Assembly (NCBI GenBank): GCA_004524445.1
Contig: SDNP01000019.1
Coordinates: 1 to 59,004, forward strand
DNA length: 59,004 nucleotides
Reading direction: 5' to 3'
DNA from: Candidatus Thorarchaeota archaeon
Lineage (GTDB): Archaea > Asgardarchaeota > Thorarchaeia > Thorarchaeales > Thorarchaeaceae
Below are positions 1 to 59,004 of the stretch, piece by piece. Position numbers and translations under genes: made by a program. The notes beneath the pieces were generated by a model. That model worked only from the letters and a program-made list of their open reading frames with translations. It had not been told where the DNA came from and searched no databases. Every line of letters starts with the position of its first letter. Positions within the stretch are counted from its first letter, which is position 1.

Positions 1-728
1 CCATGATAGGTTCCATCACCCAATTCCACATCCAAGACTTCTTTCATGGCATGACCAGTGACATCATAGTGATACAGGTAGTTTCCAAATTCACTGAATT
101 GGTTAAAGACAAAGATGTCATCCCGGGTTCTTCTTAGTTCCCAAACTTTGTCATAAATTTCTTTGACATTCGATTCACAGCCCGGTGTTGCAATGATCTC
201 GCCAGCAACTTTCTTGAGCCACTCAAAGCGCTCTTGTGACATCTCCTCTGGCAGGATGGCTATGGACTCACAAGCCAATAGGGTAGCATCGTAAGCTCCA
301 CCTCTGCAGTAATTTCCGGTGCTCGGCCAGACTGCCTTGTGTGTCGTTGGGTCAAACTGACCTGTCACGAGTGGTGGAACTAGGCATCCAAAAGTGGCAC
401 CCACCTTGTGAGCTCCTGTTGGAAACCATTTGCCAACCAGCGCAATTATTCTTGCATCAACTCCGCTGAGTTCGGAGGGAATCTCTATATAGTTTGGAAG
501 ATCCCGATACAAACCACCTTTGTCTACTGGCTCATTTTTCCAAGTTATTCTGAATAGGTTCTCTGATGTGATGTCCCAGAGCTCTATATCCTTGAGTTCT
601 TCCTTTATTTTATTAGGGATTTTCTCGGGATATTTCAGTTGTTCAAAGGTCGGAATTATGATATTACGTTCTCTGCAGCGTTCTACAGTTCGTTCCAGTT
701 GTTCTTCATTTTTGGTAAGGTCAATCAC
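1..728 (-). CDS. PLP-dependent enzyme, fold type II (tryptophan synthase beta/cysteine synthase-like); 3' end outside the window
   Basis: Missing from the ORF track; translated by hand from GTG at 728, which has GAGGTG upstream: MIDLTKNEEQLER...GKWFPTGAHKVGA...PSTGNYCRGGAY...NQFSEFGNYLYHY. Has the G-x-x-K PLP lysine motif and the STGN loop. Frame stays open to the window edge. Confidence 0.85.
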   Translation of the reverse strand, partial: MIDLTKNEEQLERTVERCRERNIIIPTFEQLKYPEKIPNKIKEELKDIELWDITSENLFRITWKNEPVDKGGLYRDLPNYIEIPSELSGVDARIIALVGKWFPTGAHKVGATFGCLVPPLVTGQFDPTTHKAVWPSTGNYCRGGAYDATLLACESIAILPEEMSQERFEWLKKVAGEIIATPGCESNVKEIYDKVWELRRTRDDIFVFNQFSEFGNYLYHYDVTGHAMKEVLDVELGDGTYH

Positions 729-908
729 ACAGAGCACCTCGAATAGTTTCCATAACTCGAAAAGTCAGTGCCGTTCAAGCCATGCTATAATGCATTTAGA
801 CTCGTTTCACGTAGAGGAAAAAGGGTTTCGGAATACCTACATTCGCGTATGGCTTAATCTCCCAAAAAGATAATATGGTTATGTGAGGAATATTTACGGA
901 GACTAGTC

Positions 909-1223
909 ATGCTGCAAATGGAGTGGTGGTTAAACCCCTATCTGTGGTTCTACGGAATCTTGTTTGGAATCATCCCCATAATTTTCACAATCTGGCTGAT
1001 TGCAAGAATCTGCACTGGTTGGGGCACAAAATCAACTTTGAATAGGGCGCCCCCACGGCCAACAGATGGAACAGATGGCATCTCTGCGGCTCACGGATCC
1101 GATGTTTCATACTTTCCAGCACAAAGGACGTCAGAAAAAGGCGGGCTACCTGTGAGCGGGATTGCTAGCGGCAGGGGAGAATTTGGAAGGCCAAGGACTG
1201 AGAAGAGAAACGAAGACTGGTGA
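909..1223 (+). CDS. small single-TM membrane protein with G/P/R-rich tail
   Basis: Hydrophobic segment LWFYGILFGIIPIIFTIWLIA, then a low-complexity tail; GGAG upstream of ATG; occupies a gap between two genes. Confidence 0.55.
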   Translation: MLQMEWWLNPYLWFYGILFGIIPIIFTIWLIARICTGWGTKSTLNRAPPRPTDGTDGISAAHGSDVSYFPAQRTSEKGGLPVSGIASGRGEFGRPRTEKRNEDW

Positions 1224-1416
1224 AACCTATGCCTCCAACCATCAGCATGTAACGGTGCTATAGATACCCTAAAAAACAGGGTGGAGCAATTTGATATAGT
1301 CAACAATAGCGTCCAGTTGAGTAATGGACATTTTAGCTGTTATTGCAATTCCGTAAAATCGAGAGAGATTCAGATATGCAATAAGGAACAGCAACGATAA
1401 TAGGTAGTGAAAGAAT

Positions 1417-4167
1417 ATGGTTGACAATGATGATAAAATAGATATTTCAGGAAAACACGTTTACAAGTTTGGCGACGGTGAGGCGGATGGAGACCCACAA
1501 GACAAGAATACGCTAGGCGGTAAGGGCGCAGCCCTCGCTGGAGCGACGCTTATGGGACTTCCTGTTCCACCAGGATTTACTATTTCCACAGATGTCTGTA
1601 ACCTGTATCTGAAAACTGATGGTTTTCCAGAGAAGATCCGAAAAGAGGTACATGAAGCATTAGAATGGATGGAAGATGTGATGGGCAAAGGATTTGGAGA
1701 CCCAGAAGATCCGCTTCTAGTTTCCACACGATCAGGCGCTCGTCAAAGCATGCCAGGTATGATGGAAACAGTACTCAATGTTGGACTGACCACAGGAACG
1801 ATTCCTGGTTTGATTAAGACCACAGGCAATGAACGTTTCGTCTATGACACCTATCGTAGGCTTATCACTATGTACAGTGACGTTGTTATGGAGAAAGCTG
1901 AGGGAGAAAAGCCCGAGGATGGAAAAGGAATTAGACAGCAGCTTGAATGGATTCTCCAAAAGAGAAAGAGGCAGAAGGGATACATGAATGATACGGAGCT
2001 GACTGTTGAGGACCTGAAGGAACTCTGTGACGAGTACAAACAGCGTGTCAAAGACAGCTTAGGTCGGGAGTTTCCCGATGATCCTGAGGAGCAACTATGG
2101 GGCGCAATTGCAGCAGTATTCAAGAGCTGGGGAGGAGCCAGAGCAGTATCCTACCGCAGAATCGAAGGAATTCCGGATGAGTGGGGAACTGCCTGTACAG
2201 TTCAAGCAGTTGTATTCGGAAACATGGGAAATACATCCGCCACAGGAGTTGCTTTCACTCGAGATCCAGCAACTGGAGAAAACAAGTATTATGGCGAGTT
2301 CCTCTTCAACGCGCAAGGTGAAGATGTTGTTGCCGGAACTCGAACTCCACATCCGATGAATGAAGAGAGCAAGAATGAAGGGAATCAGCACCTCAGTACT
2401 CTGCAAGAAGCAATGCCTCAAGTTTACAAGGAGCTCGAAGAAATAAGAAACAAACTAGAATCCGAAATAAAGGACATGCTAGACATAGAGTTTACCATCG
2501 AGCAGGGAAAACTCTACCTTCTTCAATACAGAGTTGGCAAAAGAACGGCAACAGCAGCTCTCAATATAGCCTTAGACATGCTTGATGAAGGACTGATTGA
2601 TGAGAAAGAAACAGTCATGCGGGTGGCTCCAGAACAGCTTGGTCAGCTTCTCTACCCGATTTTGGATCCTGAGGCGGAGGAGAAAGCGACGCCTATCGCA
2701 AAGGGCCTTCCCGCCGGTCCCGGAGGCGCATCAGGTCAAATTGTATTCACTTCCGAGGATGCCGTGAAGCTGGCGAATGAAGGAAAGAATGCAATTCTTG
2801 TTCGTGAAGAAACAAGCCCAGAAGACATTGAAGGAATGCGAGCCGCGAACGCCGTACTCACTGCTCGTGGCGGAATGACAAGCCATGCTGCATTGGTCAC
2901 ACGTGGCTGGGGTAAGTGCTGTATCGTAGGTGCCGCAGCTATTGACGTCGACCCATTCCAGAAACAGATGGAAGTAAAGGGGAAGGTATACCGAGAAGGC
3001 GACGTCCTAACTCTAAACGGTACGCAGGGCATCATATATGAAGGACAATTGCCAATGATGGATTCTACGAAGAATCCACGTCTGCAGGAATTCATGGACC
3101 TGATTGACAAGTACCGCATATTGGGAGTTCGTGCTAATGCAGAAACCCCAAAAGATGCACGACAGGCACTGGAATTTGGCGCTGAAGGCATCGGTCTCTT
3201 CAGAACAGAACATATGTTCTACGGTGAGGGCTCTGACAAACCACTATTCCTCCTTCGAAAGATGATTTTGAGTGCCACCACAACTGAACGTAAAGCAGCT
3301 CTCGAAGAACTGAAGCCATATGTCCGAGAAGATGTTGAAACAACCCTCAAAATCATGAAGGGGAAACCGGTCACAATAAGACTTCTAGATCCGCCACTTC
3401 ATGAATTTATTCCCCAGAGTAAAATCGGACAAGAGAAGCTTTCCCATGCACTTGGCATTAGTATCGATGAAGTCCGTCGACGAGGAGAGAATCTCTCAGA
3501 GAACAATCCTATGATGGGTCATCGCGGAGTAAGACTCGGCATAACTAATCCTGAAGTCTACATTATGCAAGTCAGAGCGATTTGGGAGGCCGCTGCAGAT
3601 TTGCAGGATGATGGAATCGACGTTAACCTTGAGATAATGATACCTGTCACAACGGGTTCTGCAGAGCTTAGGTCAATGAGCATGACTATCGATAAGGAAT
3701 ACAAGAGATTCAGAGAAGAAACAGGCAAAGAAGTCAGTTTCATACTGGGGGCGATGATTGAGATCCCGCGAGCCTGCATGAGAGCGGGAGACATGGCTCA
3801 AACAGCTAAGTTCTTTTCATTTGGAACTAATGACCTGTCTCAATTTGGCTTTGGCTTTAGCAGAGACGATATTGATTCCTTCCTGCCATATTATCTCGAA
3901 AACCATATTCTCAGAAATGATCCCTTCCAAAGCATCGATAAGCGAGGGATAGGGCAGCTAATGGAAATTGCCATTGAGAGAGGCAAGAAGACCAGACCAG
4001 ATCTTAAAATTGGAATATGTGGTGAACATGCAGGTGACGCCCGATCTGTTGGTTTCTTCCATAAGATTGGCCTTGACTATGTATCAGCCTCACCATACCG
4101 ACTCCCTATCGCTAGGCTAGCTGCAGCACAAGCTGCAGTCAGAGAGTCGCGCGGCGAAGAACCATAG
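1417..4167 (+). CDS. ppdK: pyruvate, phosphate dikinase
   Basis: LGGKGA..PVPPGFTI, RSGARQSMPGMM, phospho-His motif GGMTSHAA, GIGLFRTEHMF, FSFGTNDL, GICGEH; 916 aa. Confidence 0.97.
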   Translation: MVDNDDKIDISGKHVYKFGDGEADGDPQDKNTLGGKGAALAGATLMGLPVPPGFTISTDVCNLYLKTDGFPEKIRKEVHEALEWMEDVMGKGFGDPEDPLLVSTRSGARQSMPGMMETVLNVGLTTGTIPGLIKTTGNERFVYDTYRRLITMYSDVVMEKAEGEKPEDGKGIRQQLEWILQKRKRQKGYMNDTELTVEDLKELCDEYKQRVKDSLGREFPDDPEEQLWGAIAAVFKSWGGARAVSYRRIEGIPDEWGTACTVQAVVFGNMGNTSATGVAFTRDPATGENKYYGEFLFNAQGEDVVAGTRTPHPMNEESKNEGNQHLSTLQEAMPQVYKELEEIRNKLESEIKDMLDIEFTIEQGKLYLLQYRVGKRTATAALNIALDMLDEGLIDEKETVMRVAPEQLGQLLYPILDPEAEEKATPIAKGLPAGPGGASGQIVFTSEDAVKLANEGKNAILVREETSPEDIEGMRAANAVLTARGGMTSHAALVTRGWGKCCIVGAAAIDVDPFQKQMEVKGKVYREGDVLTLNGTQGIIYEGQLPMMDSTKNPRLQEFMDLIDKYRILGVRANAETPKDARQALEFGAEGIGLFRTEHMFYGEGSDKPLFLLRKMILSATTTERKAALEELKPYVREDVETTLKIMKGKPVTIRLLDPPLHEFIPQSKIGQEKLSHALGISIDEVRRRGENLSENNPMMGHRGVRLGITNPEVYIMQVRAIWEAAADLQDDGIDVNLEIMIPVTTGSAELRSMSMTIDKEYKRFREETGKEVSFILGAMIEIPRACMRAGDMAQTAKFFSFGTNDLSQFGFGFSRDDIDSFLPYYLENHILRNDPFQSIDKRGIGQLMEIAIERGKKTRPDLKIGICGEHAGDARSVGFFHKIGLDYVSASPYRLPIARLAAAQAAVRESRGEEP

Positions 4168-4175
4168 ACAACAAC

Positions 4176-4214
4176 GGATACCGAATTCAGTTCGGTATCT
4201 TCCACTTCTTTTTA
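4176..4214 (+). terminator. hairpin plus pyrimidine/T tract after ppdK
   Basis: GATACCGAA-TTCAG-TTCGGTATC perfect 9-bp stem (4177-4199), followed by TTCCACTTCTTTTTT. Confidence 0.55.
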
Positions 4215-4298
4215 TTAACCGAGTCCTATCTTTCGATTTCAATGTTCAAGGCCAACTCTTTTAACGGAGTAAAATCGGCACAGGGACAGTGTTGGACT

Positions 4299-5255
4299 AT
4301 GGCAAAACGGATCCTAGTGACTGGCAGTTACGGTCAAATTGGCACCGAGCTTGTTGATGAACTCAGAAATCGTTACAGCGGGGAGAATGTCATTGCCACA
4401 GGTAGAAAGAAGCCCCCTGAAGTCTTGACTGAGGATGGACCCTATCACCGCCTTGATGTTCTTGACGAAACACAATTACATACGCTACTCGTTGAGTTGA
4501 ATGTAGACACCGTTATTCACAATGCAAGTGTTCTTTCAGCTACGGGTGAAAAGAATCCACAACTTGCATATCGTACTAATATCCAAGGAAGCTTCAATGT
4601 CCTAGAAGCAACTCGAGCATTGAATCTCGATCAAGTACAGATTCCGAGTTCGATTGCAGTATTTGGTCCAAGCACCCCCAGGGAGAATACTCCAAATGAT
4701 ACTATCATGAGACCAACAAGCATGTATGGAGTATCTAAAGTAGCCATCGAATTGTTGGGAGAGTATTACACTAAGCGATTTGGCATTGACTTCCGTAGCC
4801 TTCGATATCCAGGGATAATCAGTTCAGAAGCAATGCCGGGCGGAGGCACAACAGATTACGCTGTAGAGATATTCTATGAAGCCTTGAAGAACAAGAAGTA
4901 TACGTGCTTCCTAAGAAAGGATTCGATGCTTCCCATGATGTATATGCCTGACTGTATCAAATGTACTATTGATTTGATGGAAGCAAAAGAAGAAGATCTC
5001 GCACACAGATCCTTCAATATCACAGCAATGAGCTTCACGCCCGAGGATATTGCCAACGAAATAAAGAAGCATATTCCTGAGTTTGAAATCGAGTATGAAC
5101 CCGACTACAGACAGGACATTGCAGATTCATGGCCGAAGTCCATTGATGATAGCGTGGCTCGTGAAGAGTGGGGCTGGGAACCAGAGTATGATCTTGAATC
5201 AATGACGAAGGACATGCTGGAGAAGCTATCCGAGAGACTTGACATTGAATACTAG
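4299..5255 (+). CDS. tdh: L-threonine 3-dehydrogenase (extended SDR type)
   Basis: TGSYGQIG Rossmann motif, LSATGE, PSSIAVFG, YGVSK catalytic motif, PGGGTTDYAV, RQDIADSWP; start moved from 4242 to ATG 4299. Confidence 0.88.
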   Translation: MAKRILVTGSYGQIGTELVDELRNRYSGENVIATGRKKPPEVLTEDGPYHRLDVLDETQLHTLLVELNVDTVIHNASVLSATGEKNPQLAYRTNIQGSFNVLEATRALNLDQVQIPSSIAVFGPSTPRENTPNDTIMRPTSMYGVSKVAIELLGEYYTKRFGIDFRSLRYPGIISSEAMPGGGTTDYAVEIFYEALKNKKYTCFLRKDSMLPMMYMPDCIKCTIDLMEAKEEDLAHRSFNITAMSFTPEDIANEIKKHIPEFEIEYEPDYRQDIADSWPKSIDDSVAREEWGWEPEYDLESMTKDMLEKLSERLDIEY

Positions 5256-5405
5256 TGCATAATTGTCATGAGATTGAACCTACTTTATCAGCAGAAGATT
5301 CTCCATAGCCTGCCTGTGTCTAGATGAAAGAAGTTCGTTCTGCTGGTATACCGATTAATTTATTTTCGTATCCAGAGGGGAGCTTTTGATTGGTGGCATG
5401 GGTTA

Positions 5406-7154
5406 TTGAATAGAAATTTGCACTACTTCGCGCTCTTCATATTCTCAATCATGATAGCATCCTCTCTCTACCTATCTTGGACCGCGGACAGAGGTTTCGG
5501 TGAACTTCAAATAGAGAGATTGACAATAGAGAGAGAGGAAGGCCGAGTAGTCGATTTCATGGTATACTCTCCACGTAGTTCTACTTACGGCAAGCCTCTT
5601 CCTATAATCATGACAACTCATGGAATCGCTGGTAGTAAAGAGGGAATGTACTCATTCAACATCGAACTAGCGAGAAGAAACTTTACTGTGGTTTCAGTCG
5701 ATTTACCTGGCCATGGGGATTCTATGCTGTCCTTCGAAGTCACTAATTTTCTTGAGATGGCGCAAGACTGCTATGCTGCTGTACAGGAGATTCAAAAGAG
5801 ACCAGAAGTCAATAGTACTGCATACGGTGTTCTTACGCATTCTCTAGGATTTCAAGTTGCAGCCCAAATGCAATATTTTGATAATCCACCGATGGGTTAT
5901 GCAGCAGTTGGTGCGGTTGCCGATATGGGCCTCGGTGTGATAGAGGACATCCCTGGCAATCTTCTGATAGCTATCGGAGAATATGATGAAATGATCTCAG
6001 AAGACATGGCTTTAGATACTATACGAGAAGCTACAGGTCTCGAATCAGTTATTCCAGAAACCACTTACGGATCTATAGAGAATCAAACCGCCTATCGCCT
6101 GGAGCTGGCTCCAACGGACCATGTGTTCGAAGCGATTGATAGCACCATTGTTACTGAAACTACTAAGTGGCTTATTCACGTCGTACAAGGTGAGATTCAG
6201 CTGGAAAAAACCCTAAGTCCAACGCAACATGTCTATATCTACAAAGTCATTGCCATGGCAACCGGCGCATTCTCCTTGTTGGCATCTACAATACCTCTTC
6301 TTATGATAGCTGTTTCAGTATTGCCAAAGAGAATGAACGTGGAGTCCATCGCTAATGAAGTGGAGAGTCAGCCGCTAAAGAAGGTCTTGGGAATGAGCCT
6401 TTTATTGGGAACCATATTTGTTGCTATTTTTGGAGCAACATCTGCCATTACCTTTCATCTTGAAGCTGGTCAACTATATTTTGTGAATTCTATGTTTGCT
6501 AGTGGCTTGGTACTATTCTTCATCCTCTTCAGCTTAGCACTAGTTGCAGTCTTGTGGATTTTCACCGGTAGTAAGAACACACTCGAAACCTATAGGGCCG
6601 CAGGGCTTGAGTTAGACTCGCCTAGGTTGATATTCAAGAGAATTGGAAAAGCACTCATACCTGCAGCAGTCTGCATAATATGGCTCTTGGGATGGACTGC
6701 CCTCGGTGGGATTCCTCACCAAATGGAGCCATGGACTACTTTTTCAATGATACGATACCCGGTTGGTCTTAGGACCCTCAATATCATCCTTTTAACAATG
6801 TTCTCGCTCCCCTTCTTTGTTTCCGACAGCGCATGGATTCGGGGCATTCTATTAACAAATCGGGACTGGAATGGCGAGAGCTTCTCAAAGAGCCTGATTC
6901 TCTCACTCGCTGGAAGACTCACCGCTGTTGGCATCTTATCAGTTGTGCTAGTCTTTGGGTCTACTGCATTAGGATTCATTGCAGGTTCTATGGTGTTAAT
7001 GGGTCTTCTATTGATGCTCTTTTTCGTAGTTTCGATTCTCACGACAATCTTGATTGCACAGTCCTCATTGGAATTTCAGAATCCATGGCCTGCCATAATA
7101 CTCAGCTCATTCATTTGGGCATGGGTTGCAGTATCTAGTATACCGCTCATATGA
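5406..7154 (+). CDS. alpha/beta hydrolase with N-terminal anchor and C-terminal multi-TM domain
   Basis: HGIAGS, VDLPGHG, nucleophile elbow THSLG, GEYDE, TDHVFE; many hydrophobic helices in the C-terminal half. Confidence 0.75.
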   Translation: MNRNLHYFALFIFSIMIASSLYLSWTADRGFGELQIERLTIEREEGRVVDFMVYSPRSSTYGKPLPIIMTTHGIAGSKEGMYSFNIELARRNFTVVSVDLPGHGDSMLSFEVTNFLEMAQDCYAAVQEIQKRPEVNSTAYGVLTHSLGFQVAAQMQYFDNPPMGYAAVGAVADMGLGVIEDIPGNLLIAIGEYDEMISEDMALDTIREATGLESVIPETTYGSIENQTAYRLELAPTDHVFEAIDSTIVTETTKWLIHVVQGEIQLEKTLSPTQHVYIYKVIAMATGAFSLLASTIPLLMIAVSVLPKRMNVESIANEVESQPLKKVLGMSLLLGTIFVAIFGATSAITFHLEAGQLYFVNSMFASGLVLFFILFSLALVAVLWIFTGSKNTLETYRAAGLELDSPRLIFKRIGKALIPAAVCIIWLLGWTALGGIPHQMEPWTTFSMIRYPVGLRTLNIILLTMFSLPFFVSDSAWIRGILLTNRDWNGESFSKSLILSLAGRLTAVGILSVVLVFGSTALGFIAGSMVLMGLLLMLFFVVSILTTILIAQSSLEFQNPWPAIILSSFIWAWVAVSSIPLI

Positions 7155-7163
7155 CATTAGCCG

Positions 7164-8399
7164 CTAATCTTCGTACATCTGCATATCGAATTCTCTTGCT
7201 TTCAGCTCATTGAGAAGCTTATTGACAGCATTTTTCTCAGGGACCTGCAAAGTCAGAATCAATTCGGTCTTATTGGGCATGATATCAGGGTCGCTTCTAT
7301 CGTGTTCAATATCAATAACACTTACCCCTGAATCTGCAACAACCTCTAGGATGCGATTCAGTACGCCCACTCTGTCCAGAATTACGCCTCGCAGCCGGAT
7401 AGCCCTCTTTAGCCTATAAAGCTCCTTGTCGATAACACGGGACATGAATGACATATCGATGTTTCCACCGGATAATATCGCAACGCCCTTCTTGCCTTCA
7501 ATGTCGATAGCGTCATATTGGAATGCGGTCAAACCTACACAGCCCGCCGGTTCCACAACAATCTTGGCTCGTTCAAGAAGGAGGAACAGACTGCGGGTGA
7601 CTTGAAGGTCATCCACTACAACCGAATCAGTCAATAGGTCATCAGCGATACTAAGAGTCAGATCGCCCACGGTTTTTACCGCAATGCCATCACAAATCGT
7701 ATCGAGCCCTGTAACAGTCTTCTTCTTGCCTGATTCTAATGATTCCTTCATTGAAGATGCAGAACTCGCCTCAACACCATAAATTTCAACATCCGGATTT
7801 GTTTCCTTTATTGCTATGGCAATTCCGCTTACCAGTCCGCCGCCTCCGACAGGCACTGCCACAACCTCAACATCTGGAAGCTCATCCAATATTTCGAGCC
7901 CGATTGTACCTTGACCCGCAATTATGTTTTCATCATTGAAAGGATGTATGAAGGTGGCTCCGCTGCGTTCTGATTCTTCAAGGGCGAACTGTAGAGCATC
8001 ATCAAATGATTCACCGTGAAGAATAACATCAGCACCATAGCCTTTTGTTGCCTGAATCTTGGCAATTGGCGAGAAATTCGGCATTACGATAGTTGATTTT
8101 ATTCCCAGTTTTGTAGCGGAATATGCAACTCCTTGGGCATGGTTACCCGCAGAAGCAGCTATTACGCCTTGCTTCTTTTCGGAATCAGACAATTGAGATA
8201 TGGCATACGCGGCGCCTCGTACTTTGAAAGACCCAGTCTTCTGCAGATTCTCCAATTTCAAGTGAATATCGCCGCCGGTCATGCGACTGAAAGTGGAAGA
8301 GTGATCCAAACGAGTAATATGAGCAATGTTCTGTAATAGCTTGCGTGCGTTGACAATTTTCTCGTATATCGCGGTGTAGTCTGTCATGTATGATTTCAT
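7164..8399 (-). CDS. ilvA: threonine ammonia-lyase with C-terminal ACT domain
   Basis: KLENLQKTGSFKVRGA, ASAGNHAQG, PVGGGGL, LSGGNID, ACT-like DRVGVL region. Confidence 0.93.
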   Translation of the reverse strand: MKSYMTDYTAIYEKIVNARKLLQNIAHITRLDHSSTFSRMTGGDIHLKLENLQKTGSFKVRGAAYAISQLSDSEKKQGVIAASAGNHAQGVAYSATKLGIKSTIVMPNFSPIAKIQATKGYGADVILHGESFDDALQFALEESERSGATFIHPFNDENIIAGQGTIGLEILDELPDVEVVAVPVGGGGLVSGIAIAIKETNPDVEIYGVEASSASSMKESLESGKKKTVTGLDTICDGIAVKTVGDLTLSIADDLLTDSVVVDDLQVTRSLFLLLERAKIVVEPAGCVGLTAFQYDAIDIEGKKGVAILSGGNIDMSFMSRVIDKELYRLKRAIRLRGVILDRVGVLNRILEVVADSGVSVIDIEHDRSDPDIMPNKTELILTLQVPEKNAVNKLLNELKAREFDMQMYED

Positions 8400-8434
8400 C
8401 TCAAAGAGCCATCTGCAGTCATTTGTTCACGACA

Positions 8435-9577
8435 TTAACGAATGCGTTTCTGAATATCTAGCCCTCTATTTTGCATTTCTTGAATGAACTCATCCGGAGG
8501 GATTGCGGTTTCTGGCGGCAGCACACCATATTCCATTATAGTGCCATCAGCCATCATCATCGTTGCAACAGATGCGGGAAAAGCAGTAGTACGCATCATC
8601 GATGTTAGAGCTGTATCATTATCAAAGTAGTCAATCAGTTCATACTCTACTATCCTAGATTCAGTGCTCTTCCAACCCTCAACAGAAACGCGCAGAAGGG
8701 TCACATCTTTTCCTGTTTCAGGCAGCTTTTCTTCCAGGAGTTTTTCCAATACGCTTCTGGGAGTAATCTTCACTCCATCAAAGTCCATCTCTTCGCTATC
8801 CATCAATCCTAGTTTCATCAGTGTCCACATCTTATGGCCATGCCCAGGATAGCGTATTGTCTTGTAATCGAGGTCATTTACCTTCCCTTCATAGGTGAGA
8901 GGAAGCGTAGAGGTCCCTCCACTGGTATTGAATGCCTCCAAAACGCCGAAGGGGTCAGGAAACTCCATCTGTTCAAATCCCACTAGGGGTTCCTCATATT
9001 CTATCTTGCCGTCTCTCAAGACCATGCACGGTTCTACATACTCATTAATCAACCCCTCAACAGAGAAAATGAGCGAGTAGTTTAGAGGAGGTCTTGGCTC
9101 CTGCTGGAGACCTCCTACTCTAATGTGGATACTATCCGTAGTATCTAAATAATCTACTCCTGCTCTGGCAAGCACATTAGTCATTCCCGGTGCCAGCCCA
9201 CAATCGGGGATGACTGTTACTTCCGCATCCTGTGCTTGAGAGTCAAGTTCCAACTGCTTCTTGACAACTCTAAAGTTGCCACCCAAATCGCACATGTGAG
9301 TTCCAGTTTCGATTGCTAATTCGGTATGCAGGAGATTCACTGTATAGCTAACGCAGCTCGCTACCGCATCCGCATCATTGAACAAGGGTTTCAGATCATC
9401 TTTCTGGGCAGCATCAACTTTCTTCGCAGTTGCCTTTCCGCCAACAAAATTCGCAACTGCTTCCGCACGCGCCATGTCTATGTCAGCTACAATAACTTCT
9501 TCTACTCTATCATTTTTCGCCAAGTCATAGGCAACAGCCTTTCCCATTTGCCCAGATCCAAGAACAAGTGTCTTCAC
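8435..9577 (-). CDS. saccharopine dehydrogenase / lysine 6-dehydrogenase family protein
   Basis: GSGQMG, DLGGN, DCGLAPG, FSVEGLINEY, YKTIRYPGH, MMRTTAFP. Confidence 0.88.
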   Translation of the reverse strand: MKTLVLGSGQMGKAVAYDLAKNDRVEEVIVADIDMARAEAVANFVGGKATAKKVDAAQKDDLKPLFNDADAVASCVSYTVNLLHTELAIETGTHMCDLGGNFRVVKKQLELDSQAQDAEVTVIPDCGLAPGMTNVLARAGVDYLDTTDSIHIRVGGLQQEPRPPLNYSLIFSVEGLINEYVEPCMVLRDGKIEYEEPLVGFEQMEFPDPFGVLEAFNTSGGTSTLPLTYEGKVNDLDYKTIRYPGHGHKMWTLMKLGLMDSEEMDFDGVKITPRSVLEKLLEEKLPETGKDVTLLRVSVEGWKSTESRIVEYELIDYFDNDTALTSMMRTTAFPASVATMMMADGTIMEYGVLPPETAIPPDEFIQEMQNRGLDIQKRIR

Positions 9578-9731
9578 GCCAATACCTCAATCAGCCTAAT
9601 CTGAAATATGTATAAGATTGGTGGGTAAAAATTGTATCGCAAAAGGCGCACTGGAACCATTTTGTGTATATTCATGCAAATAAATTTCCCAGATGGGAGA
9701 AATAATAGACGATTATGGATTGGACTGGTTG

Positions 9732-9974
9732 CTACAGCTTTTGTATGAATAGTCTTGCCAGCCTTTCGTATTCCCTGCTCCTCAGGGTCACTTCATTACG
9801 ATTCTCAGTTTTTTCTACCGATACATTAACAAATCCGATATCATTGCGGAATTCGACGCAACAATCTGGCGATTCATCGCTTATTTCAAGGCCAAATTTG
9901 CCATCGAAAAATTCTCGAGCCTTTCCCAGCACCTGGTCAACCGATAAATTCGTTTTTTTGCCGATGGTCTGCAT
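9732..9974 (-). CDS. small hypothetical alpha/beta protein
   Basis: 80-aa frame from ATG 9974 (MQTIGKKT...EVTLRSREYERLARLFIQKL), co-oriented between thrS and the dehydrogenase gene. Confidence 0.6.
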   Translation of the reverse strand: MQTIGKKTNLSVDQVLGKAREFFDGKFGLEISDESPDCCVEFRNDIGFVNVSVEKTENRNEVTLRSREYERLARLFIQKL

Positions 9975-10098
9975 TATATTCACTATAGTTAAAATACCTC
10001 TATGCCCTGTTAAATATTCAGGTTTGGCCAATCTATAGTTGACTTGTCCGATGTTGTCTGCATAATCCAGAAAGTTCGAATGCTTGGATAGGGCAGTC

Positions 10099-11985
10099 CT
10101 ACACTTCTCTGGAAAAGATTGCCTGATGTGTAATCAAATTGGGTAACAACAATGCCTGAGGTGGGGCGAAACTCGTCTTCTCAAGAATCACCTGAATAAG
10201 CTCATCAAGCGGCATCTTAACTTGGTCACCTGATTCTCTCCGGCGCACCGGCAATTCCTCAGAGTCAATTTCTCTATCCCCGATCACACAGACATATGGT
10301 GTCCACATTTTCTCAGCAGACCGTATCTTCTTGCCCACTGTGGAGTCCCGGTCGTCTATTTCGTACCGAATGTGCGCCTTTTCCAACTCCACTGCAATTT
10401 TCTTGCAATATTCTATATGAGAATCCTCTACTGGAATCAATCGAACTTGAACTGGTGTCATCCAGAGGGGGAGCATCGGCTTCTTACCACGCTTCATGTC
10501 CTTTGATGCCTGTTCGAGCACTCCATACAAGATTCTCTCCACTGATCCAGACGGAGAAGTGTGCAGTATGAGTGGCCTCTTCTCTTCGCCATCCTCATCT
10601 ACATAGGAAATATCAAAACGCTCAGCATTCTCAACATCAATTTGAATTGTACCCAGACATCCGGCTTTTTCCTGAGTATCAACTACGTTCCATTCGCCTT
10701 TGAAAATAAAATAGGCATAGCGTTCTTCAAAGACCTCAATCATGACTGGCTTACCAATTCTCTTCACTACGTCATTGACGAAGTCCTCATTTTCCTCGTA
10801 GAACGATTTCAGAAGCCTAAATGAAACCTCGTAGTCAACTTCTAGTTCCTTCATCAGTTTCTCCACAAACTCAAGTTGGTTTCTCACAGAGTCCATAGCC
10901 ATATCGACATCAGCAACAAACTCGTGGATATCAGGCATTGTGAAGGCTCTGGGTCGTCGCATACCTGCTAGTTCTCCACTTTGTTCACGTCGATAGCTTG
11001 CAGCTATCTCAAAGAGCTTCAAAGGTAGCTGTTTGTGTGATACCACTGCCTGTGATAGGAGCAAAAACTGACCAAAGCATGCGGAGAATCTTGCGAAGTA
11101 GTCATGGTCGCCAGACCTCACGACGTATTGCCGTGATGGAAACCGCTGCAAGTATGATTTGAGAGACGGGTGTTGGTAGTCATAGATAAGTGGAGTCTGC
11201 ACCACATGAGCACCATAATCCACCATCTCTTTCGTAACTCGGGACTCAGCTGCTCGCTTCAGCGTAAGCCCTCTGGGTGGCCACCTGAAGTTTCCTGCGT
11301 CAGAACCGGGTTCATAATCAACGAGCTCCAGATTCTTCATCAGTTCAATATGTGATGGAGCCTCATGAGCTGTTCTGTCCTTGGAGGTCTCATAGTTGAC
11401 GTAGAGACGCAATTCTTCGAAGCCCGTATAGTCAAACTTCTCAACTTCAGTTTTTGTGCCATCTGGTTCAAGAATGAAGAACTTGGAAACAACACCCTCT
11501 TCGGCCTCGATAGCAGTGAGATCTTCCTCGGCACTAACCTCCTTGGTCTTGATCTCCTCTTCTGTAATATCCAGAACCTTTGAGCGTTCTGCTAGAGGAT
11601 GACCTTTACAATGAATCATAAATGACTTGTACCAGCCAAATGGGACTCGAAGTACATCATATCCCTGCTCCTTTAAGTTAGCTTCAACTTTCTTCAGCAG
11701 TTTCAATGCAGTGCTTGGTGGAGACGGCTTCTCGGTGAGATGAACCCAAGGATAGATTATAATACGATCTTCCTGAACCTCCTCAGCTGCATCGGCAATC
11801 ATATCAGCTGTAGCGCTTGCGGCTAGGTTCACATCTCTCTGGTCAGAGGTCTCTGCAGCAATGAAATTGACTAGACATGAATCGTCAGTTTTGTATGATT
11901 TCTCTTCTATTGCCTCGGCACTCTTCAGCGCCTTTCGTTTAGCTTCATAGGAGAATCCATCACTGTGTATTTGTAGCATTCTCAT
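10099..11985 (-). CDS. thrS: threonine--tRNA ligase, archaeal type with N-terminal editing domain
   Basis: MRMLQIHSD, YPWVHL, PFGWYK, CKGHPLAE editing domain; Zn ligands in FSACFG, MPDIHE, ILHTSPSGSVER; anticodon domain PLWMTPVQVRLIP. Confidence 0.96.
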   Translation of the reverse strand: MRMLQIHSDGFSYEAKRKALKSAEAIEEKSYKTDDSCLVNFIAAETSDQRDVNLAASATADMIADAAEEVQEDRIIIYPWVHLTEKPSPPSTALKLLKKVEANLKEQGYDVLRVPFGWYKSFMIHCKGHPLAERSKVLDITEEEIKTKEVSAEEDLTAIEAEEGVVSKFFILEPDGTKTEVEKFDYTGFEELRLYVNYETSKDRTAHEAPSHIELMKNLELVDYEPGSDAGNFRWPPRGLTLKRAAESRVTKEMVDYGAHVVQTPLIYDYQHPSLKSYLQRFPSRQYVVRSGDHDYFARFSACFGQFLLLSQAVVSHKQLPLKLFEIAASYRREQSGELAGMRRPRAFTMPDIHEFVADVDMAMDSVRNQLEFVEKLMKELEVDYEVSFRLLKSFYEENEDFVNDVVKRIGKPVMIEVFEERYAYFIFKGEWNVVDTQEKAGCLGTIQIDVENAERFDISYVDEDGEEKRPLILHTSPSGSVERILYGVLEQASKDMKRGKKPMLPLWMTPVQVRLIPVEDSHIEYCKKIAVELEKAHIRYEIDDRDSTVGKKIRSAEKMWTPYVCVIGDREIDSEELPVRRRESGDQVKMPLDELIQVILEKTSFAPPQALLLPNLITHQAIFSREV

Positions 11986-12194
11986 TGTGAGACCTCTGCA
12001 ATCAGCCTAGTGGCATACTCCATTCTTAAGCTTGATGCAACCTGAGCGTGAATGTTCACATACTTCAAACATGCCAAAAGGCCACTTGGGCTTGTATTCT
12101 GACAGACAAGCATAATAAGCATGCTATATAGGTGCAATGAACGCCCATCCAAGCTTCTTAAAGAAAGGTTGGCGGAAACATAGTAGATTCAAAA

Positions 12195-13787
12195 TTGAAA
12201 GGAGTTCAAATCGTGTCTGACAAGAATGTTGAAGCAGTGCCAAGAGACCCTGTGGTTCATTCAGAAGAAGGATTATCACGATACAGAATCTCAAAACATA
12301 AACCGAAGGAGTTGCCTTACTCAACAAGCTCCATCTGCCCCACGTGTCTTCTTGATAATGAAGATATTCGTGTAATCGAGGCTCGCATATACCGTGAAGA
12401 CAATCAGATTATGATGTCAAAAGAATGTCCTGAACATGGAAAGTTCGTTGATGTCTACTGGTCCGATGCGGATATGTTTGAAAGAGTCATGAAATACTGG
12501 TATAGAACAGTGGGGTTAGACAATCCAAGGACCAAATCCAAGGAAGGGTGCCCAAAGGACTGTGGACAATGCCCAGAACATCTGGCGCACACTGCCCTGG
12601 GACTGATTGATGTTACAAATCGCTGTAACTTGAGGTGTCCGATTTGTTTTGCAAATGCCGCGGCCACCAATCGAATCTATGAACCGACAGATGAGCAAAT
12701 CAAAGAGATGTTGGCAAACCTTCGCAGTAATTTGCCAATTCCTTCACCAGCAGTCCAATTCGCCGGGGGAGAACCAACCGTCAGTGATAAGCTCCCCAAA
12801 TATGTGAGATGGGCAAATGAAATGGGCTTCGATCACATAATAGTAGCCACAAATGGTATCAGAATGGCCAATAATCCCGAATATGTCACTGAATTAAGAG
12901 AAGCGGGCATGAATACGATATACCTACAATTTGACGGGGTATCTGAGAAGCCCTATCTAGAAGCTAGAGGCAGAGACCTCCGTGATATCAAGAACGCCGC
13001 TCTCGATAGCTGTCGACGGGCGCACCTCGATGGCGTAGTGCTGGTGCCGACAATTGTCAAGGGTCTGAACGATTGCGAACTGGGCGATATTGTGAGATTT
13101 GGTATTGAAAATCGAGATATCGTGCGTTGCATCAACATCCAACCTGTTAGCATCACTGGCCGAGTTGATCATGCTGAAAGAAACAGGATGAGAATTACCA
13201 CCCCAGAGGTCATCATCAACATAGAAAAGCAAACGGAAGGAAAGATCAGTAGAGATGACTGGTATCCCGTTTCTTCTATGATGGGAGTTGGCAGAGCGCT
13301 TGGTTTACTGAAGGGCGTACCAACAGTAGAGCTGCATGCTCATTTCGCATGCGGTATGGCAACCTTTCTCTTCCTCGATGATGACGGGTCCTATATCCCC
13401 ATCACAAAGGTCGTCAATCTGGAGAAGCTATTGATGACACTCGAGGATATCTGTGACCTGTATGCTGAGAGAAAAATCCTACGCGGTCTGCGCGCCAAGC
13501 TAAAGCTATTGGGATTCACACGACATATCAAGAAGAAAAGCTACATGAAACCAATAATCACGTCATTTTTGAAGAGGGGATCATACAGTAGCCTCGCAGC
13601 ATTTATGCATCGAGTCATAATGTTGGGAGTTATGCATTTCCAAGACCCATACAACTTGGACTTGGAACGAGTGCAGCATTGTACTATAAACTACGCAACG
13701 CCTGACGGTCGAATAATCCCATTTTGCACCTATAACAATCTCCATCGGAATGGAGTCGAGGGAAAATTCAGTAGCAGGGCAGAGTAG
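12195..13787 (+). CDS. tes: radical SAM protein, tetraether lipid synthase (Tes/GDGT-MAS, MJ0619 family) homolog
   Basis: SICPTC...CPEHG, GCPKDCGQCPEH, DVTNRCNLRCPICFANA, GGEPT, HFACG, MHFQDPYNLDLER..C..YATPDGRIIPFCTYN; alternative start GTG 12213. Confidence 0.8.
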   Translation: MKGVQIVSDKNVEAVPRDPVVHSEEGLSRYRISKHKPKELPYSTSSICPTCLLDNEDIRVIEARIYREDNQIMMSKECPEHGKFVDVYWSDADMFERVMKYWYRTVGLDNPRTKSKEGCPKDCGQCPEHLAHTALGLIDVTNRCNLRCPICFANAAATNRIYEPTDEQIKEMLANLRSNLPIPSPAVQFAGGEPTVSDKLPKYVRWANEMGFDHIIVATNGIRMANNPEYVTELREAGMNTIYLQFDGVSEKPYLEARGRDLRDIKNAALDSCRRAHLDGVVLVPTIVKGLNDCELGDIVRFGIENRDIVRCINIQPVSITGRVDHAERNRMRITTPEVIINIEKQTEGKISRDDWYPVSSMMGVGRALGLLKGVPTVELHAHFACGMATFLFLDDDGSYIPITKVVNLEKLLMTLEDICDLYAERKILRGLRAKLKLLGFTRHIKKKSYMKPIITSFLKRGSYSSLAAFMHRVIMLGVMHFQDPYNLDLERVQHCTINYATPDGRIIPFCTYNNLHRNGVEGKFSSRAE

Positions 13788-13879
13788 ATGGTAGTCATCT
13801 TAAGACCAAATGTAGTTCAAGGACAACCGATACTGTTGAAAATCCTGGTTCGGAGGAATATAACTCCTAGATACATAAT

Positions 13880-13919
13880 TAGGAGTATGCAAGTTGCTTC
13901 CGCACCCTGCATGCTCCTA
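13880..13919 (-). terminator. long 3' hairpin between convergent genes
   Basis: Minus strand UAGGAGCAUGCA-GGGUGC-GGAA-GCAACU-UGCAUACUCCUA, 6 nt after the stop of the 2592-aa gene. Confidence 0.5.
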
Positions 13920-13925
13920 CGTCGT

Positions 13926-16900
13926 TTAGCCCTGTCGTCTATGCCTGATTATCAATAGTATGAAAATCACAATGACAACTGAAGCACCCACTGTTATGAT
14001 TATTCCAACAATCAGGGGGTCAAAGTCACCCGGCGTAGTTGTAGTTCCGGTAGTTGTTTCAGTATCAGTAGTTGTGTCGGCAGCTGGCAAAACCTCTACC
14101 ATTACCGTGTCTGAGATGGTGTTTTCTCCCACATCGACAACCACAATCGTGTAGTTGTAAGTCCCAGAGTCCAATCCGTCAACACTGATCGAAATTGATT
14201 CTGAGTCAGAAGATAACGAGCCATCCTCCACCAAGCTTCCGTTTCGATAGATAGCATAAGCCTCTAGATTATTATCCTCAGCATTCCATGTGATTGTATT
14301 GCCAGTTGCACCTACATAATAGGACAGGTCAGGGGGACTACTGATTGTGGGCTTAATAGTATCAATCACAGTAACTAGTACAGTATCAAATGCAATGTTG
14401 CCAAAGTCGTCCTCAGCTTGAATAGTAAAATTGTACAGTCCAATCGATAACCCATCAACGTTGATAATTACTGTTGCAGGAGTTGTACTCCATTCACCCG
14501 ACCCTATCTCTGTTCCATTTCTGTATACAGTATACGTTCCAGGATTTTCATCATTCACTGTCCAGCTTATAGAGTTGCCAGTATATCCTTCACTGTACTC
14601 AAAATCAGCTGGAGCAGATAATTCAGGGATGTCGCTATCGGTCGTAACATTGACAATGACAGTGTCTGTAACGAAGTTATTGCCCAAGTCATATGCAGCC
14701 ACCGTGTAGTTGTGAATGCCAATACCCAAATCATCTAATGAAACAGTGATGACTTCAGAAGAGCTATTCCAGTCACCTGATCGCTGGAGAATACTATCGA
14801 CATATACCTCATAACGATCTGGATATTCATCTGCTGGAGACCACTGGATGGTATAGCCTAGTTCTCCAAACATGAATGAAATGTCCTCAGGACTATTTAT
14901 GGTTGGAGGCACTTCATCAAATTCAACGATGACAAAGGCAGAGGATGAAGAGGAGTATCCTGCAGTGTCATTCAACCAGAGTGTGTAGTTATATGTGCCA
15001 ATTCCTAGCCCATCAACACTCACGGTAACACTTGAGCCATCCCAGACTCCCGATTCGACAATTGTTCCGTTTCGGTATACGAGATAGTGAGAGGGTGCGG
15101 AATCTGTTGCAGTCCATGTTAATTCGTGTCCTACAGTACCATATAGGTAAGTCAAATCATCAGTTGCTTCAATCTCTGGTCCTGGTCCAAAGATTGTGAC
15201 AAATGTCGTCATGGAACTCTGGTGCCCGTTTTGGTCAGTCGCTACTATTGTGAAATTGTATATTGCTTCATTCAGAGAAGAACAGTCAATAGATTTCATC
15301 TGAACCGAAGAAGTCCAAGGATCTGATACAACCGGAGTATTGTTGCGCCATACAGCGATTTCTTGTGGGTTGTGATCAATACATCTCCACTTAACAGACG
15401 CAGCGAGGTCACCAACAGCGAATGAAAGCTCAGTGTATCCTTGTATTATTGGCGAGTAGTCTATTCCAGAAATATCGCCCGCACTGAAGGTCCCATCTGA
15501 CTCATCCCATCCTACCATCCCTCGGTCATGAGTGACTATTTTCACCTTATACGTGTCAAGATCAGCCCAAGAGGATACATCCCAATCGTACGTGGTTAGG
15601 GTCAATCCTGTGGCAAACAGCATATAGCTTGCTCCACCATCATTCGAAACGTATACCTCGTGCAAGAAATCGGCATCCTGATTCTCAGATTGGGCATCCC
15701 AGAGAATTATGTTCGAACCGCTCCAAACCTCACCACCATTTGGACTAGTTACCTCTACATCAGGTGAGAAGAAGTTGTTGATTTCAACATCAGTCCAGCT
15801 AGATTCGAATGCCTGTCCCAAGTCATTGTACGCAGTGCCCACAACTGTCCTTGTAACATTCATTCCGAAGTCGTAGGTATCATACACAACAGAATTTGTA
15901 TCTGAAGAAGCCTTAACCCCTGCTCTTGTGTCCACTGTCAGGTCATAAGAACCGGATGCCAAATCGTAATCGAATATTCCTACAGCAAGTGTTGCTTCTG
16001 AGCCGCTGAAGTCTGCCACAAACTGCCCAGATTCCGGCTTGTTACTTGTTGACATTTGGCCTGCAAGAAGGTTATTACCGTAACTCCACGTAGAATCATC
16101 TTGCATTACGCCATCTATGCTGTACCACCATGCCATGATATCAGAGTCACCATTAGTGAAGTCGCAGAGAATATCAACAGTATCTCCACTCTTAATGCCA
16201 GTTATGTACTCCCATGCAAATTCATTAGGATCAATCATTCCACTGAAGGGATCATAGCTGGCGCTAGGTATGACAAGGGGTCCGGAGTTTTCATATAATA
16301 TACCAGTTAGGAAATTGACTTCTGTGGATGAAACTGTATATTCAGGCATATTCGGCAGAAACTCTTGAGAGAATGTCACATTGACGATGACATGATCTCC
16401 AGTGAGCGTGTCACCAGAGGTGAATGTGCGCACAGTTGGGTCAGAATTGGAGTAATATGTGTTGGAAACTGTCGGTGTAGGCACAGATTCATACCACATC
16501 GCCTTCAGCGTAATGTTCACAGGCAACTCCTGCTCGCTTGGGATGGAAGTAGGATGAAGCAGAATATAGTATGTGTCTTTGCCGTCATTTGAAACATCCA
16601 ATAAAAGAGAAGCTGAAGTTGTAGTAGAACCTGTCGTCTCTGCCAGACTTGTGCCATTCTTACCATAAACATTCATGTAAAGCGAGGTGTTTGGATCGTC
16701 CCAAAGCAAACGGAGCCCAATTAGGCTCGCAGTAGCATGTGGATTATGAATCACAAAACTCCGGAAGTCCCAATCATCTGGGTTTTCTTCCATGCAACCA
16801 AAAACAGGGGAATCATATGGCTCTAGAGTGTAGCCATAGTCTTCCACGATTACATGTTCCTCACCGGAAATCCCTGTGAGATTACCAACGAGTGTGTAGC

Positions 16901-19900
16901 TCCATGGCACCCGATTCGTATTGGCACCATCGTTTATCTCAACAAATCCCTGGTAGATACCAGCATCATCTTCTGGGACGGTCAATGTCCAATTCATGCA
17001 GTCATGACCTGCATCCCATGTGGCTGAGAACTCAGGAGCAGGTACCTCCTCCCAAAATATGACGGAACATGTGAAAGCGTTTCCAGGAGACAGGGGATCC
17101 GAATCGAAAACAGGATCATAAGCAACCATGGTCAAATCGCCATCTAGATACTGGTCGAGATTGCTCAATCCTGTTGCAAACTGCATGAGATTTTGATTAC
17201 TCGGGTCATAGGCTCGTGTTAGTAGATCAAGTTCTGCCCCTTGTAAGGAGCCACTACTCCACAAGTTTGGCATTCCATCTGCAGGATCGCTATCAGTCCA
17301 ATCAAACAGAGCCATCCAGGGATATCCCGAAGAGGCAACCGATGCGTCAGCGAATGATATTGCAATTGTAACATAGCTGTATGTGGATATGGCGTTGTCG
17401 TATGCCGTACTCCCAAGCTCATCGCGCAGATTAAACCATCCTGAGGTATTTCTGTTGGATACTGGATCCTCATAGACATAAGTAGTATCGTAGAAAATAT
17501 GTTTCTCGGCCACTTGATACCTATAGGCATTGAATGACCATCCAGTAGTATCGGAAAGCTTAGTGCCAGATGCGTCTGTCAGGACGAACTGCCTTACTGT
17601 ATTTTGCTCATTAGCAGTCAAATTTCCGAAGTAGATGGAACCGTCCGTAAAATTCCTGGGCAAGTCGGTGCCTGCGATATATGTGTCTGTTAAGCTTTCA
17701 GCGCTACTTCTTTGAGTTTCCCAACTATCCTCCAATATATCCATCATATAGTTATGGGAGTCATACGTTTCTACTATGAAACTTGTAGCCTGGGTGACAA
17801 ATTTACATGCCGCCTCGGCATTAATCAGTCCAAATCCTTGTATGGCGGGGTCATATCCCAAGTCTTCAGCTGTGTTTTGAATTATCGACTTAAGCCGATC
17901 AGGAGTCCATGATATTGATTCATTATCCAAAGTATCAATCACCAGAGCAGCAACACCCGCAGCGACGGGAGCAGACTGGCTGGTTCCACTGAAGATGGTG
18001 TAGTTTTTGACATCGCCAGGCCAGTAGGACCCGTCTCTCCAATATTGCTGTAAGTACTGCGCATAGAATGGATTAGCCGAGTAGCCTGCAGAACCAGGAG
18101 CCAAAACATCAGGCTTGGGATAACCCGAGAATGCCGGCCCTCTGCTACTGAAGCCTGCAATGCCCATGCCGTCCTGTTCGGGTCCGAAGTAGTATTCCAG
18201 ATAATGTGAGCTGGTGGATGCACCAACACTCAAAACAGATGATGCACAACCAGGAGGCCCTATAGTCATATACCCTGAACCTTCATTACCCGCTGAGAAC
18301 ACATGTAACATACCTGGATATGCAGCATCCAAATACTGGGGGGCAGAGAGGATCTCCCAAGTGAGGCTCATGTATGTAAACTGACTGCTAGGTTCAGTAA
18401 CCCAACCCCATGAATTGGTGGTCAGATTAGCCTGATGGTTTCCTGTGTAATAGAACTCTTGAGTTGCGTCATTGTAGTCAAATCCACATGCCCATAAATA
18501 TCCGCCAATGTCAGAACCAGAGGTAATGACAGATATTGATAGAAGCTTCGATTGATTCGCGATACCGGGCATCTTGAAGTATGACTGATTATTGGTATCG
18601 AAATAGTCGTACTGTCCTCGGGCGGCGACATGAGCAGCTGTCGCAGTGCCGTGAGTGCCCTGATCAAAATACAGTGCAATAGCATTACAGTCGCTTCGGA
18701 ATCCCTGAAAGATTGCTTCATCGGAGAAGAAGCCGGGATCCATCGTCCAGCATAAAGCCCCTAAACTCAAGTCGTCTATGCCATCAGAGGTAAAATCATG
18801 AGCAACAATCGGGTTACTCAAGTCATAGACCTCTGTTTCATAATCATCAGTGAAGTTCCAGTCAAAAATCGAGATGATTTCGTTTCTGTCGGAGGTTGAA
18901 TTCAGGTCCAAGTCCTCATAGTACATGGCACCATTCCACATCGCCGTCCAGCCTTCTGCAGCCTCCCAGTCAGTAATGACATGGTACTGACCATCGACAG
19001 CGGATTTGTATACGATTACTGGTGCGAAAATCTTAGCATACGGACTCTGTCTCTGTTGGTAAATCCAACCGAAGTGGAAGTCGTTCTCTGCGATTGAGGG
19101 ATTTGGTATCTCCCAATCCTTCCAAATCTCATTATAAACGAATTCTGAAGCATTGTCTATTCCCCATGCCCATGCGTAATATCCAATGAATCCCACAACA
19201 CTGCCATATGGATATCCATCTCCATAGGGTGGAAGCAGCCCCATAAGATGTCGAGTGCTACCCTGCATATTGACTACTGGGTCCCACCCAGTGACATTCA
19301 GATAGAATTTGCCATTCTCCTCATAAGTTAGGACATTTCCTGAACTGACCCAAGACTCTGGGTCAGCTAGATTTGATGAATTACCAATTGAATTGCTCAG
19401 AACCAGTGAGTAACCCGTGGGATCATAACTATCCGGATGATAGGCATCCTGAAGGTCTGGCTGACCGAAATCGCAGCCCGTATCCAAATGACCTACTGTT
19501 ACACCCTCGCCCGTGAACTGCGATGCCGTGGAACCAGTGGAGCCAACAATAGTCCTGAATTCTGCCATATCGGGTGTGGCTGAAACCGGCAAATTGGAGT
19601 CAGACATATCACGTGAGAGGTCGTCTCTTCGAGGGACCAAATACTCATCAGCATCAATGAAGGTTACACCTGTTGTTTCCGAAAGCTCGGAGATAGTGGT
19701 TCGTGATGGAGCCAAAGCCTTAGTGATTCGAAAAGCTCTGAGATCAACAGACCATTGTACATCCACGATTGAGCGAATTTCGTTGTAGTCAGACCAAGGT
19801 GCTGAGTATATGATGATACTCGGCATATTTTGTTGTACCACCATATTTGGTTTCAGCTCACCTGTGTCCATCCATCTGAAAAGAGATTCATCAATTTCGG

Positions 19901-21704
19901 TAGAGAATTCGTTTTTCGCCCACTCCGTCTGTACATCCTGAACAGCCTGTCCCAATGAATCCATTTCGGCAGTGGGTAATTCAGTTGTACTTGAATGAGT
20001 ATTTTCGACCGATTCACTTACGATGGCATTTCCAAAGGGAAGCAAGAAATAGCCGTCATTTCGTGTCAGCTCGGTAAACTCACCAGCAATATACTCGCTG
20101 ACATAGAATGGACCGCTTGTGATGAGTTCGTTGTAAGTGGGGTTGAAGGTTTGGTAATCAATTCCTAACCACTGTTGCTTTGGAAGGACGGGAATATCCG
20201 CTATTGAGGACAAATGCCAATATGACTCAGAAATGAACTCGATAATGAAAGTATAATCATCAGGAGCAAAAGCAGCATACAGTTCATCATTGTAGGTGGC
20301 TGCCCAAGGATGCTCAGATTCTCGCAAGTAGTTGAATGTGAATGCAACATCCTGAGCAGTCAATGGTGTACCATCTGTCCAACTAGCATTGTTACCGATG
20401 CTGAATGTGATTCTGGTATGTTCCGCTGGAACAGCGGGATTATCTGAGGACGTTTCTATTGCATAGTTCTCAGCAATGAAAGGCACAAGATAGCCCTGAT
20501 TGTTATAACGCACAAGTGGCTCGTAGAGCTCATCTAGGACATTCATAGTGTATTTCGAAGATGTTGTTAATATATTGAAAGTATCAAGGTCAAGGGGATT
20601 GCTCCATCGGAACGTACCACCTTCAGGACCGCCTGCACTCTCTTTCAAGTGAATCTTTTGATTTGTCCACCAAGATGCAACACCGTCAGTCATGTCATTT
20701 ACGAAGCCCTCAAATTGGTCTGTTCGATATGCTGAAAGATAGGTGTTTGCATAGCAAATTATCATCGGACTCTGGTATACCCAGATTTTTTGCATTTCTA
20801 TAGCAGCCTCATAGACATCGTCATAACTAGTGGAGTAGAGCAGCTGATTTCTCCACGAATCATATGATGCATTCTGGAAATTCGGAAAGTTATAGTATGG
20901 TTCATCTGCATATTCAGACCAATATTGGTAAGCAAGCCAATCGACATCGAAATCTGCGAAAGACTCGCCTAAGAAGGCCATATCGTAGTCTTGATGGAAG
21001 TAAAGCTTATTCAAGTATACGTAGAAATCTGTGGGCACAGATGTTGCGTTAATACCAAGTGATCGGAGGGTTGCTGCAACCTCATCACAAACTTCTATTG
21101 CGACGGATGATGATTGGGCAGCCTCGATAATTACATCGAATACAGTGCCATCAGGTGCTTCTCGAAAGTCATCATCATTCACATCTAAAAAGCCTGCAGC
21201 CTCAAGTGTTTGGTTAGCAAGGACGAGGTTGGATTCATAGTAGGTATAGGGTAGCTGCCCTTCAATGGAAAACGGGTTAACTTGCGGCACAACGCTATCC
21301 TGAGGCACAGAAAACCCGTCAAAGATATCATTAGAGATTGCTTGCTTATCAAGGGCAAATGCCAAAGCCCTCCGAAATGCAGTATAGTTGAAAGGATATT
21401 TCGCGCAGTTGATAGTCACGTATCCGTAACCATTCCTTGGAGTTTCCGCGACTTCTATGTTTTCTGCTTGATTCAAAGTTTCATAGAACTGTGGATCAAC
21501 ATAATCCCCAATCAAATCAATTTCGTCGTTCTGCAGCGCCAAGACTTGCTGATCATCGCCTTCTATAACATGATAGATAAGCTTGTCAACATATGGTCCT
21601 TCACCGCTAGTTATGGAGTTGGCATTAGCTGAGGGTGTAGATATTGCCCCCAGAATTAGAACACCCACTATTAGAATACAGATAGATACCTTTGTAATCC
21701 TCAA
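13926..21704 (-). CDS. giant surface protein: signal peptide + family-5 solute-binding domain + S8 subtilase + Ig-like repeats + Thr-rich linker + C-terminal TM anchor
   Basis: SBP5 motifs (YPFNYTAFRRALAFALDK, WTDGTPLTAQDV, SGPF); S8 motifs LDTG (D741), HGT (H1018), SAGNEG (N1140), GTSQSAP (S1242); TTTDTETTTGTTTT; TM followed by RHRRQG. Confidence 0.9.
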   Translation of the reverse strand: MRITKVSICILIVGVLILGAISTPSANANSITSGEGPYVDKLIYHVIEGDDQQVLALQNDEIDLIGDYVDPQFYETLNQAENIEVAETPRNGYGYVTINCAKYPFNYTAFRRALAFALDKQAISNDIFDGFSVPQDSVVPQVNPFSIEGQLPYTYYESNLVLANQTLEAAGFLDVNDDDFREAPDGTVFDVIIEAAQSSSVAIEVCDEVAATLRSLGINATSVPTDFYVYLNKLYFHQDYDMAFLGESFADFDVDWLAYQYWSEYADEPYYNFPNFQNASYDSWRNQLLYSTSYDDVYEAAIEMQKIWVYQSPMIICYANTYLSAYRTDQFEGFVNDMTDGVASWWTNQKIHLKESAGGPEGGTFRWSNPLDLDTFNILTTSSKYTMNVLDELYEPLVRYNNQGYLVPFIAENYAIETSSDNPAVPAEHTRITFSIGNNASWTDGTPLTAQDVAFTFNYLRESEHPWAATYNDELYAAFAPDDYTFIIEFISESYWHLSSIADIPVLPKQQWLGIDYQTFNPTYNELITSGPFYVSEYIAGEFTELTRNDGYFLLPFGNAIVSESVENTHSSTTELPTAEMDSLGQAVQDVQTEWAKNEFSTEIDESLFRWMDTGELKPNMVVQQNMPSIIIYSAPWSDYNEIRSIVDVQWSVDLRAFRITKALAPSRTTISELSETTGVTFIDADEYLVPRRDDLSRDMSDSNLPVSATPDMAEFRTIVGSTGSTASQFTGEGVTVGHLDTGCDFGQPDLQDAYHPDSYDPTGYSLVLSNSIGNSSNLADPESWVSSGNVLTYEENGKFYLNVTGWDPVVNMQGSTRHLMGLLPPYGDGYPYGSVVGFIGYYAWAWGIDNASEFVYNEIWKDWEIPNPSIAENDFHFGWIYQQRQSPYAKIFAPVIVYKSAVDGQYHVITDWEAAEGWTAMWNGAMYYEDLDLNSTSDRNEIISIFDWNFTDDYETEVYDLSNPIVAHDFTSDGIDDLSLGALCWTMDPGFFSDEAIFQGFRSDCNAIALYFDQGTHGTATAAHVAARGQYDYFDTNNQSYFKMPGIANQSKLLSISVITSGSDIGGYLWACGFDYNDATQEFYYTGNHQANLTTNSWGWVTEPSSQFTYMSLTWEILSAPQYLDAAYPGMLHVFSAGNEGSGYMTIGPPGCASSVLSVGASTSSHYLEYYFGPEQDGMGIAGFSSRGPAFSGYPKPDVLAPGSAGYSANPFYAQYLQQYWRDGSYWPGDVKNYTIFSGTSQSAPVAAGVAALVIDTLDNESISWTPDRLKSIIQNTAEDLGYDPAIQGFGLINAEAACKFVTQATSFIVETYDSHNYMMDILEDSWETQRSSAESLTDTYIAGTDLPRNFTDGSIYFGNLTANEQNTVRQFVLTDASGTKLSDTTGWSFNAYRYQVAEKHIFYDTTYVYEDPVSNRNTSGWFNLRDELGSTAYDNAISTYSYVTIAISFADASVASSGYPWMALFDWTDSDPADGMPNLWSSGSLQGAELDLLTRAYDPSNQNLMQFATGLSNLDQYLDGDLTMVAYDPVFDSDPLSPGNAFTCSVIFWEEVPAPEFSATWDAGHDCMNWTLTVPEDDAGIYQGFVEINDGANTNRVPWSYTLVGNLTGISGEEHVIVEDYGYTLEPYDSPVFGCMEENPDDWDFRSFVIHNPHATASLIGLRLLWDDPNTSLYMNVYGKNGTSLAETTGSTTTSASLLLDVSNDGKDTYYILLHPTSIPSEQELPVNITLKAMWYESVPTPTVSNTYYSNSDPTVRTFTSGDTLTGDHVIVNVTFSQEFLPNMPEYTVSSTEVNFLTGILYENSGPLVIPSASYDPFSGMIDPNEFAWEYITGIKSGDTVDILCDFTNGDSDIMAWWYSIDGVMQDDSTWSYGNNLLAGQMSTSNKPESGQFVADFSGSEATLAVGIFDYDLASGSYDLTVDTRAGVKASSDTNSVVYDTYDFGMNVTRTVVGTAYNDLGQAFESSWTDVEINNFFSPDVEVTSPNGGEVWSGSNIILWDAQSENQDADFLHEVYVSNDGGASYMLFATGLTLTTYDWDVSSWADLDTYKVKIVTHDRGMVGWDESDGTFSAGDISGIDYSPIIQGYTELSFAVGDLAASVKWRCIDHNPQEIAVWRNNTPVVSDPWTSSVQMKSIDCSSLNEAIYNFTIVATDQNGHQSSMTTFVTIFGPGPEIEATDDLTYLYGTVGHELTWTATDSAPSHYLVYRNGTIVESGVWDGSSVTVSVDGLGIGTYNYTLWLNDTAGYSSSSSAFVIVEFDEVPPTINSPEDISFMFGELGYTIQWSPADEYPDRYEVYVDSILQRSGDWNSSSEVITVSLDDLGIGIHNYTVAAYDLGNNFVTDTVIVNVTTDSDIPELSAPADFEYSEGYTGNSISWTVNDENPGTYTVYRNGTEIGSGEWSTTPATVIINVDGLSIGLYNFTIQAEDDFGNIAFDTVLVTVIDTIKPTISSPPDLSYYVGATGNTITWNAEDNNLEAYAIYRNGSLVEDGSLSSDSESISISVDGLDSGTYNYTIVVVDVGENTISDTVMVEVLPAADTTTDTETTTGTTTTPGDFDPLIVGIIITVGASVVIVIFILLIIRHRRQG
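14089..15458 (-). repeat. five tandem ~90-aa Ig-like protein repeats
   Basis: Repeating P-x-I-x2-P-x-D...G..I.W...D..P..Y...NGT...G.W...V.VDGL..G.YN.T....D..GN...DTV.V.V unit; boundaries approximate. Confidence 0.75.
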
Positions 21705-21870
21705 TGTCCAGTAACCTTCCTACAAAGCGATTGACTGCAGCCTACCAAATCTGCCTAATAAATGTTCAGAGAAAAATAGTGAGCGGCATGCGACGCATCA
21801 GAAGTGAAGATGGGGTCACAGATTCAATCCAGGGAGTTTTGGGGTTTGTTCCAACATAAAATGAACCTGC

Positions 21871-24800
21871 TCATCTTCTCCTAATGAGAACCAGCAATAC
21901 TAGAATGATACCAATGGAGCCAATCACTAGAACGATACCGAAACTACTGATAAGAAATGCCAACAATGGATCGATTTCTCCGCCGCTTGATTCGGTTACT
22001 GTGACAAGAACTGAATCTGATGCTGTGTTGCCGGATGAATCATAGATAACTATGGATACCTCATAAACACCAACATCAAAACCATCAAGCGATAAGCTAA
22101 TCTCATCTGAGGACTCGTTCCATAAACCAACAGCATGTAGGCTTCCGTTGAGATAGATTTCATATCGAAATGGATGCAGGTCAAATGCTTCCCAGATTAT
22201 CGCATGACCCTCTTGCCCTTGTTCAATGTTGATATCTTGAGGGGAGCTAACCACTGGCGCAGTATTATCTGACACAATAACTAACACAGAATCACTAGCT
22301 TGATTGCCTGCAGTATCATTCACCCTTATGGTATAATTGTACGTCCCCATCATTGTTCCATCAAGATTCACTGCTATCTTTTCAGAGGTCGAATTCCATA
22401 ATCCATGCATGGTGGCGGATCCATTAACCAGAATGATGAAGTGAGAAGGATTGCTATCTTGAGGGTCCCATACTATTTCATAGCCTGAGAAACCTTCTAT
22501 CATAAAAACATCCGGAGGATGGTCAATGTGAGGAGCCAAGCCCACAGTAACCGTCACCCAAACGGTATCAGAACATTTCTGACCGATTGTGTCGTTCAGA
22601 GTTATTGTCATATTATGGGTGCCAACTGGTAGCCCGTCTACAACAACATCGATAGTCTCGCCACTCGAGTTCCATACCCCAGATGCATACAAGGTTCCGT
22701 TCCTGAGAACGTGGTAGCCCGCAGGGTCAGAATCATATCCTTTCCAAGTTATCTTATTGCCAGAATCACCAAGTTCGTATTCGATATCCTCAGGAGAGTT
22801 TGAAGAAGGGGCCAGATTCTCTTCTTCAGGTACTGACGCGTTTCTCATCCCGAAGTCTATTGCTTGAGCGACTAGATTATACCCATCTAGAATCACATCA
22901 TAATATAGCTCCGTGCACATAGGCCGATAGTCGCCATAAGGAGACGCACCGGATGTGACAATCACTCCTGACCCGTCTAATCCCGCCTTGAGTTCTATAC
23001 AAGCCGCGACAAATGAACCCGTTTGTCCATCCAAATGAGCTTTGGGAGGTATGAGATCGGAGTCTGTAATCGTGGCAGCAGGACTGTAGTAAAGCAACGG
23101 ATAGACATTAGATATTGATTGCTGCTCTAAATCGATAGTTCCCGAATCTGGGTTTGCTGAGGTACTCCCATAGAGACAAGTGGGTCCATGCATTAAAACA
23201 TTGGAAACATTCTCAACAATTTCAGACACGACTGCATCATTGGAAGTGATATTTGCCACAGCACGATAAGCTGCCGCGGCATTTGACTCTGGGTCCTCAA
23301 TTGCTGTAGGTTCTCCATAAACATGTGAGCCAACGGATTCAAGAATAGTTGTCATGTTACCATGAATATACTGGGTATCGCCGAAGTCATTGTCGAAAGC
23401 AACCCACAGGAACCGGTTGCCCTGCATGAACCAATTCTCAATAGCAGTTAACTCCGAATTAGTAAAACCATTGATAGCACCGTATATTGATGATAGGACC
23501 AATCCACCTGCATCTGAGAGAATGCTTTCATTTATGCCGCCCCTTGCCCAGATCACCTCATATCCCAAAGAACTCAGATTAGCTTCCAGTTGATAGTCGG
23601 TATCACCAAGGTTAGTGTTTTCTTGCCCATGTGAGTAATCTAATACTATTTTGTTTGAATGCTCAACCGGAGGAAGTGATTCCAAGACGGTCACGATAAC
23701 CTCGTCTCTTGCGGTATGACCATCGAGGTCTCTGACTTCCAGCGTGAAATTGTAAGTGCCAAGAGGTAATCCATCGATATCAACAAAGATGGATCCACCG
23801 CTCCATGATCCACTCTGATAGATTGTGCCATTCTTATACACACTATAGTATTCTGGATTATCATCGGATGTTGACCATACAAGTTCATTGCCAGTAGTAC
23901 CGGTAAATATGATCAGGTCTTGGTGTGGCTGAATCTCAGGCAATGTGGGCCCAGAAGGATAATCCGGTCGAGAATAGAAATAGCTTGGATTATAGGTGAG
24001 TTCTGTAAATTCTCCCGCGACATATTCAGAAACATTGTAAGGACCGGAGGTCACCATTTCATCATTGGGAGGAATCGGATTCCAGGTGTTCCAGTTTTCG
24101 AGGCCTATCTCCTGGAAGATATGCTTAGGAATAATCGGCTTGTAGCCAATTGTGTGGAGATGCCAGTAAGATTCTGTGTTGAACTCCATGACTGCGGTGT
24201 ATGTTGTCGGCGCATAGGCAGCAGAGAGCTCTGTAAGGTCAGTGCCATACGGATTCCCGGGCGAATCGCGATAGTAATTCATTGAAAACGCCACATCGTT
24301 CGCGGTCAATGGTGTGCCATCAGTCCAAGTAGCATTCTGAATTACTTCAAATGTGAAGCGGGTGTATCCTTCAGACACCGCCGGATTGTCTGCATGAGTT
24401 TCAGTTGTTACGGATTCCGCCAGCCAAAGCACATCAGCTCCACTCTCATCAATTCTGATTAAACTGTCATAGAGCATTTGGAGAACATTCATGCTCGCTG
24501 ACGAAGAGGTGACCATGAAGTTGAACGAGTCAACATCCAGTGGATTTGCCCACCTTAGAGTACCTCCGATAGGGCCACCATATTCGCTTTTTAGACGCGT
24601 CCTGTAATTTGTCCAATAGCTGGGTATGCCGTCAGAAACATCATTTACGAATCCCTCGAACTTATCAGTGCGATAGGCAGTGTGGAGCATGCTCTCGTAA
24701 CAAACAATGATGGGAGACTGATAGACTAGTATGCGCTGCATCTCAATGGCAGCTTCGTACACTTCCTCGAATGTTGCTCCATGTAACAGCTGATCCCTCC

Positions 24801-25647
24801 AGCTATCATAAGTCGCATTTCTGAAATTGGGGAAATTCCAGTAGTTTTCATCAGCATATTCTGACCAATATTCATAGGCAAGCCAATCAACATCGAAGTC
24901 TGAAAAACTCTGACCAAGAAAGACAATATCATAGTCGCCATGGAAATACAGTCGATTCAGATATTCATAGAAGTCTGTTGGCACGGATGCCGCATCGATG
25001 TTCAAAGATGACAACGCAGAGGCAACATAACTACCGACATCGATTGCAACATTCGAAGACTGAGCAACCTCGACTATTACATCGAAATCAGTGCCATCAG
25101 GAGCCTCCCTGATTCCATCACCGTCCCAATCCTCGAAACCAGCCGTATCAAGAATATAGTTACCGAGTACAACATTTGACTCATTGTACGAGTATGAAAG
25201 CAGCCCCTCTATTGAGAAAGGATTGATGTAAGGTACGACACTATCTAATGGTGTGGCTAATCCATTCCAAATGTCGTCACATATTGCATCCTTATCCAGA
25301 GCAAAAGCCAGCGCCCTTCTGAATGAAGTCAAATTGTACGGGTATTTATCGCAATTTATCGTAATATAGCCATAGCCATTTCTCCAACGATTGGCAACAG
25401 CAATATTCTCTGCAGCTTCAAGTGTTGCGATGTAGGCAGGATCTATTTGGGCTCCAATAAGATCTATCTCGCTATTTTGCAGAGCCAAGACTTGCTGATC
25501 ACTGCTTTCTATCACGTGATAGACTATTTTGTCAAGATATCCACCCGTTCTATCCATTTCTACAAACGAATTCGCTTCGATATTATTTACACTCAGGAAT
25601 AAGGCGAGAAGAACAGCACAGAGAATTACCCCTTTTCGTGACTTCAC
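21871..25647 (-). CDS. surface protein: signal peptide + family-5 solute-binding domain + Ig-like repeat + GIFT/DUF4350-like domain + three Ig-like repeats + TM anchor
   Basis: N-terminal ~530 aa clearly paralogous to the neighbouring giant gene (QQVLALQN.EIDLIG, DFDVDWLAY.YWSEYADE); middle domain starts KIVLDYSHGQ; C-terminal TM followed by RRR. Confidence 0.88.
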   Translation of the reverse strand: MKSRKGVILCAVLLALFLSVNNIEANSFVEMDRTGGYLDKIVYHVIESSDQQVLALQNSEIDLIGAQIDPAYIATLEAAENIAVANRWRNGYGYITINCDKYPYNLTSFRRALAFALDKDAICDDIWNGLATPLDSVVPYINPFSIEGLLSYSYNESNVVLGNYILDTAGFEDWDGDGIREAPDGTDFDVIVEVAQSSNVAIDVGSYVASALSSLNIDAASVPTDFYEYLNRLYFHGDYDIVFLGQSFSDFDVDWLAYEYWSEYADENYWNFPNFRNATYDSWRDQLLHGATFEEVYEAAIEMQRILVYQSPIIVCYESMLHTAYRTDKFEGFVNDVSDGIPSYWTNYRTRLKSEYGGPIGGTLRWANPLDVDSFNFMVTSSSASMNVLQMLYDSLIRIDESGADVLWLAESVTTETHADNPAVSEGYTRFTFEVIQNATWTDGTPLTANDVAFSMNYYRDSPGNPYGTDLTELSAAYAPTTYTAVMEFNTESYWHLHTIGYKPIIPKHIFQEIGLENWNTWNPIPPNDEMVTSGPYNVSEYVAGEFTELTYNPSYFYSRPDYPSGPTLPEIQPHQDLIIFTGTTGNELVWSTSDDNPEYYSVYKNGTIYQSGSWSGGSIFVDIDGLPLGTYNFTLEVRDLDGHTARDEVIVTVLESLPPVEHSNKIVLDYSHGQENTNLGDTDYQLEANLSSLGYEVIWARGGINESILSDAGGLVLSSIYGAINGFTNSELTAIENWFMQGNRFLWVAFDNDFGDTQYIHGNMTTILESVGSHVYGEPTAIEDPESNAAAAYRAVANITSNDAVVSEIVENVSNVLMHGPTCLYGSTSANPDSGTIDLEQQSISNVYPLLYYSPAATITDSDLIPPKAHLDGQTGSFVAACIELKAGLDGSGVIVTSGASPYGDYRPMCTELYYDVILDGYNLVAQAIDFGMRNASVPEEENLAPSSNSPEDIEYELGDSGNKITWKGYDSDPAGYHVLRNGTLYASGVWNSSGETIDVVVDGLPVGTHNMTITLNDTIGQKCSDTVWVTVTVGLAPHIDHPPDVFMIEGFSGYEIVWDPQDSNPSHFIILVNGSATMHGLWNSTSEKIAVNLDGTMMGTYNYTIRVNDTAGNQASDSVLVIVSDNTAPVVSSPQDINIEQGQEGHAIIWEAFDLHPFRYEIYLNGSLHAVGLWNESSDEISLSLDGFDVGVYEVSIVIYDSSGNTASDSVLVTVTESSGGEIDPLLAFLISSFGIVLVIGSIGIILVLLVLIRRR
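21995..22813 (-). repeat. three tandem Ig-like repeats (a fourth at about 23680-23944)
   Basis: Same unit as in the 2592-aa protein (APSSNSPEDIEY..., APHIDHPPDV..., APVVSSPQDI...); boundaries approximate. Confidence 0.7.
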
Positions 25648-25817
25648 AAGCAGTCAACCCCCAATTAGATAACCACAATTCTCTTCGCTTCAAGTCTAAT
25701 AAGCATTGCTGGACAATCTCTCGGATTCTAGTTATGCATACCAATGTTTCTTGCATCAAACGACCTATATGTTTCAGACCAACAGACTTATGATTTAGAC
25801 TCGGTTTATTAACTATC

Positions 25818-27257
25818 ATGAAGAATTATGATTTGCTAGTTGTAGGCTCAGGTGCAGGATCCAATATTGCGGCTTCAGCTTACGAGCAAGGGATGAAAGT
25901 GGCAATCGTAGACAATGGAAGATTTGGTGGCACCTGTCTCAATAGGGGCTGCATTCCTACGAAGATTTTGACATATGTTGCTGATACCATCATGAGTGTC
26001 GAACATTCAGGTCAAATCAATCTTGAAGCTGAGGTAAAAGAAGTAGACTTCAAGGGTCTCATGGAGAGAATGAGAAGAGAAACTTGGCATGAGGCTGAAG
26101 AGATCGCAGAAAGCATTAGCACAGTAGACACGTATGATTTCTACAATGATACTGGGGAGTTTATTGATGATTATACCATGAGAGTGGCTGGAGAAGAGAT
26201 CAAGGGAGAGTACGTTATTTTGGCGTCTGGAGCACGGCCTCTCATTCCCCCAATAAATGGCTTGGAAGATGTCGAGTATTTGACCAACAAAACCATCCTG
26301 GAACTAGATGAGAAACCTAAGTCCCTGATTATTGTCGGCGGAGGGTATATTGCCGCTGAATTTGGACACTTCTTCTCAGCCATCGGTACAGAAGTTACAA
26401 TCTTGGGAAGAAACGAGTATCTTGTTCCGGATGAAGATAATGATGTATCTGAGCTGCTCAAGAAACACTTGGACAGTCGTATGGGTGTGTATACAAGTCA
26501 TGAGGTTCGGAGTGTTCGACAGGAAGGAGATGAAAAGGTTGCTGTTGCAAAGAACACTGAAACGGGGGATGAAACCGAGTTCAAAGCAAAACATATTCTT
26601 GTCGCAACAGGAAGAAGGTCAAATTCAGACATTCTGAAACCTGAGGAAACAGGTGTGGACACAGATGATAGAGGCTGGATAATCACAGACAAGCATTTCA
26701 GGACCTCAAAAGAACGTATCTTCGCATTTGGAGATGCTCTTGGAAAGCATATGTTCCGACATGTGGCTAATGAGCAGTCTCAGATTGTGTATTATAATTT
26801 GATGAGAACAATCGATGCTGAGGAAAAGGACGGGGAGCCGGAACTCTTTGGCATGAGCTATCATGCAATTCCACGCGCCGTCTTCTCACATCCTCAGATT
26901 GCAACGGTGGGTATGACTCTGGATGCAGCTAAGAATACGGACCGAAGGCTGTTGGTAGGAAGATCTGAGTACACCGGTGTTGCCAAAGGGGCAGCCATGG
27001 GAAATCCTGATGGCTTTGTGAGAGTTATTTGCGATGCTGAAGACAGGACGATTCTAGGAGCATCCATTATTGGTCCTCACGCACCCATTCTCATTCAGGA
27101 GATCACAAATCTCATGAACACGTCAGAGAGAACATACATTCCAATGTTTGATTCTATTCATATTCATCCTGCGTTGCCAGAGGTTGTGCAGCGAGCTTTC
27201 GGAAGTCTTGCTCCCATAGATGCAGAACATACTCATCATCACCACAATCATGAGTAG
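25818..27257 (+). CDS. class I pyridine nucleotide-disulfide oxidoreductase (dihydrolipoyl dehydrogenase family, mycothione-reductase-like), His-rich tail
   Basis: GSGAG, GGTCLNRGCIPTK redox disulfide, GGGYIAAEF, ATGRRSN, HPALPE His-Glu pair, tail HTHHHHNHE. Confidence 0.88.
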   Translation: MKNYDLLVVGSGAGSNIAASAYEQGMKVAIVDNGRFGGTCLNRGCIPTKILTYVADTIMSVEHSGQINLEAEVKEVDFKGLMERMRRETWHEAEEIAESISTVDTYDFYNDTGEFIDDYTMRVAGEEIKGEYVILASGARPLIPPINGLEDVEYLTNKTILELDEKPKSLIIVGGGYIAAEFGHFFSAIGTEVTILGRNEYLVPDEDNDVSELLKKHLDSRMGVYTSHEVRSVRQEGDEKVAVAKNTETGDETEFKAKHILVATGRRSNSDILKPEETGVDTDDRGWIITDKHFRTSKERIFAFGDALGKHMFRHVANEQSQIVYYNLMRTIDAEEKDGEPELFGMSYHAIPRAVFSHPQIATVGMTLDAAKNTDRRLLVGRSEYTGVAKGAAMGNPDGFVRVICDAEDRTILGASIIGPHAPILIQEITNLMNTSERTYIPMFDSIHIHPALPEVVQRAFGSLAPIDAEHTHHHHNHE

Positions 27258-27376
27258 GAGAGTCAGAGTATTGCTACCATCAGAAGACTTTGATTCCGAT
27301 ATCATTTCATGCTAACAAATAAGTTGAATTGACGAAAGTGTCACAATTCTCTGCGAATCAGCTAATTCGATTGTTG

Positions 27377-27651
27377 CTACGTAATGTATCTGTGTTCCGG
27401 CTGAGGTGAGAATACTGCGTGATAATGAACTGTTTCTGAGAGATGGATGGATTCAACAGGTTTGAAACTTCTGTGTTCCACCCATTTCCTCCCAGCATCA
27501 CCGCTCCGAATGGTATCGAAAGCAGCTGAAACAGCAGCGGCTTCTACCATGTTCATTAGGACGGTATCTCTACTACGATTCCATTTTCCTTCTGCGTTGG
27601 TGCTGAGGCATCACTCTCAGTGATAGTAGGGTCCTCCACGGTTTTTGCCAT
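27377..27651 (-). pseudogene. possible frameshifted FlK-like hotdog thioesterase remnant
   Basis: 31-aa ORF (MAKTVEDPTITESDASA...GIVVEIPS*) overlaps a 59-aa ORF (MNMVEAAAVSAA...) at TAATG; joined, they resemble the FlK N-terminus. Confidence 0.3.
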
Positions 27652-27670
27652 TATGCAGTGATAATGGCAA
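27645..27670. promoter_or_regulatory. perfect inverted repeat (candidate operator or hairpin)
   Basis: TTGCCATTAT-GCAGTG-ATAATGGCAA, 10-bp arms, in a ~690-bp gap between convergent genes. Confidence 0.35.
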
Positions 27671-27944
27671 TTTCTTAGACTATTTCCAAATGCAGAGAAG
27701 CTTGATGAGCGCTGGTAGATGCCGCCACATCTCGCGCAGCTGACAAGCCCCCATCGGTTGAGAGAGAGGGTTTCGGCTCATTGTATTTGATTTTTCTCCA
27801 AGTTTTGGATGCAATCACGGTACTCTTACATCGGCCCACCTAGCTATTCGTTTCATGCTATGCAGTGATTAAGGAAGCATGTTGAATCATCTTTCTTATC
27901 GATGCAGCCTCCGGTGAAGACGGAAGAGATGGAATTCTGTCACG

Positions 27945-29009
27945 CTATGTGAATAAGCTCACGAATGCAGGTATAAGCAGCATAAGTGCTGGAACAGCTA
28001 TAATGGTGGTCCAAGTTATAGCCAAAGCAGTACCTTTACGGTCTATGCCATAAGGTATTAGGAACATGTTTGTGCTGGTTATAGGCATTACGGAATTCAG
28101 GGCTATTACAGCGAACCATTCTTTGGGAATGAGGTTCATATACATCAGAGACCCGAAGACCAGGACAATGGCAAGAGGGGTTGCAATAAGGGTGGTAAAG
28201 AAGGCGTTCCTTGCCACACTCCAATGGAACTCCCTTTCCGATGGTGATCCTCCGGTCAGCGAAAACAGTTTTTTCATCTCGGTCAGTTTTAGGTCTTTTG
28301 GATCGATACCGGCCCCAACGTAGTAGAGGCCTGCAGGAATGGTTAGAGCTGTTATGAAATGAAGGATTGTTCCAGCATCACCAAGGTCGACTACGGTTAT
28401 ACCGGTACTCCTGTGGATAATCACTGCCGCAATGACGAAGGAAAGCAGATACCATGGGTATAGCCTCAAAAACCCAGGCAGCGTGGTAACTTTTTCCCGC
28501 CCCTGGTTTTCTCGATTGTGCATCATGGAGAGCATATAAGGTATTATGGCAAACAGTCCGATCCCAACAATGCTGATGTATATGGCTGCTGGCACTCTCC
28601 ATTCCTGGATACTCAACATTATGCCTCCTACAAAAGCGGCGCTGCGGCCTTGATTGGTGAGAACGGTCTTAATGAAGGTCCGCCGCTCGACTCCAGTCAG
28701 CCCGATTTTTCTGACCTCTAGATAACCAAATAGATAGGAAATCAGATACATGAAGGTCAGCACAACGAAGGTTAAGGAGGCAAACCTAAGCTCCTCACTG
28801 CCAAAACCTATGTTTAGAAATATCCTGAACAGCAGGAGCGGAATGAATACGAACAACAACAGGAATCCGACTTTTTTCATGCCTGCGTCGACACGGTCCT
28901 TTCCCAGCCACTTAGAAAGAGCAAGGGTCATCAGGAAGCCTACCACTATCCAAGGTAGCGTCCATAGTCCGCTTATGTATGGAATCACCTTCTCTATCGT
29001 ATCTATCAT
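27945..29009 (-). CDS. AEC (auxin efflux carrier/malate permease)-like multi-pass transporter
   Basis: About 10 TM segments, FVFIPLLLF, LTIPAGLYYVG, SVMPITST; ATG 29009 has GAGGTGA upstream. Confidence 0.7.
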   Translation of the reverse strand: MIDTIEKVIPYISGLWTLPWIVVGFLMTLALSKWLGKDRVDAGMKKVGFLLLFVFIPLLLFRIFLNIGFGSEELRFASLTFVVLTFMYLISYLFGYLEVRKIGLTGVERRTFIKTVLTNQGRSAAFVGGIMLSIQEWRVPAAIYISIVGIGLFAIIPYMLSMMHNRENQGREKVTTLPGFLRLYPWYLLSFVIAAVIIHRSTGITVVDLGDAGTILHFITALTIPAGLYYVGAGIDPKDLKLTEMKKLFSLTGGSPSEREFHWSVARNAFFTTLIATPLAIVLVFGSLMYMNLIPKEWFAVIALNSVMPITSTNMFLIPYGIDRKGTALAITWTTIIAVPALMLLIPAFVSLFT

Positions 29010-29624
29010 TCTTATCACCTCTAAGCTATGTGCTTGAACGCACAAAGGGCTCGCAGCAATCCACGACAAAGCACCGCCAAACGATACTAGAAATCACCGA
29101 TGCCCAATTGTCGGACTCGAACACAATGTTTTCGGAATTGTCCTCTGATATATTATATTTCCGTAAGAGAACCCTCAGCTCGCATACCTAGGTTATCTGA
29201 TGTCAGAATTTCGGGAAAGGTAGGGACCAATTCATGTCTGTGCTCATTGCTATACCAACTATGATGAGTAATACTATCATAACCATGTGTTTGGACCTAG
29301 AGAGCCCTGTCGTTCCATTCAAGGCAATGGTTTGCAATGGTAAAGATTACAAATATTGGCTGTTCTCACATCCGACTATACCTGCTATGGATCATTTGCT
29401 AATGTGGTCACAGTCGTTTGACTAATTGGAATACGTACCTCTATCATTGTAGTTTCAATACCGCAAGCCCAGCCATTATTTTGGTATTGCTGAATGATGG
29501 GACTTGATTCTTCCACTTCTGTAACTCAAGATGAACTCAAATAAGCGTAATTTTTGTCATTCATCAGATTTCTATGACAAATCTTTTTAGATTTGGTGGC
29601 TTATAGATAAAAGGGATACCATAA

Positions 29625-30437
29625 ATGCAAGAAGCTTCGTTGTTGGTTATGGGAATGATGGCCCTGGTGGTTGGGGTTTTTCTGCTCATCATCGTAGTTG
29701 CAGCGTCAGTAAGAATTGTGAAGGAATACGAACGGGCGATTGTGTTTCGCTTGGGCAGATTTGTTGGACAAAGAGGGCCAGGTGTGTTCTGGATTATTCC
29801 TGGCTTAGATAGGCTCCAAGTAGTGGATCTTCGTACAGTAACTTATGATGCTCGAACAATCAAAGTAATCACTAAAGACAATATCCGATGTGATGTGGAC
29901 TCGTTTGTCTTCTACCGAGTAGTAGACCCTGAACGGGCAATATTGGAGGTTGAGAATTACATCCGAGCTGTTCAAAACCTGGCCAAAACTGTTCTTAGAG
30001 ATGTGCTAGGAACCGCCGATCTTGATGATCTCTTGTCACACACAGAAGAGCTGACACTACGAATTCACCGAGAAATCGACAGAAAAACAGATCCTTGGGG
30101 GATCAAGGTCACTGATGTAGCCATCAGTGACATCCTTCTTCCGGAAGAAATGCAACGCGCAATTGCAAAACAAGCTGAGGCAGAGCGAGAACGTCGAGCA
30201 CGAATCATTATCGCTGAGGGAGAATACATGGCTGCTGAAAAAATGGTGAAAGCAGCGGAGATGTACGCGGCAAGCCCAATCACCTTCAAAATCCGTGAAC
30301 TACAGACACTTGCCGAAATTGCACGTGAGAAGAATCTGGTGGTGGTCACAACAACAGGCAATTCGGATGAAATTGCCCGCGTGTTTGCTGTTGCCCAAGG
30401 GACTGATAGGCAGCAACAACAACAACGCGGCAAATAG
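29625..30437 (+). CDS. SPFH/stomatin-like (slipin) protein
   Basis: RIVKEYERAIVFRLGR, VDLRT, ITKDN, DPWGIKV, QAEAERERRA, RELQTL. Confidence 0.95.
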   Translation: MQEASLLVMGMMALVVGVFLLIIVVAASVRIVKEYERAIVFRLGRFVGQRGPGVFWIIPGLDRLQVVDLRTVTYDARTIKVITKDNIRCDVDSFVFYRVVDPERAILEVENYIRAVQNLAKTVLRDVLGTADLDDLLSHTEELTLRIHREIDRKTDPWGIKVTDVAISDILLPEEMQRAIAKQAEAERERRARIIIAEGEYMAAEKMVKAAEMYAASPITFKIRELQTLAEIAREKNLVVVTTTGNSDEIARVFAVAQGTDRQQQQQRGK

Positions 30438-30449
30438 GGGGACCAGAAG

Positions 30450-30944
30450 ATGCAAGTTCTAGGAATCGGATGGGCATTCACAGCCATTACACTGATAGCC
30501 TTGGGATTAGCATTCTTGGTGGCTGAACTGATTTCTGATGAACCAGAGTGTTTTGCTCCAGCAGCCGTGTTTTTTCTCATAATCGGAACAGCGTTATGGT
30601 TTATGGTTGTTCCACTGGTCTGGCCAATCACACCATTATGGGTGCCGGGACTTTCGCTAGTGCTAGTGATGGTGACGGCATTGGCATCTTCTTTCTCTTT
30701 GTTTATGATGTACAAGATCATTCAACTGAAGAGGCAGCCGCCTAAAAACATTGATTTTCTCGGTGCCACCGGCAGAGCGATCGATTCACTCGAGCCAGGG
30801 CAGAAGGGGTACATACAATACCATGGAGAGTATTGGCAGGCACAAACAGTAGGAGGAAGGATAGCGGCGGGCCAGTCGGTAAGAATCTGCGGGAAAGAAG
30901 GCCTCTTGCTTCTAGTTGAACCTGAGAAGCTGCCCAGAAACTAA
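30450..30944 (+). CDS. short NfeD-family membrane protein
   Basis: Three TM segments plus OB-like G.TG.....L.PG..G.I...GEYWQA...I..G..V.I....G..L.VEP; directly after the SPFH gene, the canonical pairing. Confidence 0.85.
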   Translation: MQVLGIGWAFTAITLIALGLAFLVAELISDEPECFAPAAVFFLIIGTALWFMVVPLVWPITPLWVPGLSLVLVMVTALASSFSLFMMYKIIQLKRQPPKNIDFLGATGRAIDSLEPGQKGYIQYHGEYWQAQTVGGRIAAGQSVRICGKEGLLLLVEPEKLPRN

Positions 30945-31105
30945 TGGCCTCGCAAATTATTACTATCAAATCAGCATATAAGGGCACACAAAGGAGGTTT
31001 CTGAGAGTGAAATTTATGGAATACACGTTACTGTCTGTAGATGGCAATATAGGTGGGTTTCATAACCAAACTGAATCATAATAACCGAGTGGAGAGTTGA
31101 AAAAC

Positions 31106-31975
31106 ATGTGCGAATGGTGCTACAAACATGGCGCAGGTAAGAAATGGTATCTAAACTCGCGGAACTACCTTCAAGAAACTGCAGAGGAGGTTGGAGCTCA
31201 TGAATACATATTTGAACTCTGGAAGCAATTTGAAAAAGTATACCTACAAAAGATATATGGCATCTCAGCACGAGGACCGGGATATAAATTCAGTATTCCC
31301 ATATTGGGAAAAGCCATCCACTGGTACATTAACTCGTGGTTCAAAAAAGAAAAGCCCTTGAAGGGGCGCAATCCTCGAAGAGCAGAAGGCCATCCTGGGC
31401 AAGTAGTCACACTAGATGATGCTCACAAAATACTCACTTTGGCTGAGCCTATAATCCGCGTCAACTGCGCATGCCGACACATGACCAGAGGGATTGAAGA
31501 CCCCTGTTGCCTGGCCTTTGGAGCACTAGCAGAAATGGTTCCCAAACTGCCGCGGTATGTTCCTGATTCAGGTGTGGAACCATTGCATATTGATGAGGCA
31601 AAGGAGTTCATTAGTTCAATGAATGAGGCCGGACGGGTTCAAACAGTCTGGATGGGCCCATCACCCTATATTGCGGCGCTCTGCAGCTGTGAACTCCCGG
31701 AGTGCGCTGCAACACGCATTAGAATGGACTATGACTTGCAAGCGCTCTGGAAAGGTGAATATGTCGCTAAAGCTGAGTTTTCAAAGTGCACTGGTTGCGG
31801 AGAATGTGCTTCACGGTGTCAATTTGGAGCACTAGCATTTTCCGATTCTATGGGTCGTCCATTCATAGATCAGTGGAAATGCTTTGGATGCGGTCTCTGC
31901 GCCACCGCCTGTCCCGAATCAGCAATCGATATGATTGATAGGAATACAATCCCTGCGCTGGGTGAGGTGTGGTAA
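31106..31975 (+). CDS. 4Fe-4S dicluster domain protein
   Basis: CTGCGECASRC and CFGCGLCATACP motifs plus extra Cys motifs (CEWC, CACR, CSC...C); ORF-track start 31097. Confidence 0.85.
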   Translation: MCEWCYKHGAGKKWYLNSRNYLQETAEEVGAHEYIFELWKQFEKVYLQKIYGISARGPGYKFSIPILGKAIHWYINSWFKKEKPLKGRNPRRAEGHPGQVVTLDDAHKILTLAEPIIRVNCACRHMTRGIEDPCCLAFGALAEMVPKLPRYVPDSGVEPLHIDEAKEFISSMNEAGRVQTVWMGPSPYIAALCSCELPECAATRIRMDYDLQALWKGEYVAKAEFSKCTGCGECASRCQFGALAFSDSMGRPFIDQWKCFGCGLCATACPESAIDMIDRNTIPALGEVW

Positions 31976-32199
31976 AAATGAAAACAGACATCATCGTGGA
32001 TTATGATAGATGCGGAAACCCCCGTGAATGCAAGCGGTGTCTTCAGATCTGTCCGTCTGCACTATTTATGATGTACTCTCCAGACTACGAGAGCAATGAC
32101 CCTGATGAGTGGAGAGTTGATGTTGCATTCACTGATTTATGTACACGTTGTGGGGACTGTGTTGATGTTTGTCCAAATGATGCCATTACTCTCAAATAG
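31969..32199 (+). CDS. small ferredoxin
   Basis: CGNPRECKRCLQICP and CTRCGDCVDVCP; overlaps the upstream stop. Confidence 0.85.
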   Translation: MVKMKTDIIVDYDRCGNPRECKRCLQICPSALFMMYSPDYESNDPDEWRVDVAFTDLCTRCGDCVDVCPNDAITLK

Positions 32200-32208
32200 C
32201 AATAGGTT

Positions 32209-33387
32209 TCATTTCTTGACGGAGCGAACCAACAGAAGCACTAGAACTATCAAAATTCCTGTCGCAACCAAAATGGCTAGATAGACCTGTCGAATGCCTG
32301 TTTCGAAAAAACCCCCAAATAGCGCAGGGACGAGTGCCCTACCTGTGAACAGGGCAAATGTCACCATGCCTGCCAGGGCACCACGGTGTCCGGGTGAAAT
32401 GGTCTGGCTGTAAGTGTTAATATTTGGAGACAGTGTTCCTCCAGCCCATCCCAAAATTAGAATTCCGGCTCCAATCATTGTTGGATTCGCTGACCCTGAG
32501 GAATCGACGGAGAATATCAGAACCAAGTTGGAGAGCACCAGTGCTAAGAGACCACTGTATAGGACCGTCTTTTGACTGAATCGCTCAACCAGCTGGCCTA
32601 ATGATAGTCCAGCAATAACACCGGAAACACCTAATGACAATAGGATGATGCCTGAAACTGAAGGTTCGACAAAGTCTGCCAGTGACCTAGATGTCCAAAT
32701 GAACAATGCACCATACGTTTCTGAAATTAGGAATGATGAGAGCATAAGCAATATTACTATAGGCTTTCGCAGCTCCTCTGCAAAAATAGCAGCCAATTCT
32801 CTAACAGATGTCCTTACTGAAATATCACCTTGAGGTTTGTTTGCCATGCACATTGCAGCCATTCCAAAAAGAGTTAGAAAGACGAAGAGAACATAGAAGG
32901 TCCTCCATCCGATCAATGCCAGTTGACCTGCAATCCCTGGCCCTAACCCGACGCTACCTGTTGCAACAGCACCCAAGAGCCCCATTCGTTTGGAAACTTC
33001 ACTGCGCTTAGCTGTATCAGTCAATACGGCAATGAGCACAGGATTAACAAAGCCAAAACCTACCCCTCCCAGAAAATTGCCAAATATAAACTGAATGAGC
33101 GTTGCAGAAAAAACGATTATTGTGTTTCCAACTAGATATGTCGATAATCCAGCTAAGATAACTGGAATTCTTCCTCGTACGTCGGATATGGCACCGCTGA
33201 AGAGCTGAATGATTGCAAAGGGAATCATGAAGGCAGGAATAGCTGATAGAACTGATGTTGGATCTACTGCAAAATCGATAGCTATGGGACTTAGCTGAGC
33301 CAATACTGCATTGCCAACAATGGGGCCAATGGCAAAGATGAAATAAGTTGACAAATTCAGCAAAATGTAAGATCGGTCACCGTCCAT
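32209..33387 (-). CDS. MFS transporter
   Basis: MFS motif A GAISDVRGRIP, about 12 TM segments; ATG 33387 has AAGGAG upstream (ORF track start 33417). Confidence 0.9.
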   Translation of the reverse strand: MDGDRSYILLNLSTYFIFAIGPIVGNAVLAQLSPIAIDFAVDPTSVLSAIPAFMIPFAIIQLFSGAISDVRGRIPVILAGLSTYLVGNTIIVFSATLIQFIFGNFLGGVGFGFVNPVLIAVLTDTAKRSEVSKRMGLLGAVATGSVGLGPGIAGQLALIGWRTFYVLFVFLTLFGMAAMCMANKPQGDISVRTSVRELAAIFAEELRKPIVILLMLSSFLISETYGALFIWTSRSLADFVEPSVSGIILLSLGVSGVIAGLSLGQLVERFSQKTVLYSGLLALVLSNLVLIFSVDSSGSANPTMIGAGILILGWAGGTLSPNINTYSQTISPGHRGALAGMVTFALFTGRALVPALFGGFFETGIRQVYLAILVATGILIVLVLLLVRSVKK

Positions 33388-33557
33388 CTCCTTCGAACCA
33401 GCTGCCAAAGCGCACATTCACCTGAACTTATCATCCTAGGTAGCATGTGCTGGTTAAATCACTTGGCATAGAATAGAGCGCCAATGCAAAGCTTTGGTAA
33501 AAAGGGTAGCAAAAGACCTAAGACCAGCAGAGCAAGTCCATACATGGTGAAGAGCTA

Positions 33558-34550
33558 GTGAGATGTTTTGTAACAGGTGGTACAGGGTTTATTGGTAGTT
33601 ATATTGTTAGGCTTCTTTCTGAAGCTGACCACGAGGTGTTTGTGCTAATCAGAGAAACCTCGGATTTGCAGCTAATTGAGGACCTTCCGATTACGACTGT
33701 TTTGGGAGATGTAGTTGAACCTGAAACTCTTGATGATCTAGTCCCATCCGATACGGATTGTATGTTTCATAATGCCGCTATCATGGACGACTGGGGAGGC
33801 AAATCGAAATATTTCCCTGTAAATGTGGGCGGTACCGAGAATATTCTGGAGGTATGTAGAAGAAAAGATATACCAAGATTCATCCAGACCTCGTCCACAG
33901 GAGTGTACGGATTTCCAAACAAGAAAGAGCCCATTGACGAGGAAACACAGTGGAATCCTATGAATGCATACCAAAAATCGAAGGCTGAATCTGAGAGACT
34001 GGTCTTCGAACGGGCGGATGAATACGGTTTCAAGGCCTCAGCAGTAAGAGCGCCTGTCGTTTTTGGCCAAGGTGATATGTTTACCGGACCACAAATCCTC
34101 GAAAGAATGAAAGACGGGAATATGGTCGTTTTTGGCGGCGGAGACAATACACAGTCATATGTCCATGCAGAAGATTTCGCCAGATGCTTGGTTCTAGCAG
34201 GGGAACAAATACAAAACTCTGCAGGAGAGGCCTACAACGTGGGATCTTTTACATGTGAATTTCGGGAGTTGCTAGAAGCATTTGCCAAGGAGCTTAATGT
34301 TGAACCAGATTTTCAGAATATACCTTATTCCTTGGGCGTGGGAATTGGAGGATTTGCAGCAAAACTATACGAAGTTTTCGGTCGGGAAAATGCACCTCTA
34401 ATCACATCTTTCCGTGTGAAAATGTTCGGCAGTGAATACGAGATAGATTGGTCAAAGGCTCATGAGCAATTGGGATATGAACCGAGATGGGACCTTGAGT
34501 CAACCGCCAAAGATGTTGTTGATTGGGGCATCCATTTCAAGCCAAGATAA
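33558..34550 (+). CDS. NAD-dependent epimerase/dehydratase (extended SDR, 3-beta-HSD-like)
   Basis: TGGTGFIG, HNAA, TSSTGVYG, YQKSK, VFGQGD. Confidence 0.88.
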   Translation: MRCFVTGGTGFIGSYIVRLLSEADHEVFVLIRETSDLQLIEDLPITTVLGDVVEPETLDDLVPSDTDCMFHNAAIMDDWGGKSKYFPVNVGGTENILEVCRRKDIPRFIQTSSTGVYGFPNKKEPIDEETQWNPMNAYQKSKAESERLVFERADEYGFKASAVRAPVVFGQGDMFTGPQILERMKDGNMVVFGGGDNTQSYVHAEDFARCLVLAGEQIQNSAGEAYNVGSFTCEFRELLEAFAKELNVEPDFQNIPYSLGVGIGGFAAKLYEVFGRENAPLITSFRVKMFGSEYEIDWSKAHEQLGYEPRWDLESTAKDVVDWGIHFKPR

Positions 34551-34642
34551 TCAACTAGCATTTTGACGCCGCCTCAGCTTGCCTGAGGTGACTTATAGAA
34601 AGATACTTCAAAGGTTCGAGATTCATCCTTAAAAAAGAGGTA

Positions 34643-35152
34643 ATGATAATGGGATTGGACAAAGACACACTTCTAGGGCTTGGCGTACTCATCACACTTC
34701 TAATACTTGTAAGTGCTATATCATTCCTCCTCTCGAGTGTTGAAGGTTTCCTTGCGGGCGTATTTGTGATTTTCATCGGTTTTCTAATCAGCTTCTTCAG
34801 AGATGATATCAAGAGGGCTCTCGGAGTTTCCAAGGAAGAACCAGAGATTCCTGCACCAGAAGCGGAAGAGAAGGATCCTCTCTATGATATAGAGAAGAGA
34901 ATTTCAAAGGGGAGAGAAAAGGTGGCGAAATCCTTTGTTAAGTACGAATCAGAATACAAGCCCGAAAAAAAGGGCAAAAGAGCCCAAGACATCTATCAGG
35001 AGGCATCGCGACTCCTAGCAGCACTTCACCAAGCAAAGACTTATGCAATTCAACAGAGAAACTCAGAGCTAGTCGACCATTATGAGGAACTGATTCAAGA
35101 AGTAGAGGAAACGCGAGACTGGTCTGCAGAAGAGATGAAATATGCAAGCTAG
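34643..35152 (+). CDS. hypothetical protein, two N-terminal TM helices and a charged helical domain
   Basis: Hydrophobic N-terminus, GAGG upstream, fills the gap between flanking genes. Confidence 0.65.
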   Translation: MIMGLDKDTLLGLGVLITLLILVSAISFLLSSVEGFLAGVFVIFIGFLISFFRDDIKRALGVSKEEPEIPAPEAEEKDPLYDIEKRISKGREKVAKSFVKYESEYKPEKKGKRAQDIYQEASRLLAALHQAKTYAIQQRNSELVDHYEELIQEVEETRDWSAEEMKYAS

Positions 35153-35154
35153 AG

Positions 35155-36294
35155 TCAGTTAGTGATACGATCCAACAGCTCAACCATATCAAGAACCTCG
35201 ATATCTTCTCCATTTGCCGCATCAGATAGGTTTAGCTTACAGAAGGGGCAGGCCGAGAGCAGGATATCTGCTGAAACCGACTGTGCATGCTGGACTCTTT
35301 TTCGTGCAGTTTCCAATGCCATATCTTTGAATGCGGATTTCACACCGCCGCCAGACCCGCAACACCATGCATTGTGCCTATTGCTCTCCATCTCGATTAT
35401 GTCAACCCCCGCACTTGAGATAACTTGCCGTGGTTCTTCATAAATACCCATATGTCGCCCCAGATGGCACGGATCGTGATACGTGATTACCTCAGCAAAA
35501 GGCGGTTGTTCAATAACGAGCATACCCGAATCAATTAGCGATCCTAGGAACTGGGAAATGTGCAATACCTCATAATCGTCATTCCCATCGATGGCAGGAT
35601 ATTCTGACGCAAGAGTCCGGTAGCAGCCAGCACACGAGGTCAATATACGCGATGCGCCAGCCGACTCAAAAAGCTCCTTGTTGCTTATTGCTAAGGCTTC
35701 GGCTTGGTCTACCTGTCCGGTACGGATTAGTGGTGAACCACAGCAACGTTCATCAACGATTGTAAAATCAACTCCCGCCTTTTTCAGCAACGATATGGTG
35801 GCATCACGAATTGCCTCTTCCCTATAGTTTGCCGTACAACCGACAAAGTAGACATTTTCTGCAGATTTCGGAAGGCCGTGCTTTTCGCGGAGATTTTGAT
35901 GATTGGGTTTTTCTGCGTAGGGATTGGTTGTTCGTAGGATGTTGTTTGCAAATGTTTGATGAGCTGGCAGTGGACCCAGCTTATTAACTGCCTTTCTGCG
36001 TAGCTCCTCAATAATATCTACTATGCCATTCGCATGCGGGGATAGGCACTGTTCTTCACAGTTACTACAAACAGTACAAGCGAATACTGGTGCCAAGAGA
36101 GATGAGTCCCAGTCTAACTCTCCCCTTTCAAGAGCTTGTGCAAGTCTGATTCTGCCAGATGCGTAATAGGTTTCAAATCCGAAGAATTCTCCCGAGGGAC
36201 ACGATGGAACATAGTCACGGAAGACGAATTTACAGTTACCGCATCGAATGCACCGGTGCAGATATTTGTCAATCACCGATTCATTAGTCGTCAT
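35155..36294 (-). CDS. Fe-S oxidoreductase with two CCG domains (GlcF/HdrD-like)
   Basis: CIRCGNC, CTVCSNC...C, FVGC, CCGSP, CAGC, YHDPCHLGR, CCGSGGG, ACPFC; ATGA overlap with the upstream gene. Confidence 0.9.
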   Translation of the reverse strand: MTTNESVIDKYLHRCIRCGNCKFVFRDYVPSCPSGEFFGFETYYASGRIRLAQALERGELDWDSSLLAPVFACTVCSNCEEQCLSPHANGIVDIIEELRRKAVNKLGPLPAHQTFANNILRTTNPYAEKPNHQNLREKHGLPKSAENVYFVGCTANYREEAIRDATISLLKKAGVDFTIVDERCCGSPLIRTGQVDQAEALAISNKELFESAGASRILTSCAGCYRTLASEYPAIDGNDDYEVLHISQFLGSLIDSGMLVIEQPPFAEVITYHDPCHLGRHMGIYEEPRQVISSAGVDIIEMESNRHNAWCCGSGGGVKSAFKDMALETARKRVQHAQSVSADILLSACPFCKLNLSDAANGEDIEVLDMVELLDRITN

Positions 36295-37715
36295 AGAGCC
36301 CATCTCCCCGGATTCATTATGTTGTTTGGATCCAATGTTTCCTTAATCCGACGAACCAGTTTGACAAACTCGGGGTCGATGTGACTATGAAGCTTCTCAG
36401 CAGCCCACACTGGTGTCTTATACGGGATTGCGCCCAGACTTAATGCCAATTCTAAGAGTGCTTCATTACAGCTGCGGACTCGCTTCATCGTTTCAGTTTC
36501 TTTGCTGAATCGGATTATGAATTTGAACTCTCCATAGTGCATACCATCCATAGGCTTCAGAAATGCCATCAGCTCGAATCCATGACGAGCCACTATCTCG
36601 CGTCCCTTGAGTAGACCTGCACCCCAATTTCTTGGATGTATATATGTGCCAACCCAGGTAAGCCCATCAAACTCAGCCAATATTTTGAAGGCGTCTGAAG
36701 GAAAGTCGACCCACTCTCGCGCCTGTGAACCTACCAACTTCTCAATGGTATCCCAAGATACAAACAAGTGTCTAGATTCCCTTTCCGTATGCTTATCGAC
36801 GATATTCCTTGCAGTCCCTATTTTATCTGATACATCGATCTCGGAATTGCCTGAGAATGCAAGAAGCGTTGCGTAATCTGGCTCACCATCAAAGACGTCT
36901 ACAGGATATTCCACACCAAGGAGCATCTTCACCAGGCTCAGCGACATACAATCCGCGTCATCAAGCACACCTGTTCGAGTCAGTTCTTTCAGTAGTTCAG
37001 TTGTTTCAATCTCACCGAAAGTAAACAAAGCCGCATATCTGGTTATTGGAGGTTTAGGCCATAGCTTGACCGCAATCTTGGTAACGATTCCTGTCATCCC
37101 TTGCCAACCTGAAAACAAGCCAACCAGGTCAGGTAGGGGATATCTGCTGAACCAGTTTTTTGTACCAGAAACTCCAGAACCAACTCTCACGAGTTCGCCT
37201 GTGGGTAACACGACTTCGAGTCCATTGATGAAATCCCCCATCGCTCCATGTTTTGTAGACAGGTCACAGAGACCTTGTAACAGGACGTTTGCCATGATCG
37301 AAGTAAAAGGCGGCGCTAGAGGGTAGGTGTAGCGTAGGTTAGGATGATTGATTTCTAGGTGCCTTCTAAGATGTCCAAAGGTCACTCCAGGCTCAACAAG
37401 AGTATACATAGCCTCCTCGTCGACCTCAATTATTCGTTTCATCTTCTTCAGGTCAACAATAACTGAGTTATCTACCTCAGGAATCGTCAAACCGCCCACA
37501 TTTTGCCCTGTTATGAATGGTACGAGAGGTATCTTCTGTTGGTTGGCTAATTCAACTATTTTACGCACCTGATCTGTCGTTGAGGGCATGACAACAGCGA
37601 GCGGTTTTCGAGCCTTATTCTCGGTCATATCGTACGAGTAAATATATCGCTCAGCTGGGTCACTCGAAACAGAATGCGCACCCAATAATTCTACCAGTTC
37701 TGATACTATGTTCAA
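36291..37715 (-). CDS. FAD-binding oxidoreductase (VAO/PCMH / GlcD family)
   Basis: PLAVVMP, DLKKM..I.EVD, VEPGVT, GLEVVLPTG, G.TGIVTK, LDPNNIMNPG. Confidence 0.9.
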   Translation of the reverse strand: MNIVSELVELLGAHSVSSDPAERYIYSYDMTENKARKPLAVVMPSTTDQVRKIVELANQQKIPLVPFITGQNVGGLTIPEVDNSVIVDLKKMKRIIEVDEEAMYTLVEPGVTFGHLRRHLEINHPNLRYTYPLAPPFTSIMANVLLQGLCDLSTKHGAMGDFINGLEVVLPTGELVRVGSGVSGTKNWFSRYPLPDLVGLFSGWQGMTGIVTKIAVKLWPKPPITRYAALFTFGEIETTELLKELTRTGVLDDADCMSLSLVKMLLGVEYPVDVFDGEPDYATLLAFSGNSEIDVSDKIGTARNIVDKHTERESRHLFVSWDTIEKLVGSQAREWVDFPSDAFKILAEFDGLTWVGTYIHPRNWGAGLLKGREIVARHGFELMAFLKPMDGMHYGEFKFIIRFSKETETMKRVRSCNEALLELALSLGAIPYKTPVWAAEKLHSHIDPEFVKLVRRIKETLDPNNIMNPGRWAL

Positions 37716-37718
37716 AGC

Positions 37719-38087
37719 CTAGTCCCCCAAGAGATGTTTCATGGTCTTGTAGAATCTATAGCCGGATCTAGGGCGCCTCCAAATCCCATTCACTGAAATC
37801 ATTCCACCGACGATAGACGCTAGCAGACCCTGATTTCCTGCCGCAATCTCAATCATTCGCTTCATTGTTGTCTTAACGTGGATGTCCGCAGACTTATCAG
37901 ATCCATAGTGGATTGAAACTCCGTTATCAAAGCGCATTGTTATTGGATAATAGTCAGTCTCCAATACAACGGTCATATTCCATGCCTTGACTTCCTCTCT
38001 GAACGATTCATTTTCTAGTTTCTTATCAAGAAGAATTCTGAAGAGAAGTCCAATAAAGTCGCCGGGTTTCTCCATGCTCATGACCAT
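37719..38087 (-). CDS. SCP2 (sterol carrier)-like lipid-binding domain protein
   Basis: ADIHVKTT....IEIAAG......IVGG.ISV.G pattern and ~120 aa size; 3 nt from the FAD gene. Confidence 0.55.
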   Translation of the reverse strand: MVMSMEKPGDFIGLLFRILLDKKLENESFREEVKAWNMTVVLETDYYPITMRFDNGVSIHYGSDKSADIHVKTTMKRMIEIAAGNQGLLASIVGGMISVNGIWRRPRSGYRFYKTMKHLLGD

Positions 38088-38229
38088 CCCATTTTTTCAG
38101 ATGAATGATTATCAAGGTAAAGGGGTTCTTGAATGTGATTGTTTAATTGAATTTGAATATTCCAATGAACTGGTCCTCATTGCAATTGATAAATCATAGA
38201 GAATTAATGGCTCAACTCACAAAGATAAA

Positions 38230-41200
38230 TCAAATTAGCTCGTCTGAAATCGTCTGTAGAAGCGATAGTTCCTCAACCGATTCAGGGTCTATCAGGAACC
38301 AAGTAGTTGAAATGTGCTCATCACCAGGCATAAGCTGACGATTTGAATCGATACTACCTGTCAATATCAAATCTCCTGCGGCCACGAATAGCAGCTCTGC
38401 ATCATCAAATGGCGCTGCAATTCCCAAGCCTTCTTTTCCCTCTTCAACGGCCGTATTCTCAATTAATATATAATTAGAAGAAGGCATAACTGATATCGGA
38501 TAGTTGGCTAATCTGAATCTCTGCGGAATACCTTCCCAATCTGTATGTGCATTAATAGCAGACACTTCACCATCAAAAGCGGGATCAACCATAAAGGCCG
38601 GTCGCAGATTTATTGGAGCATTCGTAGTATTCTTGATAATCCATCTAGCGGCAATCAAGGGCGAAGATGGTGCCGTTAGATACTGGAGCCTGAATTGAAC
38701 TCCATGCAACGGTTCTTGGATCTTACCGACCCAGTTGAATTCTACTCCGCACCAAATGCCAGACCTCACAACTTCCCCTGTCATTAGCTCTTTGTTGGTT
38801 TCTGCATTCGATAGTTCTTCTCCCAATTCACTGTCCCATACAATAGGCTGAATTCCACCGTGATAATTATCGAAAAATGCTCCGGGTTTTGGACCGCCCT
38901 CCGGAAAGGTCGAAAATAGAAGCTGGGTTCCTCGCTTGTTTCTCAGCGAGTACATGCACCCGCCGTATTTGTGTGAGAGCCGGAAATCAATCAGGCCATT
39001 GATAACCTCAAAGGAGGAAATGCCTTCATCCTCAATCTCTTCCACCTTCACTTCCTCATCGGATTCGCCGGTTTGGATAATGAAAAAGTCCTTTCTATAT
39101 GTGGTGGCTGCCTGCAGGGTAATGGTTCCCTTATGAATACTAAATTTGTCACCTATCTCGCTGGTTGGAGTCAAATGAGCAATGAATTTTCGATTCTCTT
39201 CAAGATTTATGTCTCCAAGGTGATTCGATTGTTGGTTCTTATTCTCATCCGTAACAAGGGTGACGGTCCATCCTGGTGGTGGTTCAATCATAACATCTGC
39301 AGAAATAGGAGCAGTAATTAATTTCTCAATTTCAAACTGAATTTTGCACTCCTGCTTCTGACATATCACAGACGGGTTGGTCGCGATGTCAACCATTCCT
39401 GTAGTTTTTTGAGCGCGTTTATCACCAAATATGGTGGTGGAACTCCTCTTCACTTTTTCCATCCATAGTTGTTGGATTTGCTGCCAACTATTTGCATTCG
39501 TCTTCAACCAGTATCTAGATGCTCTCTTGGTTTCTCCCGGAGCAACTGGAGTCAAAGGATATTGGATATGGAACATCTGATCGCTTCCCAATCTGATTTC
39601 ATCAAGAGCTCCAAGATCAAACACCTGTCCCTTTGTCATACCTCTTTTCTTGGCTGCTATCCATCCTTCATTGAATGCACTCGGGGAACTAGGAACAGAT
39701 GGATGGGTAAAAAGACCATGCAGTAACGGCTGCTTGACAATTCTGTCACCCAGGGGCACGATAATCTCACCAGGAGATAGAGAGATTCCCTGACCTCCTC
39801 CATAGACGCGCAACTGAAAATCATGATTGACTTTGCCGGTATTCTTCGTCCAAACCTCGTGTCTGATTATTCCGGAGTTTCTTTCGAAGTGAACACAGTC
39901 ATCAATCATTAGGGGGCGTTCAGGATGCCTTCCTCGCATCCTTACTGTTATTCCATCCTGTTCCTCCTCTATGGAATATTCGCGTTCTGCGTATCTGAAT
40001 GAATCAATGCCAAATGGCGGTCCTATCTGAGACCGAGCTCGGTACAAGCTCTCTCGGGTATAGATATCCCTTATATCAAGGTTTGCTCCCTCAATGCCGA
40101 ATGTGGCCTGATAATTCATCCCGTTTACAATGATATCCCTCTTTCTCTTATCTTCGAAGACGGTAACATCACCGCTTTCGCTGCAGAAGATAGGAATCCT
40201 GAAAGCTCTTGTTTCAACTCTTTCTTGTTCAGTCTCTGAGATGTTCAGCATCTCTATTTTCGCATTCAGATGAAAAGATCCTGCTTTTGCATCAGCAGCA
40301 GCATTCACTTCAGCAATGGCGCCAGATATGCCTTTGTTGGGAATCCTCATCTCGACTTGTTCGGGGTGGACAGATAATGAACTGTCGGACGTTTCGAGAA
40401 TAAGATTCGCATGGATTTCTTCCGCTATTGAACTCATGACAATCAGGGGAACTTCAACAGAACCCCCAGGTAGAACCCGTGAATGCGGCCATCTATCTTG
40501 TACATCCGCAATTGGCTTGATGACCATACCAGTGTGCAGTTCCATCCTCATTTCACCATCCATCTTGAGTTGAGCCACAATCTTGGGAGTGCGTCTGTTT
40601 TTTCTATGGATTGGAGCTGTGGAATCAACATTAAATGGAACAGACCATTCCTTGACTTCGCCAGGTTCAACCTCCAAGTCTGTGGAAGCTCTCTCACCAA
40701 ATGACAACGCTCCAAAAGCACTCAACTGAACATTAATCGATTTTCTTTCTGAAGTATCATTATGAATTTCAAGATTGTAGTTTCTTGGAATTCCACAGAG
40801 GACATTATGGTCAGTGATACTGGATGTGATGGAGATTCTTTGCCCACCGATTTTACGACCTATTGAGAATACTCCTCGGGCATATCTGTCAATCTTTACA
40901 GTTAGCGTATCTTCTCCTCTCTGGAAATTGTATTCGTATACATCCATATTCCTATGCTTCATTCTATCAGGCGTTTGCTTTATCTCTCGCTGGAGCCACT
41001 CATACCATTCATTCTCACTCATGCCCTCAAAGAATGGCTTGCAAAGGGGATGCTCCAGAATACCAGGGATATAGTCCTCCATGTGCACTCCTTCTCCTTC
41101 TGGATTCCACATGAGTCCAACTTTCTTGTAGAGAGGCACGGCGCGCATGTTACCAGCCCAAGTATTGAGGTCCACTCTCTCATAACCCTTAGACCGCACT

Positions 41201-41535
41201 ATCTCTATTGCGCGAAGTAATAGCTTCTTGCCAACCTTTTTTCCGAGTGCCTCTGGACTGACACCTAAGACTCCGATATAGGCAGCGTCGCTATCTCGCC
41301 AATGCTCGTGCACTGTGCACGAACCAACCGGCTTTGAATCGCTCTTCTTCACAGCTATCAGAATATCGATAGCACTCATTTTGTCATACCTGTCTCTGAC
41401 CCTCTGACCGTCGAAGGGGACACCCTGCGTAAACCCGCCAATCCAAAGATCATCCCAGCTGTTGTACATAGCTGCAAGATCATCTGCCATTTGGGGGTCA
41501 TAACTTACAATCTCTACATCCAGTTCCTCTGCCAT
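38230..41535 (-). CDS. large GNAT-family acetyltransferase with ~900-aa C-terminal extension
   Basis: YIGVLGVSPEALGKKVGKKLL (acetyl-CoA motif A), TWAGNMRAVPLYKKVG; start probably MAEELD at 41535 (track 41616). Confidence 0.8.
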   Translation of the reverse strand: MAEELDVEIVSYDPQMADDLAAMYNSWDDLWIGGFTQGVPFDGQRVRDRYDKMSAIDILIAVKKSDSKPVGSCTVHEHWRDSDAAYIGVLGVSPEALGKKVGKKLLLRAIEIVRSKGYERVDLNTWAGNMRAVPLYKKVGLMWNPEGEGVHMEDYIPGILEHPLCKPFFEGMSENEWYEWLQREIKQTPDRMKHRNMDVYEYNFQRGEDTLTVKIDRYARGVFSIGRKIGGQRISITSSITDHNVLCGIPRNYNLEIHNDTSERKSINVQLSAFGALSFGERASTDLEVEPGEVKEWSVPFNVDSTAPIHRKNRRTPKIVAQLKMDGEMRMELHTGMVIKPIADVQDRWPHSRVLPGGSVEVPLIVMSSIAEEIHANLILETSDSSLSVHPEQVEMRIPNKGISGAIAEVNAAADAKAGSFHLNAKIEMLNISETEQERVETRAFRIPIFCSESGDVTVFEDKRKRDIIVNGMNYQATFGIEGANLDIRDIYTRESLYRARSQIGPPFGIDSFRYAEREYSIEEEQDGITVRMRGRHPERPLMIDDCVHFERNSGIIRHEVWTKNTGKVNHDFQLRVYGGGQGISLSPGEIIVPLGDRIVKQPLLHGLFTHPSVPSSPSAFNEGWIAAKKRGMTKGQVFDLGALDEIRLGSDQMFHIQYPLTPVAPGETKRASRYWLKTNANSWQQIQQLWMEKVKRSSTTIFGDKRAQKTTGMVDIATNPSVICQKQECKIQFEIEKLITAPISADVMIEPPPGWTVTLVTDENKNQQSNHLGDINLEENRKFIAHLTPTSEIGDKFSIHKGTITLQAATTYRKDFFIIQTGESDEEVKVEEIEDEGISSFEVINGLIDFRLSHKYGGCMYSLRNKRGTQLLFSTFPEGGPKPGAFFDNYHGGIQPIVWDSELGEELSNAETNKELMTGEVVRSGIWCGVEFNWVGKIQEPLHGVQFRLQYLTAPSSPLIAARWIIKNTTNAPINLRPAFMVDPAFDGEVSAINAHTDWEGIPQRFRLANYPISVMPSSNYILIENTAVEEGKEGLGIAAPFDDAELLFVAAGDLILTGSIDSNRQLMPGDEHISTTWFLIDPESVEELSLLQTISDELI

Positions 41536-41816
41536 CGATTGCGGCTCCATTTCTTGTGTTTTCACCAGAGTTGTTCTTTCTGATAAACTTGCTATGCGAA
41601 GCAAGATTGTGGTCACTTGATATTACCTTTCTGAGAAATTGTGACCATTCTATGACAACACCGTGCTCTTGCAGTTAGTAAATGACATTAGTGAATGGGT
41701 ACTTTCTACTGCTTCTTCGACTGACATAGCCCAAATGACTTTAGTATAGAAGAGTACACTACTAATGAAATACTGATTCATTTGGCAGCAGAATCATTGA
41801 TGATGAGAGTAGCTCT

Positions 41817-42725
41817 ATGAAAATTGATGGACAGAATATTGACATATCAAATCGTGAAAAGGTATTCTTTCCGGACTCGGGTTTTACGAAAGGTGATGTA
41901 ATAGATTATTACATGAGCGTCGCAGACAACATATTGCCTCACCTGAAGAATCATGGAATAAGCATGCAGCGGTTTCCAGATGGCCTTGCCGGAGAGGGGT
42001 TTTACAATAAAGATGCACCCGATTATTTTCCAGATTGGCTTGAAACCATCGAATTCCCGAAAGAGGACGAGGGCTCGTTCAATGCGCCGGTGGTTCAGAG
42101 TAAGGCGGCACTAGCATATCTTGTAAATCAAGCGGTCTTGACTCCACATCTCTACTTATCGCGCATCGATGACTTGCAGTTTCCAGATAGACTTGTGTTT
42201 GATTTAGATCCTCCGAAAGATACAAAGGAATTCGATGCGGTGCGAGATGCGGCTCTAGACATACGAGATATTCTTGAAGAATTGGATCTCAAGGGATGGA
42301 TTCAGACAACTGGCTCAATGGGTTTTCACATTCATGTTCCAATTCTTCGTGAATTCGAATTCGATGAAGTCCGACAATTTGCTCGTGACGTAGCTTTCTT
42401 CGTAACAAGCAAACATGAAGAGAGGTACACTATCAAACAACGCGAGGAGAAACGCAACGGGCGTATCTTCATTGATTATTTCCGTAATTCATATGGAGCC
42501 ACATCTGTTGCGCCATATGCAGTGCGCGCTCGGTCCGGTGCACCTGTTGCAGCCCCAGTCGACTGGACCGAGGTCAAAGAAGCAGCAACACCCCGAGACT
42601 GGAGCATTGAGAATATGCCAAATCGCATGGCCCAGAAAGAAGACCCATGGGCGGATATGGCACGGCATGCACGTTCGATTAAGAAACGACGTCAGAAACT
42701 AACCGATATGCTAGATCAAAAATAA
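41817..42725 (+). CDS. stand-alone LigD polymerase domain (AEP primase-polymerase)
   Basis: SNREKVFFP...TKGD...YY, RFPDG, FDLDPP (DxD), TTGSMGFH, IFIDY.RN..GAT.VAPY..RA...APV..P..W; no ligase or PE domain. Confidence 0.92.
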   Translation: MKIDGQNIDISNREKVFFPDSGFTKGDVIDYYMSVADNILPHLKNHGISMQRFPDGLAGEGFYNKDAPDYFPDWLETIEFPKEDEGSFNAPVVQSKAALAYLVNQAVLTPHLYLSRIDDLQFPDRLVFDLDPPKDTKEFDAVRDAALDIRDILEELDLKGWIQTTGSMGFHIHVPILREFEFDEVRQFARDVAFFVTSKHEERYTIKQREEKRNGRIFIDYFRNSYGATSVAPYAVRARSGAPVAAPVDWTEVKEAATPRDWSIENMPNRMAQKEDPWADMARHARSIKKRRQKLTDMLDQK

Positions 42726-42749
42726 CAAGACATGAAACCCGCCACCACG

Positions 42750-43316
42750 CTAGTCGAAGAATTCAACGCCACCATCAATTGTTGAATATCGCTTCTCTTC
42801 GTCATCATCCACATATTCTGCTGGAGCAATGGTTCCCTCGCGCGCAGAACGAGGCTTTTCAGGGACTATATATGCAACTGAGTCATAGGACTCCAGAGTA
42901 GATGATGTGATATCATTTCTATGCTCATCCTCTATAATCCACGCCCCCTCTTTATCGATTGTGCTGAATTGCCAATCCGATAGAGCTGCCTCTCTGAAAG
43001 TGGTCTTGGGGGAACCCGAGATTACGACTTCCTCACCAGTATGAGAATCGACAATAAGTCGCTTTAGTTTGGAGGGGTCTCTGGATCGTATAGCTGCACC
43101 AGGAACTGGATCATTCACAACGAAACGAGCGCATGCCGTCACTGCAACTAAAATGAGGGAGAAGAATGTCCAATAGAAAGAGAAAATCACAAGGCCAGGC
43201 TGTAACTCTCCGGAAAATACAAACATCGCCAAGATGATAATCACACCATAACCCATGAAGATGATTGCTGCAACGTTCTTTGCTGCTTTTGAGTAAGTTG
43301 ACATTATCATGTTCAC
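42750..43316 (-). CDS. two-TM membrane protein with possible ubiquitin-like domain
   Basis: Two hydrophobic helices, then LIVDSHTGEEVVISGSPKTTFREA...TLESYD. Confidence 0.65.
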   Translation of the reverse strand: MNMIMSTYSKAAKNVAAIIFMGYGVIIILAMFVFSGELQPGLVIFSFYWTFFSLILVAVTACARFVVNDPVPGAAIRSRDPSKLKRLIVDSHTGEEVVISGSPKTTFREAALSDWQFSTIDKEGAWIIEDEHRNDITSSTLESYDSVAYIVPEKPRSAREGTIAPAEYVDDDEEKRYSTIDGGVEFFD

Positions 43317-43502
43317 CTGAACGGGCGTTTGGTTGTTTGTTGGGCTGCTGTTGCATCCATTCTAAATTCATTTTCCGTCTGAGTGCTATTATAGTTTAGT
43401 CCAAACATGACTGATATTTTCCAGAAGCTTTCGGGAACGACACACCTAGGAAATGTATCACAGGTTTTATCAGTGACCCTTTATTATTGTTAAGTAGCGA
43501 TA

Positions 43503-43703
43503 ATGGAGAGACGAACTTTGAGTGAAAAACTAAAGCGATTTGTAAAGGTAATTGACGGAAAACTTGACGCAACATGTGATGGCTGTGGAAAGGTGATGAA
43601 GCCCGGTGGCTATTATCAGCTAGAAGTCGATGGTGATGTCAAGAATTTCCATTCTGAAGAATGCATGGAGAAATGGGAGTCAGAAAACCTACCTGCAACA
43701 TAG
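43503..43703 (+). CDS. small TRASH/YHS-like metal-binding protein
   Basis: CDGCGK...FHSEEC, a variant of CxxC...FCSxxC. Confidence 0.65.
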   Translation: MERRTLSEKLKRFVKVIDGKLDATCDGCGKVMKPGGYYQLEVDGDVKNFHSEECMEKWESENLPAT

Positions 43704-43761
43704 TAAGCCCAAATCTATAGGGATGTCATCGAATTACTTGACATGGCATTTCCCTCTAATC

Positions 43762-43778
43762 TTTTTCTTTTTTTCTTC
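43762..43778 (+). terminator. T-rich archaeal-type terminator candidate
   Basis: TTTTTCTTTTTTTCTTC about 60 nt after the stop at 43703. Confidence 0.35.
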
Positions 43779-43885
43779 TAGTCAACATAGTTTGATTCGC
43801 AAGATGGTAGTCCGTTTCACTTCCGGATAGCGCAAGCCGTAATCTTAATCTTGAATATACAGTTCTCCAAAATCGAGTTGATCAT

Positions 43886-44947
43886 TTGGACCCCCGAGTA
43901 GAAGAACATGCAAGAATTCTCGTTGAATGGAGTACTGAAATAAAACGCAATGATATGGTTGTGATTCGAGCCACCCCAGAATCTCATGATTTGGCTGTTG
44001 CAGTAGCCAAAAAAGCTTCAGAAAAGGGAGCAAAAATTATGACCATATTTCAGAGTGAAGAGCTCGATAGAGCTATCTTCGATGGTGCGGATGATGAAAC
44101 GCTCCAGAAAATGTCTGAACATTACCTGGGCGCTGTCGAAAAGGCCGATGTGTTCATTGGTCTTTCCGCCCCCATGAATACCAAGGCCCTAGCAAACGTA
44201 GACCCAAAGAGATTAGTCATGACACAAAAAGCAAACAAGCCAATATCAGATAGGATTTTGGACAAACGATGGTGCGGTACAGTCCATCCGTGCAAGACTC
44301 TTGCCCAGCAGGCAGGAATGAGTTTGAACGAGTACCAAGACTTTGTGTATGGCGCAACGCTCACTGACTGGGAAGAGGAGAGCAAGAATATGTACCTAAT
44401 CAAAGAGCATCTCGAATCTCACAATGATATCAGGTTCGTCGGCCCAGCAACCGATCTATATGCCAAGACCGAGGGAAGGATTTGGATAGCCTCAGATGGG
44501 AAGCACAATATGCCCAGTGGAGAAGTATTCACAGCACCAATAGAAGATACCGTTGAGGGGTCAATATTCTTTGATATTCCGTTTATGCAGATGGGGAAAG
44601 TAGTTGAAGGCGTTAGACTAGAGTTTGAAAAGGGAGAGGTGGTGGAATACTCTGCTGATAAGAACGAACAAGTCCTGAAGGCGATTCTGGAAACTGATGA
44701 AGGTGCGAAACACTTGGGTGAGATGGCGATTGGCACAAACAGAGGCATCAAGGACTACACCTTGAATATGCTCTTCGATGAAAAAATCGGAGACACGATA
44801 CACTGCGCGTTAGGAAGAGCCTACAAAGATTGCAATGGCACTAACGAGAGCGCAGTTCACGTGGATATGATAAAGACCATGATAGAAGGAGAGATTATCG
44901 CAGGCGACGAGGTAATCTATTCGAAGGGCAAGTTCTTCTTCGAATGA
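43886..44947 (+). CDS. aminopeptidase, M29 family (AmpS/AmpT)
   Basis: MDPR, NMPSGEVFTAP, GEMAIGTN, LFDEKIGDTIHCALGRAY, NESAVHVDM. Confidence 0.93.
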   Translation: MDPRVEEHARILVEWSTEIKRNDMVVIRATPESHDLAVAVAKKASEKGAKIMTIFQSEELDRAIFDGADDETLQKMSEHYLGAVEKADVFIGLSAPMNTKALANVDPKRLVMTQKANKPISDRILDKRWCGTVHPCKTLAQQAGMSLNEYQDFVYGATLTDWEEESKNMYLIKEHLESHNDIRFVGPATDLYAKTEGRIWIASDGKHNMPSGEVFTAPIEDTVEGSIFFDIPFMQMGKVVEGVRLEFEKGEVVEYSADKNEQVLKAILETDEGAKHLGEMAIGTNRGIKDYTLNMLFDEKIGDTIHCALGRAYKDCNGTNESAVHVDMIKTMIEGEIIAGDEVIYSKGKFFFE

Positions 44948-45079
44948 TAAGATTGGAGATTTGATGGGAATGCAAGTTGGGTTCCCATCATCTTCACCTA
45001 CTCCGAGAGATTGGATTCATCACTAGAGTGTTTAATAGGCAGTCTGGTGCACCAGGTTTCGTAGAGGATAGTTGTCCTT

Positions 45080-45490
45080 ATGCCTGAAGATAAGAAGCCA
45101 AACATGACAGGAGTCATGGTAGGGATATTAGTTACTGTAGTAACATTCTTCGGTGGATTTGTGCTCTTTTTCACTCAGGACATATCGCAAATGGGGATTG
45201 CTCAAATACTCCTCTTCGTATTGTTCATTCCATTTGTGGGTGCAATTATCGGAATCACAATTATGATTCGGTCAATGAATATAGACATCTTTGGCGGCGT
45301 GGGCGCCTTTAATGCGAGAATGGGGGTTGGCGAAAGAGTAGTTGAGAAGAGCTATGTCCACGAACCACCTCCATTCTGTTCAAGTTGTGGTGGAAAGCTA
45401 GCATCAGAGGACGTAGACTGGATTGGACCGTTGACCGTTAAGTGCCCATACTGCGGAGCAACGCTTCAAACCCAGAAGAGAGAAGTCTAG
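45080..45490 (+). CDS. two-TM protein with C-terminal zinc ribbon
   Basis: Two hydrophobic helices; CSSCGG...CPYCG. Confidence 0.75.
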   Translation: MPEDKKPNMTGVMVGILVTVVTFFGGFVLFFTQDISQMGIAQILLFVLFIPFVGAIIGITIMIRSMNIDIFGGVGAFNARMGVGERVVEKSYVHEPPPFCSSCGGKLASEDVDWIGPLTVKCPYCGATLQTQKREV

Positions 45491-45574
45491 AATGAGCAGC
45501 ACGATGATTTATAGCCAAATTCCCGTATGATTTCTCTTAGAAAATACAGTCTCCAAATCGTTCGGGGCTCATGA

Positions 45575-46090
45575 ATGATGTTTCTAAATAGAAAGCACTT
45601 TGAAGCAATCTTGATCGCAGCAGTGATTATAGTAGGGGCAATTTCGGTCCAGTGGATAATGCAACCTGAGGAGGATGTATTATTCACATATAGCGAACAG
45701 GATGTATCGCCCTATCCACACTACTACAGTACTGAGATTACAATTGAAGCCAGAGAAGAAAAGGACTCATATCTAAGAGTGTCCTTTGAATATCGTGGAA
45801 TTCCATCGGATATAAACTTCGGGACCACACATGAAGTCTGGAATATTACTCTGGATGACTTCAATAAATACTATGATCCAACAAACGAAACAGCTATGGA
45901 TTTGTTTGAATGGAAACGCGGAAACGGTCGGAGCGGCTCCACAGTTAATCGGATCTACGATTGGCTTTGGGAAGATAATCCGATAGAACCGGGTAATTAC
46001 GTCTTTATCCAGTATTTCGAGATATATGATGAAACAGAGGAAATTGTTGCGGATTCCCTTTCGCTGTATGTTTCGGTTATTTATTTGTGA
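45575..46090 (+). CDS. hypothetical N-terminally anchored extracellular protein
   Basis: One N-terminal TM, acidic beta-rich body, N-x-T sequons. Confidence 0.6.
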   Translation: MMFLNRKHFEAILIAAVIIVGAISVQWIMQPEEDVLFTYSEQDVSPYPHYYSTEITIEAREEKDSYLRVSFEYRGIPSDINFGTTHEVWNITLDDFNKYYDPTNETAMDLFEWKRGNGRSGSTVNRIYDWLWEDNPIEPGNYVFIQYFEIYDETEEIVADSLSLYVSVIYL

Positions 46091-46198
46091 GCAAGCGTCA
46101 AATTCCATAATTAGATATGACATGCGTTAGGCTCCTAGACTGGGATAGTAAGCGTACTCCCCTTACATAATGTGCAATTCTATGGCTTCTGACCATGC

Positions 46199-46909
46199 TT
46201 AAACGAGAAAGACCGCAAGAAGACCTGAGAGAAATATACCATCCCAAGTTCCAGCACCACCGATAGATGCCTCGTCGGTCTGAAGTTCACCCAAATTTGG
46301 AATGTTCAGCAAATCAGCTCCTATGAGAGTTCCAAGAGTCCCTGAAACGTATGCCAGTACGTAGGCATTCAAAGCAGGGCCAAAGAATGCTACAAGAAGG
46401 ACTGCGACTATAGCGGAGATCAATGGGGGCAATAATCCTGGAGTGACAATTCCTACCTCTGGCTTGACACGAGCAATCGACTTCACAATAACGGAAACTA
46501 TGGTAATCCCAAGTAATGCGGGTAGGATACTATCTACATTGGAGATTAACAGATAACCGCTGACTAGTACCGGGATTATTGCACCTCCCAGATTCACATT
46601 GATCTGGGTTTCTCCAGGACAATCGGACGGCACCACACGATACGAGAGCCCGAAAAAAGTAATGTATTCCTGTTCACAACGTTTCTCCTCTGACGCTACC
46701 TTGAACGCAGGGATATTGACCATGCTGCCAATAAGCGATCCGGGTACGATAATCAAAGCAAGCCAAGGAGGAATACCTAGCCTAACAAACGCCGCACCTG
46801 CAATTTGAATGAAGAGAATCGAAACGAAAATGAGAGTAATAATAACAAAGATGGAGAAGCTTTTCTTGCTATGCTGTAATCTGACCCTGCTCATTTTGTG
46901 TTCACTCAA
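46199..46909 (-). CDS. DUF1614-family membrane protein
   Basis: GSMVNIP, VNLGGAIIP, GTLGTLIGADLLN, SIGGAGTWDGIFLSG. Confidence 0.88.
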   Translation of the reverse strand: MSEHKMSRVRLQHSKKSFSIFVIITLIFVSILFIQIAGAAFVRLGIPPWLALIIVPGSLIGSMVNIPAFKVASEEKRCEQEYITFFGLSYRVVPSDCPGETQINVNLGGAIIPVLVSGYLLISNVDSILPALLGITIVSVIVKSIARVKPEVGIVTPGLLPPLISAIVAVLLVAFFGPALNAYVLAYVSGTLGTLIGADLLNIPNLGELQTDEASIGGAGTWDGIFLSGLLAVFLV

Positions 46910-47010
46910 TGGGTCTTTCTACTGACTAATCAATGTTAACTTTATTCCAAACTACGACCAGATGAAAAACAAGATAAAAGAAGTATACAATCGTTAACTA
47001 AGGTGAAGAC

Positions 47011-47649
47011 ATGATATACTTCGATTATGAGGAGGCGCAAGAATACATCCAAGAGATATACAAAGGACAAGATGTTCCAAGAGAGCAGGAATTCATTGAG
47101 AATTCAACCACCCAAGACTTTGATCCAATAATAGAAGATGAAATGGCGCGACTATTCAGACTACTTCTCAGACTAACAAACGCAAAGAAAGTTCTGGAGA
47201 TTGGTACCAGCATTGGGTTCTCAACCACGCATCTTGCTATGGCTGTAAAAGAAAATGGTGGGAAAGTGATATCCTTGGAATTAGATGAGGACGTGGCGAG
47301 GGCCGCCAGGCTAAATTTCGAGAGACTAGGAGTGAGTGAGTCTATCGAGATTGTCATCGGAAATGCGGAGCATACCATCAAGGATTTTGAAGACGAAGCA
47401 TTCGATGTTGTGTTTCAGGATTCCTCCAAAAGGGTTTATCCAAAGATGCTTGATGAATGCCTTCGTGTTTTGAAGAAAGGGGGTCTCTTTCTAATTGATG
47501 ACACATTATTTCCGGTCATAACTCCAAAAGACGAGTGGACCGTTTCAGACGAAGCTATTGATGATTTCAATCGTATGCTTCTGGAAAAGCGCCTGATTAG
47601 TACAATTCTCCCTATTGGAGAAGGATGTACTCTTGCTGTCAAGACTTAG
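47011..47649 (+). CDS. class I SAM-dependent O-methyltransferase (CCoAOMT/YrrM-like)
   Basis: VLEIGTSIGFS, FDVVFQD, LKKGG, LPIGEG. Confidence 0.9.
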   Translation: MIYFDYEEAQEYIQEIYKGQDVPREQEFIENSTTQDFDPIIEDEMARLFRLLLRLTNAKKVLEIGTSIGFSTTHLAMAVKENGGKVISLELDEDVARAARLNFERLGVSESIEIVIGNAEHTIKDFEDEAFDVVFQDSSKRVYPKMLDECLRVLKKGGLFLIDDTLFPVITPKDEWTVSDEAIDDFNRMLLEKRLISTILPIGEGCTLAVKT

Positions 47650-47821
47650 CAGCAGTATATCCTAATTCATGTTTGCCACTCTCTCAGCTACCATAGGTAG
47701 GAAACTGTCATGCTCAGGGCTAGCATGGGATCGCGATTTGGTTTGCATATCTGGCGATAGAAGAAACCTCATCAAGTAGCGTTAAATGAAGCCAATGTAT
47801 ACAACACTGTAGAAGCAAAGG

Positions 47822-49228
47822 TTGGATTCCATGAAATCTAGAAGAGATCTGTTAGTGATTCTGGTCTTGATCCTAGTTGTTTCAGTGAGTGTGCTACTCA
47901 TTCTTCCCTTTCTACTGGAACCACCAGCAGATAATCGTCCCGAGCTGGTCGTTAGCTATCCGGTTAAGGACTCCACTGTGACAGGTATGGTTAACTTCAA
48001 TATCTCGATAATCGATGAAGAAGATCTGACTGCCAATATCTACATTGATGGTCAGTTCAGGACATCGTCAAATAATTATGAATGGAATACCGAAATGGAA
48101 TCCGATGGCCGCCACACCATTAGAATCTCCACTCAAGATAGTGCTGGGCAATCTGATAGCACACATTTCGAGGTAACCATTGATAATGTTGAGGAAGATG
48201 TATTCTTTGAGCCCTTGTTCAAAATCATGGTTTACAACATCAAAGAATCAGGTCTCAATGATGACTGGAAAGAAATCATCAAACAGGAAAATCCTGATGT
48301 TATCGTGCTAGTAGAAACCGGATATTTTGATAACACATCAAATGAAACTCTAAATGCTGCGACTGCCGAGCTTAATGAATTCTTCGCAGATGAAGTACCG
48401 TATGATTCTTACACAACACAACAGGTCCAATATTCGACAACCGGTGAAGCAATCCTAAGTCGATTCCCTGTCCTCAGTTTTACACAGATAGACACAGTTC
48501 CATTGGATGATGAATCCAATTACTACGTCACACATGACTTCATCGATGCAGTAATTGACATCAATGGAGCGGAGGTACATGTATTTGGTGCACACCTCAA
48601 GGCTTCAGGAGGAGAAACGAACCAGGGACGAAGGGAAGTTGAAACTGAGGGGATTATCAACTATATGGACAATCTTGGTGATGTTCCCATTTTGTATCTA
48701 GGGGATCAGAATTCATTCTCACCAGATGACGTGGGGGATTTAGCACCTCAAACAACAATGACTTTGGGATATGGCCCGATGACAATGCTGCTCTATCCAA
48801 ACCATACCACGTATGGTCAGTATTCATCTGAAGTCCATAATTATACTGACGTCTATCGCGAGTTGAATCCTGATGACCCGGGATTTACTTTTGGCGGGCA
48901 AGACGGAGAGGCTTTCATGAGGATTGATTATATCATCGCGAACACATTTTTTGATGGTGCCTTTATCAATTCGTCAGTTGTTGATGGTACACCTGCTGAC
49001 TCCGCTTCAGACCATTATGCTGTGGCGGCTTGGGTGAATTGGACAGTGCTCTATGAACCCACTCAATCTCAGCGGCTATCAGCAGATTCAGCTACAAAAG
49101 TAAGTGAGGTATTGCCAGTTCGTATTGAGAATCCAGATCAAATCGTGGAATTGATTGCAATATTACCCCTTGAAAAAATTGAGGAACGATGTTGGGCATT
49201 ATTGCTGGATACGACAAATATCGCTTAG
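47822..49228 (+). CDS. membrane-anchored endonuclease/exonuclease/phosphatase (EEP) protein with Ig-like domain
   Basis: N-terminal TM, Ig-like segment (W.T....DG.H.I), YNI, PDVIVLVE, ILSRFP, HLK, GDQNS, RIDYI, SDH. Confidence 0.88.
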   Translation: MDSMKSRRDLLVILVLILVVSVSVLLILPFLLEPPADNRPELVVSYPVKDSTVTGMVNFNISIIDEEDLTANIYIDGQFRTSSNNYEWNTEMESDGRHTIRISTQDSAGQSDSTHFEVTIDNVEEDVFFEPLFKIMVYNIKESGLNDDWKEIIKQENPDVIVLVETGYFDNTSNETLNAATAELNEFFADEVPYDSYTTQQVQYSTTGEAILSRFPVLSFTQIDTVPLDDESNYYVTHDFIDAVIDINGAEVHVFGAHLKASGGETNQGRREVETEGIINYMDNLGDVPILYLGDQNSFSPDDVGDLAPQTTMTLGYGPMTMLLYPNHTTYGQYSSEVHNYTDVYRELNPDDPGFTFGGQDGEAFMRIDYIIANTFFDGAFINSSVVDGTPADSASDHYAVAAWVNWTVLYEPTQSQRLSADSATKVSEVLPVRIENPDQIVELIAILPLEKIEERCWALLLDTTNIA

Positions 49229-49275
49229 AAAGGTCATAATAGCGAATACTTTTCTATGGGGGGTGTATGTAATAA

Positions 49276-50499
49276 TTGAAGGAATATGAGATGAGAAGAC
49301 GCTGGAGAATAGCCACAGAAGAAGAGATTCTCAGAGGAAAGACCACAGATGTATACTTTGATCGAACCGTTGAGGTCTTGAGAGCTACCGATGTTAATCC
49401 TAGAGTATATGCTGAGGTTACGGTTTCTGAAATGCCTCAAAACCTACCTTGGGGGATTGCAGCAGGGTATGATGATGTTTTGCAGTTATTCAAGGGAACA
49501 AAAGTCGACATATATGGATTGAAAGAAGGAACATTGTTCCATCCGCGAAATCCATCCGGCGTGAGAACTCCCGTTTTACAGATTGATGGGAACTACGCTA
49601 ACTTCGCCCAACTAGAAACACCGCTCCTCGGTTTCCTTTGCTATACATCAGGAATGGCAAGCAAAACAGCTCATCTGAGACGGGCAGCAGGCGACAAAAC
49701 TATACTCTCCTTCGGTGCTCGAAGAACACATCCGGCTGTCACGCCTACCGTCGAGTATGCCGCATATATTGGAGGATGCGACGGAGTATCATGCGTTCTT
49801 GGAGCCGATTTAATTGGCATAGAAGCTCAAGGTACTATGCCCCATTCACTCATAATCTCATTCCAAGACCACCTGAAGGCCTGGAAAGCGTTTTCGAAAT
49901 ATCTAGATGAGGATGTTGCTCGAATAGCTCTCACGGATACATATCTTGATGAGGTATTCGAATCAATCATGGCTTCTTCAGAGATGCCAGGCATAACTGG
50001 TGTTCGTCTTGACACGCCAAGTAGTCGTCGGGGCGATTTCAAGGAGCTAATACAGGAAGTAAGATGGGAACTTGACGTTAGAGGATACGAAGATGTGAAG
50101 ATTTTTGTAAGCGGCGGCATTGATATTGAAGAGTTGGAGAATCTCAAGGATGCACCTGTTTCTGGCTATGGCATTGGTGGTGCTATAAGCAACGCTCCAG
50201 CCGTTGACTTTGCAATGGACATCGTTTCCATAATGGATAAGGATTCTTGGAAACCCTGTGCCAAACGAGGGAAATTTTCAGGCAGAAAAACCGTGTGGAA
50301 ATGCAAGAAGTGCATAGCAACGGATGTTACGCCATGGGAGGCTTCTGCTCCAAAGTGTCATTCCTGTGGTACTAAAATGGAAAAGGCGACAATGAAGCTA
50401 TTAGATAGCGAAGAAGGCGAGATCCTACAGGATCCAGTGCCGCCATCCGAAACTAGAAATTATGTAATCGACCAATTAAGCATAATAGGTGAACAATAG
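49276..50499 (+). CDS. pncB: nicotinate phosphoribosyltransferase
   Basis: TTDVYF, SFGARRTHP, GTMPHS, DTY, GVRLDTPSSRRG, VSGG, KRGK; C-terminal CxxC/CxxC. Confidence 0.93.
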   Translation: MKEYEMRRRWRIATEEEILRGKTTDVYFDRTVEVLRATDVNPRVYAEVTVSEMPQNLPWGIAAGYDDVLQLFKGTKVDIYGLKEGTLFHPRNPSGVRTPVLQIDGNYANFAQLETPLLGFLCYTSGMASKTAHLRRAAGDKTILSFGARRTHPAVTPTVEYAAYIGGCDGVSCVLGADLIGIEAQGTMPHSLIISFQDHLKAWKAFSKYLDEDVARIALTDTYLDEVFESIMASSEMPGITGVRLDTPSSRRGDFKELIQEVRWELDVRGYEDVKIFVSGGIDIEELENLKDAPVSGYGIGGAISNAPAVDFAMDIVSIMDKDSWKPCAKRGKFSGRKTVWKCKKCIATDVTPWEASAPKCHSCGTKMEKATMKLLDSEEGEILQDPVPPSETRNYVIDQLSIIGEQ

Positions 50500-51062
50500 T
50501 GAAGAAATTGGACCCTGATAAGACAGCAATCATCGTCACTGATATGCTAAACGACTTTGTTGAGCAAGATGCCCCCCTTCCCGTTCCTGGAGCAAAGGAC
50601 CTGATTCCTCAACAGAAAAAAGTCTTGCAGGCTGCAAGAAACGCCGGTGCGATGGTAGTCTATATCGCAGACCATCATATGCCCGACGACCCAGAATTCG
50701 ATATGTGGCCGGCACATGCAGTTTATGGAACAAGGGGAGCCGAGGTTATTGATGAGTTATCTCCAAGAAAGAATGAACGAGTCATCCCGAAGAGGAGATA
50801 TTCAGGCTTTTTTGGAACTGACTTGGATTTGACCCTGAGGGAGCACGATATAGAAACCGTAGTCATCATGGGGGTCCTGACGGATATTTGTGTCAATTAT
50901 ACATCGGCTGGAGCGTCCATGAGGGACTATGAAGTATATGTTATCGAAGACGGAGTTTCAAGTGATAGCGATGAAGCTCATGAATTTGCACTGAAGCATA
51001 TGCAGAAAGTCCATGGAACCACTGTAGTCAAGTCTGATGAATTCGTTCAGGCATTTCAGTAG
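50499..51062 (+). CDS. pncA: isochorismatase-family cysteine hydrolase, probable nicotinamidase
   Basis: DMLNDF, D.H...D.EF..WP.H, KRRYSGF, GVLTDICV; overlaps the pncB stop. Confidence 0.8.
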   Translation: MKKLDPDKTAIIVTDMLNDFVEQDAPLPVPGAKDLIPQQKKVLQAARNAGAMVVYIADHHMPDDPEFDMWPAHAVYGTRGAEVIDELSPRKNERVIPKRRYSGFFGTDLDLTLREHDIETVVIMGVLTDICVNYTSAGASMRDYEVYVIEDGVSSDSDEAHEFALKHMQKVHGTTVVKSDEFVQAFQ

Positions 51063-51130
51063 ATTCACTATCGTTCTTCATTTTTGCCAATAGACAACTA
51101 AAAAAAAAAACAATGCATTGAGGGTTTGAG

Positions 51131-51700
51131 ATGGCGGAGAGAATATGGACTGGAAAAGGAGACGACGGAACAACTGGACTATTCACTGGAGAGAGAGTGA
51201 AAAAGCATTCCACTAGAGTGGAAGCATATGGTACTGTAGACGAACTCATTTCCTCCTTGGGTATCGCCAAGACACATAATGACAAAACAATTACAGAGGA
51301 GCTAGAGAAAATACAGCAGGTGCTTTTTCGAATCGCGGCCGAACTTGCATCCGGTAATGAGAATGGATTCAATACCGAGCTGGGAATTCATCCTGTGTCT
51401 TCTGAAGAAGTAGAGTATCTCGAGCAGATATCAGATAACCTATGGCAGCAGATGCCACCATTATCCAATTTTTTAATTCCAGGCGAAAGCGAAGCGGATG
51501 CCTTTCTTCACCACGCGAGAACCATTTGTAGGAGGGCTGAGCGCAGAATTATTGCACTATCTGAAGAAGCGGATCTGAACCCGGTGATTGTCCGGTATAT
51601 CAACCGATTATCAGATTTCATCTTTACGCTGGCTAGGTGGGCGAATTTTGAGAAAGGTACATCCGATAGGAAAATCTCCCGCGACGGAATCCACCAATAG
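51131..51700 (+). CDS. pduO: ATP:cob(I)alamin adenosyltransferase, PduO type
   Basis: IWTGKGDDGTT, EAYGTVDEL, FLIPG, RTICRRAER, YINRLSD. Confidence 0.93.
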   Translation: MAERIWTGKGDDGTTGLFTGERVKKHSTRVEAYGTVDELISSLGIAKTHNDKTITEELEKIQQVLFRIAAELASGNENGFNTELGIHPVSSEEVEYLEQISDNLWQQMPPLSNFLIPGESEADAFLHHARTICRRAERRIIALSEEADLNPVIVRYINRLSDFIFTLARWANFEKGTSDRKISRDGIHQ

Positions 51701-51722
51701 GACAGGAAGAAAAACACACCTG

Positions 51723-52376
51723 CTACTTCGGCTTCTCTGCTATAACCCAAACGAATCCCCGAAGGTCATTAGGCTTTAGCAGATTCACATCTGAGCCTAT
51801 GAGATGGAGTGTCCATCCATCTAATTCCTCTTCTAGTTCATCCTGGGTAACAAATCGAATGGGAGGGTCTGTTTCAAAATGAGGGGGAATATTGCCAGCA
51901 TAGACAAAGAACCCTCCAGGTTTGACTGCTTTCAGCAGTTCACGCAGTTTGGAAATGGCATCATCAAACAAGTATTGTAGTATCTGAATGGCTGAAACAA
52001 TATCATACGACTCAGGAGGTACTTCGTATTCAGCAATGTTTGCTACCTCAAATGTAGTCCGATTTTCAACACCAACAACTTCTGCTCTCTTGCGAGCAAC
52101 CTCGATGGCTTCAGGCAATGCATCAATTCCAAGAACTTGAAATCCAAGTCGTGCCAAATAGCAGGTAGATGTCCCGCCACCACATCCAAAATCAACAGCT
52201 TTCAGTCGTTCGGGTTCAATCTCACGCATGTACAGGGCATGCTTCAAACGTCTAATGGGACGGGGCACATCCAGTACCGACAGGTCTTCATCAGACTGAT
52301 TGAACATTTCCCGGTATATTTTTCCCCATGCGTTCATCCAGCCATCAGGTGCAGGAACTCTGTCATGATTTGTCAT
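51723..52376 (-). CDS. class I SAM-dependent methyltransferase
   Basis: VDFGCGGG, GIDA, YDIV, VKPGG. Confidence 0.88.
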   Translation of the reverse strand: MTNHDRVPAPDGWMNAWGKIYREMFNQSDEDLSVLDVPRPIRRLKHALYMREIEPERLKAVDFGCGGGTSTCYLARLGFQVLGIDALPEAIEVARKRAEVVGVENRTTFEVANIAEYEVPPESYDIVSAIQILQYLFDDAISKLRELLKAVKPGGFFVYAGNIPPHFETDPPIRFVTQDELEEELDGWTLHLIGSDVNLLKPNDLRGFVWVIAEKPK

Positions 52377-52516
52377 AGTTTTTCACTACCTCGGCCAATA
52401 GTCATGGAATTGGGGATGCTCGCCTTTGTGGTATGCACATTTCTTCTTGTCATATTACTGTTGAGGTGAAATTCAGATGCTATGGTGCCATCATCAAAGC
52501 TCCCTCACTTAAACAA

Positions 52517-53092
52517 TTATTCAGAAAACCGGTTTCTAAGCCATAGCAAAGAAAAATAGAAAACGATGGGAGCAATTGTCCAAATGAGTTGCGGAATGAG
52601 TGTATAACCTACTTCACTAGCGCCCCCAGGCAATGGAGGGATAATGACAGGATTCCATGGCAAGGGTACATAGAACCAGACACGGCCAACAAATAGATAT
52701 TCTACTAGAAAACCTTGAAAAAAACCCCAGATTTCCATGGTAGATAGCTCTCTGAAGTCGAATTGTGTAAACAATGGACGATTGGATAGGAGTTTTCTAC
52801 AAAGCCATACACCGACCATGAATATTCCACCATCCCAAATGGAATGACTAAGCTTCTTTGGCCATCCGCTAAGACCCCACGGCCATGGGTTTACTGAGTA
52901 AGCGAAGTCAGGCCCCAACACCATGAAAGTAAATTCCCATGTAGCACCAATCAGACAGCCAACCAGAAAAGCATAGAACAGGGTCTTGCCAATCCGACTA
53001 GACTTGTAGAGGTATACAAAGAGAAGAACCAAGAAGACTGAAACAGCGAAGTCACCTATCAAGAAAACCCAATCAATGGATGCAAGCTGCAT
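52517..53092 (-). CDS. hypothetical integral membrane protein
   Basis: About five TM segments with conserved-looking WE, H..WDGG, VE, W.Y...PWNP residues. Confidence 0.7.
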   Translation of the reverse strand: MQLASIDWVFLIGDFAVSVFLVLLFVYLYKSSRIGKTLFYAFLVGCLIGATWEFTFMVLGPDFAYSVNPWPWGLSGWPKKLSHSIWDGGIFMVGVWLCRKLLSNRPLFTQFDFRELSTMEIWGFFQGFLVEYLFVGRVWFYVPLPWNPVIIPPLPGGASEVGYTLIPQLIWTIAPIVFYFSLLWLRNRFSE

Positions 53093-53166
53093 GACTAACG
53101 GGCATTGTATCTAAGCAATAAGAATTTTGCATGAAACCCTGAATCCAAATTTCTGATTTGTTGCTT

Positions 53167-53994
53167 CTATTTAATTAACAGGGAAACGAAATTGGCTAGA
53201 TCTGAGGCAGTCCGTTCCGGTTCCTGGAAGTAGAACAGGTGGCTTGCATCATCGTAGACCAGCAAGCGTGCATCAGGAAGAGCTGCAGCAAGTGCTTCCT
53301 GGTCCTGCCTCGATAAGACTGAATCTCTGTCGCCCCAAATAACTAGGGACGGAGCTGTAATCTCTCCGAGCCTATCGAAGCTGTCATCATTCATGAAGCC
53401 TATCATTGTGTCTTTCCATACTCGCGCAGGGACATGAAGACTAGTCTGAATCATATCCTTGACATACCCTTTTGTTGCAGTATCATTGACAACACCCTCT
53501 ATGAATTCTCGTACAAAACTAGGATCAACAGGGTCCGTCAGTTTTGAAATTGTTTCATCCCAGATTTCCCTAATCTCTTTGTTGTCCTTCAATGAAGATG
53601 GAGAACCAAGAAAGACAAGACCAAGAATGCGTTTCGGATTCCCAATAGCAACTCGACGAGCCACAAGACCTCCACTTGAGCCACCAACTAACACTGCTCG
53701 TTCAATGCTCATTTCATCCATAAATTTCAGCACATCACCTGCAAAATCCTGAAGAGTATATCCCACCGGAGGACGACTGGCATTGCCGTGCCCTCTCAAA
53801 GTTATAGCAAAGGCATGGATTGATTCTGGGAGATGACGAAGCAGGGGCTTGAAGACGTGCCAAGAGCCTGTATATCCATGGATAAGGAGTAAGGGGACTC
53901 CATCACTGCTGCCCATTTCAACAAATGGCATGATTATTCCGTTTTGAAGCTCAACGTGATGAGTATCATTTTTCATATTATCCGCCTTCCTCAA
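53167..53994 (-). CDS. alpha/beta hydrolase
   Basis: IHGY, RGHG, GGSSGG elbow, WGDRD, ASH. Confidence 0.9.
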   Translation of the reverse strand: MRKADNMKNDTHHVELQNGIIMPFVEMGSSDGVPLLLIHGYTGSWHVFKPLLRHLPESIHAFAITLRGHGNASRPPVGYTLQDFAGDVLKFMDEMSIERAVLVGGSSGGLVARRVAIGNPKRILGLVFLGSPSSLKDNKEIREIWDETISKLTDPVDPSFVREFIEGVVNDTATKGYVKDMIQTSLHVPARVWKDTMIGFMNDDSFDRLGEITAPSLVIWGDRDSVLSRQDQEALAAALPDARLLVYDDASHLFYFQEPERTASDLANFVSLLIK

Positions 53995-54193
53995 TAATCT
54001 AAGAAGTTCCGTGATTTCTCATAGTACCCTAAGTGCTTTGTTAATAACTATAGTTAAATATTAGACTTCGGGTAACGGATATCTAGCTAAGACTTGTTTC
54101 AATTGCGTTCAGATTACGGATATTGATGGAGGTGGCAATTCGATGTTTCGGTAGATTTATGTCCGTGCTAGACTTCGGAATCGCGATTGAGAA

Positions 54194-54625
54194 ATGACTG
54201 ACATAAAGGACAAACTTGTTCGAATGATAAAGAATCAGGACATAAGCTCAATCGAGCTGATGGCAAACTCACTCGGAATTCCAGAAGCGCAGGTTCAAGA
54301 TTTGCTTATTGAATTGACCGAAGAAAAAAGGCTGAATGGATACCTCACTCCAGATGGTAGACGCTACTTCAGTAGAGATGTAAAACCCTCTCAAAAACCC
54401 GCAGTGCATAAAGAGGGAAAACAACCAAGGTTCCTGGAATATGACACAAGGCCGGGTAGAATTGTGGCAGTTATTGGCCTGATTTTAGTAGCCGCAGCAA
54501 TAGTCTTCCTCTTTCAGGCGGGCGGTGATCTTGTCCGAGAGAATTTCGGTACTGCCCTTCTCCTTATTGGTCTATTAATAATGATGGGAGGGTGCTATCA
54601 GATTGGGAGACGTCCCACACCCTAG
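54194..54625 (+). CDS. winged-helix (PCI-like) domain protein with two C-terminal TM helices
   Basis: ISSIELMANSLGIPEAQVQDLLIELTEEKRLNGYLTPDG, then two hydrophobic helices. Confidence 0.7.
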   Translation: MTDIKDKLVRMIKNQDISSIELMANSLGIPEAQVQDLLIELTEEKRLNGYLTPDGRRYFSRDVKPSQKPAVHKEGKQPRFLEYDTRPGRIVAVIGLILVAAAIVFLFQAGGDLVRENFGTALLLIGLLIMMGGCYQIGRRPTP

Positions 54626-54706
54626 AGAACAGGAATACTACTTTATGTGACAATGGAGATTCTTAAGTAGGGGGTCTAGCCGCTTCAATCAAGGACGGAA
54701 TCAATA

Positions 54707-55669
54707 TTGCAGGGAATCCTTGTTGAAATCCTATTGATAGCTTCATTTGCAGTGGCGGTTGGCACCATTTCTTCTATGGTTGGAATAGGAGGAGGAATCA
54801 TCAATACGCCCTTATTGATCATAATCTTTTTACTGGATGCACAGAAGGCGCCTGCCACCGCGTTAGTTGCCGCTCTATTTGTTGCTATGGCTAGTAGCGT
54901 TGCGTACTATAGACAGAAGCCGCGTCCGACCATTTTCAAAGCTGGGCTATTCCTGGCAATCACAACAATACCGGGCTCCTTAGTTGGTGTGGCTCTGAGA
55001 GAGTTGATTACAAGCGATTATGTCTTACGAGTGATCTTCGGAGTTTCATTATTTCCTGTAGCATTGAAGATGCTGTTCGCTAGAAAGAAGAAAGGGGTAA
55101 GGGAGGAATTGGCGTTGTTTGATTTCTCCGATGTGTCAAAAAACCGCCTAGCTCTTTCTCTTGTCGGAGGATTTGTTGGAGGGATAGCAGCAGGTATGTT
55201 GGGTATCGGTGGAGGAGCGGTTGTTGTTCCCGTTTTGACTATCCTCATGGGACTGCCTATCCATGCAGCAGTCGCCACATCAATGTTTACAATGATTTTT
55301 ACTGCAACAGCCGGCACTGCGAGGAATTTTGTTGGAGGTCATGTTGACCCATTCTATGGTATTGCCTTAGGAATTGGAATGGTTGTAGGCGCACAAATAG
55401 GACCCAAGATTGCCTGTAGAATAAACGCGGCTCAATTGAAACAAGCTTTTGGATTGGTATTGGTATTTCCTCTCATCAAGATGATGAAACTGGGCCAGAT
55501 GTGGCTTGACCCTCAGAATCAGAGCTTCACTGTAGCCACTATTGGTGATATCATAATATGGCTCGGAATCATAATTCCTATTGCTGTAATTCGTATCTGG
55601 TTGGCACGAAAGGACATAGCCCCACTCCCTGAAACGGAGGAACCGTGTGATATACCGCTCGGTCCATAG
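54707..55669 (+). CDS. TauE/SafE (TSUP) family transporter
   Basis: GIGGGII..P and GMLGIGGG..VP repeats, AVATS, GAQIG. Confidence 0.9.
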   Translation: MQGILVEILLIASFAVAVGTISSMVGIGGGIINTPLLIIIFLLDAQKAPATALVAALFVAMASSVAYYRQKPRPTIFKAGLFLAITTIPGSLVGVALRELITSDYVLRVIFGVSLFPVALKMLFARKKKGVREELALFDFSDVSKNRLALSLVGGFVGGIAAGMLGIGGGAVVVPVLTILMGLPIHAAVATSMFTMIFTATAGTARNFVGGHVDPFYGIALGIGMVVGAQIGPKIACRINAAQLKQAFGLVLVFPLIKMMKLGQMWLDPQNQSFTVATIGDIIIWLGIIIPIAVIRIWLARKDIAPLPETEEPCDIPLGP

Positions 55670-55743
55670 ATGCGTACCCTGAAACTGAGGATCCCCGCGG
55701 TCATTTGCAGAATTGGTTCTATGAAACGTCAGCGGATAATGAA

Positions 55744-57192
55744 TTAGACCGCTACAATAGACCCTCTCAAGTTTGCTGTAATTTGGTCACTACCACTGAC
55801 ATACTGTCGAAGAGCCTCAATAGCAGATACATCTAGGTGTTCTCGGTCAGTACCGTACTTCTCAGGAATTCCCTGTGTTGTAACAAAGCAAGCATTGTAC
55901 TTCTTAGAGCGTTCGAGTTTCTTTCCACCTACATAGAAGTCCTCAATTCTACGCCCGTTAGGATTCTCAATTTTGAAATAAATATTGAGACCCAAACACC
56001 TCTTCACATACCCACCCATCTGACCAAAGGGATCACGAGAGAAGGTCGCTTCTAGATTCTCTTCCATCATTTGAAAGAGCTCTCCGCCACTAATGGTGCA
56101 GACAGACACAGGAGGATTGGTTGGGATAATATTCCATAAATCCTCTACCTTCACAAAGCCCCTGCGCACCGGAGCACCATACCGCCAACCATTCGAAAAT
56201 GCCAGTTCAGCCCCGCTTGCATGGATGAGCCCTTGAAGTAGAAAGTTGTCCATTGTACTTTCCAAAACCCCGTTTCTTGCCAAGGGGGTATTTGTTTCAC
56301 CAACGACCTCACCAAGCAGATCCTTATGAGGAGCCATAACTTTGTCCACTTCTTCTTTTACAATCTGGTCCTCAGCTATCGTATCATCGATTTCAATTAG
56401 CTCATGAGAAAAATTCCGAATCTGCCTATTTCCAACTCTCACGTCTAAACGACCAATGTAGCTACCTTGATACCCAGATTGGATTAGGATGGTATCATTC
56501 ACTATAACAGGCCTTTGGATTCGATTATGAGTATGTCCACTGAGAATAATATCAATGCCATCAATATTCTCTGCAATATAATTGGCGTGAGGAAATCCCA
56601 GATGGGATAAAACCACAACTAGGTCAACTCGTTCCTCTGACCTCAGATTCTGAATATGGACAGGAAGCTCCTCAAGTCCTGTTGTGAGGTCAACTCCCTT
56701 ACTGAAGGATTCAGGCATGGTAATGTCAACGATTCGGTTAGCGATTCCGATTACCCCTATTTTCAGACGGTTTAGTTCAAAAACATGATAGGGAGAATAA
56801 CTCAGGTTTTCAGTATCTTTGTCATAAGCATTACAGGCAATAAGCGGAAAATTGAGAGAGCCCGCTATTTTCTTTAGTTGATCGGGACCATATCCAAACT
56901 CCCAATGCAGAGTCATAGCATCAATCGTCATTTCATTCAAAATAGGGACAAGCGCTTCCCCCTGGCTTTGGACCGCTGGATATGTTCCATGAATTGTATC
57001 ACCGTTATCCAGAAACAACACATTTCCCGCTTTTTCATCTCGAATACTCTTCACGAGGCTTCCAATCCGAGCATAACCTCCAGCTTCTCGAATTACCATT
57101 TCCGCCCCTTCAAAGAAGAACTCAGAATGCGGTTCAATGTATGCGTGACTGTCATTCATTTGAAGGATTGTCAATTCGTCTGCGCTATTCAT
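55744..57192 (-). CDS. 5'-nucleotidase-family metallohydrolase, SoxB-like, no signal peptide
   Basis: NDSHA, DNGDT, TLHWEF, LSHLG, SGHTH, FSNGWRYG, DPFGQMGG. Confidence 0.85.
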   Translation of the reverse strand: MNSADELTILQMNDSHAYIEPHSEFFFEGAEMVIREAGGYARIGSLVKSIRDEKAGNVLFLDNGDTIHGTYPAVQSQGEALVPILNEMTIDAMTLHWEFGYGPDQLKKIAGSLNFPLIACNAYDKDTENLSYSPYHVFELNRLKIGVIGIANRIVDITMPESFSKGVDLTTGLEELPVHIQNLRSEERVDLVVVLSHLGFPHANYIAENIDGIDIILSGHTHNRIQRPVIVNDTILIQSGYQGSYIGRLDVRVGNRQIRNFSHELIEIDDTIAEDQIVKEEVDKVMAPHKDLLGEVVGETNTPLARNGVLESTMDNFLLQGLIHASGAELAFSNGWRYGAPVRRGFVKVEDLWNIIPTNPPVSVCTISGGELFQMMEENLEATFSRDPFGQMGGYVKRCLGLNIYFKIENPNGRRIEDFYVGGKKLERSKKYNACFVTTQGIPEKYGTDREHLDVSAIEALRQYVSGSDQITANLRGSIVAV

Positions 57193-57389
57193 CGGAATAC
57201 ACGTCTCAGAGTAATAAGAAGGAACTTTGCTATAATGGTTGAGGTTTCAATTTTCCATATTTTGATCATCGGAGCCTCACTTTAGCCCAACCACTATTGC
57301 CAGAAGCGACAATGGAGGTTAGAGCTAACAATGAAATAGCTTTGTCCAGAGATACAAGTGTGGTTATTATCATGATAAATAAGGAGAAA

Positions 57390-57842
57390 ATGGCTGCTAA
57401 TGAGTTTCATGAGAGAATCGCAATTAAAACAAATAATGCAATCTGGCCGATACTTGACAAGGAGAACCCGGAACAAGAAGATCTGGATGATGCTCTGCAA
57501 ATGGCATTCACATCGAGATATCACTGGGGAATTGTTGGAGAGCCCATTAATCTAGCAAGAGCTGACTATATGATTTCACGAGTATACAGTGCCATGAAGA
57601 GACCTGAACTAGCGCTCCACCACGCCCAACGGTGCGTTGAAATCACTAAGGAAACAGGTATAGGTGACTGGGACCTTGCTTTCGCTTACGAAGCAATCAC
57701 GCGCGCATATGCGTCAGCAGGCAACGAAGAAGAGTTTGAGAAATACAGCAAACTAACTAAAGAGGCCATCAATGACATTGCAGACGAAAAAGACAAATCA
57801 ATCGTTGAGGGCGAGCTCAATAAAATAATATTCCCGCCATAA
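57390..57842 (+). CDS. conserved hypothetical all-helical (TPR-like) protein
   Basis: NNAIW.IL, SRYHW..VG...N.AR..Y..SRVY, DWDLAFAYEA..RA; ATG 57390 follows AAGGAG (track start 57297). Confidence 0.7.
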   Translation: MAANEFHERIAIKTNNAIWPILDKENPEQEDLDDALQMAFTSRYHWGIVGEPINLARADYMISRVYSAMKRPELALHHAQRCVEITKETGIGDWDLAFAYEAITRAYASAGNEEEFEKYSKLTKEAINDIADEKDKSIVEGELNKIIFPP

Positions 57843-57953
57843 TTGGCTTGAAAGCAGGAGGCTGTGGCAAATATCGATTCCTAAAACCAATGATTGGTTC
57901 CGTATTAGTGATGCATAGCAGATACGATACGCAACCCATTCACCTCAGCTTCA

Positions 57954-58739
57954 CTATAGTCCTGGAATGGAGGAAAAAATGAGGAGTGCTGCGTTTATAG
58001 CCAATCCAACGACGACCAACCATCTGAATTTCGCTTCATCAATTCGAGAATAGACAAGAATGCCCAACCCAGATCCGATAGCCAATGCCGGCATAACCAA
58101 TAGTGCCTCAAGGCTTAAGGGAAGTGTAATTTGACCGATGAGTGCCAGTGCTACAAGACGATACGACATTAATGTACCAAAAAACGCCGTGAATACAGCC
58201 TTGGTTTGATTACCAGTCCATTCCTCGCTATTGAGCAGATAGGTCCCATATAGAATCATTGGGGGACCGGGAATAGCAACGGAGCCTCCCAAAATACCCG
58301 CCAGAAGACCTGCCACAACGCCATACTTCTTGTCTAAAGAATCAGACCGTCGTTCCATCCATCTCTTGCCAAGATCAGTCATTCTCATGATTATAATCAG
58401 CGCTACTCCCACTGCAAGGGTAAAGCCAATTGCAATCCGGAGTGCGATTTCATCAAGCCCTTGGAAAACAAAGATTCCAAGGGGCATTCCAATTACAAGG
58501 CCACCGATAGGAATAAGCCAATCCTTCCAACTAAACTCCTGTCTAACACTCCATAATACCCGAAGGTTTAGGACAATCGCAACGTATGTGAATATTATAG
58601 AACTTGAATCAGGACTTCTGAATAGGGGCAACAACCCCATCGCAACTTGCGCGGCCCCGAATCCAGCAACCCCATGAATAAAGGTCGCAAGGAGAATCAC
58701 AATCGCGGTTACTCCGGTAATAATTGGATCAAGCTGCAT
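57954..58739 (-). CDS. TauE/SafE (TSUP) family transporter
   Basis: IHGVAGFG, GLLAGILGG...IPGPP; about 8 TM segments (track start 58760). Confidence 0.88.
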   Translation of the reverse strand: MQLDPIITGVTAIVILLATFIHGVAGFGAAQVAMGLLPLFRSPDSSSIIFTYVAIVLNLRVLWSVRQEFSWKDWLIPIGGLVIGMPLGIFVFQGLDEIALRIAIGFTLAVGVALIIIMRMTDLGKRWMERRSDSLDKKYGVVAGLLAGILGGSVAIPGPPMILYGTYLLNSEEWTGNQTKAVFTAFFGTLMSYRLVALALIGQITLPLSLEALLVMPALAIGSGLGILVYSRIDEAKFRWLVVVGLAINAALLIFSSIPGL

Positions 58740-59004
58740 ATCTGCACCCCACTGGAACAACCTCTTTGTCCTAATGTATATCTCGCCTAATTAAACGAAT
58801 GCCTAGGATATGAAACTGGAATCTCCTAGCCTTCTATTTCCATTTTTTGCATTTTGGTTCTCTTTATTGGATATAATTGTCTATAGATTCTGCCAAGTGA
58901 TTTGGAGCTCTATTCTCCTTAAAAAAGCATCAAAAAATCCTCTTATTGTAAATAAAGAAATATAAGCCCATTTTAACTATATTGAAGGTGATAAAGAAAA
59001 GAGA

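Follow-up and report, generated by a model that had tools for sequence, protein, structure and literature searches.

The fusion gene and its surroundings

The stretch of DNA analysed here (the window) comprises 59,004 nucleotides of contig SDNP01000019.1 of a member of Candidatus Thorarchaeota, a group of uncultured sediment archaea. Positions 13926-21704 of the minus strand are occupied by a single frame of 2592 amino acids (aa) with a TTG start, in which a family 5 solute-binding protein (SBP), here the head, is joined to a subtilase (family S8); all parts of the gene given below lie on the same strand. The frame matches the Pfam families SBP_bac_5 (PF00496; 180.5 bits against a curated cut-off of 32.4, E 7e-53), which places the head in SBP family 5 (cluster C), and Peptidase_S8 (114.8 bits, aa 732-1292, E 6e-33). 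Its only hydrophobic segments are found at aa ~1-28 and ~2560-2590.

The chain opens with a signal peptide (aa 1-29; 21618-21704), the putative cleavage site of which, behind a terminal A-x-A motif, was assigned by eye. The SBP follows in two parts, namely aa 36-355 (20640-21599), which correspond to the C-terminal ~60% of canonical OppA/DppA including domain III, and aa 360-553 (20046-20627), equivalent to the canonical N-terminal ~40% including domain II, which is remodelled in the fused copies. A poorly conserved linker (aa 554-585; 19950-20045; ~20% identity among the fusions over aa 554-601) leads to the propeptide (aa ~586-712; 19569-19949), which consists of a helical extension, an I9-type core (aa ~627-685) and a low-confidence loop (aa 701-712) that is the probable self-cleavage region. 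The S8 catalytic domain (aa ~713-1310; 17775-19568) contains the catalytic Asp741 (19482-19484), His1018 (18651-18653) and Ser1242 (17979-17981) and the oxyanion Asn1140 (18285-18287). Between Asp and His lies a folded insertion of ~240 aa (aa 766-1005; 18690-19409) that is common to the stand-alone paralogs and for which an atlas comparison gives an FG-GAP lead (score 0.89, low recognition). The protease is followed by beta-sandwich domains (aa 1311-1760; 16425-17774), the last of which resembles PPC/collagen-binding domains (Z about 10), and by further beta domains (aa 1761-2084; 15453-16424), PPC/Fn3-like as a lead only (score 0.8), that also occur in the stand-alone protease and in protease-less SBP proteins. 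Five Ig/PKD-like repeats of ~92 aa each (aa 2085-2543; 14076-15452) form a stalk, which is connected through a Thr-rich linker (14025-14075), with a stretch of 60% Ser/Thr ahead of the anchor, to a transmembrane helix (aa 2563-2586), a basic tail and the stop codon (13926-14018). Some 2000 residues separate the head from the membrane. The reading frame and the hydrophobicity profile agree with the first-pass annotation in the single frame, signal peptide, five Ig-like repeats, Thr-rich linker, membrane helix and basic tail.

The co-oriented gene upstream (21871-25647, minus strand) encodes a permuted SBP with about seven Ig repeats and an anchor, without a protease; such an SBP-Ig gene lies directly upstream of the fusion in three genomes (this one and those of loci L140 and L141). 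A recent origin of the fusion from this neighbor was considered and rejected, the SBP of the neighbor not being the nearest relative of the head. On the other side, a radical SAM gene with an HMPTM-type zinc ribbon (12195-13787, plus strand) converges on the fusion. Elsewhere in the window are a stand-alone LigD primase-polymerase domain (41817-42725, plus strand; E 2e-87) and a 374-aa frame without a Pfam or NCBIfam match (27945-29069, minus strand). A promoter and terminator scan at the fusion, using a bacterial model on archaeal DNA, returned chance-level hits only.

The host assembly (2.8 Mb, 44.6% GC) is a metagenome-assembled genome with paralogous repeats and a contamination of 5.4%, so that an assembly chimera or a read-through of two genes had to be considered. 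A Logan contig from the probable source sample, that is, the same data in a different assembly, covers positions 12500-26100 with 5 differences and zero gaps and includes both the fusion gene and its upstream neighbor. A DNA search across the SBP-protease junction gave short matches only; at the protein level, both domains are present in the same order in 10 clusters (identity 47-67%, leaving aside the one that contains the query), and P0141 together with the genome loci extends the SBP-S8 fusions to about 14 divergent Thorarchaeota sequences from different samples. Named homologs of the host proteins likewise come mostly from Candidatus Thorarchaeota. The same junction in these independent homologs refutes an artefact, the probability of which is negligible, and both the clusters with the two domains and the second assembly come out in favor of a genuine gene.

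Among 37 genomes (the host, G000, and 36 of the same family), the fusion was detected in eight (G000, G006 with a frameshift, G007, G008 twice, G019, G026, G028 and G029), which is a lower bound because the genomes are incomplete. The usual form of the same protease is an anchored stand-alone protein of ~1600 aa, which is visibly kept in six of the eight fusion-bearing genomes, including G000 (split over contigs C31 and C7). The fusion is accordingly an accessory, dispensable extra copy of the protease, and the possibility that orthologs are split, named at the outset as a potential refutation, holds for the protease as it usually occurs and fails for the fusion, which comes in addition.

Several of the loci have peculiarities of their own. 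In G008, the second, tandem fusion (L036:3-5228, minus strand) carries other residues in place of the catalytic-set His, Asn and Ser, and its frame is open to the contig end. Another fusion (L037:239-16649) is split by a frameshift right after the catalytic Asp, through sequencing error or as a pseudogene, and its downstream frame of 4666 aa comprises a very long Ig stalk as well as beta-helix domains. Two contig-end fragments of G022 (L123:5795-7369 and L084:3-2945) cluster with the heads and tails of the fusions; they are probably the pieces of a further fusion broken up in assembly, which here too has an SBP-Ig gene upstream. The stand-alone protease is usually arranged head-to-head with a second, divergent, anchored S8 protein of ~980 aa a few kb away (L050-L081).

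A circularly permuted binding protein and its possible ligands

The head is a complete family 5 SBP, as the first-pass annotation had it, but not in canonical order, a point that the annotation missed: the two halves are swapped, with Pfam positions 143-364 coming first (aa 34-265) and positions 11-185 second. Solved family 5 proteins align in the same swapped order by both sequence and structure, and a de-permuted profile matches DppA/OppA as a single stretch (for DppA, 75.9 vs 57.8 bits). The structural model (pLDDT 92) retrieves 49 family 5 representatives at Z 18-28, of which only the in-order part aligns; in the comparison with Bacillus subtilis AppA (1xoc; Z 27.9, rmsd 6.7, 313 aligned), model residues 3-326 correspond to AppA 207-520. 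Among solved chains, none was found to align in order across the two permuted halves, a weak indication that none exists, and no solved structure of a permuted family 5 SBP was found. The head shares PF00496 and the fold with AppA, a Vibrio chito-oligosaccharide binder (6lzq), Escherichia coli DppA/OppA and OppA of Thermococcus kodakarensis (7fi3) but differs from them in its permuted order, 15-24% identity, fusion to an enzyme and lack of an adjacent permease.

Permuted SBPs constitute a family of over 100 clusters at 50% identity, and matches across the permutation joint extend to at least two other Asgard families. Of the family 5 genes in the host genome, about 12 have the permuted order and a single one the canonical order. 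Because the SBP is permuted, its new C-terminus is free for stalks and fusions, and a C-terminal anchor is present in 108 of the 137 permuted representatives. In seven proteins (P0124, P0125, P0136, P0138, P0139, P0142 and P0195) the permuted SBP is joined straight to the module of aa 1761-2095 without a protease. In P0143 and P0145 there comes after it an unnamed domain that contains four to five membrane helices, possibly a sensor or a fused part of a transporter. P0152 and P0031 are giant proteins with several SBP5 domains, and P0152 mixes permuted and canonical-order copies, which is relevant to the origin of the permutation.

No permease or ATPase genes adjoin the fusion in the window or on the contig, and none were seen beside the other fusions examined. 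The cognate SBP of a conserved Thorarchaeota Opp-type operon is nevertheless of the permuted form and lies beside permease genes in 12 relatives, the operon OppB of which is 75-91% identical to the OppB of host contig C26, linking the host's oppBCDF genes on C26 to the permuted family through these orthologs. In this operon, oppC-like genes often come as a pair, and the ATPase genes are often transcribed divergently (L120-L130). The gene context suggests that the permutation is older than the fusion and compatible with transport.

Chito-oligosaccharides, peptides, mannosides and nickel are all represented among the ligands of the nearest solved relatives of the head, which score alike. Peptide termini are anchored by D408 and R355 in DppA (PMC12136057) and by D419 and R413 in OppA (PMC3173086); these Asp and Arg residues are absent from the fused head, where they are aligned to A250, A195 and F244, and even from the operon SBPs, in an alignment at about 20% identity in which a shift by one residue is possible. 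Neither these residues nor the relatives uphold the designation 'peptide-binding' given in the first-pass annotation. Peptides appear the most likely class of ligand by context, given the Opp/Dpp-like permease and the protease partner.

Fused and operon SBPs are about 58% identical on average. Of 290 positions that are invariant in the operon SBPs, the fusions have lost 19 that plain stalked SBPs retain, with 14 of the losses in domain II (14 of the 61 operon-invariant positions there) and none in domain III (0/130); these counts reflect shared ancestry, and a p-value would not be meaningful as a test. The lost set includes the loop opposite OppA Tyr109 in the alignment and the position that corresponds to His161, and the remodelled positions as a whole include those aligned with OppA Val34, Tyr109 and His161, of which Val34 and Tyr109 are binding-site residues in OppA (PMC9967938). 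The change in domain II may affect either the pocket or the side turned towards the permease, and it may amount to a loss of the normal hand-off to the permease. As judged by dN/dS (0.11 for the SBP vs 0.13 for the protease, in the one close pair that is unsaturated and informative) and by the identity within the main fusion clade (59-62% for the heads vs 68% for the catalytic core), the fused heads are under purifying selection and are not decaying.

The protease, its propeptide and the history of the pairing

All four residues of the catalytic set predicted in the first-pass annotation are present, in order and in subtilase motifs (family S8A), and the set is intact in 11 of the 12 scorable fusions; one G008 copy lacks three of the four. 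In a confident model of aa 590-1775 (pLDDT 88.7, pTM 0.91), residues ~602-700 fold into a small alpha/beta domain that is docked on the catalytic part. Superposed jointly with the latter, it matches the propeptides of ProN-Tk-SP (372 residues aligned from aa 602, at Z 36.4 and rmsd 3.1), of pro-subtilisin E in its unprocessed form (324 aligned, at Z 34.8 and rmsd 2.5) and of the unprocessed subtilase precursor 2zwo; residue 1 of subtilisin aligns at about aa 710. By fold, the propeptide-like region noted at the outset is an I9-type propeptide, although a Pfam search for I9 in the fusion gave no match. Its core residues are the same as in the stand-alone paralogs.

In subtilase precursors the propeptide bond is cut by the enzyme itself, after which the propeptide is released and degraded (PMC10580911), and the Lactococcus lactis proteinase PrtP likewise cleaves its own (PMC7783315). 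Because the SBP lies N-terminal to a propeptide docked as in pro-subtilisins, maturation should sever it from the protease; such severing, predicted from the model, would be the main constraint on any mechanism.

The enzyme appears pyrolysin-like in design because of the 240-aa insertion and the C-terminal beta domains, one of them PPC-like, and it shares with pyrolysins and cell-envelope proteinases the large catalytic insertion, the long C-terminal extension and a surface anchor, here a membrane helix. Its best structural matches (Z 36-42) belong to the pyrolysin group (Tk-SP 3afg, Vpr 8jmw, KP-43, CspB and TPP II), which, including archaeal pyrolysin and STABLE (PMC9549277), has a propeptide, a catalytic insertion and C-terminal beta-sandwich/PPC-like domains as the fusion does; the likeness is a structural one, at about 27-31% identity over the aligned core, and an SBP is missing from all the solved matches. 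With the stand-alone S8 proteins, identity over the protease core reaches 54-67%. A glycosylation sequon at aa 781, absent from all 13 fusions and present in 51 of the 76 stand-alone copies (three independent pairs, p 0.25), gives a weak hint that surface use is altered in the fusions. An Asn-x-Ser at aa 1050, considered as another fusion-specific feature, was rejected since it occurs in eight stand-alone copies.

The two parents of the fusion are represented by the Thorarchaeota stand-alone S8 protein (about 1600 aa) and the operon-linked permuted SBP, encoded by separate genes at other loci. The phylogenies of the two parts, obtained in quick, midpoint-rooted searches with P0144 excluded from later alignments and phylogenies, differ. 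The fused heads, 13 in all, make up a single clade (SH-aLRT 96) together with one contig-truncated ORF, and their monophyly is not rejected on 73 rows, whereas the fusion proteases belong to two deep lineages and appear in three or four places, with monophyly rejected at p-AU 1e-57 (48 rows, long and gappy ones left out). Four protease-less proteins that combine a head with the module of aa 1761-2095 branch beside the fused heads in both trees. Because the heads form one clade and the proteases do not, the pairing of head and protease seems to have been kept through protease exchange; the simplest reading is a single specialised head lineage that swapped or lost its protease cassette on several occasions. 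An ancestral propeptide kept in the distant fusions was also considered and set aside, monophyly being weakly rejected (p 0.03-0.04). In one pair (L031 vs L151), synonymous divergence of the SBP and propeptide (0.16-0.23) is about twice that of the protease (0.09), which suggests recombination inside the fusion gene.

Possible joint function of head and protease

The closest functional parallel is the PrtP-Opp system of L. lactis (PMC7783315), in which a large, anchored S8 protease with a signal peptide, a self-cleaved propeptide, beta domains and a stalk delivers products that enter the cell via an OppA-type protein. PrtP and OppA are encoded by separate genes, PrtP is anchored in the wall and OppA is unpermuted, whereas the fusion is membrane-anchored and permuted; by analogy, it would work like PrtP and OppA joined in one gene, yet it is not a member of the DppA/OppA group. 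A partial literature search for SBP-subtilase fusions, Asgard SBP-subtilisin proteins and permuted family 5 SBPs yielded no relevant papers, in line with the first-pass statement that no protein of this architecture is known to have been characterised.

The best reading, though a tentative one, is that a binder and a cutter are deployed together as parts of an extra membrane-anchored, pyrolysin-like S8 protease, the pro-region of which gained a whole permuted family 5 binding protein. After export and signal removal, the chain would be displayed on its Ig stalk; the I9 propeptide would fold the enzyme and then, as in subtilases generally, be cut near aa 700-713, ending the covalent link at maturation. 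The SBP-propeptide piece could remain beside the mature protease without a covalent tie, at least for a time, holding peptides or polypeptide stretches for the enzyme, and the products might pass to the shared OppBCDF permease encoded elsewhere in the genome, the weakest step of the scheme. The gain would be a binder and a cutter at one spot for protein scavenging and not a rigid single-chain machine. The intact catalytic sets, the propeptide fold, the confident SBP fold, selection, the single head clade, the operon role of the SBP family, the intact domain III and the anchoring habit count for this reading; the variable linker, missing anchor residues, losses in domain II, dispensability and the dead-protease and protease-less versions count against it. 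Retained propeptides, moreover, inhibit their own enzymes (PMC10580911), so that keeping the piece in place is at odds with an active enzyme unless the SBP attaches at another site.

What maturation does to the chain bears on the proposal of the first-pass annotation that proteolysis is physically coupled to product capture, taken here as a permanent covalent chain, with the precursor active unsevered and the SBP catching peptides and bending to the permease. Both halves and their order are conserved, and long Ig stalks that carry plain SBPs are encoded in the same genomes; however, an uncut I9 propeptide normally fills the active site (PMC10580911; also PrtP, PMC7783315), the model docks the propeptide as in pro-subtilisins, and the head would have to bridge about 2000 residues to the membrane, which makes this very improbable. 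Release by autoprocessing, offered in the same annotation as an option, must instead form part of any model since the SBP is N-terminal to the propeptide, the cut itself being predicted. Were the head set free altogether, the gene would encode a self-processing polyprotein that yields a mobile envelope binder, one-to-one with the protease, ferrying products to OppBCDF. Removal of signal and propeptide does leave the head anchorless, the domain III face is conserved with the operon SBP, and about 12 permuted SBP genes share two permease sets in the genome. Yet a freely released head would be unusual because 108/137 representatives are C-terminally anchored, domain II departs from the operon type and there is no sign here of an enclosing layer to hold a free protein, so that this outcome is quite unlikely.

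The departure of the head from transport SBPs counts for a ligand-gated zymogen, in which the SBP is a sensor within the pro-region and its closure on a ligand speeds or blocks cleavage or release of the propeptide, switching on the extra protease only near food. The SBP directly precedes the inhibitory propeptide, and a constitutive stand-alone copy is kept. Gating is unlikely all the same: ~30-50 variable, Pro/Ser/Thr-rich residues between the modules are poorly suited to pass on a conformational change, the propeptide core is that of the stand-alone copies, and no precedent was found. Finally, domain shuffling among surface genes could have put two useful modules on one signal peptide and stalk, each working alone. 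Permuted SBPs do occur on many stalks and with many partners, their presence is patchy, and triad-dead, frameshifted and protease-less versions are known; that a single SBP lineage with its own sequence signature was fused repeatedly with different proteases, and that the long SBP proteins checked have no enzyme partner other than S8, renders the absence of any coupling decidedly improbable. A bolder view, rather unlikely at present, takes the dedicated permuted-SBP lineage for a portable head of surface proteases that docks on the protease and either gates its activation by ligand or feeds it substrate.

The architecture described in the first-pass annotation is thus real, recurrent and, by the sequence comparisons above, under selection; no permease is encoded in the window. 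A single gene here unites both halves of the PrtP-Opp strategy and offers a testable handle on how the cell keeps the products of extracellular digestion. The fusion also exposes a natural circular permutation of family 5 SBPs, spread over Thorarchaeota and at least two other Asgard families, and poses the question of what use is made of a conserved 520-residue binding domain placed ahead of a disposable propeptide. If the portable head were borne out, it would constitute a protease controlled by a binding protein, without a described counterpart.
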